From positions 1 through 64,000 of the IMG/VR virus record IMGVR_UViG_3300036770_005287: a stretch of DNA of 64,000 bases, one strand, 5' to 3'. A model generated the notes under the pieces. It was not told where the DNA came from and ran no database searches. It saw only the letters and a list, made by a program, of their open reading frames with translations. This DNA is from a virus. Positions 1-64,000 of this stretch are shown here, piece after piece; positions within the stretch are counted from its first letter, which is position 1; every line of letters starts with the position of its first letter. Made by a program: the position numbers and the translations under genes.

Positions 1-468
1 TCCGCTTTGCGTAGTGCGAACTGCCCCCGCGAACCGTGGGCTTGCTGCTGTAGTGGTAACACCGGTTGTTGCGCCCATATTCCAGCCGGTTGGCGGCGTT
101 TCGCCGTTTGCGCCGGAGTATACAGTATGCAACAGCAAATTCATCAAATTATCCATTGCCGCCAAGCCAAGGCTTTCACCTGTCACTGGATCGTAGTCAA
201 TTCGAGGAACGTTGATTCCAGCTGTAGCAATGCCACCATAGGCGTCACGATACGTTCGAGTCGTTGTTCGCGTGAAAGTCAGCGCTGATGTTAGTAACGT
301 TTGAGTCAAGCCAGCAGGGCCGTAAATCCGTAAATCGTTGTTTGCAAAATCTAAAATGTGAGTTGCTTTTTTGAGTAACGCATCATAAAAGCCGAGGTTA
401 TACCGTGCAGCAGCTTTCTCTGCCGCACTGAGCTTTGCCGATATGCCCGATGCTATCATTAGTGTCAT
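1..468 (-). CDS. Tail fibre/receptor-binding protein paralogue (partial, runs off window start)
   Basis: Not in ORF track. Manual translation from ATG 468 is open to position 1 (MTLMIASG...KKATHILDF...PRIDYDPVTGESLGL...NLL) and shares motifs with the 479..2062 protein (KKATTCFDF...SRIEYNPETSERMGL...TNL). Confidence 0.75.
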   Translation of the reverse strand, partial: MTLMIASGISAKLSAAEKAAARYNLGFYDALLKKATHILDFANNDLRIYGPAGLTQTLLTSALTFTRTTTRTYRDAYGGIATAGINVPRIDYDPVTGESLGLAAMDNLMNLLLHTVYSGANGETPPTGWNMGATTGVTTTAASPRFAGAVRTTQSG

Positions 469-478
469 TCTGTCGGCC

Positions 479-2062
479 TCATAGTGTTAGTAGTTGCAGT
501 TCTGCGACCGTTAAAGCGCGAGGATAATATTCGACACGCTTAATAATGGCATTGACTAAGTTTGCGGCGCTTGAAACAAGCTCCCACGGAGCTGAACCAA
601 TTTTCAATAAATTCATGTTTGGCGCCGGCGGAGTTGCACTTGCCGAACTGCCGACCTGCACGCCGTTACGGCACGCTACATAAGCGCCTGCTTTACAGCT
701 CAAGGCAATGCAGTTGCGCTGACCGCTGACGGCGCCGTGCGGAATGGATACCGCTGACACATTGTTAATGCGCACTGTCCAACTGGTGCCACCGATATAA
801 ACTGTGTCGCTGAAAGTGTTTGCAATACCACCAATAACTGTGAAATCGTTATAACTTAAATCATCGAATTCAATCAGCAGAGTCATTTCCGAGCTCGGTT
901 GAATTGCGCAGTGAATTTGGTCTGCGCTGCGAGTCACAGCGCTGGATTTTGTCGGAATGTAACTTGTAGGTCTTGAGCCAACTTCAACCTGCGCACCCCA
1001 GATAAAACCGAACTCGGCACCGATAGCAGATGGTACAGCCCACACTGACGGCACGAAATCAACGCCTGTAACGTTTGGACCAGCCTGCATGTTCCCGCTG
1101 ACCCACAAACGCACAACTCCGTCTGGATATTTTTCTCTACCAGCTAAGCCGCCAGAAATTGCACCGACTTGATCGAGAAGAATAGAATCTAAGTCATGGT
1201 CATACTGCAATCTGATGTAAATACCGCCAGCAGATGAATTTGCATACATGACAATTCTGCTCGTTGATCGCGAACCTCGCCGCACAAACATACTTGCGCA
1301 ATATGTTGTGTTGTCTGTTGTGAAAACTCCATTTCGTCTGATGTAGCTGCCGTTTTGCACTGCGTCTGTATTTTCGTGGCGGGTCATAGTCATAGTGCCA
1401 TCTGGTGCTAATGCTGCGTTTTGCACTACTTTTGATCCTGAACGCTTCAGCCACGTTGATTGAGTGAAATCTTCGGAATATGGAACAAGATTTGTCCGAG
1501 GCTCTTCACACCGTAAGCCCATCCTTTCGCTGGTTTCAGGATTGTATTCAATGCGCGACTCACCCGTATCATAAGTAACAATGCCAAAAGGATGATTTGC
1601 GGTTGCTGTGGTTGCGCGGGAATTTATCAGCGCGTCGCTAAGCGGCTGTTGGATCATGTTTTTATTGCTGTAAACCCTGTAAACCCCTGACACAAAATCG
1701 AAACATGTCGTCGCTTTTTTGGATACTTTGTCACGACTGTTGTCACTATTCAGATCAACTAGCACCCATGCACCAACACCTACGCCGCCGGCGCTCACTG
1801 GTGAGCTGGCGGCAGCGACTACTTTTGGCAGGGCGCCATCCCATCGGAAGAGCTGACCGGTAGCCGCCCAGCGCAATAACTCATTTCGGATATTGATTGT
1901 TTGCCCAGCCTCGAAACTGTCAACAATAGACCAGCCAATATTCGAGTACGAAATGTATGCGGCGCGTAAAGCATTGAAAGCTGTAGCGATGTCCTCAGCC
2001 TTGCTTGCTCTTTGATCTCCGACCGGCGCAGCGGTAATCGTCGGAATGTTCAGAGTGGTCAT
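479..2062 (-). CDS. Tail fibre/tailspike protein with C-terminal LamG/ConA-like domain
   Basis: Tailspike N-terminal-type motif (SFEAG...LFRWDGALPKVV...GVGAW); C-terminal 'IKRVEYYPRALTVAEL' is typical of LamG-like domains; lies at the P1 R/S position. Confidence 0.75.
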   Translation of the reverse strand: MTTLNIPTITAAPVGDQRASKAEDIATAFNALRAAYISYSNIGWSIVDSFEAGQTINIRNELLRWAATGQLFRWDGALPKVVAAASSPVSAGGVGVGAWVLVDLNSDNSRDKVSKKATTCFDFVSGVYRVYSNKNMIQQPLSDALINSRATTATANHPFGIVTYDTGESRIEYNPETSERMGLRCEEPRTNLVPYSEDFTQSTWLKRSGSKVVQNAALAPDGTMTMTRHENTDAVQNGSYIRRNGVFTTDNTTYCASMFVRRGSRSTSRIVMYANSSAGGIYIRLQYDHDLDSILLDQVGAISGGLAGREKYPDGVVRLWVSGNMQAGPNVTGVDFVPSVWAVPSAIGAEFGFIWGAQVEVGSRPTSYIPTKSSAVTRSADQIHCAIQPSSEMTLLIEFDDLSYNDFTVIGGIANTFSDTVYIGGTSWTVRINNVSAVSIPHGAVSGQRNCIALSCKAGAYVACRNGVQVGSSASATPPAPNMNLLKIGSAPWELVSSAANLVNAIIKRVEYYPRALTVAELQLLTL

Positions 2063-2073
2063 TGTTATCCTTT

Positions 2074-3060
2074 TTAAGTCGTATACATTCTTGATGAAGT
2101 GGATAATGTTCCGCCGCTAGTTAGCCTTCCATTGACCAGCCAATCTGTTTCTACAGCAATGTTTAATGACTGCAACTTGGCATCTGCTGGCATTAAATTA
2201 ACCCCGATCCGCATTTCACCAATTCGCGCATCGCCCAGCCGCAAAGGTCGGCGTACAGTCAGATCTCCAAAATCATGGTCAAACTGTGTAGAGGCCGTAA
2301 GAGATCGCTCTTGAAAGTCGTACTCGTCGCCAATGCGAACTGACCCAATGCGGCATACGCCCAGCCGGTTTGTTGCAGGCAAAACGCAAGGCGCCATGGT
2401 TACATCGAGCTGAATGCTTTTTAGCGCCAGCGATTCCAGCACGTCAGACAAATAGACCTGCAGGACAAAGAGTTGCCCGTCATAAACGATTCGCGTTGGT
2501 AGCAAAGGCATTAAGACTTGATCAACATCCAACACAAACCGGTCCATCAGATCAGCACCGGCAAGATTTGGATATAGGCGGTACAAGTCTTCTAAATTGA
2601 TTTGCAGGAGCCCGCGGCTTGTTTTAAACCAGCCATCTGCAGGTACGTCTTGATAAAGCCCTTTATCCACTTCACGGGCAAGCACTGAGCCATACGGATA
2701 CGTTTCTACGTTAGTCGGCGCAAAAAGCGGGACCCAACTAACTCGGACGTTTGAAAACTCACGTTGCAGCGTCTTTTTAAGCGGGTAGAGGTAGTTTTTC
2801 TGATGCACTTCATCCAGGCGCTGCAAAAGCAGCAAGGGCCGGTCCTGCACGTCAGAGCGCCCGATGGTGGCATTGGCCCCGAGCTCATCAAACAGCACTT
2901 TGACATCATCAGGATGCATATCAAAAAGGCGCGGCCGCGCCTTGAGGCGAGTCAGTGTCGGCTCGACAACCTGATCCACCACGACGGCAAGCGCATCCGC
3001 CAGCGCTACCCAGGCAGCGCTGTTTTGCATCGATTTGATTAAGTTATCTTTAAGAGACAT
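2074..3060 (-). CDS. Baseplate wedge protein, P1 gp16-like
   Basis: Long ORF between the BplA-like gene and the fibres (P1 synteny); ATG at 3060 preferred over TTG 3084. Confidence 0.65.
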   Translation of the reverse strand: MSLKDNLIKSMQNSAAWVALADALAVVVDQVVEPTLTRLKARPRLFDMHPDDVKVLFDELGANATIGRSDVQDRPLLLLQRLDEVHQKNYLYPLKKTLQREFSNVRVSWVPLFAPTNVETYPYGSVLAREVDKGLYQDVPADGWFKTSRGLLQINLEDLYRLYPNLAGADLMDRFVLDVDQVLMPLLPTRIVYDGQLFVLQVYLSDVLESLALKSIQLDVTMAPCVLPATNRLGVCRIGSVRIGDEYDFQERSLTASTQFDHDFGDLTVRRPLRLGDARIGEMRIGVNLMPADAKLQSLNIAVETDWLVNGRLTSGGTLSTSSRMYTT

Positions 3061-3082
3061 AGCGGCCTGATAAATCCTGTTC

Positions 3083-3094
3083 AACGTTAGGATA
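3083..3094 (+). promoter_or_regulatory. AACGTTAGGATA dispersed operator-like motif
   Basis: Exact copy, upstream of the gp16-like gene. Confidence 0.7.
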
Positions 3095-3115
3095 AATCAG
3101 GCGCTATTTTTTTGA

Positions 3116-4504
3116 TCAGCTGATTTGAAAAATTGAGTTATTGAGGTCCAAATAGCGGAATTCGTTCTTTTTCGACGCCACCATCAAATCAAGGCCGGCT
3201 ACCTGAATATCGAACTGCTGTAAAAGCCCGGTCCCTTGGACAAGCTGCCAGATCTCATCCGGCGTTGGCGAACCGATAACATCAGTCGCGCTGTTGGTCA
3301 GTGGATTAAGCGCGGCCTTAATGGCAGCAATGACGTTCTCAGGCGTATTGGTTGACAGCGTTTTGCCTTTCAGTGCGATCGTGAACGGCTTATGCAGCGG
3401 AAACACCCACTGATAGTTTTCGTTGTACGATTCCTGCTGCTGATACAACAGTTCGATTGCAGCTTTCACTTCCGACGGGCTTAATACCGGGTGATTCGCG
3501 CTGATATAGATCTGGTTGATAAAATCAATGCTCTGATAGCCGGCAATTTTTTCCTGATCTGCTTCGCCCCATACGCTGATCCAGTTGAGGCCCGCAATGT
3601 TGGTCCGAATGTAATACAGGTGATCTGAACCCCATACGATTTGCTCATCATAGCTTGGGTAATACAGGGCATTTTGCCGAATGCTTTCAGTCGATTCGCG
3701 CTCAGTACCAATCTGCAGCGTTTCACCGGTGACAATATCCACACGATCGGTCAGCTCAGGCCAGCTTGGTGCGGTCATCGCCATGCCGGCCGGGACATCG
3801 GTGGCGCCATTGGTTAGCAGGCATTCGATTTGCACCAGCGACTGCGCAGCCGGGATGCGACCTGATACGCCGTTACCAAAGCGGATCCCGATTTGCTCCC
3901 CTGGCGTATAGAACTCGACAAATGCACGCGAATTCTTATCAGTACCCCGGAATAACTTGGTTTTGGTCCACTCTTCGCGCTGACCGACGGGGCTGGTTAC
4001 AAAAACACGCAGCTCTGCCACTTTGTCCGACGTATCAGCATCGAGTAGCACAGAGGCGTATGAGCTGGCGCTTTGCAGGCGATAATTGAGAACGGATATT
4101 TCCGCCTGAATACAGCTTGATACGACTGCCCCGCTGGCAGGTACCACGGCTTGGTCTTCCATCAAATAGTAAAGCCCGTTATCCGGACAATACAGCCGGG
4201 TAAGGGCAGGGACCACAATAGCGCTGGCGGTTTTGTTGGTCAGGATAATGCGCTTTTTGTTTGGCTGGCGTTTAATCGGGATATAGCCGCGCGATTCTGC
4301 GCCGGCAAGTACGGAGGATGGCGATACCGCACGCGTTAAAAACGATTCCTGCAGTCGGCGTTCTGATGCGAAACTGACTCGCTCGACCACCATTGCAACA
4401 AAAGTCACCAGGTATCTGACAAATTCACTACCCTTAAATCGCTGCCACCACGGGCTATCCGTGATTGCGCTGTTGAATATCGTCTGAATTTCATCAAGTT
4501 TCAT
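3116..4504 (-). CDS. bplA: Baseplate J-like protein (P1 BplA-like)
   Basis: 462 aa with 'ESFLTRA', 'IRFGNG..G..P' and 'ESTESIRQNA' baseplate-J/T4 gp6-like motifs; P1 synteny. Confidence 0.75.
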   Translation of the reverse strand: MKLDEIQTIFNSAITDSPWWQRFKGSEFVRYLVTFVAMVVERVSFASERRLQESFLTRAVSPSSVLAGAESRGYIPIKRQPNKKRIILTNKTASAIVVPALTRLYCPDNGLYYLMEDQAVVPASGAVVSSCIQAEISVLNYRLQSASSYASVLLDADTSDKVAELRVFVTSPVGQREEWTKTKLFRGTDKNSRAFVEFYTPGEQIGIRFGNGVSGRIPAAQSLVQIECLLTNGATDVPAGMAMTAPSWPELTDRVDIVTGETLQIGTERESTESIRQNALYYPSYDEQIVWGSDHLYYIRTNIAGLNWISVWGEADQEKIAGYQSIDFINQIYISANHPVLSPSEVKAAIELLYQQQESYNENYQWVFPLHKPFTIALKGKTLSTNTPENVIAAIKAALNPLTNSATDVIGSPTPDEIWQLVQGTGLLQQFDIQVAGLDLMVASKKNEFRYLDLNNSIFQIS

Positions 4505-4514
4505 GGATAAGGCC

Positions 4515-4862
4515 TTAAAAGTTCAGCAGCCTGCGCAGCAGGCCCTGGCTGGTTAATAAAGTCAGTTCAACGCGGTCAAATTCCAGGCGAACCACGCCAA
4601 TGCTTTGCACGGAAATAAAAGGCAAATCCTGGCGAATATCGAGCAGTAGCAGGTTTTCAAAAATCGCAGAGAATGTATTTGCATCGCCTACTGGCTCATG
4701 CTTAAACATCGAAAATCGATTACCCCATGCCGGGCGCCCCCAGTACTGCCCCTTTGGCGTATCAAGCCACAGGTTTATCTGCGCAATTTGCGCTTCGTCA
4801 TCACTCAGATGCACGGTCAATTCGCCGGCATCGAGCGCCATCAAATGATTGATTTCAGCCAT
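4515..4862 (-). CDS. Baseplate wedge gp25/GPW-like protein (P1 PmgA-like)
   Basis: 'WLDTPKGQYWGRPAWG' gp25-like motif; lies between sit and bplA. Confidence 0.7.
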   Translation of the reverse strand: MAEINHLMALDAGELTVHLSDDEAQIAQINLWLDTPKGQYWGRPAWGNRFSMFKHEPVGDANTFSAIFENLLLLDIRQDLPFISVQSIGVVRLEFDRVELTLLTSQGLLRRLLNF

Positions 4863-7210
4863 TACATTCTATCCAGTGACTGCAGGTGCATGAGTTGATC
4901 AGATGCGGCCAGCGGGACCTGTCCCGGTGACTTGGTTTGCATCCGGATATTCTCAACGTTATTGGTTGTTGATTGCTGTGCCGGCGCTGGTGCGGGCTTA
5001 TTCGCATCAGACAGCGCTTTGAGCGACTTCTGATCAAGCTGCGCCACAACAACAGCCGGCTTTTGCTCTGCTTTAACCGGTGCCGGGGCTGGCGCTGGCG
5101 GCGCAACCGCAGGAACCGCTGGCGCCGGCACCGCAGAGGCATACATCATACTGCCTGCGCCTTTCGGTGGCGCTTTAGCGGTACCAGGCTCTACCGGCGT
5201 CATCGATTCAATATCTGTATATTCATTCGAGGACCGGACAGTCCCCTTTGGGGCTGGCGTTGTACTTGCCATCACCATAGGCGACTTGCCGACAGTCTGT
5301 GCCTGTGTTGCGCCAGTTTTAGTTGCCGCTGCCATGCCGGCAGAGCTAAAAGCACCGGCTTTGACCGGCTGATAGGGCGCCAGTGCATGCCCGCGCGGAC
5401 TTCCCCCGAAAAACTCATACAGGGTTCTGGCAATATCATCACCGGACACGCCGAAAAGCATTTCAGTGAGGCCACCAGCTGATAACACCTGACCGGCGGC
5501 CATTGCACTTTTCTGACCAAATGAGGCCTCTTCACCATCGCGCAGATTAAAGGCCCGTTTTTGACCTTCGCTATCGGTAAAACCCTTAAAGCCGTCAAAC
5601 ACCGCCAGCGCCGCGGTTAATGGTAACGCCAGACGGCTAAGGATTGTCCCGCCCATGCGAAGAGCACCAGCCATTTTTCCGCCGCCAGCGGCTGCACCAG
5701 CAGCTGATGCGCCTGTTTGCGCAGCAGCGCCTACTGGTTTCCCGGTAAACCAGCCTTTTGTTTTTTCCCACATAGTCGGGCTTGATGGGCCGCGACCGCC
5801 AGCAGGGCCGGTGCCCATGCCCGTATAGCTTCCCATGCGCCCCGGTGCCCGCTTGGCGCCGGCAGGTTGCCGTTTATCGCTTCCCCAGCCACCCATGCGT
5901 TCACGCCAGGTTGGTTTTCGGCCTGAGCGTCCACCGCGACCACGCCGGCCACGCCCAAAGAAATCGCCCACCATGTCTAGCAGGCCTTCTCCGGTGTCTA
6001 CATTGAGCTTTAAGTCTTTAATCGCTTCAGTTGTTTCGTTGATAGCCAGCGTGAGTGCTGTTGTCTGATCGTCAATAGCATCACGCATCAAATCAGATTG
6101 CCTGTCTGTGCGGCTGAGCTCCGCTGCAGACATCGCAATCGGGGCTTTAGCGCTGCCTTTCGCGCCTGACTGATTTACACTGTAAATCGCTTTACTATCA
6201 GTAGCTTGTTTATCTAAATCACCACGGGCCACACGCTGAAATAAACTCAGGAACGCACGCTTAGGATTGCGAAAGAGTGAAAAGGCAAAATCAACAGCCT
6301 GGCGGCGCATCGCCGGCTTTGTCTTTGCGGCTGCAACAGCCTCAGTAGTCTGCGCAGGCTCTATCAGCGACTTGTCGGATTTACCGAGGCTTGGCAGGCT
6401 ATCTTTGCCGCGCGATATCATGTTTTTGGCGCTTTTAGCCAGCTGATACATTTCTTTGCCGGCCAGGAATGCACTGCCACCCACAGCCATCCCCGCTGCG
6501 TCTAATGCATCTTCCTGACGGTCTTCAGTAAAACGACCTTTGGCCCAGTTCAGGATCTTGGCAAAGCCGCTTTGCTTGATTTCATCAGGACCGCTTTGCG
6601 TGCCGGCAATGATCTCTTTTTGCTGGCGGGTAGCAAAGGCGCCATTCTCCTGACGCCAGCGCCCTTGTTCATCCTGATACATGCCCGCAAGAATGGCGTT
6701 GGTTTCGTCCTGAGCGCGGATCTGAGCTTTGGATTGCTGCGCAATCGCCGCAACCACGTCTGGCTGCTCAGCCACTTCAGGCTTTGCGTTGACCAATGGT
6801 GCGACTGCACTGGCAATTTGTGAGGATAGTGCCGCCTGGTTAAGATCCGGCGCTTTGGCGGCTTGCGTCACCGCTTGTTTAATGGCTGCAGGCCGGATAT
6901 TCGTAACCGCTTTGGTTAAATCCGCCAGCTCTTTTTTGCCGGGTAGGAATTCGTCGGCGTCTACCGGCTCAGCCTGACTGCTGCTGTGCTGCTCTGCCTG
7001 CTGGCGGCGCGCCCGCTTCGGGTCATATACCTTGGCTTTAGGTTGCCGTGGTGTAGTGTCTGGCTGGTTACGCGTATCATCAGCAATGCCCTGACCGATA
7101 GCGCCCTTAATCGCCTGCTCGACGCGTGCAATCGCGCGCAGTTCCTTTCCTGATGCCTGTTCTATGGCCCGGATCACCGGTACATAGGCGGCAATTTGAT
7201 TCGGTGTCAT
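4862..7210 (-). CDS. Tape-measure-like protein (P1 Sit position)
   Basis: 782 aa, Ala/Gly-rich and low complexity with hydrophobic segments; canonical position downstream of tube and chaperone genes. Confidence 0.7.
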   Translation of the reverse strand: MTPNQIAAYVPVIRAIEQASGKELRAIARVEQAIKGAIGQGIADDTRNQPDTTPRQPKAKVYDPKRARRQQAEQHSSSQAEPVDADEFLPGKKELADLTKAVTNIRPAAIKQAVTQAAKAPDLNQAALSSQIASAVAPLVNAKPEVAEQPDVVAAIAQQSKAQIRAQDETNAILAGMYQDEQGRWRQENGAFATRQQKEIIAGTQSGPDEIKQSGFAKILNWAKGRFTEDRQEDALDAAGMAVGGSAFLAGKEMYQLAKSAKNMISRGKDSLPSLGKSDKSLIEPAQTTEAVAAAKTKPAMRRQAVDFAFSLFRNPKRAFLSLFQRVARGDLDKQATDSKAIYSVNQSGAKGSAKAPIAMSAAELSRTDRQSDLMRDAIDDQTTALTLAINETTEAIKDLKLNVDTGEGLLDMVGDFFGRGRRGRGGRSGRKPTWRERMGGWGSDKRQPAGAKRAPGRMGSYTGMGTGPAGGRGPSSPTMWEKTKGWFTGKPVGAAAQTGASAAGAAAGGGKMAGALRMGGTILSRLALPLTAALAVFDGFKGFTDSEGQKRAFNLRDGEEASFGQKSAMAAGQVLSAGGLTEMLFGVSGDDIARTLYEFFGGSPRGHALAPYQPVKAGAFSSAGMAAATKTGATQAQTVGKSPMVMASTTPAPKGTVRSSNEYTDIESMTPVEPGTAKAPPKGAGSMMYASAVPAPAVPAVAPPAPAPAPVKAEQKPAVVVAQLDQKSLKALSDANKPAPAPAQQSTTNNVENIRMQTKSPGQVPLAASDQLMHLQSLDRM
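6172..6188. other. parS2-type palindrome GATTTACACTGTAAATC
   Basis: Perfect palindrome inside the tape-measure gene. Confidence 0.65.
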
Positions 7211-7330
7211 TTCAGCTCCCGGCGCTTGGATTCAATGCGGATCAGTAAATCAGCAGGCATTTGCAGGACATCAATCGGCTTGTGGCCGAGTGTCATCTGG
7301 TGCGCCAGCAACTGCTCCCAGTCATCACCG

Positions 7331-8224
7331 CTATAAAGACGGAAAGAAGTTGTAACAGTGAAAGCCCAGCAACAAGCGTGTTTCCGCTGTGTTGCCCTCC
7401 TTAGCTGTTACCGGCCATTCATTTTCAGGAACTTGATCTGCCTGCAGCTGTTTCACCAGTGCGGCCTTTTCATCTTTTTTGACCGGGCATTGGTGCGCCG
7501 GCGTGACCAGGGCTATTTCGCCTTCGACATAAACGCTTTCTAACCCGTGATCCATGTCCTGCAGCGTTAACTGGATAAAAGCGGCCAGCCGGGTAAAGGT
7601 ATTGAGCTCAACCGTCAACAAACGCTGATAGTTCCATTCAAATGCATCCACAGGCTCAAGGTCTTCAGGCTGTTCATTCAGGCGCATTGAAGCCGCCAGC
7701 TCTTTGATGCGCAGGTCCGCATGTGCGATTTCATACGCTTCTGAGTCTGGCTCTTGTTCATCACGGGCATTGCGCGCTTCTTCTAGCCACATCATGGCAT
7801 GGCCGTTTAACGGGACTATAAAGCCCTCGCCAATCAATTCAGGGGGCAGGGGCTCTTTGAGCGGACGATTTGCTGAGGTAATGCCGCCTGATAGGTCTAC
7901 TAAATCAATCTGGCGCGTGTGCCACTGGTTACAGTGAGCACACTGATATTCTTGCGTCATAATCGTGTTATCACGCGTATGGATAAACAACCAATACAGC
8001 GCCGTGCGCCGGTCCTGAGCGGTCCATTCAGCGCTATCCTGGCCTTCGGTCAATAACAGCCGGTTCAGCCACTGTGTTGCGGCGTATTCTTCGAGCTCAG
8101 GCGCCATGCCACAAAATGCCCGGTAGTCGGCCACGTTTGGCGCGCGCTGCTCAATTTTTGTTTTGCCATCGGCACAAAGCACGTATTCAGGCACAAAGCT
8201 CAGCGCATCTTGTTTTTTACTCAT
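7331..8224 (-). CDS. Tail/baseplate assembly chaperone (P1 PmgB-like), probably with a frameshift extension to 7207
   Basis: CxxC motif (CAHC); sits between tube and tape measure; see frameshift finding. Confidence 0.65.
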   Translation of the reverse strand: MSKKQDALSFVPEYVLCADGKTKIEQRAPNVADYRAFCGMAPELEEYAATQWLNRLLLTEGQDSAEWTAQDRRTALYWLFIHTRDNTIMTQEYQCAHCNQWHTRQIDLVDLSGGITSANRPLKEPLPPELIGEGFIVPLNGHAMMWLEEARNARDEQEPDSEAYEIAHADLRIKELAASMRLNEQPEDLEPVDAFEWNYQRLLTVELNTFTRLAAFIQLTLQDMDHGLESVYVEGEIALVTPAHQCPVKKDEKAALVKQLQADQVPENEWPVTAKEGNTAETRLLLGFHCYNFFPSL

Positions 8225-8745
8225 GGCAGTGGGGGCCCCATCGATTTGTATTTTTGGAATGTCACGCTAAAGGTGCCGCGTTCTGTGCGCTTGGAAACGT
8301 CAGCGCTGTAATCGTTGTTCTCTTCGATATACACGTCCCACTCGACTTCCTTGTATTCAGTGCCATCTGAGCGGACCCGGTAAATGGTCAACTTAAAGAG
8401 ATATTCAACCGGCAGGTTTACTGTACCGTCTGAGTTAAAAATCTTGGCTTGCAAGCTGGTAATAAACTGGCTGATGGTGCAGTTCTCATCGTCGTGCATC
8501 ACCGCTGTTACGCTGCCCGCTGTCCTTTTGTCCGGGTAAGCTATTTCGCCGTTGGCAATCGATAGCTTGCGGCTTTCAATGCTGCCCATGCCATAGCTGA
8601 TATCGCGGATAAACAGGTCCATATTGGCGGGCGCGCCTTCAATCTCAGCGCGATAGTTGCAGTCCAGGCGAAAGCGAATGTCCCGCAAAGCTATCGATTT
8701 CTTTTTCTGTAATGCGGTCAGGGCCGCCAGATTGCCTTTTGCCAT
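8221..8745 (-). CDS. Tail tube protein (P1 Tub-like)
   Basis: 174 aa, beta-rich, ends 'GTFSVTFQKY'; P1 synteny pmgC-tub-pmgB. Confidence 0.65.
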   Translation of the reverse strand: MAKGNLAALTALQKKKSIALRDIRFRLDCNYRAEIEGAPANMDLFIRDISYGMGSIESRKLSIANGEIAYPDKRTAGSVTAVMHDDENCTISQFITSLQAKIFNSDGTVNLPVEYLFKLTIYRVRSDGTEYKEVEWDVYIEENNDYSADVSKRTERGTFSVTFQKYKSMGPPLP

Positions 8746-9314
8746 TAGCCTATGGTGCTCATCGGAATTGCGACACGGTTAGTACCCATTAGCATCTGCA
8801 ACGCCTCTTTGCGGGCCTGCAAATCAGCATCCGTCGGTAAATGGCTGCTATCCATCTGGCCGGCGGCCATGGCGTTTTTCATGCGCTCATAGTTTGGGAT
8901 CTCAATCAGCACCTGCAGATAGTCTTGCAGCAGGCCAATGATGCGATCAGGCAGCTCAAAGGTATCGATATTGACGTTTCGAAGTGCGACAAAATAGCTC
9001 AGTGTCCAGGGTAGGGGCTGGCGGGCATCGCGCGGATTAACCCGGATGATTGACTCATCCGCTAAAAGCTCATGGCGGATTATTTCGCTGTAGTTATCTT
9101 TGAACTGCAGCACGCCGGCAAAGGCCTCCGGGTAGTCGATATAGGGTTCACCGTCTTGCGTCTGATAGGCGCGAATACGGATTGTTTTGGTCACGCCGGC
9201 TTTTTCGCCATAGGTGCCAAGTGCATCCTTCAGTAGAATCAGACGTTTGTCTGGCTCTACTTGAAGGACAGAGAACCGGGCACAAACATGTTCCAACAGT
9301 TCTTTTGGTGTCAT
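8745..9314 (-). CDS. Head-tail adaptor (P1 PmgC-like)
   Basis: N-terminus 'MTPKELLEHVCARF' as recalled for the PmgC family; synteny. Confidence 0.6.
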   Translation of the reverse strand: MTPKELLEHVCARFSVLQVEPDKRLILLKDALGTYGEKAGVTKTIRIRAYQTQDGEPYIDYPEAFAGVLQFKDNYSEIIRHELLADESIIRVNPRDARQPLPWTLSYFVALRNVNIDTFELPDRIIGLLQDYLQVLIEIPNYERMKNAMAAGQMDSSHLPTDADLQARKEALQMLMGTNRVAIPMSTIG

Positions 9315-9826
9315 TACAACTCTTCTTGCCAGCTGAAGTGGATGGTAATTGGCAGCTTCAGAATTTCCGTCACGCTGTCGTTGGCAAAATCAGCAGAATC
9401 GATTTCAATCCAACAATCCTGCAGCTCTACGCCACCGACCGCTTTACCGCCAGCAGACTCTGGCGTCTGACGGATTTGGATAGCGTCGATCACCACACCA
9501 TCACGTACCATTTTACGCAGCATGCGCAGCGAATCGCCGTCGATAGTCTCAACCACTTGCGCAGTACAAGTTGCGTAGTTTTCCAGGGCGCCTTGCTGAT
9601 TGCTTTGCGTCCCCATCGGGCCATAGCCTTCGACCAGGGCGCGCTTCATCGGCGGATATTGCACGTTGGTTACTTTGAGGCCTAAATCCGGATAGCCTTC
9701 AATATCCACTTCGAACTGACTGGCTAATGCTTTTTCGCCAGCCTGGCGCCATTTAATCAGCCGCTGCTTTAAAACGTCCGGGTTGCCTTGCTGGCCCCGT
9801 AAACGGAATTGATTACTCATAATCAT
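9314..9826 (-). CDS. Tube-fold baseplate protein (P1 BplB-like)
   Basis: 170 aa; synteny pmgG-bplB. Confidence 0.55.
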   Translation of the reverse strand: MIMSNQFRLRGQQGNPDVLKQRLIKWRQAGEKALASQFEVDIEGYPDLGLKVTNVQYPPMKRALVEGYGPMGTQSNQQGALENYATCTAQVVETIDGDSLRMLRKMVRDGVVIDAIQIRQTPESAGGKAVGGVELQDCWIEIDSADFANDSVTEILKLPITIHFSWQEEL

Positions 9827-9828
9827 CC

Positions 9829-10422
9829 TTACACAAAAATTTGCGGGATTTGGCTACGATTGACTGCGCCGTCTGTCGAGCACTCAATAGTGACCGTGTT
9901 GTAAAGAAAGTGACCGCCTTTGGTCTTCGGCGCCGCCTGATTCCATTCCACCTGGCGCACGTATACCGCGGCTTTCATCCGGCGCCCCAGGTCCAGCATC
10001 ATCAGTTGAGGGATTTGCCCGCCTGGCGCAATTTCATTAAGCTCAGGAGCCTGCATCATGGCTAAGTACTTGAGCGGCAAATCGACTTGCGTTAGCGCGT
10101 CGTCATAGGCTGTAAAAGCCAGCTGCAACTGAAAGGTAAACGGCTCAGACCCTTCCCACACCAGGCGAGAGTTGAGCAATGACTTACTGGTGATATCCGT
10201 ACCAGCCTGCACGACATCGCCCGTCTTTGCCGTCATGCCCGCTGAGCCAATCGTGTCTGACTCAAACGGGCTATTCCATTGCTGGCCCAGTCTGATGGAG
10301 CACTCTTCGGTGATATAACCGACCACAGTCACAAAGCCAGCGCCAGGAATATCCCCGGATATCGTGGCTTTGTAAAAGTCGCTCAGACCATCACCGGCGC
10401 GCACGCCACAGACAATTGCCAT
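9829..10422 (-). CDS. Tube-initiator-like baseplate protein (P1 PmgG-like)
   Basis: 197 aa with 'WNSPF...VWEGS.P..F'; synteny. Confidence 0.55.
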   Translation of the reverse strand: MAIVCGVRAGDGLSDFYKATISGDIPGAGFVTVVGYITEECSIRLGQQWNSPFESDTIGSAGMTAKTGDVVQAGTDITSKSLLNSRLVWEGSEPFTFQLQLAFTAYDDALTQVDLPLKYLAMMQAPELNEIAPGGQIPQLMMLDLGRRMKAAVYVRQVEWNQAAPKTKGGHFLYNTVTIECSTDGAVNRSQIPQIFV

Positions 10423-11126
10423 TACAGGCCTGCTTTAGCGCGGATGCGGTTTGATTTACGACGCATCGCCTTAGCTGCAGCGGTATGCGCTTTTGTCCGG
10501 GCTTTACGCAGTGCTGCACGCTGAGCGGCGTTAATGCGGATTTTGCGGGTGCGTTTGCGGATAAACGTCACCCTGCCGCCGCGGACTACTTTTTTCATCT
10601 GAGACAAAATCAGGGATTCACGCACCGCAAAGTCGGCAACCAGCTCATCCGCACCATCTTTAGAAATGGCATTACGGATAGTTTCAGCGATATCCAAAGC
10701 GGCTTTTTCATCGCCTTCTTCCATCGCGTTCTGGATCAGGCGACTGTCAGCGCCAACAGAGGCCATAAACTCACCAATGAGCGCATACAGGCTGTTGTAT
10801 TCCGCATCCTGCGCATCGGTCAGCTCATCAATATCGGCTTCGTCATCATCCAGCACGGCGCCGAACACCATGGCATCCAGATCCGCCAGCTCTGACGCTT
10901 CATCCTGCGCCCACTGCAGCGCAATGGCAGCCGCTTCTGAGCGGATATCTTGCGTGGCCTTGCCTTCTACGGCTGAAAGCAGCTGCTCATCGCCCAAGCT
11001 TGATAAGAACATGACTTCCGTCACTTCCTGATTTTGCTGCGCCTGACTGGCTTGCGCAGCGTGCATGGCAGCAATCATGTTGGTACCGACCAGGCCGCCT
11101 GGCTTATAAACTTTATCTAAGCTCAT
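10422..11126 (-). CDS. Morphogenesis protein, P1 gp21-like
   Basis: Acidic body with a very basic C-terminus (AAQRAALRKARTKAHT), resembling prohead core proteins; follows the sheath gene. Confidence 0.6.
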   Translation of the reverse strand: MSLDKVYKPGGLVGTNMIAAMHAAQASQAQQNQEVTEVMFLSSLGDEQLLSAVEGKATQDIRSEAAAIALQWAQDEASELADLDAMVFGAVLDDDEADIDELTDAQDAEYNSLYALIGEFMASVGADSRLIQNAMEEGDEKAALDIAETIRNAISKDGADELVADFAVRESLILSQMKKVVRGGRVTFIRKRTRKIRINAAQRAALRKARTKAHTAAAKAMRRKSNRIRAKAGL

Positions 11127-11135
11127 CGCTTTTCC

Positions 11136-12719
11136 TTACTTAATTAGTTTTGATTGACCGGAGATCCGACGTGCAGCACCAGCAACGCAGATTGACCATT
11201 CGCAGTGGAAATGATCAGTCGATACTTTGCGGACAGTGAACGTATAAGGCGTGGTGCCATTGGCAGGATCAGTTGGCGTAACCAGGGCGCCGGCAGTGAC
11301 AAAATTGTCCAGCAAACGCTTCATTGCACGCGTCAGGCCTTCGACTGTTGCACCTTGCGGCTCATGCTTCAGGCCAATCGCCAGGCCCACAAAGGCACGA
11401 CCAATCGCTGCGTCAACTTCCTGAACCCAACCAAAGCGCAAATCGTTCTCTTTCGGCTGAGTGGTCAGGCAGTCATCAATCATCAGGCCGCCAGCTTGCG
11501 TGTTGCCGATTTTGTTGATCCGAGACTTATAAAGCGCCTCATAATCAAAGCCGGTAACGCCTTCGTTAATCTGCAGGCCTTTACGATTAATCGTGGCGCG
11601 CTCTTCGCCCGCACCTGGCACGTTCCAGGCGCCGACAATGGCGTTTTTGGCAACGGCTAAGGCTTGCGCCCGGAACGCGATACCGCTGATACCACAGTTA
11701 ATGCGCGTGCCGAATTCTGGATCCAGGAATGTGTACGGGAAATAGTACTGACGCACGTATTCACTGCTAAAGCCAAGTGCTGCAGCGCGGGTAATTGCAG
11801 TCGCAGGCGGCAGATTTGGCTCGATATCCGCCAGCAGCTCTGTCGCCGTGTCATAGCCCAGCGTCTTCATTGCCGTTAAAGCCGTATCGATATAACAACC
11901 AGCCGCAATAATATGCGTCCAGCTGATGCGAGTTTGCTTCACAGCTGTAATGGCAGCAGTAAACGCCGCTGCATCAACCAAGCTCAATGTGCCCGCTGTG
12001 CCGCCAGTAAAGGCAATGCGGTTGATTTTGGTATGGAAGAAAGACAGGTTGTTGACCGCAACTTTAATGCGAAGGCGTTGGCTATCAGTTGATAACTTAT
12101 CTTCGATAAAGGCCGGCCGGCCATTCACGTCCAGGGTATCTGTTGTGAATGACACAATATGCGATTCAATCACGACATCGACGTTATTGCTGTCCACTTC
12201 AAACAAATTCAGCACAAAGTAACCAGCGCCGTATTGCGCCGTGTCCGCTGGCGTGATTTCCAGCTTGCGTACTTTATCTGTGTCGCCGTCAATCAGCTGA
12301 ATAGCGCAGATATCATCGGCGGCCAGTGTCAACGCGGCATCATGCGCTTGCGCAGAAGGTGTGACCGGGTTTGGATCGGTTTGGGCGCCGCCTACTTTTT
12401 TGGCAATTTTCAGCACCGGCGCTTTGTAGTCACTCGGGACGACGCGCATCACATAGCCGGAGGCACCTTCAACTGCTTCACCGACCTGGCGGAAACCTTC
12501 AGCCAATACGCTGTCGCGCATGTGATAAGGACGGCCAAGCACGTTGCGGTAATTATCTTTGTTAACCAGCATTGGCACGCCAGGGCGGCCTTTGCGGGCA
12601 ACGACAAACGCCAGAAACGCCGGATTACCCGTTGCTGGGGCTTCTGCGGTTAAGCTGGCATCCGTGCGCCCAAGTGTCACTTGCGAGACATTTGAGATAC
12701 TGCGGGAAAATTCATTCAT
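11136..12719 (-). CDS. Contractile tail sheath protein (P1 gp22-like)
   Basis: 527 aa with sheath C-terminal motifs (AGEERA, RINKI, DDCLT); synteny. Confidence 0.8.
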   Translation of the reverse strand: MNEFSRSISNVSQVTLGRTDASLTAEAPATGNPAFLAFVVARKGRPGVPMLVNKDNYRNVLGRPYHMRDSVLAEGFRQVGEAVEGASGYVMRVVPSDYKAPVLKIAKKVGGAQTDPNPVTPSAQAHDAALTLAADDICAIQLIDGDTDKVRKLEITPADTAQYGAGYFVLNLFEVDSNNVDVVIESHIVSFTTDTLDVNGRPAFIEDKLSTDSQRLRIKVAVNNLSFFHTKINRIAFTGGTAGTLSLVDAAAFTAAITAVKQTRISWTHIIAAGCYIDTALTAMKTLGYDTATELLADIEPNLPPATAITRAAALGFSSEYVRQYYFPYTFLDPEFGTRINCGISGIAFRAQALAVAKNAIVGAWNVPGAGEERATINRKGLQINEGVTGFDYEALYKSRINKIGNTQAGGLMIDDCLTTQPKENDLRFGWVQEVDAAIGRAFVGLAIGLKHEPQGATVEGLTRAMKRLLDNFVTAGALVTPTDPANGTTPYTFTVRKVSTDHFHCEWSICVAGAARRISGQSKLIK

Positions 12720-12772
12720 CTTTCAGATTCCGCTATCAGATCCGAGAAAGCCGGGCGGGCCCGGCATCGCAT

Positions 12773-13228
12773 TTATGGTTTTTGGGCTTTCTGACGGCCA
12801 GTTTTTGGCGCCGGCTCTTGCGCAGCATCGGTTTTCTGCTCAGTTGCCGCGTCAACCGTGACTGTAGGTTGCTCAGTCTGCGCATCTGATGCGCCAGCAG
12901 GGGCCGGATCCGTTACATCTTCTTCAGTCAGGCTGCTGGCGGTTTGTGCCGCATTAATCAGCTCAGCATTAGGGCCATCAGCGTCTTCGCCGTCGCTACC
13001 GGATTCGCGCAGAAAGGGCCGGATCTCCACTTGAATATGCGGATTTTCATTGCCCAGATATTCAGCCATCGCTTGCGCTTCTGGCTCAGGCAGTAAAAAT
13101 GATTGCGGTTCATCGCTTTCATGTTCGCGGGCGCTCAGCACGCGGCAGCCGCCAATGGTGTAACTGGTACCAGAAAAGTTACTGACCAGGACCTGGCAAA
13201 TAGCCGCAGCTACTATTGTCTTTTCCAT
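12773..13228 (-). CDS. Hypothetical protein with acidic/disordered C-terminus between capsid and sheath genes
   Basis: 151-aa ORF with SD-like GAG upstream; extra relative to P1 gene order. Confidence 0.6.
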   Translation of the reverse strand: MEKTIVAAAICQVLVSNFSGTSYTIGGCRVLSAREHESDEPQSFLLPEPEAQAMAEYLGNENPHIQVEIRPFLRESGSDGEDADGPNAELINAAQTASSLTEEDVTDPAPAGASDAQTEQPTVTVDAATEQKTDAAQEPAPKTGRQKAQKP

Positions 13229-13293
13229 TTCAATCTCACTGTGATTCGTTGAAAGATGGCGACCTGCTCAGCAGGCCGCCGTCATGGGCTGGA

Positions 13294-14931
13294 TTACAGG
13301 TTGACTGCAGCCAGACCGGTCAGCTCGAACATGACAAAGAAGTCTTCACCGCCGTTAGGGTGAACTTCGTCATAGCCTTGTTGCAGCACAGTGTCTTGCT
13401 TCAGGAAGCCGCGCTGAGAGTCTTGCGTTACGACCATTGGCGGCACTACATCGCCTGAGATATAAGCGGCTTTGCCAAGGTCTGTAGAACGTGCAACGCC
13501 CAGTGCCTGACCCGCAGGAATGGCGGCAGGGAATGGCACTTCGAACACGCGAATGGTGCCGTTTAAGGTGCCTGCAAAGTGAATGCGCGCTTCACGCTGA
13601 TAACCAGCAGGACGCACCAACAGGTCGCCCAGCATCGCCAGGAAGTTGACGAATTCAGGTGATGCATACAGGTGAGTTAAGCCGGCGCGCTCAGTGCGCT
13701 TCAACAAATCACCATCCGCTTTGACGAATTGTGCTTTTACCAGCTCCCAGGCTTCTTTCCATTCGCCGTTTACTGGCGTTGGCACTGCGAAAGAACGTTT
13801 ATCTGTGCAACGGAAAGCCATATCGGTCAGTTGACCCACTGCTTTTTCGTTGGCGAGCAGGAATTTTGCAGTATTTAACAACTGGCTGCGCGTGTTGATT
13901 GCGAATTCAGACAGTGAAGCCAGCGTTGCTTGCACGGTTGAGTTCACGCCCAGGTAGCGATAGAACGGGACCAGTACAAAGTTTTCCATCTGCTGATCGA
14001 TAATCGGCGTCAGGGCTGACTGGTTTTCGATATCAATTTCTACTTCCGCATGCAGCGTTGTGCCTGACGGCAATGCCGGCGTCGATGTCAATGAAATCTG
14101 ACCGTTTGTGTAGTTAGGCGTCGCTGTCAGCGTGTAAGTAGTTGCGCCAATTTTAATCTGGCCGGCCGGTGTACCTTGACCAGAATAATCAGAAACCACT
14201 TTGCGTTTGTTGACCAGGACCGCCAGCGCGCCTTTACGGATAGGCATTGCAGCGCCTTGCGTCGTTGATGCAATATCAAAGGCAAAGGTAGTCAGTGTAC
14301 CGTTTGGTACCGTCTGGAAAGCCCAGCGCTGACGCGCAGCTGAGTATTGACCAGAAGTGAAAGCGCCAATTTTGTCGCCTTTGTTGAAGTCACCGAATTT
14401 GCTGCCTGCAACGTTTTGGATAGCGAAAATTTCCGCTTTCAGTGACGCCGGGTTAGGCAGATATACAATGACTTCGTTCAGTGGATTCGCAAGCAGTGTT
14501 GGCAGGACCAGTGCGGCCGTATTCGCGCGAATTTCCAGACCTTTGGTAGTACCCATGGTTTCCGGGTTCAGCGCAGATAGCAGCATACCTTCTTGCGGCG
14601 CACCATCAACAGTTACCAGGTTTTTCAGCTGTTGATATGCGGATGACAGAATGTGATCTGATGGCATTGCGCCATTGTCACGCACATAGTCGGCAATCGA
14701 TTGTGACCATACCACGGCAACTTCGGCGCCTTTATCACCAAGAGCGGAAAAGATACTATCCGATCCCATAGCTGCAGCACGAATAGCCGCAACGCTGTCA
14801 ACAGCACTCAACAGATGACCGGAGGCGTCGTAGCATGGATCCAGCAGGACTGAGGTTAAGGCGCGAACATTCGAGCCAATCTGTTTTTCGAACGCGGTAA
14901 GGCGTGCTTTTTGTTCTTTGTTCATGGACAT
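13294..14931 (-). CDS. Major capsid protein (P1 gp23-like)
   Basis: 545 aa; size and position upstream of sheath match P1 gp23; contains LLS(A) motifs (see finding). Confidence 0.75.
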   Translation of the reverse strand: MSMNKEQKARLTAFEKQIGSNVRALTSVLLDPCYDASGHLLSAVDSVAAIRAAAMGSDSIFSALGDKGAEVAVVWSQSIADYVRDNGAMPSDHILSSAYQQLKNLVTVDGAPQEGMLLSALNPETMGTTKGLEIRANTAALVLPTLLANPLNEVIVYLPNPASLKAEIFAIQNVAGSKFGDFNKGDKIGAFTSGQYSAARQRWAFQTVPNGTLTTFAFDIASTTQGAAMPIRKGALAVLVNKRKVVSDYSGQGTPAGQIKIGATTYTLTATPNYTNGQISLTSTPALPSGTTLHAEVEIDIENQSALTPIIDQQMENFVLVPFYRYLGVNSTVQATLASLSEFAINTRSQLLNTAKFLLANEKAVGQLTDMAFRCTDKRSFAVPTPVNGEWKEAWELVKAQFVKADGDLLKRTERAGLTHLYASPEFVNFLAMLGDLLVRPAGYQREARIHFAGTLNGTIRVFEVPFPAAIPAGQALGVARSTDLGKAAYISGDVVPPMVVTQDSQRGFLKQDTVLQQGYDEVHPNGGEDFFVMFELTGLAAVNL

Positions 14932-14949
14932 GTGGGTATCAACTCCAAT

Positions 14950-15348
14950 TTAGGTTTTGTGACTTAAAATTGCCTGGCGGAGTGATCCGGTCAGCAAACT
15001 GGTGTTTGGTGCCGTCGTTTCACTGAGCACCTGAAAAATCTGTTGAATGAGCGCCTGGACGTGGGCGCTTAATTTGTTGAAGTCGGTCAGTAGGTCGGAT
15101 TCACCGCGCACCGGGCGCCATGATTTGCCATACCGCCAGCCGTCAGCGGTCAGTTGTTGGCAGTGATAGGCGTGCAGATCAGCGGCGCAAGAGACATTGC
15201 CGGCAGCAACCAGGGAGATAACTGCAGCGAGCTTTTTATGAATGCGGCGCCGATGACCCACACATAACTGCGAATAAGGCTTCACGGTTTGGCCGGTGGC
15301 CTTGGCCGTCAATTCGTGAATGAGGGAAGCGCAGCGGGCAATGCGCAT
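14950..15348 (-). CDS. RyR-domain-like phage protein
   Basis: 'H..H......GWRYG.......SDLL..F..L' resembles the RyR repeat motif; TAATG coupling to the upstream gene. Confidence 0.5.
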   Translation of the reverse strand: MRIARCASLIHELTAKATGQTVKPYSQLCVGHRRRIHKKLAAVISLVAAGNVSCAADLHAYHCQQLTADGWRYGKSWRPVRGESDLLTDFNKLSAHVQALIQQIFQVLSETTAPNTSLLTGSLRQAILSHKT

Positions 15349-15833
15349 TACTGCACCCCGCAATGCCGGCAGCGCTCTAAATACTCTTCAGGCGAACCCT
15401 TGCCGTCTTCGGTGTTGTAATGGTCTTTCCAGTATTGTGCGCGGCCTTCATGCGTATCAGGGATAGGCGCTGTCACCGTGCGATAGCGCAGACGGCAGAA
15501 AATGAGGCACAGCAGCGGGCTGAAATCCAATTCGCGGTACTGGACCTTCGATAAATCGACGTTAAAGGCGTCTTTTAAGAGCGGTGCCACGTCTTTATCG
15601 TTTTGATACTTACCTTTGAGCCAGTCAAAGGTGCCTTCATCGACCTGAGCGACCCCAGCACCAGCGCCATACAGCGTTTTATCGCGCGCCTGGGCGCACA
15701 GCGTTTCAGCGGCGCAAGTCCCCATCACCTGAGCAACAGCCGTTTTTTTGATGCCATGCCCAAGCACGTCACAAACCTGATGCGCCTGCTCTAACAGGGC
15801 TTGCTGACTCACTACGCCGTAATAAAGTGCCAT
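15348..15833 (-). CDS. Putative lysozyme-fold endolysin
   Basis: 'TCAAET...G.G..Q...T...RLRY...IP....RA.YWK.HYNT..GKG' signature of a phage lysozyme-like family; first gene of the late operon. Confidence 0.6.
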   Translation of the reverse strand: MALYYGVVSQQALLEQAHQVCDVLGHGIKKTAVAQVMGTCAAETLCAQARDKTLYGAGAGVAQVDEGTFDWLKGKYQNDKDVAPLLKDAFNVDLSKVQYRELDFSPLLCLIFCRLRYRTVTAPIPDTHEGRAQYWKDHYNTEDGKGSPEEYLERCRHCGVQ

Positions 15834-15873
15834 AATGTGTAGTTTTTAAAAATTGCGTATTTAAATACTACAC

Positions 15874-15885
15874 AACGTTAGGATA
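15874..15885 (+). promoter_or_regulatory. AACGTTAGGATA motif
   Basis: Exact copy in the divergent region between the endolysin and the dam operon. Confidence 0.7.
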
Positions 15886-15942
15886 AACTGAAAATTAACC
15901 GCCTTTTCGCGGCAAGCAAGAGTCATTACTAACGGGCAGACC

Positions 15943-16239
15943 ATGAAATTAACCAGACAACCGCGCAGCCATTACGCGCGCAACACAAAGCCTGCAGATA
16001 AGGGCGCCGACTACGCACTGACGCCTGATGAATCGCGGGATATCACCGTTCGTTACGGGACTATCAAATACTGCGCAATCGCGCAAGGTTGGATTTTACC
16101 CGCTGGCAGTAAACAGGCTGATCGGATTGTCCGGTGCGAAAAGAAAGCCCGGCATTTTGCGTTAAAGCTCGATGAACTCATCAGACGCAATTTATCCATG
16201 ACATCACTCAATAGCCGCCTGATTGTATACGGGGGCTAA
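15943..16239 (+). CDS. DUF1317-like phage protein
   Basis: 'ITV..GTIKY.....GWILP' motif. Confidence 0.5.
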   Translation: MKLTRQPRSHYARNTKPADKGADYALTPDESRDITVRYGTIKYCAIAQGWILPAGSKQADRIVRCEKKARHFALKLDELIRRNLSMTSLNSRLIVYGG

Positions 16240-16629
16240 ATGAGCATTGATGAACGTTTGGAAGCCGCCAATGCGGTTATATCTGCCATTGCCGGCAAAG
16301 GCCGGCGCCTATTCTTCTGTGTGCAGCACAACACGACTGCAATGCTGCTTTTAGACTCACACGGCGAAGTCCTTTACAAAGACCCGGTAACAGGGCAGCA
16401 CTTTATTGCGCAGCCGATTGAAGCCTGGGCGGGACTGAGTGACCCGCAAGCACGCACTATCATCATTGCCCTGGCTGAATTTGTCAGAACCGGCCGACGC
16501 TTTGATGCAAGCCTTATCGGACAGCCCTATATCACGTTACCCGGCAATCACTGGAATTATCCGGAGAGTGATTTACAGGCCATTCGGGACCACGCTTTTA
16601 GCCTTGGCGTTGTCAAGGGGGCCGCATGA
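16240..16629 (+). CDS. Hypothetical phage protein
   Basis: 129-aa ORF in a tightly coupled + operon. Confidence 0.6.
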   Translation: MSIDERLEAANAVISAIAGKGRRLFFCVQHNTTAMLLLDSHGEVLYKDPVTGQHFIAQPIEAWAGLSDPQARTIIIALAEFVRTGRRFDASLIGQPYITLPGNHWNYPESDLQAIRDHAFSLGVVKGAA

Positions 16630-17033
16630 CAGAGCTCACCGAAATCCACGTCAATGACTTATCAGGCCTGGCGCTTGATTGGGCGACTGCAAAAGCGCTG
16701 AAACTCAATGTTGTTGTTCTGCCAATTGAGCGCAATCAGTACGCGCTGGCCGCAATCAGCAAAGATGACGCAGGACAAATCACCACAAAACCATGCAACT
16801 ACTCCACCGATTGGCAACTGACCGGCCAACTACTGGACCAATTTTACTTTGACTACCGAGCCATTCGCGCACCTGGCGACATTTACTATGTGGCATTCGT
16901 TCAGAACGGAAAACGCAGCTCTAACCACTGCAGAAGCAAAACCAGTCAAGAGGCGATTTGCAAAGCGCTTGTTTATGAGTTTTTAGGCTGGCGGATCTCT
17001 ATTCCAAAAGAACTTATCCAGAGGGCGGCATGA
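16626..17033 (+). CDS. NinX/DUF2591-like protein
   Basis: 'LSGLALDWATAKAL...YSTDW...G.LL' motif. Confidence 0.6.
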   Translation: MTELTEIHVNDLSGLALDWATAKALKLNVVVLPIERNQYALAAISKDDAGQITTKPCNYSTDWQLTGQLLDQFYFDYRAIRAPGDIYYVAFVQNGKRSSNHCRSKTSQEAICKALVYEFLGWRISIPKELIQRAA

Positions 17034-18082
17034 TGCAGCGGCCGTTCCTCAAATGGGCTGGCGGCAAGGCCAAACAGGCTGAGCGCATTGCAGCCCTATT
17101 GCCCCGCGCAAAAACATTGGTAGAGCCCTTTGTGGGCGCCGGTGCGATATTCCTGAACACGGAATACGACCATTATGTGCTCAGTGACATTAATCCGGAC
17201 CTGATCAATACGTTTGTGCAGTTGCAGGCGGATCCGGTCGGCTTTATCGATGCGACTGCTGGCTATTTCACGCCTGAGCACAATAACGCCGATAAGTTCT
17301 TGGAACTGCGCGCAGTCTTTAATACGACCGACAACCTGTTTTTAAAGGCAGTGCTTTTCGTCTATCTCAATCGCCATTGCTTTAACGGGCTTTGCCGGTA
17401 TAACCAGGCTGGCGGCTTTAATGTGGCTTTTGGCAAGTACACAGCGCCGATGTTTCCCGGTGAAGAGCTAAAAGCATTTGCTGAAAAGCTGGCGCGCGCA
17501 GAAATCCATTGCAGGAGCTTTGAGCAAACGTTCACTGAGCTGCCCGCGGATTGCGTTGTGTACTGTGATCCGCCATACGTGCCGCTGTCTGATACCGCTT
17601 ATTTCACCGCATACAGCACTGACGGCTTTGCGCCTGAGCAGCAACAACTGCTGGCGGATTTAGCCGGCAATTGTCCGGCGCCGGTCCTGGTATCAAACCA
17701 CAACACAGCGGTTACGCGTGACTTATACAGCAAAGCACAAATCACTGACTTTGAAGTGCAACGCAATATCTCACAAAAAGGCGATTCACGCGGTAAGGCA
17801 AAAGAGCTCTTAGCGCTTTTCCCAGCAGTGCAGACCGCCAGCACCGACACCATACGCCAGGCCATCACAGACCATCTACAGCGCTTGTTAACTCAACCAA
17901 AGCAACGAAAAAAGCCAGCCAAGGTAAAGCCGCCAGCGCCTCAGCTCGATTTGCTGTCGGATGCTTATGAATGCTGCGGTACGACGTTTCCGGACACGTT
18001 AGGTAAATACAGTTGCCCGAATTGTACCGGTGAGAACAAAACCAGGTTTATCAGTGCAACACAACAGGAGAAAACCGCATGA
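17030..18082 (+). CDS. dam: DNA adenine methyltransferase Dam (GATC) with C-terminal extension
   Basis: FLKWAGGK, EPFVGAG, LNRHCFNGLCRYN and DPPY motifs. Confidence 0.95.
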   Translation: MMQRPFLKWAGGKAKQAERIAALLPRAKTLVEPFVGAGAIFLNTEYDHYVLSDINPDLINTFVQLQADPVGFIDATAGYFTPEHNNADKFLELRAVFNTTDNLFLKAVLFVYLNRHCFNGLCRYNQAGGFNVAFGKYTAPMFPGEELKAFAEKLARAEIHCRSFEQTFTELPADCVVYCDPPYVPLSDTAYFTAYSTDGFAPEQQQLLADLAGNCPAPVLVSNHNTAVTRDLYSKAQITDFEVQRNISQKGDSRGKAKELLALFPAVQTASTDTIRQAITDHLQRLLTQPKQRKKPAKVKPPAPQLDLLSDAYECCGTTFPDTLGKYSCPNCTGENKTRFISATQQEKTA

Positions 18083-18770
18083 AAGTAGCCACTATCCTTT
18101 TGGTGTTTTGGGCCATGGTCGGATGCGTAGCGCTGGTGATGATGCTTTGCGCTTACGCCTCAAGCCGGCCATTCAAATATGTGGAAATAATGGCGCTGGC
18201 GGGCCTGTTTTTGCTGTTTTCGTTACTGGTAATGACAGGGCTTTACATCATCACTGAAGCCGGCTTTGCAAACATGCGGGTAGTGGATTGGCAATGATAG
18301 CGGCCCTATTTTTTGCCTCACTCTTTAACGTGTTTCTGCTCGGGCTCAGCAGTCAGATTGTGCGCGATCAGCGCGTTGTCGCCGCCTTCTTAATCAGCTG
18401 GTGCATTAGTACTGCACAGTTCCTGTATACCCGGTATGTCTCTGCTGCAGATGATCCACTGGTTGCGTTTTTTGCCAGTGGCGCCGGCGGATCAATCGGC
18501 ATTGTGGCGAGCATTTACTTCTATCGCTGGTACCAGTCCAGGCGACCCAACAATTAAACGGAGATCCCAATGCTTAAAAAAGTCCTGCTTACATCAATGG
18601 CATTCCTTGGCATGTGCCCGGCAGCAACGGCCGCCACTTCAGCATGCCCGGAAACACGCAAGTTAGCCAAAGAGCTGGCGCGCGAAACTAACGGCAGATT
18701 TGAAATTATTGAAAAGCCTGATAGCCGCAAGCGTAGCAAACGCAAATGGAGGCATGGCGGCAGGCCATAA
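18079..18770 (+). other. Three small ORFs: two membrane proteins (18079..18297, 18288..18557) and a signal-peptide-like protein (18570..18770)
   Basis: Overlapping start/stop codons and hydrophobic segments. Confidence 0.55.
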
Positions 18771-18838
18771 CAATTCACTGCGGCAAAGATTGAATATTTA
18801 AAGAAGCGCCCCCAGAAAAACAATGCACAGAATCACCT

Positions 18839-19150
18839 GTGAAACAGAATGGGGCGCGGATAATAATGAGCAACGACATTAACTGGAAGAAATTTCAGTT
18901 CATTACAACAGTGCAGACTGCACTGATCAACAACGCTATCAATTTGTCACTGAACGAAGATGCAAAGGATAAGCGCCATATTTTTTCGGCCACGGGCACC
19001 CTTGGCATGATGGACGACGCATTTTACGCTGCGGAACGGATCCCGGAAAAGATGTCTGCCTCTGAAGCCGCTGCTGATTTTGTTGGGTATATGTGCGAAA
19101 ACCTCAGAGAGCCAGATGACAAGCTGCCGCATTGGTTCGCTCGGTACTAA
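18839..19150 (+). CDS. Hypothetical protein
   Basis: ORF ending the + operon; the true start may be the later ATG (MSNDINW). Confidence 0.55.
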   Translation: MKQNGARIIMSNDINWKKFQFITTVQTALINNAINLSLNEDAKDKRHIFSATGTLGMMDDAFYAAERIPEKMSASEAAADFVGYMCENLREPDDKLPHWFARY

Positions 19151-19180
19151 ATGATGTTGTCCAGACGGCATCTAGAACCC

Positions 19181-19747
19181 TTATTTTACCGGGTAAACGC
19201 CGCCAGACGTAAAAGAGCCCATCACCACCGCTGCAGAATTGAGATAACCGCATAAAGGCGCCACAGCGGCGCCTATCCAGCTTCCTTTCGCATGCTGCCC
19301 TGTCATGGTAAGGCCTGATGATAACTCCGCGTTGATAGCCGATTGCAAAGCGCCGGCATTGAGCCCGGTTAACTGAAAGGTACCGCTGCCATCGGTCGGT
19401 ATTGATACCTTGAGCTTTGCCATAATTTCACTGCAAATAGCCTTACTGACTGCGCGCGATATCTCAGCAGCTTTGCAGTGTGGGTTATCCATTTTGACGC
19501 CCTTGGCGCTCAGCGCTGCCTTAATTTTACTTTCCATACCTGGCTGGGATAGGGCGCTGACGGCATAGGTCCCGCCTGCGCGACTCGGGACCGTGACTTT
19601 GCCACTGGCTAAGAGCTCATTAATCACGCCCTCAGCAATCGCTGCAGGCAACCAGGCCGCTTTACTGTGCTCACCGCCCAGCACAAAGCCGGCTGATGTC
19701 ATGCCGCCAATTAGAACGGATTCAGCAGCTGATACAGATAACGTCAT
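19181..19747 (-). CDS. Virion-associated hypothetical protein downstream of the spike gene
   Basis: Coupled to the gp5-like gene; Ala/Gly-rich with internal repetition. Confidence 0.55.
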   Translation of the reverse strand: MTLSVSAAESVLIGGMTSAGFVLGGEHSKAAWLPAAIAEGVINELLASGKVTVPSRAGGTYAVSALSQPGMESKIKAALSAKGVKMDNPHCKAAEISRAVSKAICSEIMAKLKVSIPTDGSGTFQLTGLNAGALQSAINAELSSGLTMTGQHAKGSWIGAAVAPLCGYLNSAAVVMGSFTSGGVYPVK

Positions 19748-20475
19748 TTTGCCGCCGTCACTGAGCTGCTACAATCACTATGCGGCGCCCCGGTGTAAGC
19801 GCAGATATGATCGCCCGTTACCACGCCTTTGCCGCCGTTGAGCTTAATCTTATTGGCTGTAAGGTCCGCATCACCTTCGACTTTAATCACCAGCTTGCCG
19901 CCAACTTCTTCCAGGACATCGCCGCCAGTTGTCCGCCAGCTGTCTTGTTCAGCGTGCAAGACCAGGTGCCCGTCTTTGGTGATATGAAACGCGGTACCGG
20001 TGGCTTTATGTGTGACGCACCAGTCACCGCTTTGCGTCAGCTGCTGCAAAATGCCAAACAAGTCTGTTACCCGATCACCATATTGAGCGGCCGGCGCGGC
20101 CGGCTCAGTGCCGCTGCGTTTGTGGCTATATGCCTGCTTCATTAAGTCATCAGGTAAGTGGCTGGTACCATCTGGCGCTACATAGGCCGCGCCACAAATG
20201 AGCGGACAACGCGTATCGCCGGAATAGGGGAATTCAACCCACACCGGGGCGCCCTTTTGATAGGGCATCGCTTCAGCGCCGGCTGATTTTCCAGCGCCAG
20301 GGGATAGCACGTATTCGGCCCATGGCAGATCGCTATCGGGTATGTCATCCCACAGCGCAAGCAATCGCACTTGCGCCAGGTGCAGCGACTTTGGGTGCTT
20401 GTTATTGACCACCACAGCGCGGTACTTACCAAAAAGCCGGCCTGATGGATTTGAGCGGCCTTTATCAGTTTCCAT
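19744..20475 (-). CDS. Baseplate spike, gpV/P1 gp5-like
   Basis: OB-fold 'GKYRAVVV...LPWA...P..G..VWVEF..GD...P', beta-helix region and C-terminal 'CAYTGAPH'; ATG 20475. Confidence 0.8.
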   Translation of the reverse strand: METDKGRSNPSGRLFGKYRAVVVNNKHPKSLHLAQVRLLALWDDIPDSDLPWAEYVLSPGAGKSAGAEAMPYQKGAPVWVEFPYSGDTRCPLICGAAYVAPDGTSHLPDDLMKQAYSHKRSGTEPAAPAAQYGDRVTDLFGILQQLTQSGDWCVTHKATGTAFHITKDGHLVLHAEQDSWRTTGGDVLEEVGGKLVIKVEGDADLTANKIKLNGGKGVVTGDHICAYTGAPHSDCSSSVTAAK

Positions 20476-21442
20476 TGAGAACCCCAAACACAATACGGTT
20501 GATATAGCGCATGCCTTCGCTGTAATGGCACAGGCGCGTAATGACAAGGCGCGCTGCAATCGACTGATCGCGCTCAGCCGTGTCGCTGAATTTTACGATA
20601 TCGGTTTCAACCAACTGACCAGGCTGCAGCGTGCCAAGGCCCAAACTTTCGATATCAAGCGCGGGCAGCAAGTGCAGGGCCTGATTTTCCAGCCGGGCAG
20701 GGGGAATGCTGGCAACAATAATGCTCGGGCAATCGGCGTTGCTTCTGCTGTTGTGCATTTTCCCGAACTCATCGACACAATGAAATTGCCGGCGCAGCTG
20801 GCGGTCATAAACGGCCTTGTTATCGAGCGCGCGTGACGTGGCTACGTTTAAGCCCTTATCCGGGCTATTCCTGATAATTTTGGTCACAGGCTCAGCGGTA
20901 AAGAGCTTTTTGAGCGATTTGAAATAGACCTTGCCCCGGCAAACATAAACCGCGGCGCCATAGTCGCGCGCCATGGAAAACAGTAAGCTGCTGGGATTCA
21001 TGCCGACATTTAGGTGATACGTGCCAGGCTCTGAAAAATCCGTTTCAACCGGCAAACCTGGCAGGCACTGTGACAGGATAAAAGCCGGCGTTTTGTTCAC
21101 AAAAAAACGCGGCTTTGTGGCTGGTTGCTTGAGCTTGTGACAGGCCTCGCTAAAGGCGTCTACCGTAATGGCCTCGCCGTCTATTTTCGGCAGGCCAGCA
21201 ATAAAGCGCTCTTTAAAATTCACCGGCTTTTCTGATAAGACATCACTAAATTCGGCCTCAATAAGTGAACCACCTTTGAGGCCAAAATCATCACGGATCA
21301 CAGAACGTACATCACGTAGCTGCAGAGTGATCAGCGGCCCGGACGTGTCGGCACACTCAATGTAGTTGCTGCTGATAATGGCATCCTGCGTCACCAGGTT
21401 GCCATTGATAAAAAGCCGCTGCAGCCAGACGCGATCAGCCAT
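20465..21442 (-). CDS. Baseplate hub protein (P1 gp6-like)
   Basis: 325 aa immediately upstream of the spike; P1 order 24-6-5. Confidence 0.65.
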   Translation of the reverse strand: MADRVWLQRLFINGNLVTQDAIISSNYIECADTSGPLITLQLRDVRSVIRDDFGLKGGSLIEAEFSDVLSEKPVNFKERFIAGLPKIDGEAITVDAFSEACHKLKQPATKPRFFVNKTPAFILSQCLPGLPVETDFSEPGTYHLNVGMNPSSLLFSMARDYGAAVYVCRGKVYFKSLKKLFTAEPVTKIIRNSPDKGLNVATSRALDNKAVYDRQLRRQFHCVDEFGKMHNSRSNADCPSIIVASIPPARLENQALHLLPALDIESLGLGTLQPGQLVETDIVKFSDTAERDQSIAARLVITRLCHYSEGMRYINRIVFGVLNGN

Positions 21443-22184
21443 TAATCACCTCAGTACCAAACGTCGTTGTGGCGATAGTTTCAATAATCTCTTCGGCCAT
21501 GAGGAAATCGACATCGACCGTGACAGAGACTGACAGCATGCGCAGCCGGTCCTGCATAAATGACGCTGATTCATTGGCTGCCGTGGTCATGGGTCCATCG
21601 GAAAAGCGGCCGGCCGTGGCTATAGGGCAGCCCATCAGTTCGGTTTTGACCATAAGGGATTTGTCGGCGCGCTTATCGCGCAAATACATCAAAAATAAAG
21701 CCGCCAGCGGCGCTATATCCGCATCGTGAAAGCCGACTATATTCACCACATAGGTAAAGCTGGCAAGGCTTGACATGACGCGGGCAGCGGCCTTGCCGTC
21801 GTTATCTTCAATCACGGCCACTTCAGGTAAATCCGTGGATGCGTTCATAGACGGATCAGCAAAAGCAATGGACGGATCTCGCGTGACATACACAATGGGC
21901 AGCTGTGCCTTACCGGCATCGCTGTGATTCGCTTTTGACAGGTCAATCAGAAAGTTTTTCGGCGTGTCCCATTGGCCCAGCGCTATGGCGTCCTTTGGCG
22001 CTTTGGCTTTCCACGCGGCAATCGCAGAGCCTTGCGCGGCCATGATACGGGAAAGCACCCGGTAGACACGGTTAACTACTGCAGTATCGATGTCAGGGAA
22101 CGGCATTACAGCCAGGCCCGCGGGACGGCCGAGATCACCGCGCGTTGCTTCCGTGATTGATATATCAAACCGGTCAAAATTCAT
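21435..22184 (-). CDS. Tail completion protein (P1 gp24-like)
   Basis: 'LPIVYVTR' motif; synteny; ATG 22184 coupled to the upstream stop. Confidence 0.55.
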   Translation of the reverse strand: MNFDRFDISITEATRGDLGRPAGLAVMPFPDIDTAVVNRVYRVLSRIMAAQGSAIAAWKAKAPKDAIALGQWDTPKNFLIDLSKANHSDAGKAQLPIVYVTRDPSIAFADPSMNASTDLPEVAVIEDNDGKAAARVMSSLASFTYVVNIVGFHDADIAPLAALFLMYLRDKRADKSLMVKTELMGCPIATAGRFSDGPMTTAANESASFMQDRLRMLSVSVTVDVDFLMAEEIIETIATTTFGTEVING

Positions 22185-24313
22185 GCGTTTACTCCTGTAA
22201 AATCGCGCAGCGGGATCAGGTAATAGACAGCGCCGGCCGTTGTGGTACCAAGGCTGGTTGAATGGTGCACGTACCACCAGCTGCGCCGGGTGTTCCCGTC
22301 GCCTAAGTCATCTTCGAATTCGAGCGCGCTACCGGTCGGCACGTCGGTATCAACGCAAACCGTCAGATAGTCCTCATGCTCATTAATTAGGTTCTCGCCG
22401 GCCATATCCATATCAAATGGCATGCTTTCGCGCGGCCGCTCCAAGATGTAGCAAACCACCGGATCCGCGTATTCAGTCACTCGCTGATTCACGTCAGGCT
22501 GACTGAAAAGCGCATCATCCCGCCACTGATCCGGTTCAGGCGTCACCGGCGCCGCATCACGCACTACATAAAGCAAACCGGTAAAGCTGTCCGGACTTTG
22601 CCGCACAAACTCCTGCTGGTCCTGCTTGGTTTGATTGTTCCAGACGTAGTGGCCGCTATGGCGCAGCTTTTTAATCGCCTGGTTTGCCTTCCCGCCAGCC
22701 ATGAAATCGGCATTGAGCTGCAGGATTGAGCCGCCGACATAATTAAACTGCTGGTTGAATTGGCCGTTGACGATGAAGTCACAGGCAATAGGCAATAGTG
22801 AGCCTGCAACAATATGCTGGCCGTAATGAAGTTCACCGCCGGCAATCGTTTCGACAGATATGGTTATCTCGGCACCGCCGACATAGCGCTCCCGCTGCAT
22901 GACAACGCCGCCCGCCATGAAATCAGGCGACAACACATCGATGCTGCCCCCGGTATAGCGCTCTTTTTGGCTCACTGTACCGTCAGCAATGAAATCTGGC
23001 GCAACTGTCAGCATGGATCCACTGGTGTACGACTGCCCGGTGGACACAATGCCGCCAGCAGTGAAGTCAACAGCAATAACACTGATCACGCCGCCGGTAT
23101 AGCGCTCTTTCTGAGAAACCGCGCCACCGCTGGTAAAGTCTACAGATAATGATTCAATAGCGCCCTGGTTATACCGCTCCCGCTGCATCACAGTGCCGCC
23201 AGCAGTAAAATCAGCAGCCACGGAAAGCACTGATCCGCCCACATACGACTCACCTGATGATGAGATACCGCCAGCAATAAAATCAGCTGAGATTGTGGTT
23301 ATGGCGCCCTGGGTGAAATACTGGCGCTGCATAACGGTACCGCCGGCCATGAAATCCACCGAAACAGACTCGATTGCGCCCTGGGTGAAATACTGGCGCT
23401 GCATAACGGTACCGTCGGCCATAAAGTCGGACGAAACCGACTCGATTGCGCCCTGGGTGAAATGCTGGCGCTGCATAACGGTACCGCCGGCCATGAAATC
23501 CACCGAAACAGACTCGATAGCGCCTTGGCTGTATTGCTGGCGCTGCATGACTGCGCCACCAGCCATAAAATCAGGCGACAGCTGCTTAATCGTGCCTTGC
23601 GTATAGCGCTCCCGCTGCATCACAGCACCGCCAGTCATAAAATCGACTGGCAGTGTCAGGATGGTACCTGCAGTGTGGCGCTCAGGCTGCACAGTATCGT
23701 AATCAAGCCACCAGCTATTAGTCGGTGTGCCGGTATGGCCTGTTATCGTCAATAGCTCTGAGCTGTTTGATGATCCCCAGTTCACGCCGGATCCGGTGGC
23801 AGTCCCGTCGTTCCACTCTCCGATATAACTAGCGGATGCCAGTGTTCCTGCGCTTACCCGGTAAATTGTGATTGGGTTATATCGGGTAGTTGACCGCCCC
23901 AGGGCGTTTAACAGAGATGACCCCTGATTAATTGATCCGGTCCAAGACCCCATTGGGGCATTGTTGTAATAAAGCCGGACCTGCGCAGTAGTGCCTGAGC
24001 CGGTATCGTCATACTCAAAACGGATTTTGTCGCGTCTATCCAGCGCGCCAGTATTTGCCGGCCCTAATACCCTTACGGTCGAGCCAATAACAACCCTGGG
24101 CTCAAAGCTGGCAGTCAGGGATAAGCCTTGCGCTGCAGTTGACGTATGCCCGGCAATATAGCCGATGCCGTTATCTGACATTGCGTGTAGAGCAAACTCA
24201 ATCTCAATGAACGATGTCCCGCCAACCGCTGCGCCGGCGTTTGGAACAAAACTGGGCAGCGCTATATATGCGGATAGCCCCTGATTTAAGGTACTGAGCG
24301 CAAACTTAGCCAT
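22181..24313 (-). CDS. P1 gp7-like protein with an N-terminal lectin-like domain and 14 x 24-aa repeats
   Basis: C-terminal ~160 aa ('GH...N....D......SPDSF..LLY', 'WWYVH') resembles gp7; position 25-7-24. Confidence 0.6.
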   Translation of the reverse strand: MAKFALSTLNQGLSAYIALPSFVPNAGAAVGGTSFIEIEFALHAMSDNGIGYIAGHTSTAAQGLSLTASFEPRVVIGSTVRVLGPANTGALDRRDKIRFEYDDTGSGTTAQVRLYYNNAPMGSWTGSINQGSSLLNALGRSTTRYNPITIYRVSAGTLASASYIGEWNDGTATGSGVNWGSSNSSELLTITGHTGTPTNSWWLDYDTVQPERHTAGTILTLPVDFMTGGAVMQRERYTQGTIKQLSPDFMAGGAVMQRQQYSQGAIESVSVDFMAGGTVMQRQHFTQGAIESVSSDFMADGTVMQRQYFTQGAIESVSVDFMAGGTVMQRQYFTQGAITTISADFIAGGISSSGESYVGGSVLSVAADFTAGGTVMQRERYNQGAIESLSVDFTSGGAVSQKERYTGGVISVIAVDFTAGGIVSTGQSYTSGSMLTVAPDFIADGTVSQKERYTGGSIDVLSPDFMAGGVVMQRERYVGGAEITISVETIAGGELHYGQHIVAGSLLPIACDFIVNGQFNQQFNYVGGSILQLNADFMAGGKANQAIKKLRHSGHYVWNNQTKQDQQEFVRQSPDSFTGLLYVVRDAAPVTPEPDQWRDDALFSQPDVNQRVTEYADPVVCYILERPRESMPFDMDMAGENLINEHEDYLTVCVDTDVPTGSALEFEDDLGDGNTRRSWWYVHHSTSLGTTTAGAVYYLIPLRDFTGVNA
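22676..23683 (-). repeat. 14 in-frame tandem repeats, 72-nt period (consensus ERYTQGAIESVSVDFMAGGTVMQR)
   Basis: Period checked in DNA (tactggcgct at 23319 and 23391); 14 units counted in the protein. Confidence 0.9.
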
Positions 24314-25044
24314 TAGACCGCCTCAAAATTTCCGGCCACCGCATAAAACTCACCGCGGCAGCGGTATTCCCGGTATTGCAGCCCGCGAATATTCAAATCG
24401 CACTTGTAAAGCCCGGCTTCATGCACAAAGAACCGTTTATCAAGCTGCCATTGCGTCCAATTGACACCATCCGCACTTTCGCGAACTTCAACTAAGACGC
24501 CTGAGCGCTCAGGCAGAGATACCTGCAGGTTTAGCAAAATGGCTGTCCTGCCATTGCCAGCGGCTTTCACAAAGTCACCCACGTTAACGCGGGCCGGTTC
24601 GCGCACTTCCACAACATCGCGCAGCGTGAGATCAGGCCATACAGCAAATTCACGCGTTGCCAGCTTCAAAAATTTATTGCGCCAGGCTTCTGTGATAATG
24701 CCAACGGCAACCGCTGCATCAAGCGCCTGCTCATGCTCAGGCAATCCCAGGTGAATAACGAAGCGATCACTATTGAGATACGACGGCTCAAATCCAGCTC
24801 TTAACTTTTGCAAAATCGCCTGCTGAGCCGCCAGCGGCAACGGCGAATCTTTTGGCACGAAGGTATCAAGCTGGTCGCGCAAGCCATCGCCCAAAATCTC
24901 GGTGATCTCAGGCACAACATCAGGCAATAACCGGTCAACCATCTTCACTTTTTGCGCCTTTAACAGCTCAAAGCAGCCATTTGAAGAAATACCGGCGTAT
25001 TGCGGCTTTGCCAACTCATCGATAAGCGCTTGTGTGACGGCCAT
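24313..25044 (-). CDS. Hypothetical virion-associated protein
   Basis: 243-aa ORF coupled to the fibre-like gene. Confidence 0.6.
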   Translation of the reverse strand: MAVTQALIDELAKPQYAGISSNGCFELLKAQKVKMVDRLLPDVVPEITEILGDGLRDQLDTFVPKDSPLPLAAQQAILQKLRAGFEPSYLNSDRFVIHLGLPEHEQALDAAVAVGIITEAWRNKFLKLATREFAVWPDLTLRDVVEVREPARVNVGDFVKAAGNGRTAILLNLQVSLPERSGVLVEVRESADGVNWTQWQLDKRFFVHEAGLYKCDLNIRGLQYREYRCRGEFYAVAGNFEAV

Positions 25045-25090
25045 TACAAATCTCCAACGGTTAGAAAAGGGAAAAGGGCGTTATGCGCCC

Positions 25091-25432
25091 TTATGGAATC
25101 TGTAAGCCTGTGGTGGCAGCTGGACAGGTGTAAGTCGCGTCGTCTACAACAATTGTTGGCTGCAGTGACAGTGTGCTATAGCCCAAAAATGCCGCGTTAT
25201 TCCAAAAGCCGATCGCTTTGGGCGCATGGCCTGGTCCCAGGTTAAACACTGCATCAGCGCTTAAAAGACGCTTACGCGCGGCCGCAGCAGCTAACGTCAT
25301 CGGCAGGCGGCCATAATCGTGACCGGTCAATTCACTGGCACCGCCAGCAGGTGCCACAACGCTGTGTAGTGATACGTGTGTGACGGTCAGTGCATTTAAC
25401 ATCTGATGCACGGTTGAATCTTCAAGAGCCAT
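25091..25432 (-). CDS. Small fibre-associated structural protein
   Basis: 'VSLHS......SEL.G..Y.R' motif typical of small proteins preceding phage fibre genes. Confidence 0.5.
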   Translation of the reverse strand: MALEDSTVHQMLNALTVTHVSLHSVVAPAGGASELTGHDYGRLPMTLAAAAARKRLLSADAVFNLGPGHAPKAIGFWNNAAFLGYSTLSLQPTIVVDDATYTCPAATTGLQIP

Positions 25433-25446
25433 AGGTACCTCTGTAG

Positions 25447-26661
25447 TTATTGAATAATTGAATTGAACTGCTCAGCGGTCATCCCGACCTTGTTGGCCAC
25501 CATGGCGCGGATCTCGCTATCGCTTTTCCCGGCGGCCGTGTGGATATCCTTGAAAACTTGATAAAGCTGCTTCGCCAGATCGCGGTTAAGCTGCGTAGCA
25601 ACGTCGTACTTTTGTTGTGTTTGGGCTTTTGAGGCTTCAGCTGCTGCTGCCCGCTCTTCAGCGGCCTGCAGCTTTTTGCGGGCCTTGGTGGCTTGCTGGC
25701 GGGCTTTTTCAATGGCAGCCTTTGATGTCGCCAGTTTTTTCGATAGCGCTTCTTGCCGGCGCTGGTACCGGGCGAATTCAGCGATAGCCCTGGTCTGGTC
25801 AATGGGCGTTTTTGCCACCTTGTCCATTTTTTTGACGGCTTTGTCGTCCACGATGATTTTGCGACTGTCACCGAACCCAACCTTGTTGGCCTGGCGTTCC
25901 ATGGCAGTGACAAAGAGTTTCTGAAACGCGGCTGTAGCGCTCTTATTGAGGACGTGCAGGACGTGTTTGCACGCCACGCCGGTCATTTGAGGATTTCGGA
26001 TTTTCGCCGGGGAAAACTCTTTCGGCGGCGCCAGGCAATAGTTGCCGACAGTAGCCAGATACCGGTACCAGTACTGATGCCGGCCACAATCACAGGCAAT
26101 TGAGATCCGGCCGTTTAAGGCCGCCTTGGCCGCCTTGGCATAGCCCTTATCCGGATGCGCATTCATCAGCGCATCGTCCCATTCTTCGAATCGCAGCTTT
26201 ACCTGGTGCGCCTCGTACCCGTGCGCATCAGATGCTTTGACGCGATATGTCACGACATTGCTTTGAATGGCGACAATGGCCGCCTGCCGGATCCCGGTAC
26301 CGTCTGACACCTGGTTGTTTGCACGCTTGATATCGATTTCGCGGCTGCCCGCAATGATTTGCGCCAGCGTGATCCCGGCCGTTTTCGAATCAAACTGCTT
26401 TTGAAATTGGCGCCGGCGCTTTTCGAGCGCCAACAGATCAGCCCTGGTAAATGGCGTGCCGTCTTCTTTTTGACCGAGTTTGGCAAGATCTGCAGGGGAT
26501 TTGCGGCGCAGCATGCCGGGCGTGATAGTGCGATATGCTGATTTTCGCCGGTTGTTCTGGTCCTTGCGGATTTGCTCGAAGAGCTTCACAAAATCGCGCT
26601 GTGAAAGCCCCTCGACCTTATACCGGCCGTTGTCTAACTTCTCAAAGGCGGATGCCATCAC
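25447..26661 (-). CDS. P1 gp25-like protein with SWIM-type zinc finger
   Basis: 'CDCGRHQYWYRY...GVACKH' motif; coiled-coil C-terminus. Confidence 0.75.
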   Translation of the reverse strand: MMASAFEKLDNGRYKVEGLSQRDFVKLFEQIRKDQNNRRKSAYRTITPGMLRRKSPADLAKLGQKEDGTPFTRADLLALEKRRRQFQKQFDSKTAGITLAQIIAGSREIDIKRANNQVSDGTGIRQAAIVAIQSNVVTYRVKASDAHGYEAHQVKLRFEEWDDALMNAHPDKGYAKAAKAALNGRISIACDCGRHQYWYRYLATVGNYCLAPPKEFSPAKIRNPQMTGVACKHVLHVLNKSATAAFQKLFVTAMERQANKVGFGDSRKIIVDDKAVKKMDKVAKTPIDQTRAIAEFARYQRRQEALSKKLATSKAAIEKARQQATKARKKLQAAEERAAAAEASKAQTQQKYDVATQLNRDLAKQLYQVFKDIHTAAGKSDSEIRAMVANKVGMTAEQFNSIIQ

Positions 26662-26956
26662 GGACCTCGCGGATCACCTGATGCACCACCGATAACGGAG
26701 GCAGGCGCACACTAAAGCCAACGGGCAAACCAGCTAACGAATCATCGATATCGCAGACCAGCAACAGCAACCAGGCCAGCTCATAGGCACCATAGGCGCG
26801 ATAAGCAGCCAGGTCTGCGCGCAGCGCCTCATCCTGGCGGATTTCGTATTCAATGGCGGCATTCGCTGGATCTGCTAAATACGACAGCAGGCGCCGATAC
26901 ACTTCTGTCCGCCTGATGTCATCAGTGATTTCAATGGAAGGAACAAGCCGGCTCAT
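26642..26956 (-). CDS. Baseplate protein P1 gp26-like (T4 gp53/LysM-like)
   Basis: 'YEIRQDEALRADLAAYRAYG..EL.W' motif. Confidence 0.75.
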   Translation of the reverse strand: MSRLVPSIEITDDIRRTEVYRRLLSYLADPANAAIEYEIRQDEALRADLAAYRAYGAYELAWLLLLVCDIDDSLAGLPVGFSVRLPPLSVVHQVIREVRDGIRL

Positions 26957-27498
26957 AAGACAAAGCCCCGGCCACGGCCGCCAGCTGATTGCAGTGCGTT
27001 AAAATGCGCCCAGTAGCTCTGCTGGAAATTCATTTCTAAGGTTTGATGATGGTGCGCGTGATAGCACATCAACAGCAGCGCCTGCTGTTCAGGCCGCCAG
27101 TTTTCCCAGTCGATAATATAACTGGTCTTACCGGCGCCATCCGTTACCGGCGCAACGGTCGTTTCGTTGATATCAACAGGCGTCACGTCTTTGTAGCGAA
27201 TAAGGCGATTGCCCTGCAGGTATCGGTAAGCCGCCAGTGCAGCCAACAACCGGGGAGCGCCTGTGCCGGCGTCCACTTCTGATAATGGCGTTTTGAGCAC
27301 AACAAAGGGATAACTTAGGTTGTGCGTATCGATCGCAACGACAAAGCCGCGCGCCCGCAAATCAGCCAGGTCCTTTTCTAAGTCTCGGGTAGTTTTCAGC
27401 CGCTCATTTTTGGCAATGAGTAATACGCCGTTTTTTACAGCGCCTTGCATCAGCGTTATGCCGCCATTAATACACGCAACAGCTAATTTTTTATCCAA
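26953..27498 (-). CDS. Hypothetical protein leading the baseplate operon
   Basis: 181 aa, coupled to the gp26-like gene. Confidence 0.55.
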   Translation of the reverse strand: MDKKLAVACINGGITLMQGAVKNGVLLIAKNERLKTTRDLEKDLADLRARGFVVAIDTHNLSYPFVVLKTPLSEVDAGTGAPRLLAALAAYRYLQGNRLIRYKDVTPVDINETTVAPVTDGAGKTSYIIDWENWRPEQQALLLMCYHAHHHQTLEMNFQQSYWAHFNALQSAGGRGRGFVL

Positions 27499-27569
27499 GC
27501 GTTCCCCCGACTGGCTACTGAGCCATTATGCCGGTGGCGCTAATTTTCGGATCCACTTTAAATCTATTT

Positions 27570-27581
27570 AACGTTAGGATA
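27570..27581 (+). promoter_or_regulatory. AACGTTAGGATA motif
   Basis: Exact copy upstream of the baseplate operon. Confidence 0.7.
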
Positions 27582-27913
27582 AAAAAACCCGCTAAAGCGG
27601 TTAGCAATAGCGGGCTCTGTAAAAACTACAGCAGGTTGTTGCACAGCATCACGGGTAAGAACAACTGTCAGGCAACAGTCGCGCCGGCATTGTACGGCAA
27701 TCTTTCTGCAGTGCGCAACGTGTTTAAGCCGCATTATTCCCGTGCTTTGCGTCGAACTCAGCCAGCGATATCGGCACGCGTTTGCTCAGTGCTGACTCTA
27801 GCCTGGTGGCTTGTGTCAGACTGATCCCGAGCTGATTAGCAGCCACAGACAGCGGTGCCCCACTAATTAACACGCTCAGGAACTGCCTTTTTTGTTCCTT
27901 TGTCAGCTTTTTA

Positions 27914-28267
27914 TTACTGTTCAACGTTAGGATAAACGCGGGCGGAAAAATAACTGAAAAGTCCGCGGCATGCCCGATCAAAGGCCTCAAAAACAATGTT
28001 TTGCTCTGGCTTTTCGGCAGCGCGCTTGAGCAGTACCAGATAGCGCCGGCCCGGCTTCTTTGCCTCAGTCATATACCGCTTTGTCCGCTGTATACCATAG
28101 ATGATATTTTTAGCTGTCACCCGGTCGATTTGCTCATACGGGCAGCCATCTTGTTTAAATAGTTCCAGGATATCTTTGCTTTCGTATCGACGGCCAATTT
28201 CCAGCTGCGACACCACCCAGCCAACGCGGCCAGGCCCTACTCGTTTCATCCGGTTTTTACGTTCCAA
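27914..28267 (-). CDS. Hypothetical basic protein
   Basis: 117-aa ORF; followed by a small, uncertain HTH-like ORF (27724..27996). Confidence 0.45.
   Translation of the reverse strand: MERKNRMKRVGPGRVGWVVSQLEIGRRYESKDILELFKQDGCPYEQIDRVTAKNIIYGIQRTKRYMTEAKKPGRRYLVLLKRAAEKPEQNIVFEAFDRACRGLFSYFSARVYPNVEQ
27923..27934 (+). promoter_or_regulatory. AACGTTAGGATA motif
   Basis: Exact copy at the 3' end of ORF 27914..28267. Confidence 0.65.
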
Positions 28268-28352
28268 AACCCACCCCTCAGCAGAAAATGCAACACTGTC
28301 CCGAGCTGGCAGAGATCCGCCAGCCGGTTAAGGATATCAGCAATTTTCAGGG

Positions 28353-28643
28353 TCAGTAATGGTATCGGCACTGCACAATTGTTAAGCAGCCGGATTCAAC
28401 CTGGTATACCAAGCGATCAGCATGTGTGATACGCCGGGACCAGAAGCCAGACAAGTCGCCTTTGAGCGGTTCTGGCTTGCCCGTACCTGTGAATGGTGTC
28501 CGCAAACACTCTTCAATCAGCCGGTTAATTTTGTTCAGTATTTCAATGTCAAATTGCTGCCAGTGTAAATAATCATCCCAGGCATCATCGGACCAACAAA
28601 TACTTGTATTAGCTACCGCCAGCGCGGCCTTTTTCTTGCTCAT
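28353..28643 (-). CDS. yoeB: YoeB/Txe family toxin
   Basis: 'AWDDYLHWQ...KINRLI...R.PF.GTGKPEPLKGDLSGFWSRRI..ADRLVY...CRYHY'. Confidence 0.92.
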   Translation of the reverse strand: MSKKKAALAVANTSICWSDDAWDDYLHWQQFDIEILNKINRLIEECLRTPFTGTGKPEPLKGDLSGFWSRRITHADRLVYQVESGCLTIVQCRYHY

Positions 28644-28893
28644 GTTGATAAAGCTCTTTGGTTTTAGCTTTACCAGCCCGGACCTGAGCGATAGAACGGC
28701 GCAGTCTTTCCGCATTATGGGCACTGCCCAACAGGTGCAGTGTTTCATTAATGCTGTTGTAGTCATCCAGACTAAGGATAACCACTGGATCTGCAGATTG
28801 GCGCGTAACCATCAGTGGCGCATGGTCGGCGCAAACCTCGTCCATCACTGTCTTTAAGCTGGCTCTAGCATCGCTATAAGACATTTGACGCAT
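28609..28893 (-). CDS. yefM: YefM/Phd family antitoxin
   Basis: 'MSYSDARASLKTVMD.V..DH.P..VTRQ....VVILSLDDYNSINETLHLL'; ATG 28893. Confidence 0.92.
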   Translation of the reverse strand: MRQMSYSDARASLKTVMDEVCADHAPLMVTRQSADPVVILSLDDYNSINETLHLLGSAHNAERLRRSIAQVRAGKAKTKELYQHEQEKGRAGGS

Positions 28894-28921
28894 TTTCAAC
28901 TTCCCCTCTCTCTTATGCGAC

Positions 28922-28945
28922 TCATTGTACAATATCTTGCACAAT
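28922..28945. promoter_or_regulatory. yefM-yoeB autorepression operator
   Basis: TGTACA (28926-31) and TGCACA (28938-43) cores 12 bp apart upstream of yefM, matching the E. coli yefM operator layout. Confidence 0.7.
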
Positions 28946-28954
28946 GCTGGTAGC

Positions 28955-29587
28955 TTAAAATTTAATCCCGTCGATTAATTTATCAACATCACTGAGGAAC
29001 GTGCGCAGATAGTGATCCGTTGACGATAACGACGCCTGGCCTAAGCTATCACGGACCTGGTGAATGGCGGCGCCATTTTTAACCATGGCAAGGGCAAAGG
29101 ATTTGCGGAAACTGTGCGTACTGAGCTGGTAATCAAGGCGCAGATCACAAGCGGCTTTTTTCAGCAGCAAATTCACCATCTGGCAGGTGTAAGGCTGACC
29201 AGGGCGAACATTGGATTCGAAAACCAGCTTTTTGCCGGCGTTGATATGGGCCGCGTCTTCAATGACCGCCCGGCACTGCTCATTTAAGTGCACAGTGAGT
29301 TTTGCCACTGCGCGGGCCGCGGCGTGCGACTTCCCTGCAGCCTGGCTTTTTGAATAAATTTTCTGCTGAATTATGATGACCGAGCTTCTAATCACGCCAT
29401 TGACGATCACGTCTTCAAACTTGATTTGACTGGCGTCACTGTAGCGCAGTCCGGTCAGCGCCATGAATTCGAGCATGAGCGCGATAATCGGATTTGCCTG
29501 GTCAACGTGTTGGATGATTTTACGAAGTTGCCGGCCATCGCGTGCCGGGTATGCCTGCTTTGCTGCCATAAAGCCCCCTTTTGGCAA
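28955..29587 (-). CDS. Short tyrosine recombinase (catalytic domain only, ~205-210 aa)
   Basis: TGLR (R), HSFR (HxxR), LGQ and HY (Tyr nucleophile) motifs. Confidence 0.88.
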   Translation of the reverse strand: MPKGGFMAAKQAYPARDGRQLRKIIQHVDQANPIIALMLEFMALTGLRYSDASQIKFEDVIVNGVIRSSVIIIQQKIYSKSQAAGKSHAAARAVAKLTVHLNEQCRAVIEDAAHINAGKKLVFESNVRPGQPYTCQMVNLLLKKAACDLRLDYQLSTHSFRKSFALAMVKNGAAIHQVRDSLGQASLSSTDHYLRTFLSDVDKLIDGIKF

Positions 29588-29712
29588 AATACTGATTTTT
29601 CGCTGCCATTCATGCCGGTTTGCCCCTCAACAAAACAGCTTGCAGCAATTGATTGTAACACGTTGATTTAGTTACATATTATGCACCGTCACAGGCTTTT
29701 TAAATAGCCTTT

Positions 29713-29744
29713 TCATTTTCAAGAATGCGTATTCTTGAAAATGA
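29713..29744. other. Candidate lox/rox-like recombination site
   Basis: Perfect inverted repeat TCATTTTCAAGAAT-GCGT-ATTCTTGAAAATGA, ~125 bp upstream of the recombinase gene. Confidence 0.6.
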
Positions 29745-29953
29745 TACTGCGTTTTGGTGAAAAGTGCAGGGGAGTAGCCCATATTTTTATTCAGAATTCA
29801 CGTAGCAACGTGCTGAAAAATACATCTATCGGTTAAATCTGTCGTGACATCAGAATTTTCTTCACGGGGATAAACACATTTTTGGAAACCCCAGAAAAAT
29901 CATGTTCATAAATAAGGTAACATTGCTTTCATAATCGCGAAGGGGCTTTTCGG

Positions 29954-30391
29954 ATGAATCCATATAACAGAGTGCTGCATCCAACAAACGGCACTGATAT
30001 TTTCGGTGAAATGCCGGGTATCGATAAGAGCGGCATATTACTACCTCCTGGCCTAATCCATCTGGTTGAAGGTGAACACTACGGCCCTAACAGTGGTTTC
30101 GGTGTTGTGCACATTGTTGCCGAGCACGATCGGCAGATAGCCAGGAAGAACAAAGCGCTTGCGCAAATGAGCTCTCACGACAGGGTGCGTCATTACGTGG
30201 CGCAAATCCTCATCCGCAAAGCACAGATTTTCGTTGAACACGAAAAACCAAAGCGGCCTGTGGTGATCCACACAGCAAAAGGCGGCGTGATTCTGGAACT
30301 TAGAAGAAATGACGGGATCAGCTGGTATTCAGTGGTATCTGCGTACAACCGACAGAACCAACGCGGGGAATTGATGGCAAATTTGCTTTAG
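29954..30391 (+). CDS. BECR/PBECR-fold putative RNase
   Basis: 'GFGVVHIVAEH' N-terminal motif and 'YSVVSAY' C-terminal strand are typical of PBECR-type nucleases. Confidence 0.6.
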   Translation: MNPYNRVLHPTNGTDIFGEMPGIDKSGILLPPGLIHLVEGEHYGPNSGFGVVHIVAEHDRQIARKNKALAQMSSHDRVRHYVAQILIRKAQIFVEHEKPKRPVVIHTAKGGVILELRRNDGISWYSVVSAYNRQNQRGELMANLL

Positions 30392-30396
30392 ACAAC

Positions 30397-30423
30397 AAAA
30401 AACGCGCTCAAGGCGCGTTCTTT
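30397..30423. terminator. Bidirectional intrinsic terminator
   Basis: AAAA-AACGCGC-TCAAG-GCGCGTT-CTTT. Confidence 0.75.
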
Positions 30424-30616
30424 GTGTAGGCGGTAGGCGCAGCGATTTCTTAGCTCTAAGGGTTCGACCTCCAAAACTAAACAATACCCTCCGTGGGGAA
30501 TTACATATTTAGTCTTGCCACTACCAGCAGCTACTCCGGATAAGCTGCCTGCCCATATGCGTACAAGGTACTGACCGGAACCCTTGCCGCAAACGCTCGT
30601 TTTACAGAGCCTACAT
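30397..30616 (-). ncRNA. Predicted ~220-nt structured non-coding RNA convergent with the PBECR gene
   Basis: sigma70 promoter (TTTACT 30649-44, 17 bp, TATTAT 30626-21), closing stem TGTAGGC/GCCTACA, several hairpins and an intrinsic terminator; no ORF >=60 aa. Confidence 0.65.
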
Positions 30617-30739
30617 GCAAATAATAGCCAGATACTACTGTAAAGTAAATAGCAGATGCTAAATCAGCACATTAAGCACGAGTTATAGAACAATAATCGC
30701 TAATAGTTTCAGATCCGGCACTATCACCTAGTTTACTAC

Positions 30740-31423
30740 TCAAAAGTGCAAACTATTCTTTTTGTGGTCCAATCTGGCTTTTAGATAGTGAGCATCGAGC
30801 ATCATTGACCAAACACCCAACAACATCAAGCAAGTGAATGCCGCACTTGTATACTTATGAATACTGTAGAAGAAGGGGGGATGCGACTGGCTAAACCACT
30901 CAGGGATTATCCAGTACGTCACCAACTCAGCAACCAGGCAAAGAATAAAAATCGCTGACATCACCAGAATCATGCAAATTGCAACAACTTGCGGGATCCA
31001 CTTCCTCTGGAACTCAACAGAAAACATCTGTTGTAGCTTTGGATTGCAGTGATAGGTAAATAGGATAAAACTAAGCAGGCAATTAAATAAGAAGTAAAAC
31101 CCGAAGTACGCAACCTGCAGACTAATTTCCCGACCATACAGCAAGTAGCTAACCGGTAATCGAACTGCATATGCCAACAGAATAATAACTAGCGCTGGTA
31201 ATATCTCACGGCGAGATCGGTTCGCTGCTATCACATAGCCCGCTATTCCAATCATATACATGGATTCCATGTATACGGTTGATGGAAAAACCCACCAGAT
31301 GGCAAAGGAAAGAATAAAAGCTGTTATGTGGCCAAACAAAACTAAGTTTGAGCGTGTAAATACAACTAATCGTTCTATTCCCCAATTCATCTGGCGGGAC
31401 ATCCTTATCGCAACTTTAAACAA
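30740..31423 (-). CDS. Polytopic membrane protein (~6 TM)
   Basis: Multiple long hydrophobic segments; AT-rich; start may be a downstream ATG. Confidence 0.75.
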   Translation of the reverse strand: MFKVAIRMSRQMNWGIERLVVFTRSNLVLFGHITAFILSFAIWWVFPSTVYMESMYMIGIAGYVIAANRSRREILPALVIILLAYAVRLPVSYLLYGREISLQVAYFGFYFLFNCLLSFILFTYHCNPKLQQMFSVEFQRKWIPQVVAICMILVMSAIFILCLVAELVTYWIIPEWFSQSHPPFFYSIHKYTSAAFTCLMLLGVWSMMLDAHYLKARLDHKKNSLHF

Positions 31424-31425
31424 AT

Positions 31426-31710
31426 TTATGATTTTGACGGAGGCGTTGGCGGCCAGCCTGGCGGAACATCATCGGCCAAAGCTGTCGCTTCTGGGTCCGT
31501 TGGCGGCCACCCTGGCGGTACGTCGTCAGTTTGCGTTTCACCAGACTCAATTGATTGCAGCGCCTTTGCTTTGTCAGAGATAGTCACTGTGTCAATTGCT
31601 GTTGAACTTAGCGCAGCAGGCTGCTGCTTTGCCAGTTCGGTGTTTTTTTCAGTTGCTGCAGGCTGGTTTACTGCAGCAGTTGCATACGTGGCAGAGCCTT
31701 TAATCTCCAT
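31426..31710 (-). CDS. Small protein/peptide precursor with duplicated DDVPPGWPPT motif
   Basis: ATG 31710 with GAGGA SD, overlapping the end of the XRE gene; the two repeat copies differ only at synonymous sites. Confidence 0.75.
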   Translation of the reverse strand: MEIKGSATYATAAVNQPAATEKNTELAKQQPAALSSTAIDTVTISDKAKALQSIESGETQTDDVPPGWPPTDPEATALADDVPPGWPPTPPSKS

Positions 31711-31966
31711 CGCGCTTTCTTCCTCGGTTTTCTCGATAATGTTTTTCAAACTCTCGGGGGACAAGTAAGCGCCACATTAATCCCCAGCTGGGCCTCGTTG
31801 CCTTTACCCATTCTTTAACAATTGTTAAAGATGGCTCCGCTTCACCGTTTTCCAGCCGGTAAACATATGACCTGTGAATGCCAATTTTGAGCGCCAATTC
31901 CTCGACATTTAAATTGGCCTTTTTCCTCATCGCCCTAAGAATTTCGCCAGTGCTTTCTACTGCCAT
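31700..31966 (-). CDS. XRE-family HTH regulator
   Basis: 'LRAMRKKANLNVEELALKIGIHRSYVYRLENGEAEPS'. Confidence 0.85.
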   Translation of the reverse strand: MAVESTGEILRAMRKKANLNVEELALKIGIHRSYVYRLENGEAEPSLTIVKEWVKATRPSWGLMWRLLVPREFEKHYRENRGRKRDGD

Positions 31967-32167
31967 GACAACTACACCCGCCCGGATCTGTATATTTTTT
32001 TAATTCGCTCAAAAAATGTCCTGATATCAAAGTTTCGTAGGAAAAATATCAGAAAAAAACGCATAATTTGAGCGTTTTGTCGCCTAAATGCGACGTGAAA
32101 AATAATACAGTTGTCGCAGTGATCTGGACAGGCATTTTTAACGATTTTTGCATTAACCAGCTATGTA

Positions 32168-32179
32168 TATCCTAACGTT
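32168..32179 (-). promoter_or_regulatory. AACGTTAGGATA motif
   Basis: Exact copy upstream of the c1-like operon. Confidence 0.7.
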
Positions 32180-32312
32180 AATGACATCAAAATGAATGCC
32201 TGACATGAATAACAGATTTTTACACCCGTAAATTTGATAAATATTTTCATCTTGATTAATAGCGTTATTAATCATTAATAATGTCTGTGCTATAGTTGTT
32301 GCGAGGATTGCA

Positions 32313-32702
32313 GTGAACGAGTTCAAAAACACCCAACAGGAATTATCTACAGTTTTAGGCGCCGAAGTTATTACCGGAGCATTAAGAGACAACCTAATAG
32401 GGTACTCTACGGATAGTGCGCTTCAGATGATAGAAGGGTTGAGACACCAAAGCCTGGAGGAAAACAACCTTCTTTTTGGTGCTTGCCACGTTTTGTTGGA
32501 TTTGTTACCAGCTAAGTTGAGGGACTTAGACGGCATTGAACTTGCCATTGCAGACCTTATCGCTACACACACTGACTGTCTGAGGCAGCGTGTGTTATTG
32601 CTGCAATCAGAGCAGAACAACCTAGGGGGCGCATCTGCTGATGTATCAAAGTTACAACGACATCAAACTTGCGAAGCAATCATGCGAACAGCTTGCTCTT
32701 GA
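32313..32702 (+). CDS. Hypothetical protein upstream of c1-like gene (P1 coi position)
   Basis: GTG start with GAGGA SD; overlaps the c1-like ORF. Confidence 0.5.
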   Translation: MNEFKNTQQELSTVLGAEVITGALRDNLIGYSTDSALQMIEGLRHQSLEENNLLFGACHVLLDLLPAKLRDLDGIELAIADLIATHTDCLRQRVLLLQSEQNNLGGASADVSKLQRHQTCEAIMRTACS

Positions 32703-33462
32703 GCTGCACGCTCGATTTTCAGACCATGTAACATATCGTGAAAAACTACCGGACGGCAGCTATCGCCGTCCTGTGATAGTCCTACGCAACCAAGCAGAGT
32801 TAGATGATGTCATAAAGGTTCGGGATGAAATCACCCGGATCCGTGACCAGGTGCTCGAATCGACGGGCAGCTCTGTCCGCTTTACTGAGCCACGTATCGT
32901 TGAAAACGTTCTGCTGTATAAAGTGTGGGTCAACACTGAGCGCAGCAGCAGTTATAACCAGACTTCACGGCTTGAGATTATCCATAACATTAAACAGCGA
33001 TTAGAGCGGGCCAACCGCAACGCAGATAATGACATTGCTCAAATGACAGCCTTGCTACTGCGTAAAGAACTGAAGTTTTTCGAAGGTGAAACAGAAGAGT
33101 ACTACCGCGCACGGACAATTGGCTTGCCATCTTCTGATGCAGAGTGCCACCTGGCGAACCATGGCCGCGAGAAGATCAAAATATCTGAAGCCGGCTTATT
33201 TATCGTTGGTCCAAATTTTGACATACCCCGCGGCGACTTTCCTGAAGGACGAAAGCCACGCAAACCACGAGCAAGCGTCTATGACGGCCTTGAACAAATT
33301 CAGTACTCAGGTGCAGTCAGTAGCGTGCTGTATCGGGAAAGCGAAGTAATTGCAGCCAAGCGCCGGGCCGGCTTTGATGACGAGAAGCAGGAGCAGATTA
33401 AGAACATGAAAAAATCTGTGTCTCGCCGCAGTCCTGGCGCGCCGCCAGAACACCCGATCTGA
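32641..33462 (+). CDS. c1: P1 C1-like primary repressor
   Basis: 273 aa, convergent with pacB as in P1; motifs RPVIVL, IIH.I, YRAR..G, GLFI, SVYD.LE.I, LYR match recalled P1 C1 motifs (RPVVVL, IIHLI, FRMRVHG, GVFI, SLYDSIEPI, IYR). Confidence 0.7.
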   Translation: MYQSYNDIKLAKQSCEQLALELHARFSDHVTYREKLPDGSYRRPVIVLRNQAELDDVIKVRDEITRIRDQVLESTGSSVRFTEPRIVENVLLYKVWVNTERSSSYNQTSRLEIIHNIKQRLERANRNADNDIAQMTALLLRKELKFFEGETEEYYRARTIGLPSSDAECHLANHGREKIKISEAGLFIVGPNFDIPRGDFPEGRKPRKPRASVYDGLEQIQYSGAVSSVLYRESEVIAAKRRAGFDDEKQEQIKNMKKSVSRRSPGAPPEHPI

Positions 33463-33472
33463 TATGACGGGC

Positions 33473-34060
33473 CTATAGCACGGCCCGCATTCTGGTTAAT
33501 TCCAATAGCCGCCCCAGGTAATGCTGCAGCGGCTTTAAGTCTTTTGGCAAGCCAAAGCGCTGCACCGCCTGATAGATCAGCACACCGTAAAAGAAATCCA
33601 TAGCCGACATTTCCGCACCCAACAAGAACCGTCCCGCATTGCAGGCCGGTGCCAATTCACGCAGCGCAGCAAATAGGTCTGTCCGCGCCCTTATTGCGTT
33701 TCTACCTTCACCGCAGGCGCATTGATAGGCCGGCAAGAAAAACTGCTGAAAGCGCAGCAGCGTGAGGCGTATGAGGGCACGCTGAGCAATGTCATGCGGC
33801 AGCAGCAGCGGTTCGGGATAGCGCTCAGCTAGGTAATCAACAATCACCATGGCATCATACAGCGTACAATGGTGCTGCACCGCCAGCACTGGCAGTATGC
33901 CGGCCGGATTGATGGATCTGAGCGATTCTGGCACGTCCTGGACCGATACTTTCCGGATATGTAAGCCAAGCTCAGCTATCATCCAGCGAATTGCCTGGCT
34001 GTTGATGCTGTTATCGTCGTAGAGCGTAATAGCCCGGTCAATTTCGTTGTTTTTGAGCAT
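33473..34060 (-). CDS. sspA: Stringent starvation protein A-like (GST-fold) protein
   Basis: TLY...SQAIR..IAE.G...P..L..INP...LP.L...TLY...I..YL.ERYP.P.L.P....R aligns by eye along its length with E. coli SspA. Confidence 0.8.
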   Translation of the reverse strand: MLKNNEIDRAITLYDDNSINSQAIRWMIAELGLHIRKVSVQDVPESLRSINPAGILPVLAVQHHCTLYDAMVIVDYLAERYPEPLLLPHDIAQRALIRLTLLRFQQFFLPAYQCACGEGRNAIRARTDLFAALRELAPACNAGRFLLGAEMSAMDFFYGVLIYQAVQRFGLPKDLKPLQHYLGRLLELTRMRAVL

Positions 34061-34062
34061 AG

Positions 34063-35604
34063 TTAACCCTCATAGAATTCTTCTAAATCATCCACTTCGC
34101 CATCCAGATCAGCGGCTGAGCTCATTACGTTGTGCGGTATGTAGTTAATGATTTGCGTAAACATGTAGGTATCAGAACGGTCAGGTGAAGCGATTTGCAG
34201 CTTGTTGCGCATCACCTCTTTTTTCATCATCACCCAAAGTCCAGACTCATCCATGCCTATCGGCAGTTTTGATAACTGGTCGATTGTTTTCGGGTCCGCA
34301 TCGATAGCCATGCGACCGGATAGGATGGCTTCTTTGCCGTAGATATGCGCCTTGGCCCGCAGGTTTTTAAATCGCTTTTTCTCAGCCGGCGTAACCGGTG
34401 GAAAGCCCCAGCGAATGCGCACCAGGTTGATATTGAGGCCCATATCGCGCAACAGCTCAATCTCTTCGAGCAAGTGCAGGTAAACCGTATAGCCCACGCC
34501 ATCACCGTCTACCGCTATGGTGATATTCGGATAGAGCTCAGTGCAGCATTCCGCCACAATGCGGCGTACAAACTTGAGCGGATCCACGTCGGCGGACATT
34601 TCCAGCAGTTTGTGATTCACCACAACACGCTGAGGACCTTGCGAACCCGACATGCGGCCGATATTGAGCACTGAGCGGTCGCGGCCAGCCCCGATATCGA
34701 CCGTTGCATACCATCCCCAATCTTCGCCCAGCTTTTTCGCCACTTCCTGGCGCGCCACTTTCGACGCAGCAGCTTGCACAGCGTCACGGCCCAATAGGAA
34801 ATCGGACATATTGGACGGGAACCGGCCCAGTACTTTGATCTGAAATTCAGGACTATCGAGGCCGCCATATTCCAGCAGCTTATCGAGGATAAATTGCCGG
34901 GTAACGTGGCGGGACAGGGCAGAGCTCAGCGTTATTGAATTCCAGGTTCCACTGGTTGATTTTGTACGGCTTAAATCGTGGTGCGTGCGATAGAAGTAGC
35001 CACCAACACGGGTAGGCTGTGACAGCAGCAGAACCCGGTTATCAACCGATGTCTGCGCCCCCATGATGACACCAAAAGCCCGATCGTTAACGCCCGATGC
35101 TTCATCGACAATCGTTAACATGTGATCGGCGTGCTCACCGGCGAGTGACTCTTCGTTGTTGAGCCTAAAGCCCTTGGGCGTGACGTACCAAACACCTTTC
35201 TGAGTGCGCTCAAAGAACGTCGTTTCTGTCAGAACAAAGTATTCAGCAAGCCAGGGCAGGCGCTTTTGCAGCGCAGCAAAGTGGATCTTCAGGTTTTTCC
35301 AAACCGCATCCATAACCTGCTTAATTTTGTTCGCAATGATGACTACCCGCGCGCCTGGGTAGAGAATCATATAAAGCAGAATAATAGCGGCAGTAATAAA
35401 CGATTTACCGGTACCATGGCCGGAGCTGACGGATGTTCGGCTGCCAACTTCGGACACGCTATCGAGCAGCATGCGCTGCTGTGCATCTGTTTCAATGCCA
35501 AACAGCACCGCCATTGCGCCATCCCAATCCTGGTCAAAAGTCTCAATCAGCCACGGATAGCGGCGGTCACTTGTCAGACTGGTTATGCGCTTGGCCGGTA
35601 TCAT
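34063..35604 (-). CDS. pacB: Terminase large subunit PacB
   Basis: Walker A SGHGTGKS, 'AGEH....IVDEASGV', nuclease 'VDIGAGRD' and 'SPDRSD'. Confidence 0.92.
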   Translation of the reverse strand: MIPAKRITSLTSDRRYPWLIETFDQDWDGAMAVLFGIETDAQQRMLLDSVSEVGSRTSVSSGHGTGKSFITAAIILLYMILYPGARVVIIANKIKQVMDAVWKNLKIHFAALQKRLPWLAEYFVLTETTFFERTQKGVWYVTPKGFRLNNEESLAGEHADHMLTIVDEASGVNDRAFGVIMGAQTSVDNRVLLLSQPTRVGGYFYRTHHDLSRTKSTSGTWNSITLSSALSRHVTRQFILDKLLEYGGLDSPEFQIKVLGRFPSNMSDFLLGRDAVQAAASKVARQEVAKKLGEDWGWYATVDIGAGRDRSVLNIGRMSGSQGPQRVVVNHKLLEMSADVDPLKFVRRIVAECCTELYPNITIAVDGDGVGYTVYLHLLEEIELLRDMGLNINLVRIRWGFPPVTPAEKKRFKNLRAKAHIYGKEAILSGRMAIDADPKTIDQLSKLPIGMDESGLWVMMKKEVMRNKLQIASPDRSDTYMFTQIINYIPHNVMSSAADLDGEVDDLEEFYEG

Positions 35605-36761
35605 TCGAAATCAGCCGGATCTATATCGACATCGCCCATGATGTCAGTGTCATCATCCATGAGGCTAATATCGTCATCCGTGACACTCTCCGTAACCCGG
35701 ACATCACCCACTTGCCCGGTGGCCGCCAGCGTATTATCAAGCCAAGCCTGGCGCTCAGATAGCTCATCCACGCTGGCATTTTTACGCTCAATGGCTCTGC
35801 GCCTTGCTTCTTCAATCGCTTCATTCGTCAGGCCGCCATCTTCAGGCGGTGGTGGCGTTGCTTCCTTAATTTCTTTATCAGACTCTGCCTGCAGGAATCT
35901 TGGCGGCTCAATCCCGTTTTCAGCAAACAGCTTGCAAGTGTCAGTGGCACTTAACTCTTCCAGAGCGCGGCGCTGCAAAATCGCAGCCGTCATTTCAACA
36001 ATTTCACCGCGGCTTAAATGCGCCATATCCCGGCGCATCTTCTCCATGCTGATCGCTTTCTCTTCAACCTGCACGGCCAACTGCACCAGGCGGGTTAATG
36101 GCTCAATGCCGGAATATTCAACTTCCTCCATGGCCTCAAGCAATGTCATTGGCTCATTGATTTCCCCGTCTGGCGTCCACACCGGACGAGTCATCTTTTT
36201 GCCTTCACTGTAGAGCTGATTGATAGCATTTGCTTTCGCCTGGCGAATGCGGGCCATACCGAGTAACCGGCTCTTTGCCAGCTGACCTAAATCCGCCAGG
36301 CTGAAATCAGCCGGGTCGCATTCCAGATCTAAATCAGTCATCAGCCGGCTATAGGCGCCATGTTTTACCGATGCTGTATTGCCTTGTGTGAATGTCCTGG
36401 TGCCATCCTCACGCAATACAACATTCGGATGAGATTGGCCGGCGGCTGTTTTGACAGTGACATTGATCCGTGGCACGCGCGTCGATCCCGCCCGCCCTTT
36501 ACCCGCTTTGGGCTTTTGCGCAGCGGTGCGCGGTTCATCGTTTTTTTTCGACGGTTCGGACTTAGCTGGTCCGACCTTTTTCGGTTCTTTTGCTGGCTTT
36601 GTTTCGGGCTGATTGCCAGCACTTTTAAAGGCGGCAAACTCCCGGCGAAAACTGTTTGGATTGAGCTTGTGCTTTTCACAATAAGCATTGCGCGCTGCCG
36701 CGGACTGATCCGCCTGCTTTGAGAATGCAACACAATGTTTATGCCAGTGCGACTTTGACAA
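35601..36761 (-). CDS. pacA: Terminase small subunit PacA
   Basis: N-terminal 'YCEKHKLNPNSFRR' HTH and 'GN..SVKHGAYS'; directly upstream of pacB. Confidence 0.8.
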   Translation of the reverse strand: MSKSHWHKHCVAFSKQADQSAAARNAYCEKHKLNPNSFRREFAAFKSAGNQPETKPAKEPKKVGPAKSEPSKKNDEPRTAAQKPKAGKGRAGSTRVPRINVTVKTAAGQSHPNVVLREDGTRTFTQGNTASVKHGAYSRLMTDLDLECDPADFSLADLGQLAKSRLLGMARIRQAKANAINQLYSEGKKMTRPVWTPDGEINEPMTLLEAMEEVEYSGIEPLTRLVQLAVQVEEKAISMEKMRRDMAHLSRGEIVEMTAAILQRRALEELSATDTCKLFAENGIEPPRFLQAESDKEIKEATPPPPEDGGLTNEAIEEARRRAIERKNASVDELSERQAWLDNTLAATGQVGDVRVTESVTDDDISLMDDDTDIMGDVDIDPADFE

Positions 36762-36768
36762 ACTTTAT

Positions 36769-36780
36769 TATCCTAACGTT
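36769..36780 (-). promoter_or_regulatory. AACGTTAGGATA motif
   Basis: Exact copy overlapping the pacA RBS. Confidence 0.7.
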
Positions 36781-36811
36781 GAGTAGGCTTTATTTTTTGT
36801 CGAATGATAAC

Positions 36812-36988
36812 TGATCACTGCAAACTGATCACTGATCAGCTGTGACAAAGTGAAAATATGTGATCAAACTGATCACGCGCCGCGAATAACGCAGCGCGCA
36901 ATACATTGTTTTATATGAGATAAATCAGGAATGATGTTCAGAATCCTGATCAGCTTTGTTTGCATTGAAATGCGCACAAATTTGATCA
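36812..36988. other. pac-like packaging initiation site (7 x TGATCA)
   Basis: TGATCA at 36812, 36826, 36833, 36861, 36870, 36947 and 36983. Confidence 0.7.
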
Positions 36989-37242
36989 GAATCAGCACCT
37001 TCTAAGAGCATTGTTTGCAGCTTTTCGAGTGTAATTTTTTGGCAAACGCCAGTATCGGTTAACACCAAGCGCACGTATTCAGCCGGTGTGTATTGGTGCC
37101 GTTCAGCCAGTATTCTGAGCAATAGCCGCTCAGTCTTTGACATTGGGATGCGCACGTCCTGAATGTCAAACTGCCGGCGCTTCTCCCGGAAACGACGAAC
37201 CCGCACGCGGGCCGCCTGGCGTTTCTTATCAGCGGTATTCAT
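36925..37242 (-). CDS. Basic DNA-binding protein at the P1 lpa position
   Basis: Arg-rich N-terminus and RHH-like segment; immediately upstream of pacA. Confidence 0.5.
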   Translation of the reverse strand: MNTADKKRQAARVRVRRFREKRRQFDIQDVRIPMSKTERLLLRILAERHQYTPAEYVRLVLTDTGVCQKITLEKLQTMLLEGADSDQICAHFNANKADQDSEHHS

Positions 37243-37816
37243 GCGGCAATTCCTCATCACCTGTTAGATTTGCATAGTCCAGAAATGCCCGCTTCACCGC
37301 ATCCAGGCCATACGCAAACACCGCACAGTAGCCATCTGCACGCAGCTGTATCGCCTTCTTCTCCTGCTCATCAGATGGTTTTCCCTTTTCGGTTTTAAGC
37401 TCACAGCGAAAGCCGTGGTATTTCCCCCTGGCTAAATCCATACAGGTATCGAGCACGCCCTTTTTCTGGCCCTCCGCCTGCATCTTCCAGGCGGTTAACG
37501 GTCCACGCTTGCCGCTGTTAGGTACCGCGTGCGTGCGCTCATACAAATCCGGGTAGTTGTTTTCCAGCCACCAGAACAATTCCACTTGAATGTAATGCTC
37601 TTCGTTTCCCTTAATGAGCTCAGGCCGCTCCCTGAGCTGTTTTAACGCTTTACCGTGCGCCGATAGCTTGTCTTTATCCGTCGGGATGGTAGCGGGCTTT
37701 GCAGGACCTTTATTTTCTGACTTTGGCCGACTGGCCGATCTGGCACTGACGCGCAAATTCCTATTTTTCTGCATCAGCCGCTCGAAATCTTCAGGCGATA
37801 GTTTAATGCCACTCAT
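37229..37816 (-). CDS. VRR-NUC (PD-(D/E)XK) nuclease
   Basis: 'EHYIQ...HAVPN.G.R...AEG.K.GV.D...ELK...GKPS.EQ'. Confidence 0.85.
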   Translation of the reverse strand: MSGIKLSPEDFERLMQKNRNLRVSARSASRPKSENKGPAKPATIPTDKDKLSAHGKALKQLRERPELIKGNEEHYIQVELFWWLENNYPDLYERTHAVPNSGKRGPLTAWKMQAEGQKKGVLDTCMDLARGKYHGFRCELKTEKGKPSDEQEKKAIQLRADGYCAVFAYGLDAVKRAFLDYANLTGDEELPHEYR

Positions 37817-39045
37817 TAGCGCTTCTTCCGGCCTTTGGCTACGGCCTTTTTCCGGGCTTCGCGCGCTTCGACATCAGCCTTAAACTTCCTCACCCAATGC
37901 GTGACGACCTGATAATGTTTCACCAGCTCATCACCAAGCGGCGTTTCTTTTAAGTGATTGCCTATCTGGCGCAAATCCATCACCGCATCCGGATGCGCGT
38001 GTGCAATGACTGAATCTTTTTGCGCCAGCCGCTCACCTTCTCGCACGCCGGCAACAAACTCATCCACGGGCAACTCTTTGATGCGGGCTAACAGCTCTGC
38101 CTGCTGCTCTGCTGATAACGGCAATCCATCACCTGAGCGGACCATTAACTGGCCGTTGTGCTCAAACACAACTTGGCCGCGACCGTCATAATCCAGCCCC
38201 AGGTAAGTGCAGTAAGGAGTGTCTTTGAACTCAGAGCCAAGCCAATCCCGGTTAGTGCTGAGCAAATAGAAATCAATGGTCCCTGCAATGGCATATATCG
38301 GTTGACGCTGCAGCAGCTCATTGACGCGCGTCACGAATGTTATTTTCCGGCGCAGCTCTTCACATTGAACGTGCTTTTCTGCCAGCAGCTTGTTGGACTT
38401 TTCAACATGATTTGCCAGGGATTCGAGCGTTGGCCGGCTGGTTTCCACAACGCTGGTCATCTTGCGCAGCAACTCGTCGCGCTCATGCGCCTCCGCAATC
38501 AGTGCTGATGATTCGGCCTGCAGGCGTGAAATTGTCACCCGCAACTCAGCAACCAGTTCAGCACTGGCAGCCTTATTGCTCATGCGCTCGTTTGTTTGTG
38601 TTAGCTCAGTCTGAAGCGCGACAACCTTGCGTTTTTGCAGTAAATGGCCGTCTTTTTCCTTGTTTAGCTCAGATTTTGTGGCTGCCAACTCTTGCCGGGT
38701 TTCGTTCAGTAAAGTTTCTAAATCGGCCGCCTTGCTGCGCCAATTGTCGGCGTTTTGAAGTGCGCTATCGAGCTGGTTTTCAACCGTACTCAGTTTGTTC
38801 TGAATGCCGATCTGGATCTTCTTTAACTGTGTCACTTCCTGCTTGCTGGCGGTCGATTGCTGCAACAGCGTGTCATACTTCAGCTCGGCCGCAGCCAAAA
38901 GCGCATTAGTGTTATCTACCAGTTCCTGATTTTCCGCTTCCAATTCGGCAATGCGCGCTTCCTGGCTTAGTAACCGCTCTGCATTGTCACTCAATACCGC
39001 TTTTTGCACCGCAATCAGTTGTGCTTGTTCGTTGCTGCCCGACAT
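37816..39045 (-). CDS. Long coiled-coil protein
   Basis: Heptad-rich; ATG 39045 with GAGG SD. Confidence 0.7.
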   Translation of the reverse strand: MSGSNEQAQLIAVQKAVLSDNAERLLSQEARIAELEAENQELVDNTNALLAAAELKYDTLLQQSTASKQEVTQLKKIQIGIQNKLSTVENQLDSALQNADNWRSKAADLETLLNETRQELAATKSELNKEKDGHLLQKRKVVALQTELTQTNERMSNKAASAELVAELRVTISRLQAESSALIAEAHERDELLRKMTSVVETSRPTLESLANHVEKSNKLLAEKHVQCEELRRKITFVTRVNELLQRQPIYAIAGTIDFYLLSTNRDWLGSEFKDTPYCTYLGLDYDGRGQVVFEHNGQLMVRSGDGLPLSAEQQAELLARIKELPVDEFVAGVREGERLAQKDSVIAHAHPDAVMDLRQIGNHLKETPLGDELVKHYQVVTHWVRKFKADVEAREARKKAVAKGRKKR

Positions 39046-39052
39046 AAAACCC

Positions 39053-39409
39053 TCAATCATTTTTATTAATGCGCGAACCGGCATAAAACCGGTCCACCGC
39101 TTTGCGTTCCAGCACATCGTTTGGCGTGATAGCGACCAGATACTGATGTTTGAGTTTTTTGTACTCTTTTTCAGCTGCAGCTAGGCGCTGGGATTGCGCC
39201 TTAATCACACCGATCGCATGCATGAGTTCAACGCCGGTACCATGGCAATCCATACAATCGAGCGGCCCGAGCAACCCGGACACCTTGCCTGTACCCTTGC
39301 ACACCTGACAAAGCGGCATCGACTTGACCGCGGGCTCATCCGATATCACTTCAATCGTGACAATAACGGGCGTTGCCGCGGTGCCTTTGCGGGGGACTAT
39401 CTTGCTCAC
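39053..39409 (-). CDS. DnaJ-type zinc-finger protein
   Basis: CQVCKGTG...CMDCHGTG. Confidence 0.7.
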   Translation of the reverse strand: MSKIVPRKGTAATPVIVTIEVISDEPAVKSMPLCQVCKGTGKVSGLLGPLDCMDCHGTGVELMHAIGVIKAQSQRLAAAEKEYKKLKHQYLVAITPNDVLERKAVDRFYAGSRINKND

Positions 39410-39416
39410 CCTGATT

Positions 39417-39428
39417 TATCCTAACGTT
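39417..39428 (-). promoter_or_regulatory. AACGTTAGGATA motif
   Basis: Exact copy overlapping the RBS of 39053..39409. Confidence 0.7.
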
Positions 39429-39496
39429 GAACAGGCTTTAATTATGACAAAGTGTTACGGGTAACGCAAAGAGATTTAACTTAATCCGGTTGCGAG

Positions 39497-39841
39497 TTGC
39501 GCAACTTGCACCAATTTGATATATTGAAACCGTCCAGTGAGGACTCGGATAAACAGGAGGTGGTATTGCAGGTAGTGTTAAAGCCTGGCACTGAAGAATC
39601 GACACGACGCGCATTGCGTGAAATGTCACAGTCAGCGGCGCAGAAAGTGACTGAAGTAATGCAGATTTTAAGCAAGTCTGTTTCACTTCAGGAGGCCAAA
39701 AAGGCCCTTTTGGGCGATATGGCCATAGATGGTGAGTCATTCAGCATTTTGATTAAAGAAAATTTCCAGTTTGTAGTTGCGGGAATTCTCGGGCAGGAAC
39801 AAGACGATTTGCTGATAGTTGAGGTTAAGGCCTACAACTAG
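39497..39841 (+). CDS. Degenerate HigB-like protein
   Basis: Precedes higA; C-terminal half follows the RelE/HigB strand pattern but lacks the usual catalytic residues. Confidence 0.4.
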   Translation: MRNLHQFDILKPSSEDSDKQEVVLQVVLKPGTEESTRRALREMSQSAAQKVTEVMQILSKSVSLQEAKKALLGDMAIDGESFSILIKENFQFVVAGILGQEQDDLLIVEVKAYN

Positions 39842-39897
39842 CCTCGGGCGGCGCGCTGGGACACCGGCGCCAACCCTTAATCATTAGGAATTACATT

Positions 39898-40200
39898 ATG
39901 AACACATCATTCGTGACACTTGAACAGCTGCGCAGCGAAGGCTTAATTGGGGCGCCGCTTGGCGTCGGCTATCATATCGATCAGTTTATTCGCCGCTTGG
40001 GCCTGACCAAAGAAGAGGCCGCAAAACGTATTGGCGTATCAAAATCAACCATCACCCGCGTTGTGAATGGCGATTCACAGTTATCAGTAGAGCTGAGCGC
40101 AAAGCTGAAGCAACACTTAGACGCCCCCGTCGAGCTATTTTTCAGAATCGACGCAGAGGCCAAGGCCTACCAGGTAGATCAAATGCTGAAAACGACATGA
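39898..40200 (+). CDS. higA: HigA-family antitoxin/HTH
   Basis: 'LGLTKEEAAKRIGVSKSTITRVVNG...LSVELSAKL'. Confidence 0.75.
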   Translation: MNTSFVTLEQLRSEGLIGAPLGVGYHIDQFIRRLGLTKEEAAKRIGVSKSTITRVVNGDSQLSVELSAKLKQHLDAPVELFFRIDAEAKAYQVDQMLKTT

Positions 40201-40230
40201 AAAAGCCCGGCGATTGCCGGGCTTTTCTTT
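40201..40230. terminator. Bidirectional intrinsic terminator
   Basis: AAAAGCCCGGC-GATT-GCCGGGCTTTT. Confidence 0.85.
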
Positions 40231-40232
40231 GA

Positions 40233-43200
40233 TTAGACAACCAGTATATCCGGGTTATCGCCATCACCTTTTAGTAAAATTGGCTCTGACTTCACCGGAT
40301 TCAATTCTTGACCAATATCCAACGAAACATCACAAGTAATTAGATCGCCACTCTTCATATCCATCCCTGCATAGTTGAAAGGTAAGTACATTAAAGGATT
40401 GCCGGAACTTACATCTATCACACCAATGTTGGCGTTCAGACTTATGATTGCTCTGTCAAGCAACTCTAAAACAAAGCCATTTTCCTTTGTTGTAAGCGTT
40501 GCACTCGCCTTTACGCCGGAGCCGAGATCCAGATATACAGGCAATTTGTCATATTCCGGCAAGCTAAAAAGTTTCTTCATTGCTTCAGTTGCCACTGGCA
40601 TAGCAGCCCCTCCCTATATTGCTTTTAATCCGCACCAACCAGCTGGCAAGAATGTTTTATTTCAATACCCGGCATATTGGCCCGCAATCCATCTGCAAAG
40701 TCATCACAAGCCTTTTTGGTGGCAAATGCCAACCGGGCAGTGTCCGCATCAATAGCAACGCCGGTTCCCATCTTCACTGCAGCATAGACAACGCTCAGGA
40801 TCCATCGTTCTGACGTTGGCGGCTCAGGCCAGTTGCCTGGATTGTCGCCACGGGCAAAAGCCGCCAGCGGGAATAACGTTAATAGCAGTAAGCGTTTAGT
40901 TGTCTTCATCTGCCCTGCTTTCGGCTGCGAAATATTGCTTTTGCTCAACATTAGTAATGCCCCAGCAACCAATCTGAACATGCTTGTCCGCCCATGCCTT
41001 AATCAACTCCAAAAGCTCGGATTCACCTTCTTCGCTGACGTGAAGGTTTCCATTGGCAAGATCACCAACTTCTTCTGACAAGCCCTCATCAAGATTTTCC
41101 AGCACATAGGTAACGACGATATCACTAAGCAAAGCTGATGCTTTAATGTCTTTTCGCTCTCCCTGGTAATAGATATCACCGTCTGAAAGCCCAAGGGCGC
41201 CCACGTCCTCAGCGTTAAACAATTCACCATCTGTGCTGTAGTACAAGTCTTTATCTGCCATGACGATTCCTTTTAAAACTTTTCATGCTGCTGAACACCT
41301 CTTTTAAGGCCTAATGAATCACGCACCGCATTCAACTCTGCGCAACAGTGCCTGGCAACCTGCCCGGTAACGCTGTCATTTTCCAACACTGTTTTCTCAA
41401 TGCTGTTTAAAGCCGCTTCAACATCGGCCAAATCTGAAATTGAGTAGGTGACAGACTTAGCTGTAGGATTAATACGCATCTTAGAATGTTTCTCCATAAC
41501 TCTTTGCTATTTTCAATGTTTGTCATTTCCTTTGATTGCTGTGAACCGCTCATACGTGATCCGCTGCCAGCTCTCTGACGCATCGACATCATTGCTACAG
41601 CAGTGAACCCCCTGCAGGCCAAACGCGGCTGCATCCCATGGCATTTGTGTAGTGCCCTGGCAGGCTGAACACTGAAAGTAAACAAAGTTGCTAGGCGGGC
41701 ATTCGCCATTGTGTGCATCACCACAAATCAGGCAATGCGGCAACCAGGTAAAGTCCGGGTACTTCCCGCGCAGCTGCCAGCCAATGCCTGCAGGCTCAAT
41801 CGGGATAGGTGGCATCACTGATACACACTTTTCGCAATAGGTTCGATATCCGCCAGCATTGTTCTCTGTGATTTCAACAGAACAACCAGGGCAGCGAACC
41901 ACATACGGAAACTTGAATAAATTTTCAGACATTACTATGCCTCCCGGCCTTTTCTTAGCCCTTGCCTAAAGCGCATTCGCTCAATGATTTGCACAAGCTC
42001 ATCCCGCGCCAACTCCGCATCAAATTGCGCATCCATGAGTTTATTCAGGTCCTTGCGCATAATTGTCAGTAGCGCCTTTTCTTTCTCCACCAGCTCATCA
42101 AGGCGGGCTACATTCTCTTTTGTGTATTTGCCAAGCGCTGTCTGAACTATCTGCTTTGCCTCCTGGCGCAGCGCTATCAGGTCAGATCCAACACTCATCC
42201 TGGCGTCACACTCGGCTTTTGCTTTTTGGGCGCGCCTGGTAAATGCCGGCAATTCTTTTTCCAGAATGCTGAGCACCAAATCATCGCCTCTCAACGGCTC
42301 TTTACTGCGCATGATGCGGCCCCTTTGACACTCAGCCAGCCAATAAAAGCCGCCAGCGATATCACTATCAGCAACCAAAAAGCACCTACGACAACGCCTT
42401 CAACAGCATCCCGCCAGCGCCGGCCCTGCGAATCAAACACAAAGCCGGCAATCAGTAGCGCGATAACTCCATAGGACCAGCAAAGCCAGGTAAACAAGTC
42501 GATCACTGCTTATCATCCTTTCGCCACCAGCCGCCAGTGACACAAAACCATACCCCTGCAACGATGATGCACATCAGTCGATACGGCGTAGTTATCCAAT
42601 GCCACACGGTATGCAAAGCTGGCCCCAGCCGTGAAGGGCGATACCGCAAAGCACGCTCCCGGCTCAACGCTGCCAACGCATCTTTTTCACGGGCAACACT
42701 TTCCGCCAGCTCATCACAGGTCAGCGCGTGCAACTCTGCGAGTGTCTGATACTGGCGTAGTAAACCGGCATAATCAGCCGCGGGTTCAAAATTCTTTCGC
42801 ATTATCCAGCTCCTAGCGCCAGTTCAGATGTTTCAGGCAGTACTTTGACGACCTTGTATTTGCTCTTGCCAATTTCCTTCTGAGCGTGCTCACCTTCGAT
42901 AATGCGACACCCAAACGGGGCTGAGCGGGCAATCAGCTTTTCGCCTTTTACCATGCCATCCCAGTCAGCCAACATGACAATCCGAACTCTTGTACTGCGC
43001 ATAAATAAATCCCAACAAAAAAGGCCCATCAAAGGGCCACGTATGCCTAACCGTTAGAGCTTGATAACCCGATAGCCCCGCTCACTGCCATGCCAGTGGA
43101 TCCGACGCATTTTGCTCACAACTGGCGCCTGACCGCGCAGCGGTTCGTTTGCGTCAACAGCTGGCGCGCAATTACTGCAGCTGGCCTTTAACTGTCTCAG

Positions 43201-43640
43201 CGCCTCACTGAAGCCAGCGCCGGTTGTTCTGAATGTGAATGATTTGCCCGCTTTGATAGCATCCGCTATCATGCCAACTGTATTGCTCATGTAAGCTCCT
43301 AAGTCTGCCCGACTTGTTTATTGTGACGATACGCGCCCTACGGCAGTTACCAGCTGCTGTAGGGCAACACCTTTCAAATGCCGTTATCCGGCAATCTCTT
43401 GCGCTCCACGCTGTTTAAGCTACTCATTAATCGACTGAAATACGCTTTTCTGTATTCATCTAATTCGCCAGAATCACGCAGCTCATTGAACCGATTTACA
43501 CTGTAAATCCCTTTAGATTCAATTAGTTCCTTGGTGAATTGCTCAACGTTTGGCTTAAAGGCCTGAAACCCTGCTTTCATCCAATCAGCGATAGCCAACA
43601 CGACTTGTTTTTGCTCTTCACTCAGCGGTTGCTGTGCCAT
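40233..43640 (-). other. Cluster of ~11 small hypothetical early-type genes
   Basis: Tightly packed minus-strand ORFs: 40233..40601, 40625..40909, 40896..41261, 41273..41497, 41513..41932, 41935..~42313, 42291..42506, 42503..42802, 42802..43032, 43054..43290, 43374..43640. Confidence 0.6.
43493..43509. other. parS2-type palindrome
   Basis: Same 17-mer, ~290 bp upstream of parA. Confidence 0.7.
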
Positions 43641-43644
43641 TGTT

Positions 43645-43656
43645 TATCCTAACGTT
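43645..43656 (-). promoter_or_regulatory. AACGTTAGGATA motif
   Basis: Exact copy overlapping the RBS of 43374..43640. Confidence 0.7.
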
Positions 43657-43796
43657 AATAACGCTTAATAATGGAATGTTTTTAAATTAGTTACTTTCGA
43701 CGTGCAATGCAAGGAATATTTCAATACTTTTTGGTGCTTTCTCCTGTTTTTTATGGAATGATGCTAATTGTATAGAGGCAGACAACGGGAACTACC

Positions 43797-44981
43797 ATGA
43801 AAAATCCGATTAATACCCTTCAAACACTGCGCGATATCGGCGCACGCATCAAAGGCGTTGTGTCCTGGAATCGTGAATCGACGTTATTAGACGCCGCCAG
43901 CCCCACCGGCAAGTTTATGCGGCACTACAACCAGGCTGAAGCCATCCGGGCAACAGGCTGCCATGAAAAGAATATCGGGGAATACTGCGCAAAGCTCGAT
44001 ATTGATCCGCGGGATGGTCAGCGCTGGCGGATAAACCTGGCAGACGTGCAACGGATCCGCCAGCTGGTGAATGGCAAAAACTTTAAGCGCGCAGCGGACC
44101 AGGAATTGGCTGTTATCACAGTCAGTAGCCTCAAAGGCGGAGCCAGCAAAACAGTTTCATCTGTCACCCTGGCAACAGGCCTTGCTACTGAATGCCTGGC
44201 AAACTACCGGATAGGCGTGATTGACTTAGATCCGCAATCCACAGCAACAGCCATTTTAAACCCGCTGGCGGATGAGACTTATATTTCAGTGGGCGACCTG
44301 ATGATGGACGCCGTTGAGCTCGATGCCGGTGAAACCTTCGAGGATGCATGCCGGCACGCATTTGTAGAAACCAATGTGCCGAATCTGCGCTTGCTGCCGG
44401 CCAAAGACAGCGACCGCGAATATGAGCTACTGGCAGAAGAGCGCAAGATGAAGGGCCATTATGTAGCGTATAAGGACCTGCAGCGCATCATTGACGCCGT
44501 TGCTGATGACTTTGACATCATCATTATTGATACGTCACCACAATTCAGCACAGCAACGCTATCTGCGCACTACGTTGCCAACAGTCTGATCATTCCGTTA
44601 AAGCCTACAGAGAACGACCGGGACGCAACACACAAGTACCTGCAGTACCTGGCACAGATGTATGAGCTGTTAGCAGGCCTTGGCCATCCCGGCTATGACA
44701 GCGTGCGTATTCTGCTGAGCTGTATCAGAAGCAACAGCGCCACTATCCGAGCCATTGCCAATGAGATCCGGGGCGTTTTGGGCTCACACTGCTTTACCAC
44801 TGAAATTCCAGAGTCTGAGGCCGTACTAACATGCGCAAAACAGTACTGTACGGTCTTTGATTTAAGCCCGCACGAATACACCCCATTTGGCAGCCGGCGC
44901 ACGCTCACCGACGCACAGGAACGATTTGGTGAACTGGTGAAAGAAGTCGAAGCCACGTTGCAGAAAAAATGGGGGCTCTGA
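43797..44981 (+). CDS. parA: Plasmid partition ATPase ParA (type Ia, N-terminal HTH)
   Basis: KGGASKT deviant Walker A, IDLDPQ and IIIDTSP motifs. Confidence 0.93.
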   Translation: MKNPINTLQTLRDIGARIKGVVSWNRESTLLDAASPTGKFMRHYNQAEAIRATGCHEKNIGEYCAKLDIDPRDGQRWRINLADVQRIRQLVNGKNFKRAADQELAVITVSSLKGGASKTVSSVTLATGLATECLANYRIGVIDLDPQSTATAILNPLADETYISVGDLMMDAVELDAGETFEDACRHAFVETNVPNLRLLPAKDSDREYELLAEERKMKGHYVAYKDLQRIIDAVADDFDIIIIDTSPQFSTATLSAHYVANSLIIPLKPTENDRDATHKYLQYLAQMYELLAGLGHPGYDSVRILLSCIRSNSATIRAIANEIRGVLGSHCFTTEIPESEAVLTCAKQYCTVFDLSPHEYTPFGSRRTLTDAQERFGELVKEVEATLQKKWGL

Positions 44982-45595
44982 TGGATAAGTTCTATTTGCG
45001 CGACACAAGGACCAACCTTGGCAGCAATGCCATGTTTTGGGCCATCAAAGGCAGCTATACGTCTGATGTGCTCAATGCTGAAGTGTTCGACCGGGAAAGA
45101 GCGCTGCGCCAACACGAAAGCCGCAGCACCGATTTGCCGGTGCCGGTGGAAAGCATTACGCCGCACCTGCGCACCCGGTTTGATATGCAGTCTTTACCCG
45201 ATGAGGCAACAAGTGAAGGTCTTTGCGTCCTGATTGATATGGGCCGCTTTGACGGCAACGACTGCTGTTTTATGAAAGCGGACGGCACTTTCACCTATGA
45301 CTTTGACCTGGCGCTGCGCACCCCATACGCCAATGCTAAAGCGCTCACCGCCAACTATGAGAACCAGCGGATACGCATCTATCACGTTGATAGCCTTTTG
45401 AACTGGCTGCGCAAATCCGTTGCTTACAAACACTGTGACGCGGCTGAAATGGCAAAAGCTGGCAACTACCAGCTGAAACAGCCGGAAAAGGTGAAAATGC
45501 GCCGTGAAACGTTCAATTGCGTGCAATGCGGCAAATTCATCAGCGAATCAGAATTCTACCAGGGCTGCAAAAAATGCGGCGCATCGAATTACTAA
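44981..45595 (+). CDS. Hypothetical protein with C-terminal Zn ribbon, inserted between parA and parB
   Basis: TGATG overlap with parA; CVQC...CKKC. Confidence 0.7.
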   Translation: MDKFYLRDTRTNLGSNAMFWAIKGSYTSDVLNAEVFDRERALRQHESRSTDLPVPVESITPHLRTRFDMQSLPDEATSEGLCVLIDMGRFDGNDCCFMKADGTFTYDFDLALRTPYANAKALTANYENQRIRIYHVDSLLNWLRKSVAYKHCDAAEMAKAGNYQLKQPEKVKMRRETFNCVQCGKFISESEFYQGCKKCGASNY

Positions 45596-45604
45596 GGGCA
45601 GACT

Positions 45605-46594
45605 ATGAAAGCACCACAAAGAAGTAAGCCGGTTTTCCGGGGGCTGAGCACAGATCAGCTTGAACACGCACAGCAACAAGCATCATCACTAATGCCATTT
45701 ATCCGGCTGCCAGTGCGCGGCCTCATGCTGCAATTTGAGCTGGTGACGATTGAGCATGCCGACATCGATACAGCTACCGTTGTCGATGATGAGAACTACC
45801 GGGATCAGCAACTGCTAAACGCCTACAGCCTGTCAGACATTCTGCCATCGCTGGCGGATGACGGTCAGCAATTCCCAGGCTTTGGCTATCGCACTGAAAG
45901 CGGCGTGATTAAGGTTGTGGACGGCAGCCGGCGCCGGGCTGGTTGTAAGCTCACCGGCCGGCCATACCTGGTATACGTTGCTAAAGAAGAGATCTCACCG
46001 GAGGACGTGCGCCACGTCAGCAAAATTGCCAACATCAGCAAGGCGCTATCCCTGTATGAGCGCGGCGCTATGTATCAGGCCATGCTGGCGGACGGTCTTT
46101 ATCCGGACAACAAAAGCCTGGCTATCGCTGAGAACGAAAACGAATCGACGGTCAGTCTGGCACTGCAGATCCGACGTTTTATCCCGGCGCAGTGGGTTCA
46201 ATTCGCCCCGAGCGTCTACGACCTTGGCAGGCCCGCCTGGCAAACGCTGATTAAATACAGCCAGTCTGACAGCATCAAAACGGCAATCAGCCAATACCTG
46301 GCCTGTTTTGAAAGCCCGGACCAGTATTTTGCTACGCTCAAAAATGATGCAGACACCCCAGCCGCCAGCATGGCTGCCATGAATAAGCAGTTTATGGATA
46401 GCCTGGCTGCGCAGATTGTTCACAACAAGCCAAAAGCTGCCCCGCCAGCCATCCTGGCATCTAAGGGCAAATCTACGGCCGTCGTGCTCAAATCATCCGC
46501 CAGCGGCTTTACCGTCAAGATAGACGGCATTGACGATAAGACACGGGAAAAGCTCGAATTAGCTATTCAGAGCGTGATCCAGGGCACTAAATAG
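45605..46594 (+). CDS. parB: Partition protein ParB
   Basis: 'VVDGSRRR' CTPase box, 'LSLYERG' and central HTH. Confidence 0.92.
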   Translation: MKAPQRSKPVFRGLSTDQLEHAQQQASSLMPFIRLPVRGLMLQFELVTIEHADIDTATVVDDENYRDQQLLNAYSLSDILPSLADDGQQFPGFGYRTESGVIKVVDGSRRRAGCKLTGRPYLVYVAKEEISPEDVRHVSKIANISKALSLYERGAMYQAMLADGLYPDNKSLAIAENENESTVSLALQIRRFIPAQWVQFAPSVYDLGRPAWQTLIKYSQSDSIKTAISQYLACFESPDQYFATLKNDADTPAASMAAMNKQFMDSLAAQIVHNKPKAAPPAILASKGKSTAVVLKSSASGFTVKIDGIDDKTREKLELAIQSVIQGTK

Positions 46595-46676
46595 CCCATT
46601 GGCCGGCCGGCAACGCCGGCTGGCCTTTTGCTTTTCAATCCATCTTAAAAAATACTAACGTTAAACAGGAATTATT

Positions 46677-47309
46677 ATGAGCACAGAAATCAGCGCCAGC
46701 TTACCGACTGATAAAGCGGCAGGTATGACCCTCTTATTCATCGACTTAGAGACTGGCGGCCTGTCTGGATTGCTGGATAACGGCCGCATGGGCTGTCAGT
46801 ACTATCCGATTTTTCAAATAGCACTCATTGTCACTGATCAGGAACTGCAAAAGATTGCCCCGCCTATGGTGATCCACGTCCACCAGACTGAGGAAATGAT
46901 TGCGCGCTGCCACGAATGGGCCATTAATCAGCACACAAAAACAGGCCTGCTCAAAGCGTCCCGCGAATCAGGCACTACCCTGGCTGAAGCGGAGGACACG
47001 ATTATCGAATACCTTAAAGCCTTTGGCATTAACGCGTATGACCGGGCATCGAAAATCGGCCCTGTCATGGCCGGCAACAGTATCACTCTGGACCGAATGT
47101 TTATCAGCGCGCAAATGCCAAAATTAGACGCATACATGCATTACCGGCAAATAGATATCAGCTCAGTTGCTATGCTTGGCCGCGCCATGGGGAAAAACTT
47201 GTTAGAAGGCGTTGATAAACGCTATACGCACAATGCGCTGGACGATATTGAAGAATGTTTGATTGAAGCCCGGCATTATTGCCGCACGCTGTTTAACGCA
47301 GAGATTTGA
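46677..47309 (+). CDS. orn: Oligoribonuclease (DEDDh)
   Basis: FIDLETGG, QHTKTGL, AGNSI..DR.F...MP.L..Y.HYR.IDISS and HNALDDI.E motifs. Confidence 0.9.
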   Translation: MSTEISASLPTDKAAGMTLLFIDLETGGLSGLLDNGRMGCQYYPIFQIALIVTDQELQKIAPPMVIHVHQTEEMIARCHEWAINQHTKTGLLKASRESGTTLAEAEDTIIEYLKAFGINAYDRASKIGPVMAGNSITLDRMFISAQMPKLDAYMHYRQIDISSVAMLGRAMGKNLLEGVDKRYTHNALDDIEECLIEARHYCRTLFNAEI

Positions 47310-47315
47310 ACCAAT

Positions 47316-47340
47316 AAAAAAGGCCCGCAAGGGCCTCTTT
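47316..47340. terminator. Bidirectional intrinsic terminator
   Basis: AAAAAAGGCCC-GCAA-GGGCCTCTTT between convergent genes. Confidence 0.8.
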
Positions 47341-47341
47341 A

Positions 47342-48300
47342 CTATTTGTTATTCATGCTAGGAATGGTTAGTGCCGCTTGTAGAGCGTGTTCTAAGTTGC
47401 CAGCAGTCAGCGGACGCCAGGTGAAATCACCATCAGTAACAGCCGCCTCATCTGCCTTGCAAGCGCAATCAATCCCGCGCTTATCCTCAGCCACCGGCAT
47501 CCAGAAATTGCGCGTCAAAATCCGGTGGTTGTCTTCAAGTGCATCTTGCATACCAAACTGAGCCTGCACAAAGCGCGCCTCATCAGCACTGCAGCGCTTT
47601 ACGTTGCCCGGCCGGCCTTTCGTCATTGATATGTGATACTGCGGCCCTATAGCGGCCTCAGCCACTTCCACAGCACTAATCACCAATATCTTGTACTTCG
47701 GGTGATACCAAAACACGTTTGCATACCCGGTCCCCAGGTTTACGCCGTCTTTGAGCTGCTGCCACGCCGGGCTTATCGGCTTTTTGGGCTGAATGATTGA
47801 AATTACTTCTGTCATAGCGGGATATTGTCACTCAGTATTTGGCCGTAAACACAGCCGTTGATTTTGATTTGCGCCAGGCGCTCATTTGCATCAGCAAACG
47901 ACTTCGCCCAGAAGTGAAATGACATCTTCCGGCCTTCGGCATCGATGTAATCCACGCCATACGTGAACCACATAGCCCCATTGTCATCCATAAACACCAG
48001 ATTCGCGTCAGGTGCGTTTTGCTTCGCTTTAAAGCCGTCAATGCTCACCACGTTATCAAAATCGCCCTGGCACAATTCAACGGGCGCAGCATTAACGGCG
48101 CTGTTATGGTCCGCCAGCGCTGGCCCTTGATCCATTCGAAGCCGGCGCTCTAACAAGGCAATTCTTTCCTTCAAAGCCCTGTTCTCAGCGGCGTATTGTT
48201 CTATTGTTTCTGGCTGCATCATTCCAAACCACCCTGACGCTTGATGGCTTTCATTATCAAAGACGCAGCAGCCCATATTTGCGTCGATACAAAGCCACAT
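47342..48300 (-). other. Two hypothetical genes (47342..47815 and 47812..~48300)
   Basis: Coupled ORFs at the end of the minus-strand early operon. Confidence 0.55.
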
Positions 48301-48376
48301 ATAATGATGGGCGTTGAGGCCAAGTACACTCCGTAAAATAAGATTACCAATGATGCGTACATATTAAAATTAGCCA

Positions 48377-48838
48377 TCACTCCACCCCCTTCCGAACCAT
48401 GGCGGCATTGTGTTTAATCATCGACTCAGTAATTATTTTTACTTTGTGATCTTCGCTGTATATGCACTTGCTCAGCAGCGACTCCAAAGCCTGCGCTTTG
48501 ACTTCTCGCACACAATCCACAGGTACTGAGCAGTCAATAGTCTGCTCAGTTTGTGAAAATCCATCCGTTAACAAGCGCAGTTGCTCTATACCTTTATCCG
48601 TCACCATCAATACCTGGCGCCGGTAATCTGTTAAGTCTGGCAATGCACTCACCAATCCCATAGAACTAAGATGTGAAACCATGCGGCCAAGCGTAGATTT
48701 TGGCAGATTCTGCTTTGGCACTAAGTCAATCAGTGAAAGCCCACTATTCTGCTGCACCAGAGAAAGCACGTACCATTCGCGCACTGTCAAATTGCTATCG
48801 ACCATCAGCGATAGGGCGTTGAGTATTGTTTTATTCAT
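48377..48838 (-). CDS. MarR-like winged-helix regulator
   Basis: 'LPKSTLGRMVSHL...GLV...D..DYRR..L.VT.KG'. Confidence 0.8.
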   Translation of the reverse strand: MNKTILNALSLMVDSNLTVREWYVLSLVQQNSGLSLIDLVPKQNLPKSTLGRMVSHLSSMGLVSALPDLTDYRRQVLMVTDKGIEQLRLLTDGFSQTEQTIDCSVPVDCVREVKAQALESLLSKCIYSEDHKVKIITESMIKHNAAMVRKGVE

Positions 48839-49345
48839 TGTTCTGAGCCTTTTGGACGCCGGCCTTTTTCGTGCCAGAAATGCGCGGACGGATCAATGGT
48901 GCCAGCGCAATGCTTACAGACGTATTTGCGCTTAAAATCGGTTTCTGTGAAGCCCGGCATTAACTCGAATTCGTGGTAGCTGCAGCTATTAAGTTTTCGG
49001 TGATTCTCTTTTACCTGCCGCGCTATATCGCCCATGGCATCTTCGCTAACGCCAATTACTTCAGCTAACTTCTGTAATCCATTTTTCTGTTCAGGCATCA
49101 CACAGACCTCAGCCAAATAGCGGCATAAACTGACGTTGCAACACGGTTTTTCCTATAAGCACCTGTTTTAATGAATGGCGTCCGGTAAACAGGCACCCCA
49201 TTTATTGCCAAGACAGTAATTGGACCGCGCCAGTCAGGTAATTGGATATCACTCAATTGCCTTGCCGGCAGGCCATCGCAAGTCCATTGGGTTTCAGCAG
49301 GGATCTTCGGGATTTCCATTCTGGAAAAATTCAATCGATGCGACA

Positions 49346-51010
49346 TCATGCGGCCTTTTGTTTTTTGCTGAGATACTGCGCAGCCAGCGCCTGTATACGG
49401 GATTTATCGGAGTGTTTTGCTTCAAACTGGCGGCCCGGATCCACAATGCCGGATGATTGAAACATCTTGAGGCCTAAAAGCTCGACCATTGGCGGATCAC
49501 TGCCTTCGTCAGCGTTTAAGTAAATTGCGGTGATTTGCTCTTGCTGGCCTTCACGGTCCAGGCGGCCAATGATTTGTTCGTGCACTTTCGGGCTCCAATC
49601 CAACTCGCCAAAAATGACGGTCGAACACCGGTGCTGCAAACCATCAAGGCCAGCACCTGAGCGCAGCGACATAATGAAGATGTTTGTTTCTTTGGCTACA
49701 AAGGCGCGCACGGCTTCATTTTTCTGCCTGTCTGACTCAGAACCGGTAAACATTACCGGCTTTAAATCCCTGAGCTCTTTTAGCCAGATGTCATATACGT
49801 CCCGGTGCCACCCCATCAAGAGCACAGGAACGTCGTTCTCTGCCATGATCCGGACATAGCTGGCGACTGCTTTGGCCTTACTGACGCCGGTTGCATGACG
49901 CAGCAACAAATCCAGCTCCCGGCCGGCACGGCCTCGCTCCATAAATGAGCCCATTTGAGTGCGCATTGCCAGCTGGCGCGCAAGTGCCTCAACATCTTTG
50001 AGGGCTTTCTCATCCGGATCCACGTACTCAATGATGCTGTTCAGTGGTGGCATTTGCTGACCGACTTCGCGCTTGGTTCTGCGCAGCATAATGTTTTGTT
50101 CGCGCAGGTATGAGCCCAGGGCCTCTGGATCAATAACTTGCTTATCGTCACGACACCATTCCCGCAAAAACTCATCCCAGCCGCCCAGTACGGTCGGATC
50201 CAGCATTTTTAGAATGTTGAATATCTCAGAGCCATAGTTGTAAATAGGCGTAGCAGACAGGCCAAGCCGGTATTGTGCATACTGGCTGAGAATATTGGCC
50301 GCGCAGCCCTTATCACTCTCTGTACCGCGGCGCAGCTCCTGAATTTCGTCATAAATAACCGTTTTAAAGAAGCCATCCCGGTAGGTATCAACCCATCCGG
50401 AAAGCTGGCTGTAGCGAAATAAATAAACATCAGCCTCCGGCAAGCTGTAGGGCCTTGTACCCTTGATGCAATGCACGCGCAGCGTCGTGAACTGCTCGAT
50501 TTTCTCTTTCCACTGCGACTGCAGGTGCGTTTGCACCACAACGGCCGCTGGTATGGTTGCCGGCTCCAATAAAAGCCCTGCAGCGGTATATGTTTTGCCA
50601 AGGCCAACATCATCGCCCAGCAGCAACGCCTTTCTGAGCAATGTCAGCTCAATTGCCTGGGACTGATATGGGCGCACGTTCTGACCATCACGCAGCCCCT
50701 GGCGCGTTTTGAATTCGAACCCCGGCCGCAAGATATCTTCCATCCGGTTTTGTGTCGCAAAGTACTGCTTTTCGCCTTTGTTAAGCGCGCGGCGATCAGC
50801 AACTGACATCGAAAACGGGTACCGGGATTCAAACCAGGACAAATCAGCACAGTGATTCTCATCGTTAGGAAAATCAAAAGGCCCGCTTGATGCTTTGTAA
50901 ATGCGCGGAAACAGCTGCTTTAAGCGGATGGCCACATGCGGCGGAATATCCGCCAGCCGCCATTTATTATTGATAAGGGACAACTGCCCGTAGGTCCTTT
51001 TCATAACCAT
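49346..51010 (-). CDS. SNF2-family helicase/ATPase
   Basis: DDVGLGKT, YDEIQ, LSATP and C-terminal 'GLDG.Q...ELDW.P..HEQ..GR..R.GQ'. Confidence 0.9.
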   Translation of the reverse strand: MVMKRTYGQLSLINNKWRLADIPPHVAIRLKQLFPRIYKASSGPFDFPNDENHCADLSWFESRYPFSMSVADRRALNKGEKQYFATQNRMEDILRPGFEFKTRQGLRDGQNVRPYQSQAIELTLLRKALLLGDDVGLGKTYTAAGLLLEPATIPAAVVVQTHLQSQWKEKIEQFTTLRVHCIKGTRPYSLPEADVYLFRYSQLSGWVDTYRDGFFKTVIYDEIQELRRGTESDKGCAANILSQYAQYRLGLSATPIYNYGSEIFNILKMLDPTVLGGWDEFLREWCRDDKQVIDPEALGSYLREQNIMLRRTKREVGQQMPPLNSIIEYVDPDEKALKDVEALARQLAMRTQMGSFMERGRAGRELDLLLRHATGVSKAKAVASYVRIMAENDVPVLLMGWHRDVYDIWLKELRDLKPVMFTGSESDRQKNEAVRAFVAKETNIFIMSLRSGAGLDGLQHRCSTVIFGELDWSPKVHEQIIGRLDREGQQEQITAIYLNADEGSDPPMVELLGLKMFQSSGIVDPGRQFEAKHSDKSRIQALAAQYLSKKQKAA

Positions 51011-51630
51011 CCGGCCCCCATCGACGCCACAAAAGCGGGCTTTTCATTGATTTTTTCAGGCAGGTGCATTGCAGTGGCGGTATACAAGATCAGCGCAGCA
51101 ATATCGTCATGCTGAGCGTAGCGCTCTAACTGCCGGTATATCGACTTGCGCTGCGCTTTGATTTTGAGCTCAATCACAACCTGCTGAGCGCTCAGCTTCA
51201 CCACAAAATCCGGAATGTCTTTATCTGACAGGCGCTTTTCGCGCTCGAACTCATACCCGGCATCTTCCAGCAAATCCGCCAAATCGGCCTGAGCCGTTTT
51301 TTCATCAGATGTCTTCAACCGTTGCCGGCTTAAAAATCGCAATAGGTCTTGCACGTCATCTGGTTTGACTGCCGGAATATCGGCCAGATTAGTCACTGTC
51401 CAGGTGTGTTCTGGCGGTGTATGTTCTTCAGGCCGGATCTGCACTTCACTTGCCGGCAGCGGGCAGGCTTCAGGAATTCGCCAAAGTTTGACAACGCCAG
51501 TGCCGTAATCAACATGATGCGGCACAACAAAGCCAGTTGCTTTACAGCCAACGATATCGACAAAACCGGTGTATTTGCATAAGTTGGCGCAACCGCCACA
51601 GTTAAGCGCAGGTTTCACAGGCGCCTCCAT
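51001..51630 (-). CDS. PD-(D/E)XK nuclease-like protein with Cys-rich N-terminus
   Basis: 'IPDF...VIELKIK...QLERYA'. Confidence 0.7.
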   Translation of the reverse strand: MEAPVKPALNCGGCANLCKYTGFVDIVGCKATGFVVPHHVDYGTGVVKLWRIPEACPLPASEVQIRPEEHTPPEHTWTVTNLADIPAVKPDDVQDLLRFLSRQRLKTSDEKTAQADLADLLEDAGYEFEREKRLSDKDIPDFVVKLSAQQVVIELKIKAQRKSIYRQLERYAQHDDIAALILYTATAMHLPEKINEKPAFVASMGAGWL

Positions 51631-51858
51631 TTTTATGGTTAGATAAAAGCCCTAGGCGGCGCATGCATGCCCTGAATTTTTCACTGGCTAGTCGGTTGTG
51701 CTCGCGCTCAAACCAATCAACAGCGCGCTGCAGCTCAGTAATATCCCGCGGCACCGGGTAGGACTTAAAATTGCGGTCAGTAGGTCCACGGCGCAGCAAT
51801 TCGCCGCGGCGCTCTGGATTTAATTGATAGGTGGATCCCTTAATCGTCAAAGGCCGGC

Positions 51859-52341
51859 TCATCGCCCCCCCTGATAGATAATGCCCAAGATGGTACGGGC
51901 TTTGTCGTAGTGCCCCAGCAAAATACCGTTATCACTATCAGTCTGAACAAAGTGATCAGCCTGCTCAGGTAGCATGCTCGGATCGTCATCCAATATCAGA
52001 TAGTTCTCGATATCCTGGTGACGTGATAGCCATTCTGCGATTTCATGGCCGCGCGTCAGGCCATCAATGCTTTTGGTGCGCCAGTCATGGTGGAATGCGT
52101 TTGCGATATCTTTAAAGCCACAGCAGCGGAATATCTGCTTTAGTTCGCGCGGATCATCAGGGCCATGCCGCCAGCTTGAACTGATCACCACGTGGCAATT
52201 TGCTTTGATAATGAGATTACGGACCATGTGCATTGCGGCCGGCTCAAAAACACTGACGAATCCACATTCATCGACTGCAGTGGAATAACGCGGCGACTGG
52301 ATCACGCCATCGATATCCAGAAAAATGACAGGCCGGCTCAT
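51859..52341 (-). CDS. HAD-domain protein (Swiss-Army-Knife RNA-repair type)
   Basis: FLDIDGV, VISSSWR, RG.EI..WL and YLILDDD motifs. Confidence 0.85.
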   Translation of the reverse strand: MSRPVIFLDIDGVIQSPRYSTAVDECGFVSVFEPAAMHMVRNLIIKANCHVVISSSWRHGPDDPRELKQIFRCCGFKDIANAFHHDWRTKSIDGLTRGHEIAEWLSRHQDIENYLILDDDPSMLPEQADHFVQTDSDNGILLGHYDKARTILGIIYQGGR

Positions 52342-53022
52342 TGAGCACCGCCAGCTTTGCTTTGGCCGCAATCCAGACAAAACAGCACCGCAATGCCATC
52401 CTCTGTTTGCTGCTCTATAGCATTGGTACAAGCACAATCCGCCAGCGCTGCCCATGGCAAATATTCCTCAGAAAGCGCAGCTATCGAAGCGGCAGTAACA
52501 CGCTGCCCAGTCAGCACTGAAAGTTTATGAATGCCCGCAATGAAGTGAATCCGTGCGCCATGCTCAGCTACTTTGGCCGCAGATTCATAGCTGTGTTGAT
52601 TCATGCTGTACCGCCTGGCTGCTGTGCCAACTGCCGTGCGTATTTCAGGATCGCGGCCGGGTTTCGTATCAACCAACGCGGGCAGGTATTTTTCGGCCAT
52701 CCATCCTCGCCGCTGTAGTCATCCCAGTCGGTAAAAGTATCGAAAACATACTCTTTCAACATGGTCCAGCAGCAGGCGTCAGACCATTCCGGTTCGTAAT
52801 ACCCGCTCATTGCTCCATAGCCAATCGTGCCAGGCAGCTGATTAAAGTATTGCGATACTTCACCACCCCGATAGCGCCAGCGGTATTTGCGATACACTTG
52901 CGGCGTCCTTTCTAAATCACCGTCAACAGGCCCAGAAACTACACGCTCTAAAGTTTGCGTCAAACCAAGCGCGATAACGATAGGCTCTGCCTTTTGTGTG
53001 AGTTTTTTCAGAATGCGCGGAT

Positions 53023-54174
53023 TCACTTCAGCACCTCACGATTGCCAAGATGGTTCGGAGTGCTGACAACACCTTTTGCTTCCATCGATTCAATCAGGCG
53101 CGCGGCACGGTTGTAGCCAATTCTGAATTGACGCTGCACTGCAGACACTGACGCTTTGCGGGATAAAATGACGAAGGCCTCAGCCTCTGCATAAAACGGA
53201 TCCGCCAGCTCTGACACCTCATCATCAGTACTGGCCGTATCACTTTCTGGCGCGGACACACTGACTTTTGAAACCGGCTCACCAACCAGGCTGATTAATG
53301 AAGCAATCACGTTTCTCATCTGGTCGATACATAAGATCCAATCTGCATTTAAGCGCAGCTCTAAATCTTCCCAGCCCATTTCATCATTCGTATTGGCAAT
53401 GATGTCATGCCACTTAATACCAGTCAGGACACCGCAATCTTTAATCTTGAATTCGTACTGCTCAGGCACAGCCAGCACCAGCTCAGTAACTAACTTGTCC
53501 TCTAAATGGCTTTGCACTTCCTGAGCGCTCAGCAGCTGATTATCAAACGTTGCTTTGGCGCCTTCTTCGTCCGGGGCTTTGAGCTTTGCGGCGTGCCCGA
53601 GCACATAACCGGCCGGCAAATCTTTTTGAGCAAGCCACGACTGCATAAAGCTGCTAAGGCTATGAGAATTGCACCACGGCACCAGCGGCAAACTACCGAT
53701 GGCTTTACGTAACATGGCTAATAGGTCCTCAGCGCGACTGGCTGAATTGGTATTGACGATCACATAGCCGGCTTTTAAATCGATAGCGGCAACGTACACG
53801 GTTGATTTTGAAAACGCGCGCGGCAATAACGTCTGGATCAGCTCTTCTTTGAGGCCCTGCTTTTCTTTGCGGCCAAGCGGCCGGCCTTTTTCCGCTTCGA
53901 GCGCATCAATTTTTGGCTGCAGCTCTTCAGCAAGGACCTGTGCCGGTAATAGTTTTTCCTGACGTTTGAGCGCCACCAGGTAAATATCATCCGTAACGGC
54001 ATGGCAGTAGCTTTTAATTTTTGGATGCACCGGATAGGTAAAACCGAGCTTTAACGCGTCCTGTCCCATGCAAGGCGTAAACTTGTGCGCTGCAAGTAAT
54101 ACCTCTAATCCTGCTGCATCTACCTGCAACGGCTCTGTCATTTTGTAAATTCGCGCGTGCTTTAACAAAGGCAT
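53023..54174 (-). CDS. rdgC: RdgC fused to a C-terminal FtsK-gamma domain
   Basis: RdgC motifs ([24 protein letters not shown]) then 'DPFY.EA..FV.....[27 protein letters not shown]...GNREVL'. Confidence 0.9.
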
Positions 54175-54187
54175 TTTTAACCCTGCC

Positions 54188-54204
54188 GATTTACACTGTA
54201 AATC
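54188..54204. other. parS2-type palindrome
   Basis: Same 17-mer just upstream of rdgC. Confidence 0.7.
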
Positions 54205-54258
54205 GCCTTATAATCATATAGTTAACCAAAAGCGCCGACTGTAAATCGGCGCACAAAA

Positions 54259-55851
54259 TCACTCTTCTTCATCACCAATCAAAAGGCCTTCGCGCTTTTG
54301 GCGCAGCCGTTCTTGAGCTGCTTCAATGCGGTCCCGGATTTTTAGCAAGTCACGCGGGCCGGTGGCGTAATGAGATCTCCGCGCCTCGTTGTGCTTTTCT
54401 TGGTTGCGTCGGGTAATGACTAAATCTTGTTGGCTTAAATGCATTTTTGTTATTCCAAAACAGGGACCGCAGGGGCCGCATCAATCATTGCTTTGTAGTC
54501 TTCGGTTAACAGGAGGTCTTCACCTTCTTCAAAGTCTTGACCAAGTGCCGCTGCTAACTGATCTTGTGTTGGACAATAGGGCACTACCCGGTGAGTTTCT
54601 GGCACCAGGACCACAGTCCGCTTGTCCGGAACTTTTGCGATGTTTTTGATGGCAGCGTCGGCCATGGCGCCAATGCGCTGCCGAGCATCTGGATCTGATA
54701 CCGATTTATCCGCTGATAACGTATGGATATCGATAAGAGTTGCGAGTAAAGAGTGTTCGCGTTGTGATGTATTCATTAATGTGTCTGCCCTTATAAGTTC
54801 GACCGTGTTACCAGCACGGTCAAACAAACACGCCGGTTAAGCCGGCGCACTTACCTGCGACGCTGGCGCCAGAAATAGCCGCCAGTGACGCCAGATTTCA
54901 TCCAACAGCGGGCTGGGCGTAAAAACCGCCAGCGCTTCAGCTGCCAATTCAAATTCAGATTGCCGGCAAAAGACTTGCACAAAACGGCTTTGCACAAACC
55001 AGGCAACAAACTCAGCCGAGTCGTCAAACTGAGCAAGCTCATGCTCTCGATGCAAATCATGCATATCGCGCTGAGAAATAGAGCCCGGCAATGGTGCGTA
55101 AATGTAAGGGACGCCGGCGCTTTGTGGGCCTTGTAACACCCGAGCCAGCCGGGCGCGCGTTTCTTCAACTGAGAATTCAAGTGCATTCGGGCCGAGTAAC
55201 TTACAAAACTGGTCTTTGGAATAGGACCGCAGAACGCTAAGCGGCGTAGAGTGCCCGGCAGTCACAGGGAATTGGTGAGTCTTTTTCCACAAACCAACCT
55301 GAACAATCAAAAGGCCAAGCGTCGATGTTTGCTCAAGCCGAAACAGGATATTGACCACGCGGTCTTGATGACTGTATTTAATCGTCGGCATTTCAGGCGT
55401 TAGTAGGGACGCTGACATAAGGCCCCCGCCTGATTCTGTTTATACATGCGCCAGGCGGCCCTATCGGTCCCGGTGATGGCTTTGTAATTTGGATGCTTGA
55501 TCGCATCCGCCAGCGCCATAAAACCGTCTTTACATTGCAGGCAGCTGATGCCGCTACAGCACGGGCACTCAACCAAGCCATTTTGGGCCGTTGATAACAG
55601 CATGCCGCGCTTTAGGTGTCTAACATTGCGATACATCAGGCAGCCCCCTCTGTACCCGCTGTTAAATCAGCACGAATGAACTGCTCTCTTTTGGCCGGCG
55701 TCATAGCCGCAAAACTTTCAACGGCAGCACGAACTAACACGCTGTCAGAAGCCGGCATACCAGCGGCATGCGCCTCTTTTTTTGCCTGCGCAATCAAGCC
55801 AACTTGCTTTGGTCGCATTGCGTAACTTTTTGGTTGTGTCTTTTTGCTCAT
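54259..55851 (-). other. Five small hypothetical early genes, the first (55636..55851) RHH-like
   Basis: ORFs 54259..54444, 54450..54827, 54837..55418, 55400..55636, 55636..55851. Confidence 0.55.
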
Positions 55852-55887
55852 ATTCTGCAGCCGGTTATTAATCGTTATTAAGGTTAT

Positions 55888-55899
55888 TATCCTAACGTT
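55888..55899 (-). promoter_or_regulatory. AACGTTAGGATA motif
   Basis: Exact copy at the edge of the origin-like region. Confidence 0.7.
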
Positions 55900-56060
55900 G
55901 AATAGGCAATAATTTTAATTAATATTTTTGACTGTAAATAAGAACAGTATTGGATCAGTAAAAAAGAATGGATCTGCAAAACGAGCGGATCTAAACTGCG
56001 ATCCGTTTTGAAAATGATCTGTTTAGATCCGCGTTTGGATCGTCTAAGATGGATTGGAAA
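55900..56060. other. Origin-like region: AT-rich tract, 7 GATC and an inverted repeat
   Basis: GATC at 55953, 55971, 55988, 56000, 56016, 56026, 56038; GCGGATCTAAAC (55985) / GTTTAGATCCGC (56021). Confidence 0.6.
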
Positions 56061-56107
56061 GATTAACTAACTACAGGTTTTAGATGGGAAAATAATGAAG
56101 AGCACAA

Positions 56108-56201
56108 AATAAAAAAGGACTCCGCCAAGAGTCCTCTTTTATGGGTCGAAACGCTGAACACCTGAGCATCAGGGGAAGCAACTATCTCACACCTCAAATC
56201 C
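56108..56201 (-). ncRNA. Predicted antisense (countertranscript) RNA in the rep leader
   Basis: Minus-strand TTGACC (56237-32), 18 bp, TATCAT (56213-08); terminator hairpin AGGACTC/GAGTCCT with U-tract ending near 56111. Confidence 0.5.
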
Positions 56202-56277
56202 AAGGTGATGATAGTTCAAAAATGCTCAGCGGGTCAACTCGCGCTCAAAAAAAAACCAATAAAAAGAGCATTTTTAC

Positions 56278-57129
56278 ATGGAAACTATCTTCACAATTCG
56301 GCATAGCGCCGCGTTGGTATCTGCTATTGAGCTTTTGATATCAACAAAAATGATAAAATCAGGGCCTGGCAGGACATTGCAGGCCATTGCGCTTTTCTGG
56401 AATCCGCAAGGACAAATCTACCCGAGTCAGCAAAAACTAGCGCTGATGACCGGCGTTGCACGCCGAACCATCATTACTCACATTCAGGCTTTAACTGACG
56501 CCGGGATAATCACGACATCTGCCCGCTTTAAGAAACACACTGACGGCACTGTTAGCTGCGCCAGTCTGAACTATGCCTTTGTGCAATCGAAGCTGGGAGA
56601 GCTGTTTGCCAAAGCCCGGCTTGCACTGAAAAAAGCCGCGGTTGCAGCAGCCAAGAGCCAGAAAAAAGATCACATAGCCCCCCTGGAAAATGATCACACT
56701 ATCAGCTCTACCGAGCATGGTCCTTCGGACGTTAAGATCACTGTCCGCAGCGCACTGCTGGACTGGTTTAAATCTCAAATCTCAAAAGCTCTGCAAAGCG
56801 AAAGCAATCACCAGGGCGCTATTGCCAAAAAAGCAGCCTATAACGCAGCTACAGAACGCAACCGCATTGCAAGAGGGCAAGCATTCAGCCCTGAAGAGCA
56901 AAAACGCCGCAAAGCCATTGCAGACGCGGTAAGGCCTGAGCGTGAAAAAGCCGCCAGCACGGCAGAACGGATTATTGAGCTGTCAAAAGCCCTGCTAACC
57001 TGGACGCGCAGTAAAACCGGTTTTGACAAGGCGCAGCATGCCGAGCTGATGACACTCACGGCAAACGGCGCCTATCTGGATATCGCAACCAAGATTGCAG
57101 CTGGCAACTATTCAGCAGCTGCAAATTAG
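56278..57129 (+). CDS. RepL-like replication initiator (N-terminal wHTH)
   Basis: 'YPSQQKLALMTGVARRTI..HI..L...GII'; size and layout resemble P1 RepL; three GATCAC in the linker region. Confidence 0.6.
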   Translation: METIFTIRHSAALVSAIELLISTKMIKSGPGRTLQAIALFWNPQGQIYPSQQKLALMTGVARRTIITHIQALTDAGIITTSARFKKHTDGTVSCASLNYAFVQSKLGELFAKARLALKKAAVAAAKSQKKDHIAPLENDHTISSTEHGPSDVKITVRSALLDWFKSQISKALQSESNHQGAIAKKAAYNAATERNRIARGQAFSPEEQKRRKAIADAVRPEREKAASTAERIIELSKALLTWTRSKTGFDKAQHAELMTLTANGAYLDIATKIAAGNYSAAAN

Positions 57130-57176
57130 CGCTGGTTTTATCATGGTGATGGTTGAACAACCAAGGGGGACCAACC

Positions 57177-57632
57177 GTGATAGACAAATTGCTAAAAGCT
57201 GGCTTGCCGTACCTGTCTGGTGCGTTATTGCTGCTCATTGCCGGCCTTGGCTTTGCCTGGTACCACGCCAGTAGCGGTCTGAAACTGGCACAGAGCCAGG
57301 CACAGACGCAAGCGGCAGAACTCAAAGGCAAATCCGAGCGCATTGGGGCGTTAGAACTTCAGCTGACCAGCGCGCAGGAAACGGCTGCAGAGAACCAGAA
57401 GGAACTGTTAGCCCTGCAAAGCAAGCACCGGGATTTGTCCGGGCGATTTACTGATCTGGAAAAAGCCAAGGCTGCCGCAGCGGCACACAACGCCCAAACA
57501 ATTAAAGAAATGATGGAGAAATTTGATAATGAAAATGACAGCTGCGCTCATCTACCTATGCCTGATCATGTTATTCGGATGCTCAACAACGCCGCCACCA
57601 GCGCCAAACGTTCAGTACATCGTCAAAACTGA
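57177..57632 (+). CDS. i-spanin (Rz-like)
   Basis: N-terminal TM, coiled coil and C-terminal 'CA..PMPD.VIRML'. Confidence 0.8.
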   Translation: MIDKLLKAGLPYLSGALLLLIAGLGFAWYHASSGLKLAQSQAQTQAAELKGKSERIGALELQLTSAQETAAENQKELLALQSKHRDLSGRFTDLEKAKAAAAAHNAQTIKEMMEKFDNENDSCAHLPMPDHVIRMLNNAATSAKRSVHRQN

Positions 57633-57840
57633 GCGTTACCGGGATCCGGTGCCTGAGCACATGACCGCGCCTTGTGAAGTGCCTGAGCTTGGCGGGCAAC
57701 AATGGAAATACAGCCCGGCGCTGTCGATGACGCTTTACACCGCACTGGCAAGCTGCAACAACAGACTGCAGCTGATTGAAGACTGTTACGGCAAAGGTGC
57801 AAGCAATGACAGCTGCGCACCGCCAGCACCAACAAAATGA
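57523..57840 (+). CDS. o-spanin (Rz1-like lipoprotein)
   Basis: Lipobox LFGC, Pro-rich, 'L..CN..L'; overlaps the i-spanin 3' end. Confidence 0.8.
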   Translation: MIMKMTAALIYLCLIMLFGCSTTPPPAPNVQYIVKTERYRDPVPEHMTAPCEVPELGGQQWKYSPALSMTLYTALASCNNRLQLIEDCYGKGASNDSCAPPAPTK

Positions 57841-57842
57841 CA

Positions 57843-57867
57843 AAGCCGGGTTAGCCCGGCTTTTTTA
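57843..57867. terminator. Intrinsic terminator
   Basis: AAAGCCGGG-TTAG-CCCGGCTTTTTT. Confidence 0.8.
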
Positions 57868-58213
57868 TCTCACACCATGCCACCGGCGTCCCATCGCGCA
57901 GCACCATATAACAAACTGGACCACGGTCAGTATGCATCAGGCCGCCCAGTAACACCGTATGTTTGCAGTAATTGGTCCAGGGACCTAAAACGCTATTCTC
58001 AGGCGAAAAACCACTGATCCCGGTAATTTTCACGGGCCTTTCGGTCTGCGCTAAATCTGATTCGTCTATCCAGCCTTCAAATTGAACATTCACCCATTCA
58101 CGCCCGTAGAGCAACACCGGTACCGACTGGCCGCACGCCGGATAGCCCGAGCTCACCACATGCGGCGCCAGGTATACGTTAGCCATATTGAATTTGCGCC
58201 GAATGCAGGGCAA
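57851..58213 (-). CDS. Hypothetical protein
   Basis: 120-aa ORF; start uncertain. Confidence 0.5.
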   Translation of the reverse strand: MPCIRRKFNMANVYLAPHVVSSGYPACGQSVPVLLYGREWVNVQFEGWIDESDLAQTERPVKITGISGFSPENSVLGPWTNYCKHTVLLGGLMHTDRGPVCYMVLRDGTPVAWCEIKKPG

Positions 58214-58256
58214 ATGAGCACCTTTTTAAAAACGGTTAAATGATTGATTGCATTGC

Positions 58257-58273
58257 GATTTACAGTGTAAATC
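58257..58273. other. parS2-type palindrome GATTTACAGTGTAAATC
   Basis: Reverse-complement copy, intergenic. Confidence 0.7.
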
Positions 58274-58330
58274 GGTTTGTTCTTTTCTGCTTCAATTTCA
58301 CGCGCATCCTTGCACGGGAAATTGGAGAAA

Positions 58331-58615
58331 TCAGTGGGTTTTTAGATATTCAGCTGCCGCGTGTGGAGAACCAAAGGCCGCACTGACGCCTTGAATGCGT
58401 TTAAGCTCAAGCTCAAGCCTTGCCGACTCTATAGCCTGCTGCTTTTCAGCTAAATAGGCTTCATGCACCGGGTAAAGCGCAACGGCCGAGCTTACAAACA
58501 CCAAGCTCATCAACAGATAAACAACCACTGACGGCCGATTGCCTGCTTTGACGCCCCACGCGGCCATAACAAGCGTCATCAGTGCCAGAAACACCAGCAA
58601 GTAAGCGACATTCAT
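58331..58615 (-). CDS. Small 2-TM membrane protein (possible holin/antiholin, P1 lydE position)
   Basis: Two N-terminal hydrophobic segments; coupled to the protease gene. Confidence 0.45.
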   Translation of the reverse strand: MNVAYLLVFLALMTLVMAAWGVKAGNRPSVVVYLLMSLVFVSSAVALYPVHEAYLAEKQQAIESARLELELKRIQGVSAAFGSPHAAAEYLKTH

Positions 58616-59541
58616 CAGACACGCCCCAGTTGACCAAAGTTGTTATATCGTGGTGCAACATGCTCGACCAATTCATCTGGTTTGCCGGCGTGCTGCGCAC
58701 CTGACTTAATCACTGGCGCTTTGTGCTCACCTGGTAACGCGCTTAAATCGGTTTTATGCATACTGCTCAGCAGCTGCACAACGGTTTCGACATCAGCGGC
58801 GGTTTTCATATTCAGCATTGCATGGCGCTGATCTGCAGTGACGAAAAACGGCAGTTTATCGAGCATAGTTTCCATGTTGCTGCGTACCATCTGCTGCTCT
58901 TGCATCATGGCTGATAACAGCATTTCGCTGTACGCTTCAGCATCCTGATTATCACCGCGGCTAAAGCTACTCAGCAGCTGCTGTGACGCATCACCAAACA
59001 CGGTCCCCATGCTTGATAACAGGCTATCTTGTGCACCAACTGAACTTAACAGCATCTGCTGACGCTGCAGCGGGATAAAATTAGGCTGGCGAACATAGTC
59101 AAAGCCTTTAAATGAGCGCGCAATGGCAGGACCGGTCCCCGGATTACTGCCGGCCATAGCCCACGAAAATCCGCCATGACCGGCCATGTAAAGCTCATAG
59201 CACTTGCGGCCCATTTCCGTCGGCAGGAATTCTTGTGTGTGTGTGACATTGCCGGCATCGTCAACATCCACCTCAAGCGTGCGTACAACTGGCTCAATCT
59301 GCAGCACCACGGCCTTGCCATCGACCTGAACCACTTCCATTTCGCCCGGATCAATCTTGCCGCTGAGTTCGCGCGGCCGGTGTCCAAAAAAGCCAATGGC
59401 TTCTTTAAGGCGGATCCGCTCTTTTGTTTCAGATGAGCGCAACGTTTGCTGCAGCGCAGATAATTGGAAACTTTGCGGCGCTGGATTGTGGCGGCGCCCG
59501 TCGTTGAAAATATTAAAGGTTTCTTTGACGATCATCGTCAT
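58615..59541 (-). CDS. pro: Prohead protease (P1 Pro-like)
   Basis: 'G.FGH..R', 'VTHTQEFL.T..G', 'GGFSWA' and 'GFDYV.QPNF'. Confidence 0.8.
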   Translation of the reverse strand: MTMIVKETFNIFNDGRRHNPAPQSFQLSALQQTLRSSETKERIRLKEAIGFFGHRPRELSGKIDPGEMEVVQVDGKAVVLQIEPVVRTLEVDVDDAGNVTHTQEFLPTEMGRKCYELYMAGHGGFSWAMAGSNPGTGPAIARSFKGFDYVRQPNFIPLQRQQMLLSSVGAQDSLLSSMGTVFGDASQQLLSSFSRGDNQDAEAYSEMLLSAMMQEQQMVRSNMETMLDKLPFFVTADQRHAMLNMKTAADVETVVQLLSSMHKTDLSALPGEHKAPVIKSGAQHAGKPDELVEHVAPRYNNFGQLGRV

Positions 59542-59543
59542 AT

Positions 59544-61256
59544 CTATTCCCCTGATAAAAGTAATTTATGCATAACAGATTGCAGCAATACCTGCTGTTC
59601 GCTGCTGTCCATGCCGCTGAGTAAGTGATCGATTTTGTCATTGACGCCGGTAAACGATGACATCAGATCGCCGCCACCATCTTCGGCCTGTGCAGCCTCT
59701 TGTTTGCCAGCTTCTATCAGCTCTTTTGCAATCGTTTTTACTGTGTCCGGATCTGTGTTCAGGACCGGCGTCAGCAGTAATTCAACGAGCTTGGCTGAGT
59801 TTTTAGCAGCGCCGCCAGTGAGGCCATCAATCAGCTGTGTCACAATCAGACTACGGTTTGCGTTGGTTTCCCGTGAATCGGCTTCAGCCTGCTCAACGGC
59901 TGTATTAAGACCGGTAAATGTCACAGTCCAAGGCCGCTTAGCCCCGTGTGGAAAGACTTTTTTGTGCTTGTGCCACAAGTGCAAGTCAATCAGGCGCTCA
60001 ATCGCATTGGTGCAGCCCTGGCGGATCCACTCTGCGCGGCGTGTTGACTGAATGCTGGTCTGGAAAAAACCGCCTTCGCCTAATCCACCACTGAGTAAAT
60101 CAGCCCAGCCAAGCATGCTGGCATCAAGGCCCATCGATGACGCCAGGCGGCGCAGATGGAATAAGATATCTTCGATATCGGCAATATTCGGATCAACGCG
60201 CTGCGTATCAATTGCGACCTGCCCTTTTGAGGCCCCGTTAATCGGGATTAGGCTATTTGTGATGAGCGGGCGCAACTTGCGCAGCCAGTTTTTCCGCTCT
60301 TGCGCTTCGACATTGGCTTTTAACTGTGCTGCCACAAAATTGCCGTATTCGGCCGCCTGAATTGGATCCAGCGTTTCCATAGGTAACATGATCATGCGGT
60401 CAATGCGGCTGGCGTTGCGCCGGCTTCCACGCATCGAGTCAATAGCGTCGAGCAAATCCCGGTAGGGCTCATACGTCTTAGCCAGGAACGAATGGCCGTA
60501 GTTCTGAGTCTCACAAATCGACTGATCTAGCAAATCATCAAACAGGCTGTATTCAACACCCATGTTTTGCGGCATGACTTCAGGATGCGGCTGATGGAAT
60601 GGCACTTTGATGGGCACCAGCGTCCAAGGCGGTGCAAGTTGCACTGCGGCGCCCTTGCTGCGCTCTTTGAGATACATGTTTGTGTAGCCCGCCAGCAGGC
60701 CTGATCGCTCATATTCCCGGACATGATGCGGCAGCGTCCAATAGCTGTGCTCAATGTGAGTAATGCCCTGACCGTCTTTGGCGTATGGCCGCACGTAACT
60801 GACGCCATAAGTCACCATCGTTTTCGCCCAGTCAACAATATCCTTGTTGATCATCGGCATCAGCTCGTCATTGAGCTCTTTGACCAGATCCGCAAATTCT
60901 TCCTGATTGGTTGCCAGTGTGATGGCCTGGCGTGTCTCTGTGTCAGCGCTTAAAGCATTCGACACATGAATAGTTAACGCCTCATCGACCAGTGGATCGT
61001 TTGCCATTTCCGCATACTGCGCGTACTTCTCAGCACGCTCTAATTGCATGCCAGAGATATCCATCATATCCGCATCGCTGTGCGGATCAGCGCTTTGACC
61101 GTGACTAATCCCGACTCGGGCGCTCGACAATGGCGAGTCCTGGACCATTGCCACGCGGTCCCGTTCGTTGTTTTCCATGTAAGCAGGGAATAGCACGCTG
61201 GCGAACGATTTCAGCATGCTTGCAACAACGCCTTTTTCCCCATTCGATTTAGGCAT
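59544..61256 (-). CDS. prt: Portal protein (P1 Prt-like)
   Basis: 570 aa with 'Y.EMA.DP...AL..H', 'DIEDI.F.LR' and 'GGLGEGG'; upstream of pro and divergent from darB as in P1. Confidence 0.85.
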   Translation of the reverse strand: MPKSNGEKGVVASMLKSFASVLFPAYMENNERDRVAMVQDSPLSSARVGISHGQSADPHSDADMMDISGMQLERAEKYAQYAEMANDPLVDEALTIHVSNALSADTETRQAITLATNQEEFADLVKELNDELMPMINKDIVDWAKTMVTYGVSYVRPYAKDGQGITHIEHSYWTLPHHVREYERSGLLAGYTNMYLKERSKGAAVQLAPPWTLVPIKVPFHQPHPEVMPQNMGVEYSLFDDLLDQSICETQNYGHSFLAKTYEPYRDLLDAIDSMRGSRRNASRIDRMIMLPMETLDPIQAAEYGNFVAAQLKANVEAQERKNWLRKLRPLITNSLIPINGASKGQVAIDTQRVDPNIADIEDILFHLRRLASSMGLDASMLGWADLLSGGLGEGGFFQTSIQSTRRAEWIRQGCTNAIERLIDLHLWHKHKKVFPHGAKRPWTVTFTGLNTAVEQAEADSRETNANRSLIVTQLIDGLTGGAAKNSAKLVELLLTPVLNTDPDTVKTIAKELIEAGKQEAAQAEDGGGDLMSSFTGVNDKIDHLLSGMDSSEQQVLLQSVMHKLLLSGE

Positions 61257-61272
61257 TAATTAACCACTATTC

Positions 61273-61284
61273 AACGTTAGGATA
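61273..61284 (+). promoter_or_regulatory. AACGTTAGGATA motif
   Basis: Exact copy between divergent prt and darB. Confidence 0.7.
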
Positions 61285-61329
61285 TTATGAGCTGTCAGCA
61301 TACCGCTGGCGCTAAAAAAAGAGTACAAA

Positions 61330-64000
61330 ATGAGCCAACTATTCCTTGCGCGGGCGCGCCGGGCGACGGGGATTCGTGGGATCCTGTCCGCCTTTGATGC
61401 GTGCCTCCCAAAATCAAATAAGGCTTTTGGCGTTGAAATGGTCGGCAGCAATGCTGATGAACGACGTAAAGCCAATGCTGCTGCTATCTCTGTCCTCGAA
61501 TCAAATCCAGATCCAACACTGCTGACTGACCAAGAAAAGCAAGCACTGCGCGGCTATACCGGTCGGGGCGGCATCGGTGATTCAACCAATGAATACTACA
61601 CACCAAAAGCGCTGGCTTCCGGCGTGTGGGACTTGCTGAAGAGCTTTGGTTTTAGCGGCGGCAACGTCTGCGAACCAAGCTGTGCCACCGGCGTTTTTAA
61701 CGAAACAAAGCTGGAAAACACCATTATCACCGGTGCTGAAGTGGATCCAACGTCCAGCCGCATTAACCAGCTGCTGCACCCGGATGACACTATTCACAAT
61801 ATGCCGTTTGAGGCCTTAGCCAAGGTGACGCCTGACGGCACTTTTGATGCGGTGATCGGCAACGCGCCTTTTGGCGCCCGGATGAATGCATTTGCCAACC
61901 AGGATGATGCGTACCGGGACATGAAAACGAATGAGCAGTACTTTGTAATGCGCTCAATCGACAAAGTAAAGCCTGGCGGACTGGTTGTGCTTATCGTCAA
62001 TACAGCAATCGTCAGCACTAAATCACTCAATAAATTCCGGGCAAAGGTGGCGAGAAAGGCCGAGTTTTTGGGCGCGCACCGCATCCCATCGGGCACCTTT
62101 GGCGCATCAGGCAGTGATTCTGTGGTGACTGACGTTGTTGTATTCAGAAAGCACCCTGAAGACCTGGCAGAGCGCATTGAAAGCCTGCGGGACAGCGTAT
62201 TGAAAGACGCCAACGTGCTGTGGGACACCTTTATCAGCGGTAACTGGTTTAAAGAAGACGGCCGCAAGTTTGTGCACGGTGAAGTCTTAGAAGGCGCCGG
62301 CCAATGGGGCAGTGACTTAGTTGTGATTCCAGGCTTGCCAAAAGCTGAAGCCGGGCAGCGCTTAACAGCTGAGCAGCGTATCGAGAAACTGAACAAAATT
62401 GACGGCCATAACGCTGCCATCGCTAAAAAGCTCAGCATGAAATTCGACAGCCGCATTGATTGGGATTTGCTCGAATCAGCAGAGCCAGTGACACCGACGT
62501 ATACAGACGGCGATCGCCGGATGATTAACGGCCGCTGGTATGAAATGGAACTGGGCCAATGGTTGCCGGTACCCGTTGCAGAAAGCTCAGGCACGCTGGA
62601 CGCTGAGAAATACGGCTTTAGCTCTATCACCGACCTGACCGACGCTATGAGCGATATCCGCGGCGCTATCCGCTTGCCGATGAATCAGCTCAACAACATC
62701 TACAGCAACATGCGCGACAAGCTACCGCTCGAAGTGCAGGCGGCTTTCCAGCTGGCAAATCAGGTAGGGCCTGAGCATCGGGAGCGCCTGGTAAAAGGCG
62801 CACTGATTGGTTCACTGCTGCAGGCATTCAATGAACGCCGCGACCGCGACTATGACGATTCGACAGAAGTCACTGAGCTGCAGCAAATGTGTCGCCACAT
62901 GTTCGACACCCTGGGGGATAGCAACAACGTGCGCGGCCTCAAGGGCCTCACCGGTGACAGCGCCGCCAGCTATAAGTTTTTTGCCGCTGCAATGGATGAG
63001 AACGGCCAATTCCGCAACCTGTTATCGGGCGAAGTGGAAAAGACCAAGATCTACATTCACGACCACGAAAACGCCGAGCATGTGATTGAAATGCTGACCG
63101 CCAACCTTGACGGCGGGATCACGCTCGACCAATTCCGGGACCGGTACGAGGGCACCTGGACATCGCTTAGTGATGATGAGTTGCTGGACAAGCTGGCAAT
63201 GCTGGAAAACGTGGCAATTGACCACAATGGCAACCTGCAGCTAATGGACCGCGCTTGTTCTGGCGATATCACCAAAAACCGCGCCCGCATCATGCAAGGC
63301 CTGGCAAACACAATGCTCAGTGATGCTGTACGGCAGAATTTAAGCCGCCAGCTCGACACCATTAAGCGCCGGCGCAAGTGGACCAAGGCTGAGCGTATTA
63401 ACTTTGGTATGCGCGACCCGTATATCCCGCGCAACCTGGTTTTAGAGTTTTTGCAGTCTGAAGGCTTTGAAGATCTGAAGTATGTCGGCGTAACGCACCA
63501 GGAGAACGTGGACACTGGCGCGCTGGATATGGTCGAAGTTGACGACTACACCGGCCCGGATGGCTTCTATACCGGCTATTACACGCAAGACGGTGCGCAA
63601 AAAACCCGTAAAGACGATGACGGCGGCACCCTGGGGGCGCAGCTGGAAAAATACCTGAACGGTTTACTGGTCCGCTCTTCTGATGCAAAAGAAAACTCTA
63701 AATACCGCGACAAGATCCGCGCCTTAGAAACCCGTTTCCAGGCGTTTATCCGCCAGCACGATAGCGCTGATGAGCTGGTTGAACGCTATAACGACATGTA
63801 TAACGGCCATATTCCGTTTGAGCACAGTGATGCACCTATCGCGTTTGAAGGCGTGTCCGGTGAAGTGGTGCACAAAGGCTATCAATGCTCAGGCATTCGC
63901 CGGGCGGTCGAAGAGGGCGGCGGGATTTTAGGCTTTGGTACCGGTCTTGGTAAAACGTTCACAGCCCTTGGCGCTGCCAAGTACGCAACGCAAACAAAGC
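61330..64000 (+). CDS. darB: DarB-like antirestriction N6-methyltransferase/SNF2 helicase (partial, runs off window end)
   Basis: Not in ORF track. ATG 61330; EYYTPK, EPSCATG and IGNAPFG methylase motifs; helicase motif I GFGTGLGKT at ~63930 in the same frame. Confidence 0.9.
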   Translation, partial: MSQLFLARARRATGIRGILSAFDACLPKSNKAFGVEMVGSNADERRKANAAAISVLESNPDPTLLTDQEKQALRGYTGRGGIGDSTNEYYTPKALASGVWDLLKSFGFSGGNVCEPSCATGVFNETKLENTIITGAEVDPTSSRINQLLHPDDTIHNMPFEALAKVTPDGTFDAVIGNAPFGARMNAFANQDDAYRDMKTNEQYFVMRSIDKVKPGGLVVLIVNTAIVSTKSLNKFRAKVARKAEFLGAHRIPSGTFGASGSDSVVTDVVVFRKHPEDLAERIESLRDSVLKDANVLWDTFISGNWFKEDGRKFVHGEVLEGAGQWGSDLVVIPGLPKAEAGQRLTAEQRIEKLNKIDGHNAAIAKKLSMKFDSRIDWDLLESAEPVTPTYTDGDRRMINGRWYEMELGQWLPVPVAESSGTLDAEKYGFSSITDLTDAMSDIRGAIRLPMNQLNNIYSNMRDKLPLEVQAAFQLANQVGPEHRERLVKGALIGSLLQAFNERRDRDYDDSTEVTELQQMCRHMFDTLGDSNNVRGLKGLTGDSAASYKFFAAAMDENGQFRNLLSGEVEKTKIYIHDHENAEHVIEMLTANLDGGITLDQFRDRYEGTWTSLSDDELLDKLAMLENVAIDHNGNLQLMDRACSGDITKNRARIMQGLANTMLSDAVRQNLSRQLDTIKRRRKWTKAERINFGMRDPYIPRNLVLEFLQSEGFEDLKYVGVTHQENVDTGALDMVEVDDYTGPDGFYTGYYTQDGAQKTRKDDDGGTLGAQLEKYLNGLLVRSSDAKENSKYRDKIRALETRFQAFIRQHDSADELVERYNDMYNGHIPFEHSDAPIAFEGVSGEVVHKGYQCSGIRRAVEEGGGILGFGTGLGKTFTALGAAKYATQTK

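Follow-up and report, generated by a model that had tools for sequence, protein, structure and literature searches.

An 85-kb phage of the P1/D6-like kind, distantly related to phage P1, has three minus-strand genes in the gap that separates its c1/coi-like genes from its lox/recombinase slot. They are best read as the phage's copy of an undescribed two-gene module, together with a small XRE regulator dedicated to it. One module protein would be small, with a leader and a core, and the other its cognate partner, a six-helix protein of the inner membrane. The favoured account, held at a probability of about 40%, predicts that the small protein is an exported peptide precursor, that the membrane protein is its cognate receptor or an immunity protein, and that XRE controls both. 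The small protein would be the precursor, with its conserved N-terminal part and amphipathic helix acting as a double-glycine-type leader, and the part beyond the hinge, built around a P-x-W-P motif that occurs twice here, would be set free outside the cell through a host exporter. The membrane protein would be the specific partner, either a receptor or a self-protection protein, whose variable outward half recognises the core while its conserved cytoplasmic face does a common job, and the XRE protein would control the operon from the divergent control region that it shares. Two new protein families come with the cassette, neither of them represented in Pfam, NCBIfam, PHROGs, PADLOC or the PDB, and no description of the small-protein/membrane-protein module was found in the literature searched.

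The window analysed is a 64,000-nucleotide stretch of IMG/VR record IMGVR_UViG_3300036770_005287. The first gene of the operon encodes an XRE-family HTH regulator of 88 aa (31700..31966), the second a disordered protein of 94 aa with a leader-like N-terminal part and two P-x-W-P core units (31426..31710), and the third a membrane protein of about 220 aa with six long helices (30740..31402, start at ATG 31402), all on the minus strand. The small ORF runs from ATG 31710 to a stop at 31426 and shares its first 11 nt with the end of the XRE gene. Cassette GC is 0.37-0.48 against about 0.50 in the flanks, and with the gene coordinates these values bear out the sequence-only reading of the trio as tightly coupled, AT-rich and divergent from a c1-like operon. 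Between the XRE operon and the coi-position/c1-like operon lies a divergent AT-rich control region (31967..32312, no strand assigned, GC 0.37), several blocks of which are kept in locus L002. One of its elements is a candidate operator, the near-perfect palindrome TTATTAATCATTAATAA (32265..32281), which is conserved in L002, matches on both strands and has 3 matches in the window against 0.14 expected. Promoter and terminator scans gave nothing above chance, promoter-like sites in 31967..32312 included, and an Rfam scan of 29500-32500 gave no match. Nucleotide searches of phage and plasmid collections with the cassette returned no match, and nor did protein searches with the NCBI-sourced relative P0006.

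The divergent operon includes a plus-strand gene (32641..33462), placed after pacB in the same order as in P1/P7, which similarity and synteny with P7 immC identify as a distant homologue of the P1/P7 C1 repressor. The similarity is weak: the 273-aa product aligns over 250 aa with annotated P7 C1.9 at 23% identity (pairwise E 4e-4) and, at an E of 3e-7, with the gene that phage JK004 has in the c1 position, and a database-wide tblastn gave no match. The region resembles immC of P1/P7 (c1, coi, imcAB, lox, cra, cre) in its gene order, which runs pacB, c1 homologue, small upstream gene and then a recombinase with a lox-like site. However, P7 has nothing like the cassette between imcAB and lox, whereas the window has three extra genes there, transcribed in the same direction as cra-cre.

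Within the small protein, a conserved helix motif, DTVTISDKAKAL (residues 40-51, 31558..31593), is followed by a Ser-Gly hinge (residues 56-57, 31540..31545), a place at which relatives carry GG or GGG in alignment A8, and then by two DDVPPGWPPT units, all on the minus strand. Unit 1 (31498..31527) corresponds in the alignment to the one P-x-W-P core that the relatives have, and unit 2 (31444..31473) is a lineage-specific duplicate that is also present in P0064, a 93%-identical relative. The two units had been reported as identical peptides encoded with four synonymous differences, and this is confirmed: 4 of 30 bases differ, every one of them third-position and synonymous, and because about 26% of single changes within the unit are synonymous, a 4/4 outcome has P of about 0.004. 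TRF does not call the pair because a 24-nt spacer separates the units. The suggestion of selection on the peptide sequence is likewise supported by a soil-metagenome phage contig of about 93% identity, in which the C-terminal 47 aa of the small protein are identical and all five listed base changes in that part are synonymous. The N-terminal half has several substitutions and a one-codon deletion in the same contig. Judged by such sequence comparison, these are real genes kept under purifying selection.

The small protein has 36 relatives, every one unnamed, and its family is described by alignments A7 and A8. Family features are an N-terminal M-x-(I/F)-N-A-Q-S, a helix with D-x-V-x-L-S-x-E-A-L, usually a Gly-Gly, and a C-terminal P-x-W-P core. 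In the alignments DTVTISDKAKAL lines up with the D-x-V-x-L-S-x-E-A-L that all relatives have and with the leader ELVELNxxELxQVSGG found in the Rheinheimera forms. After GG the core is variable, with an invariant Pro and a near-invariant Trp (A7/A8). A copy from Rheinheimera riviphila has three tandem 54-nt units, each GGG-TTLPPWPPQ, with mostly synonymous differences between units. Cores are multiplied in two independent lineages, the phage (two units) and R. riviphila (three). The peptide-precursor reading proposed from the phage copy is supported in part, by the leader-plus-core layout and by the independent recurrence of repeated cores in a bacterial homologue. The stated absence of a Sec signal also holds, as no Sec-type hydrophobic segment was found in the small protein (maximum 19-residue Kyte-Doolittle mean 0.46). 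Its AF2 model is disordered save for a short helix in the ISDKAKAL motif (pLDDT 58.7).

Co-occurrence and co-variation of the peptide and membrane genes had been put forward as a check, with a lack of linkage in other genomes to count against the idea. Linkage holds in other genomes. Upstream DNA could be read at 14 loci (the window, L002, L004, L009-L011 and L018-L025), and at every one of them a small ORF stops no more than about 110 nt from the membrane gene; the small-protein profile gives one strong match per genome, always adjoining the membrane gene. XRE orthologues lie upstream of the pair in seven loci (the window, L002, L004, L011, L023, L025 and L024). Meanwhile, seven chromosomal copies have no XRE gene and no phage context and occupy a stable site without mobile-element genes, so the core pair needs neither. 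At the syntenic chromosomal site, identity is 78-97% for the adjoining SulP gene against 30-54% for the membrane protein in most pairs, with 77% reached only by the pair that shares a core type; membrane-protein type tracks core type, as co-variation would have it. On these identities the small-protein and membrane-protein genes form a fast-evolving pair, changing far faster than their neighbours, in bacterial chromosomes as well. Whether it signals, protects or excludes, the pair would be a specificity system, evolving rapidly, at the site of lysogeny control. It offers a clear genetic handle: Rheinheimera relatives have it as a stable chromosomal form, and the phage has it as a form that comes with a dedicated regulator.

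Between L010 and L019, counted by eye, 36 of 39 leader residues are identical against about 12 of 29 in the core, a conserved leader joined to a variable core. In 9/10 Rheinheimera-type proteins the leader part matches several GG-leader models at the same residues, although the relatives' matches (to the TIGR01847, TIGR03949, VP1 and BlpC models) are sub-threshold, those to TIGR01847 scoring 12.9-15.0 bits against a cut-off of 15.7. Taking the leader geometry as Gly at -2 and Gly, Ala or Ser at -1 after a helix with hydrophobic residues at -4, -7 and -12, it is canonical in L009, L010, L011, L018, L019 and L023, the L002 helix is one residue short, and in L004 and the Rheinheimera multi-core forms GG stands 13-15 residues past the helix, which is non-canonical. 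The window protein has I(-4) and L(-7) but Ser at -2. In the Rheinheimera relatives the leader looks near-canonical for the double-glycine type, and the D-x-V-x-L-S-x-x-A motif reads better as a helix of this putative leader type than as a FlgM feature. The window protein itself, with Ser-Gly at the hinge, had no match to the GG-leader models, an observation that counts against export.

The same is true of the exporter survey: PF03412 (C39 exporter) is absent from both complete phage genomes and none adjoins any module copy. C39 ABC exporters are present but unlinked in the three bacterial genomes checked, which says little because half of the control genomes have one. A HlyD-type gene near one chromosomal copy was considered as an exporter link and discarded, being part of an AcrB-type RND pump.

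The D-x-V-x-L-S-x-x-A motif had also prompted the idea of a FlgM-like protein exported by the flagellar type III system and acting on sigma-28, flagella or motility, which is now very improbable. The window protein does have weak matches to PF04316 (E 0.068; residues 40-56, profile positions 1-17 of 55) and TIGR03824 (E 0.003; residues 1-63, profile positions 1-64 of 98), the true FlgM of the hosts starts MAINVNQ and has QDSVSLT at similar spacing, and one chromosomal trio lies beside flagellin and fliD genes. FlgM and the small protein are alike in that the N-terminal half is disordered and a D-x-V-x-L-(S/T)-x-x-A helix is similarly spaced. However, the scores are far below every cut-off (13.8 bits against 25 and 18.4 against 40.75), the sole FlgM-resembling part is DTVTISDKAKAL, the first helix, and the C-terminus is formed by the P-x-W-P repeat region, the sigma-28-binding C-terminal helices being absent. 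Furthermore, five relatives scanned for FlgM gave no match, PF04316 in five module-carrying host genomes found genuine FlgM alone, at other loci, and flagellar genes adjoin only one locus among those with mapped flanks. Alignment of A8 to five genuine FlgM proteins with hhalign gave a probability of 1.85% over 17 columns, which argues against homology at the family level. Also weighed and set aside were a TonB box (DTVTIS), rhombosortase/GlyGly-CTERM processing, C-mannosylation (W-x-x-W) and UbiA-type Trp prenylation, which seem at odds with the family alignment or with the lack of matching enzyme motifs.

The membrane ORF (30740-31402, minus strand) encodes 220 aa from ATG 31402, although ATG 31390 is also possible; TTG 31423 further upstream is lost in a close relative, and homologues align from residue ~20. 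Its AF2 model is confident (pLDDT 94.6, pTM 0.88), and the family has 30 representatives among 1.84 billion proteins. Searches of Pfam, NCBIfam, PHROG and PADLOC families and of PDB folds gave no match, and neither PADLOC nor PHROGs matched the small protein. Foldseek with the model returned nothing at E 0.001 or better, VIA-align gave generic helical bundles only (Z up to 8.8), which were also all that bore on a Rce1/CPBP-like fold, and the ESM Atlas gave unnamed clusters only. A Pfam scan of 37 family members at E up to 1 found no match, including to PF02517 (CPBP/Abi) and AgrB. In respect of the AgrB-type catalytic pair, His118 is common, Cys119 is replaced in several members and Q138 alone is invariant across A4. 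No longer, fused forms were found, which is weak evidence. Two candidates proved to be false positives of the membrane profile, L012 being a PnuC transporter and L013 stopping inside the match.

In a topology predicted from the positive-inside rule only, 13 Lys+Arg residues lie inside against 1 outside, and under this prediction conservation is higher in the half that faces the cytoplasm than in the outward one (0.306 vs 0.216, permutation p 0.0008), with the most conserved residues, RRE-x-x-P, IPQV and WSMMLD, on the cytoplasmic side. These residues could equally bind an unexported small protein, which counts against the export reading. Such an intracellular pair, a less probable explanation that nevertheless deserves weight, would have the disordered small protein stay in the cell and use its helix and P-x-W-P motifs to bind the membrane protein's conserved cytoplasmic face, whether to inhibit it, as an adaptor or in the manner of an antitoxin, with repeated motifs raising avidity and the membrane protein serving as a lysogen-expressed effector of superinfection exclusion, abortive infection or addiction. 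It accords with the lack of a signal peptide and of a linked exporter, and with a location adjoining the repressor in a phage-plasmid rich in toxin-antitoxin genes; in other temperate phages rexB or sie genes adjoin repressors. An XRE-first operon is common in toxin-antitoxin and defence modules, weak HipB/MqsA-type and PADLOC HTH matches were obtained for this one, and fast evolution fits an arms race as well. However, an intracellular pair leaves unexplained the conserved Gly-Gly, the near-canonical leader in Rheinheimera, the GGG within each repeat unit and the variability of the outward half. No defence-system model matches either protein, and seven copies sit at a stable chromosomal site free of mobile-element genes.

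Under the preferred reading of an exported precursor with a membrane partner, one of the closest known arrangements is that of double-glycine-leader loci such as those of the pheromones ComC/BlpC and of class II bacteriocins and microcins, for example the colicin V precursor CvaC with its immunity protein Cvi. As in those loci, the precursor is small and lacks a Sec signal, its amphipathic leader is conserved and closes with Gly-Gly, the C-terminal core varies and the next gene downstream encodes a membrane protein. The cassette differs in having no C39 ABC exporter or accessory protein in it or nearby, in a long leader of 40-60 aa with its own conserved N-terminal motif (and Ser-Gly in the window protein), in the family-wide and repeatable P-x-W-P motif of the core and in a partner from a new six-helix family that is neither a histidine kinase nor a known immunity family. 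A rival reading is a bacteriocin or microcin with immunity, where lysogens would release an antibacterial core and the membrane protein would protect the producer, as a competition or addiction module for the phage-plasmid. That version is doubtful. The order of precursor then membrane protein, the GG-type leader, the plasmid-like carrier and the allele-like diversification, in which the membrane protein tracks core type, would all suit it, but the cores, 12-37 aa long, are hydrophilic and Pro-rich, often acidic, and contain neither an amphipathic nor a hydrophobic stretch, the cassette has no exporter, and no CPBP/Abi or other immunity family is matched. P-x-W-P is moreover conserved family-wide, whereas toxins usually vary most. 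Short hydrophilic Pro-rich cores, unlike pore-forming bacteriocins, count against export more generally.

The regulator passes PF01381 (HTH_3) at 53.2 bits against a 23-bit cut-off (E 3e-14), and five close XREs (window, L002, L004, L023 and L025) have P-S-(L/F)-x-x-(V/A)-(K/R)-x-W-x-x-x-T after the HTH. The 88-aa protein consists of the HTH only, and its lack of a ligand-binding domain also counts against the export reading. The sequence-only reading had raised an arbitrium analogue. In the version weighed here, the membrane protein of other lysogens or infected cells would sense the core and free or sequester XRE, which would act on the shared control region and so bias c1/coi expression and the lysis-lysogeny decision. 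All support for an exported precursor serves this proposal too, as do the divergent arrangement with the coi-position/c1-like operon, the conserved palindrome in the shared control region and the orthologous XRE genes that accompany the pair in seven loci. Arbitrium itself (AimR-AimP-AimX of Bacillus phages) similarly has a phage small-peptide gene and a regulator gene near the lysogeny control region. AimP carries a Sec signal, is cut to a hexapeptide and re-imported, and is bound by a large TPR receptor. By contrast, the window cassette has no signal peptide, an 88-aa HTH regulator and a membrane protein as the conserved partner; none of the defining arbitrium parts is present and the cassette falls outside that system. 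Seven chromosomal copies lack both XRE gene and phage, XRE trios occur at non-phage chromosomal sites too, and an arbitrium-like role is accordingly judged improbable. Equally speculative is a wider communication or kin-recognition system of Gram-negative bacteria and P1-like phage-plasmids, in which one or several P-x-W-P peptides, released from a leader-bearing precursor, would be recognised by the variable outward face of the six-helix receptor and the phage receptor would signal via the mini-XRE to the c1/coi region, an arbitrium analogue made from unrelated parts.

In Gram-positive bacteria and their phages, peptide signals whose receptor alleles diversify along with them are textbook knowledge; nothing comparable was found described for Gammaproteobacteria or P1-like phage-plasmids in the literature searched. 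In comQXP of Bacillus and agrBDCA of staphylococci, precursor and membrane partner diverge together into allele classes while the flanking genes are conserved, and the active part of ComX is C-terminal and centred on a Trp. The module resembles these pherotype loci in the contrast between a neighbour at 78-97% identity and a membrane protein at 30-54% that tracks core type. It differs in having no prenyltransferase, AgrB-type peptidase or sensor kinase, and its His-Cys pair is not conserved. Whereas those loci are Gram-positive, the hosts of the module are Gammaproteobacteria, and one version is carried on a phage-plasmid.

Three minus-strand genes make up the cassette: an XRE regulator (31700-31966; 88 aa, HTH_3 E 3e-14), a 94-aa small protein (31426-31710) whose ATG overlaps the XRE stop by 11 nt, and a membrane protein of ~220 aa (30740-31402). 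The public-database call for the membrane protein, P0001, begins at Met45 (176 aa) and is probably truncated; homologues and the AF2 model place the first transmembrane helix upstream of Met45. Since homologues align from ~residue 20 and a close relative lacks the TTG at 31423, ATG 31402 or 31390 is the likely start. The small and membrane proteins are tentatively read (probability about 0.4) as a precursor and its cognate membrane partner, carried by the window phage between immC and lox as an accessory cassette that has a dedicated XRE regulator. This reading draws on the strict pairing of the two genes, the leader/core layout and recurrent core multiplication, on a core that is under purifying selection at short range and replaced in allele-like fashion at long range, and on a membrane protein that tracks core type and varies in its outward half. 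Both families are unannotated and a full-text literature search found no paper on either. A leader peptide paired with its own membrane protein is a familiar kind of arrangement; novelty lies in the family of the partner, in the P-x-W-P core, in hosts among the Gammaproteobacteria and in carriage by a phage-plasmid.

The membrane-protein family is small, with 10 matches among 5.8 billion clustered proteins and 30 representatives among 1.84 billion proteins; all relatives are ~200 aa, none has a name or Pfam domain, and a search for longer fused forms found none. Genomic context came from the second complete phage (L002, 84 kb), a metagenome contig (L004) and whole-genome searches seeded with the Rheinheimera riviphila match, and the membrane protein occurred in 1/400 genomes sampled from the class, as 3 strong matches in 401 from the order and in 10/301 from the taxonomic family. 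The linkage expected from the sequence-only reading recurs in these genomes: at all 14 loci with readable upstream DNA an ORF of 46-105 aa ends at most ~110 nt from the membrane gene, and an XRE gene precedes the pair at seven (window, L002, L004, L011, L023, L025 and the distant L024). A small-protein profile found exactly one strong site per genome, always adjoining the membrane gene. The XRE proteins of the window, L002, L004, L023 and L025 have a common motif after the HTH and are therefore orthologues rather than chance neighbours. The seven copies without an XRE gene share a single syntenic position in the chromosome, flanked by a thrA-like gene on one side and a SulP transporter on the other.

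No hydrophobic segment was found in the window small protein, in agreement with the proposed lack of a Sec signal, and the protein is predicted to be disordered except for a short helix in the ISDKAKAL motif. Family alignments (A7 and A8) divide the small proteins into four parts. An N-terminal motif, M-x-(I/F)-N-A-Q-S, is followed by a low-complexity stretch that varies among members, then by a helix, D-x-V-x-L-S-x-E-A-L-A-L, most often closed by Gly-Gly, and finally by a C-terminal core with invariant Pro and near-invariant Trp (PPGWPPT, PPWPT, PAWPP, WPKWPT, WPTWPT, RPWPPT, PIWIKN, DWWVKK). The Rheinheimera form of the helix, ELVELNxxELxQVSGG, is a near-canonical version of the textbook double-glycine leader L-S-x-x-E-L-x-x-I-x-G-G, and 9/10 Rheinheimera-type proteins match, over the same residues and just below cut-offs, the leader parts of several independent models (bacteriocin_sig, lactobin/cerein, ATP-grasp RiPP target, and the pheromones VP1 and BlpC). 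The phage leaders are degenerate forms: LSPEALALSGG in L002 and, differing from the double-glycine pattern with Ser at -2, ISDKAKALQSIESG in the window. Between two species with 97% identical SulP, the leader is identical at 36/39 positions and the core at ~12/29 (counted by eye).

Both DDVPPGWPPT units reported for the window are present (31498-31527 and 31444-31473); unit 1 aligns with the single core of all relatives and unit 2 is extra. Four base differences separate the two copies, each at a third codon position and silent; since a single change in the unit is silent in ~26% of cases, 4 of 4 has P ~0.004. The R. riviphila assembly breaks inside the small gene: a second membrane-gene copy lies at a contig end and its upstream part on two tiny contigs (L029, G001:C5; L030, G001:C76), one with a single 54-nt unit and the other with three in tandem (copy number as assembled). 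This unit encodes TPNSGGG-TTLPPWPPQ(G/D)N, with the glycines inside it, and unit-to-unit differences are mostly synonymous. Given three units in R. riviphila and two in the window, core multiplication was independent in the bacterium and the phage lineage, and the repeated cores would fit a multi-core precursor or a multivalent ligand.

Selection on the repeat peptide, first proposed from the unit differences, is further upheld by an 84,929 bp soil-metagenome contig with the cassette at ~93% identity. Its small protein, P0064, differs by several substitutions and the loss of one codon within the N-terminal 47 residues; the C-terminal 47 are identical, with 5/5 listed base changes synonymous, and constraint in the small protein is thus tightest in the repeat-bearing half. 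In the membrane gene 19/28 listed changes are synonymous, and the overall pattern indicates that all three reading frames are real. The same relative has unrelated sequence (43 and 106 letters) in place of non-coding 30614-30752, downstream of the membrane gene, and 32142-32250, within the divergent control region; the three genes between are retained.

The membrane protein co-varies with the peptide, as anticipated. At the syntenic site, identity between species is 78-97% for the SulP neighbour and 30-54% for the membrane protein; the sole exception, at 77%, is a pair whose peptides both carry a ...GPIWIKN core, whereas a pair with closer SulP (97%) and unlike cores reaches 54%. Pherotype and bacteriocin-immunity loci show the same fast divergence of a pair against a conserved neighbour. 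A bacteriocin with its immunity protein is ranked lower, as unlikely, because the cores are short, hydrophilic and Pro-rich; judged by composition they look more like a signal than a pore-forming toxin. The AF2 model (37 sequences; pLDDT 94.6, pTM 0.88) has six long helices; one side carries 13 Lys+Arg and the opposite side a single one, hence a predicted N-in, C-in topology. The best-conserved residues (R65-E66, P69; I136-P137-Q138-V139; W198-S-M-M-L-D) fall at the predicted cytoplasmic interface; a Glu within helix 5 and a PFFY stretch where helix 6 ends on the outer side are also conserved, and conservation is 0.306 in the cytoplasm-facing half vs 0.216 in the outward half (permutation p 0.0008). 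Fold and family database searches gave no match, and the family alignment has no invariant Cys, Ser or His suggesting a protease.

It is the leader-like layout that suggests export of the small protein. Neither complete phage encodes a C39 peptidase domain, and C39 exporters in the three bacterial genomes checked are unlinked to the pair and also occur in half of control genomes. An HlyD-type gene near one copy was rejected as exporter, being part of an RND pump. The main rival, an intracellular pair in which the disordered protein binds the conserved cytoplasmic face of a membrane effector expressed in the lysogen, accounts for the absent exporter but leaves both the Gly-Gly and the variable outward half without explanation, and is considered doubtful. 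The suggested FlgM reading is not supported. The window protein matches Pfam FlgM (E 0.068, 17/55 positions) and TIGR03824 (E 0.003, positions 1-64 of 98) far below cut-off, FlgM models match none of five scanned relatives, and profile-profile comparison gives 1.85% probability over 17 columns. Five module-carrying genomes each have a genuine FlgM elsewhere (57-68 bits), and the Pfam model does not pick up their module's small protein. Family membership was rejected, the resemblance being a short motif and a similar disordered layout. Among loci with mapped flanks, flagellar genes adjoin one: the chromosomal trio L031 (G815:C1:224000-240000) is divergent from two flagellin genes and fliD, and a second XRE gene and an RND efflux pump come after it.

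The virus record is complete (85,032 bp, terminal repeats), with a large terminase ~50% identical to PacB of D6 and P1. Gene order near the cassette is that of P7 immC: after pacB come an additional SspA-like gene, a 273-aa protein that faces pacB, a small upstream gene and, at a greater distance, a short tyrosine recombinase. This 273-aa protein is a distant C1 homologue (23% identity to annotated P7 C1.9 across 250 aa, pairwise E 4e-4; pairwise E 3e-7 to the phage JK004 gene that occupies the c1 position), a likeness missed by database-wide tblastn, and with the immC-like order this makes it fair to place the cassette beside the c1 immunity region. A connection with c1/coi of the arbitrium kind is unsupported and unlikely. 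Half of the known copies work without an XRE gene or any phage. The P7 stretch between imcAB and lox holds nothing cassette-like. A near-perfect palindrome, TTATTAATCATTAATAA (32265-32281), lies ~32 nt upstream of the GTG of a 129-aa gene in the coi position. It is kept in L002 and could be an operator bound by C1 or by the XRE protein.

Between the cassette and the short tyrosine recombinase (204-210 aa), toxin-antitoxin pairs differ: YefM/YoeB (Pfam) in the window (28353-29587), and in L002 (7004-8206) a MazEF-like pair. Past its recombinase L002 also has a HicAB-like pair; both L002 pairs are read from sequence and not from family models. A 145-aa ORF (29954-30391), convergent with the cassette, has no match in Pfam, PHROG or PADLOC. 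The distant L024 (G983:C59) carries two nearly identical membrane genes in tandem, one after a 105-aa small protein ending GGGGVKRPPP and the other after the XRE gene, and adjoins a stretch whose translation repeats FQSTHPRRVR / VSIHAPAKGAT and which looks like a CRISPR-type repeat array.
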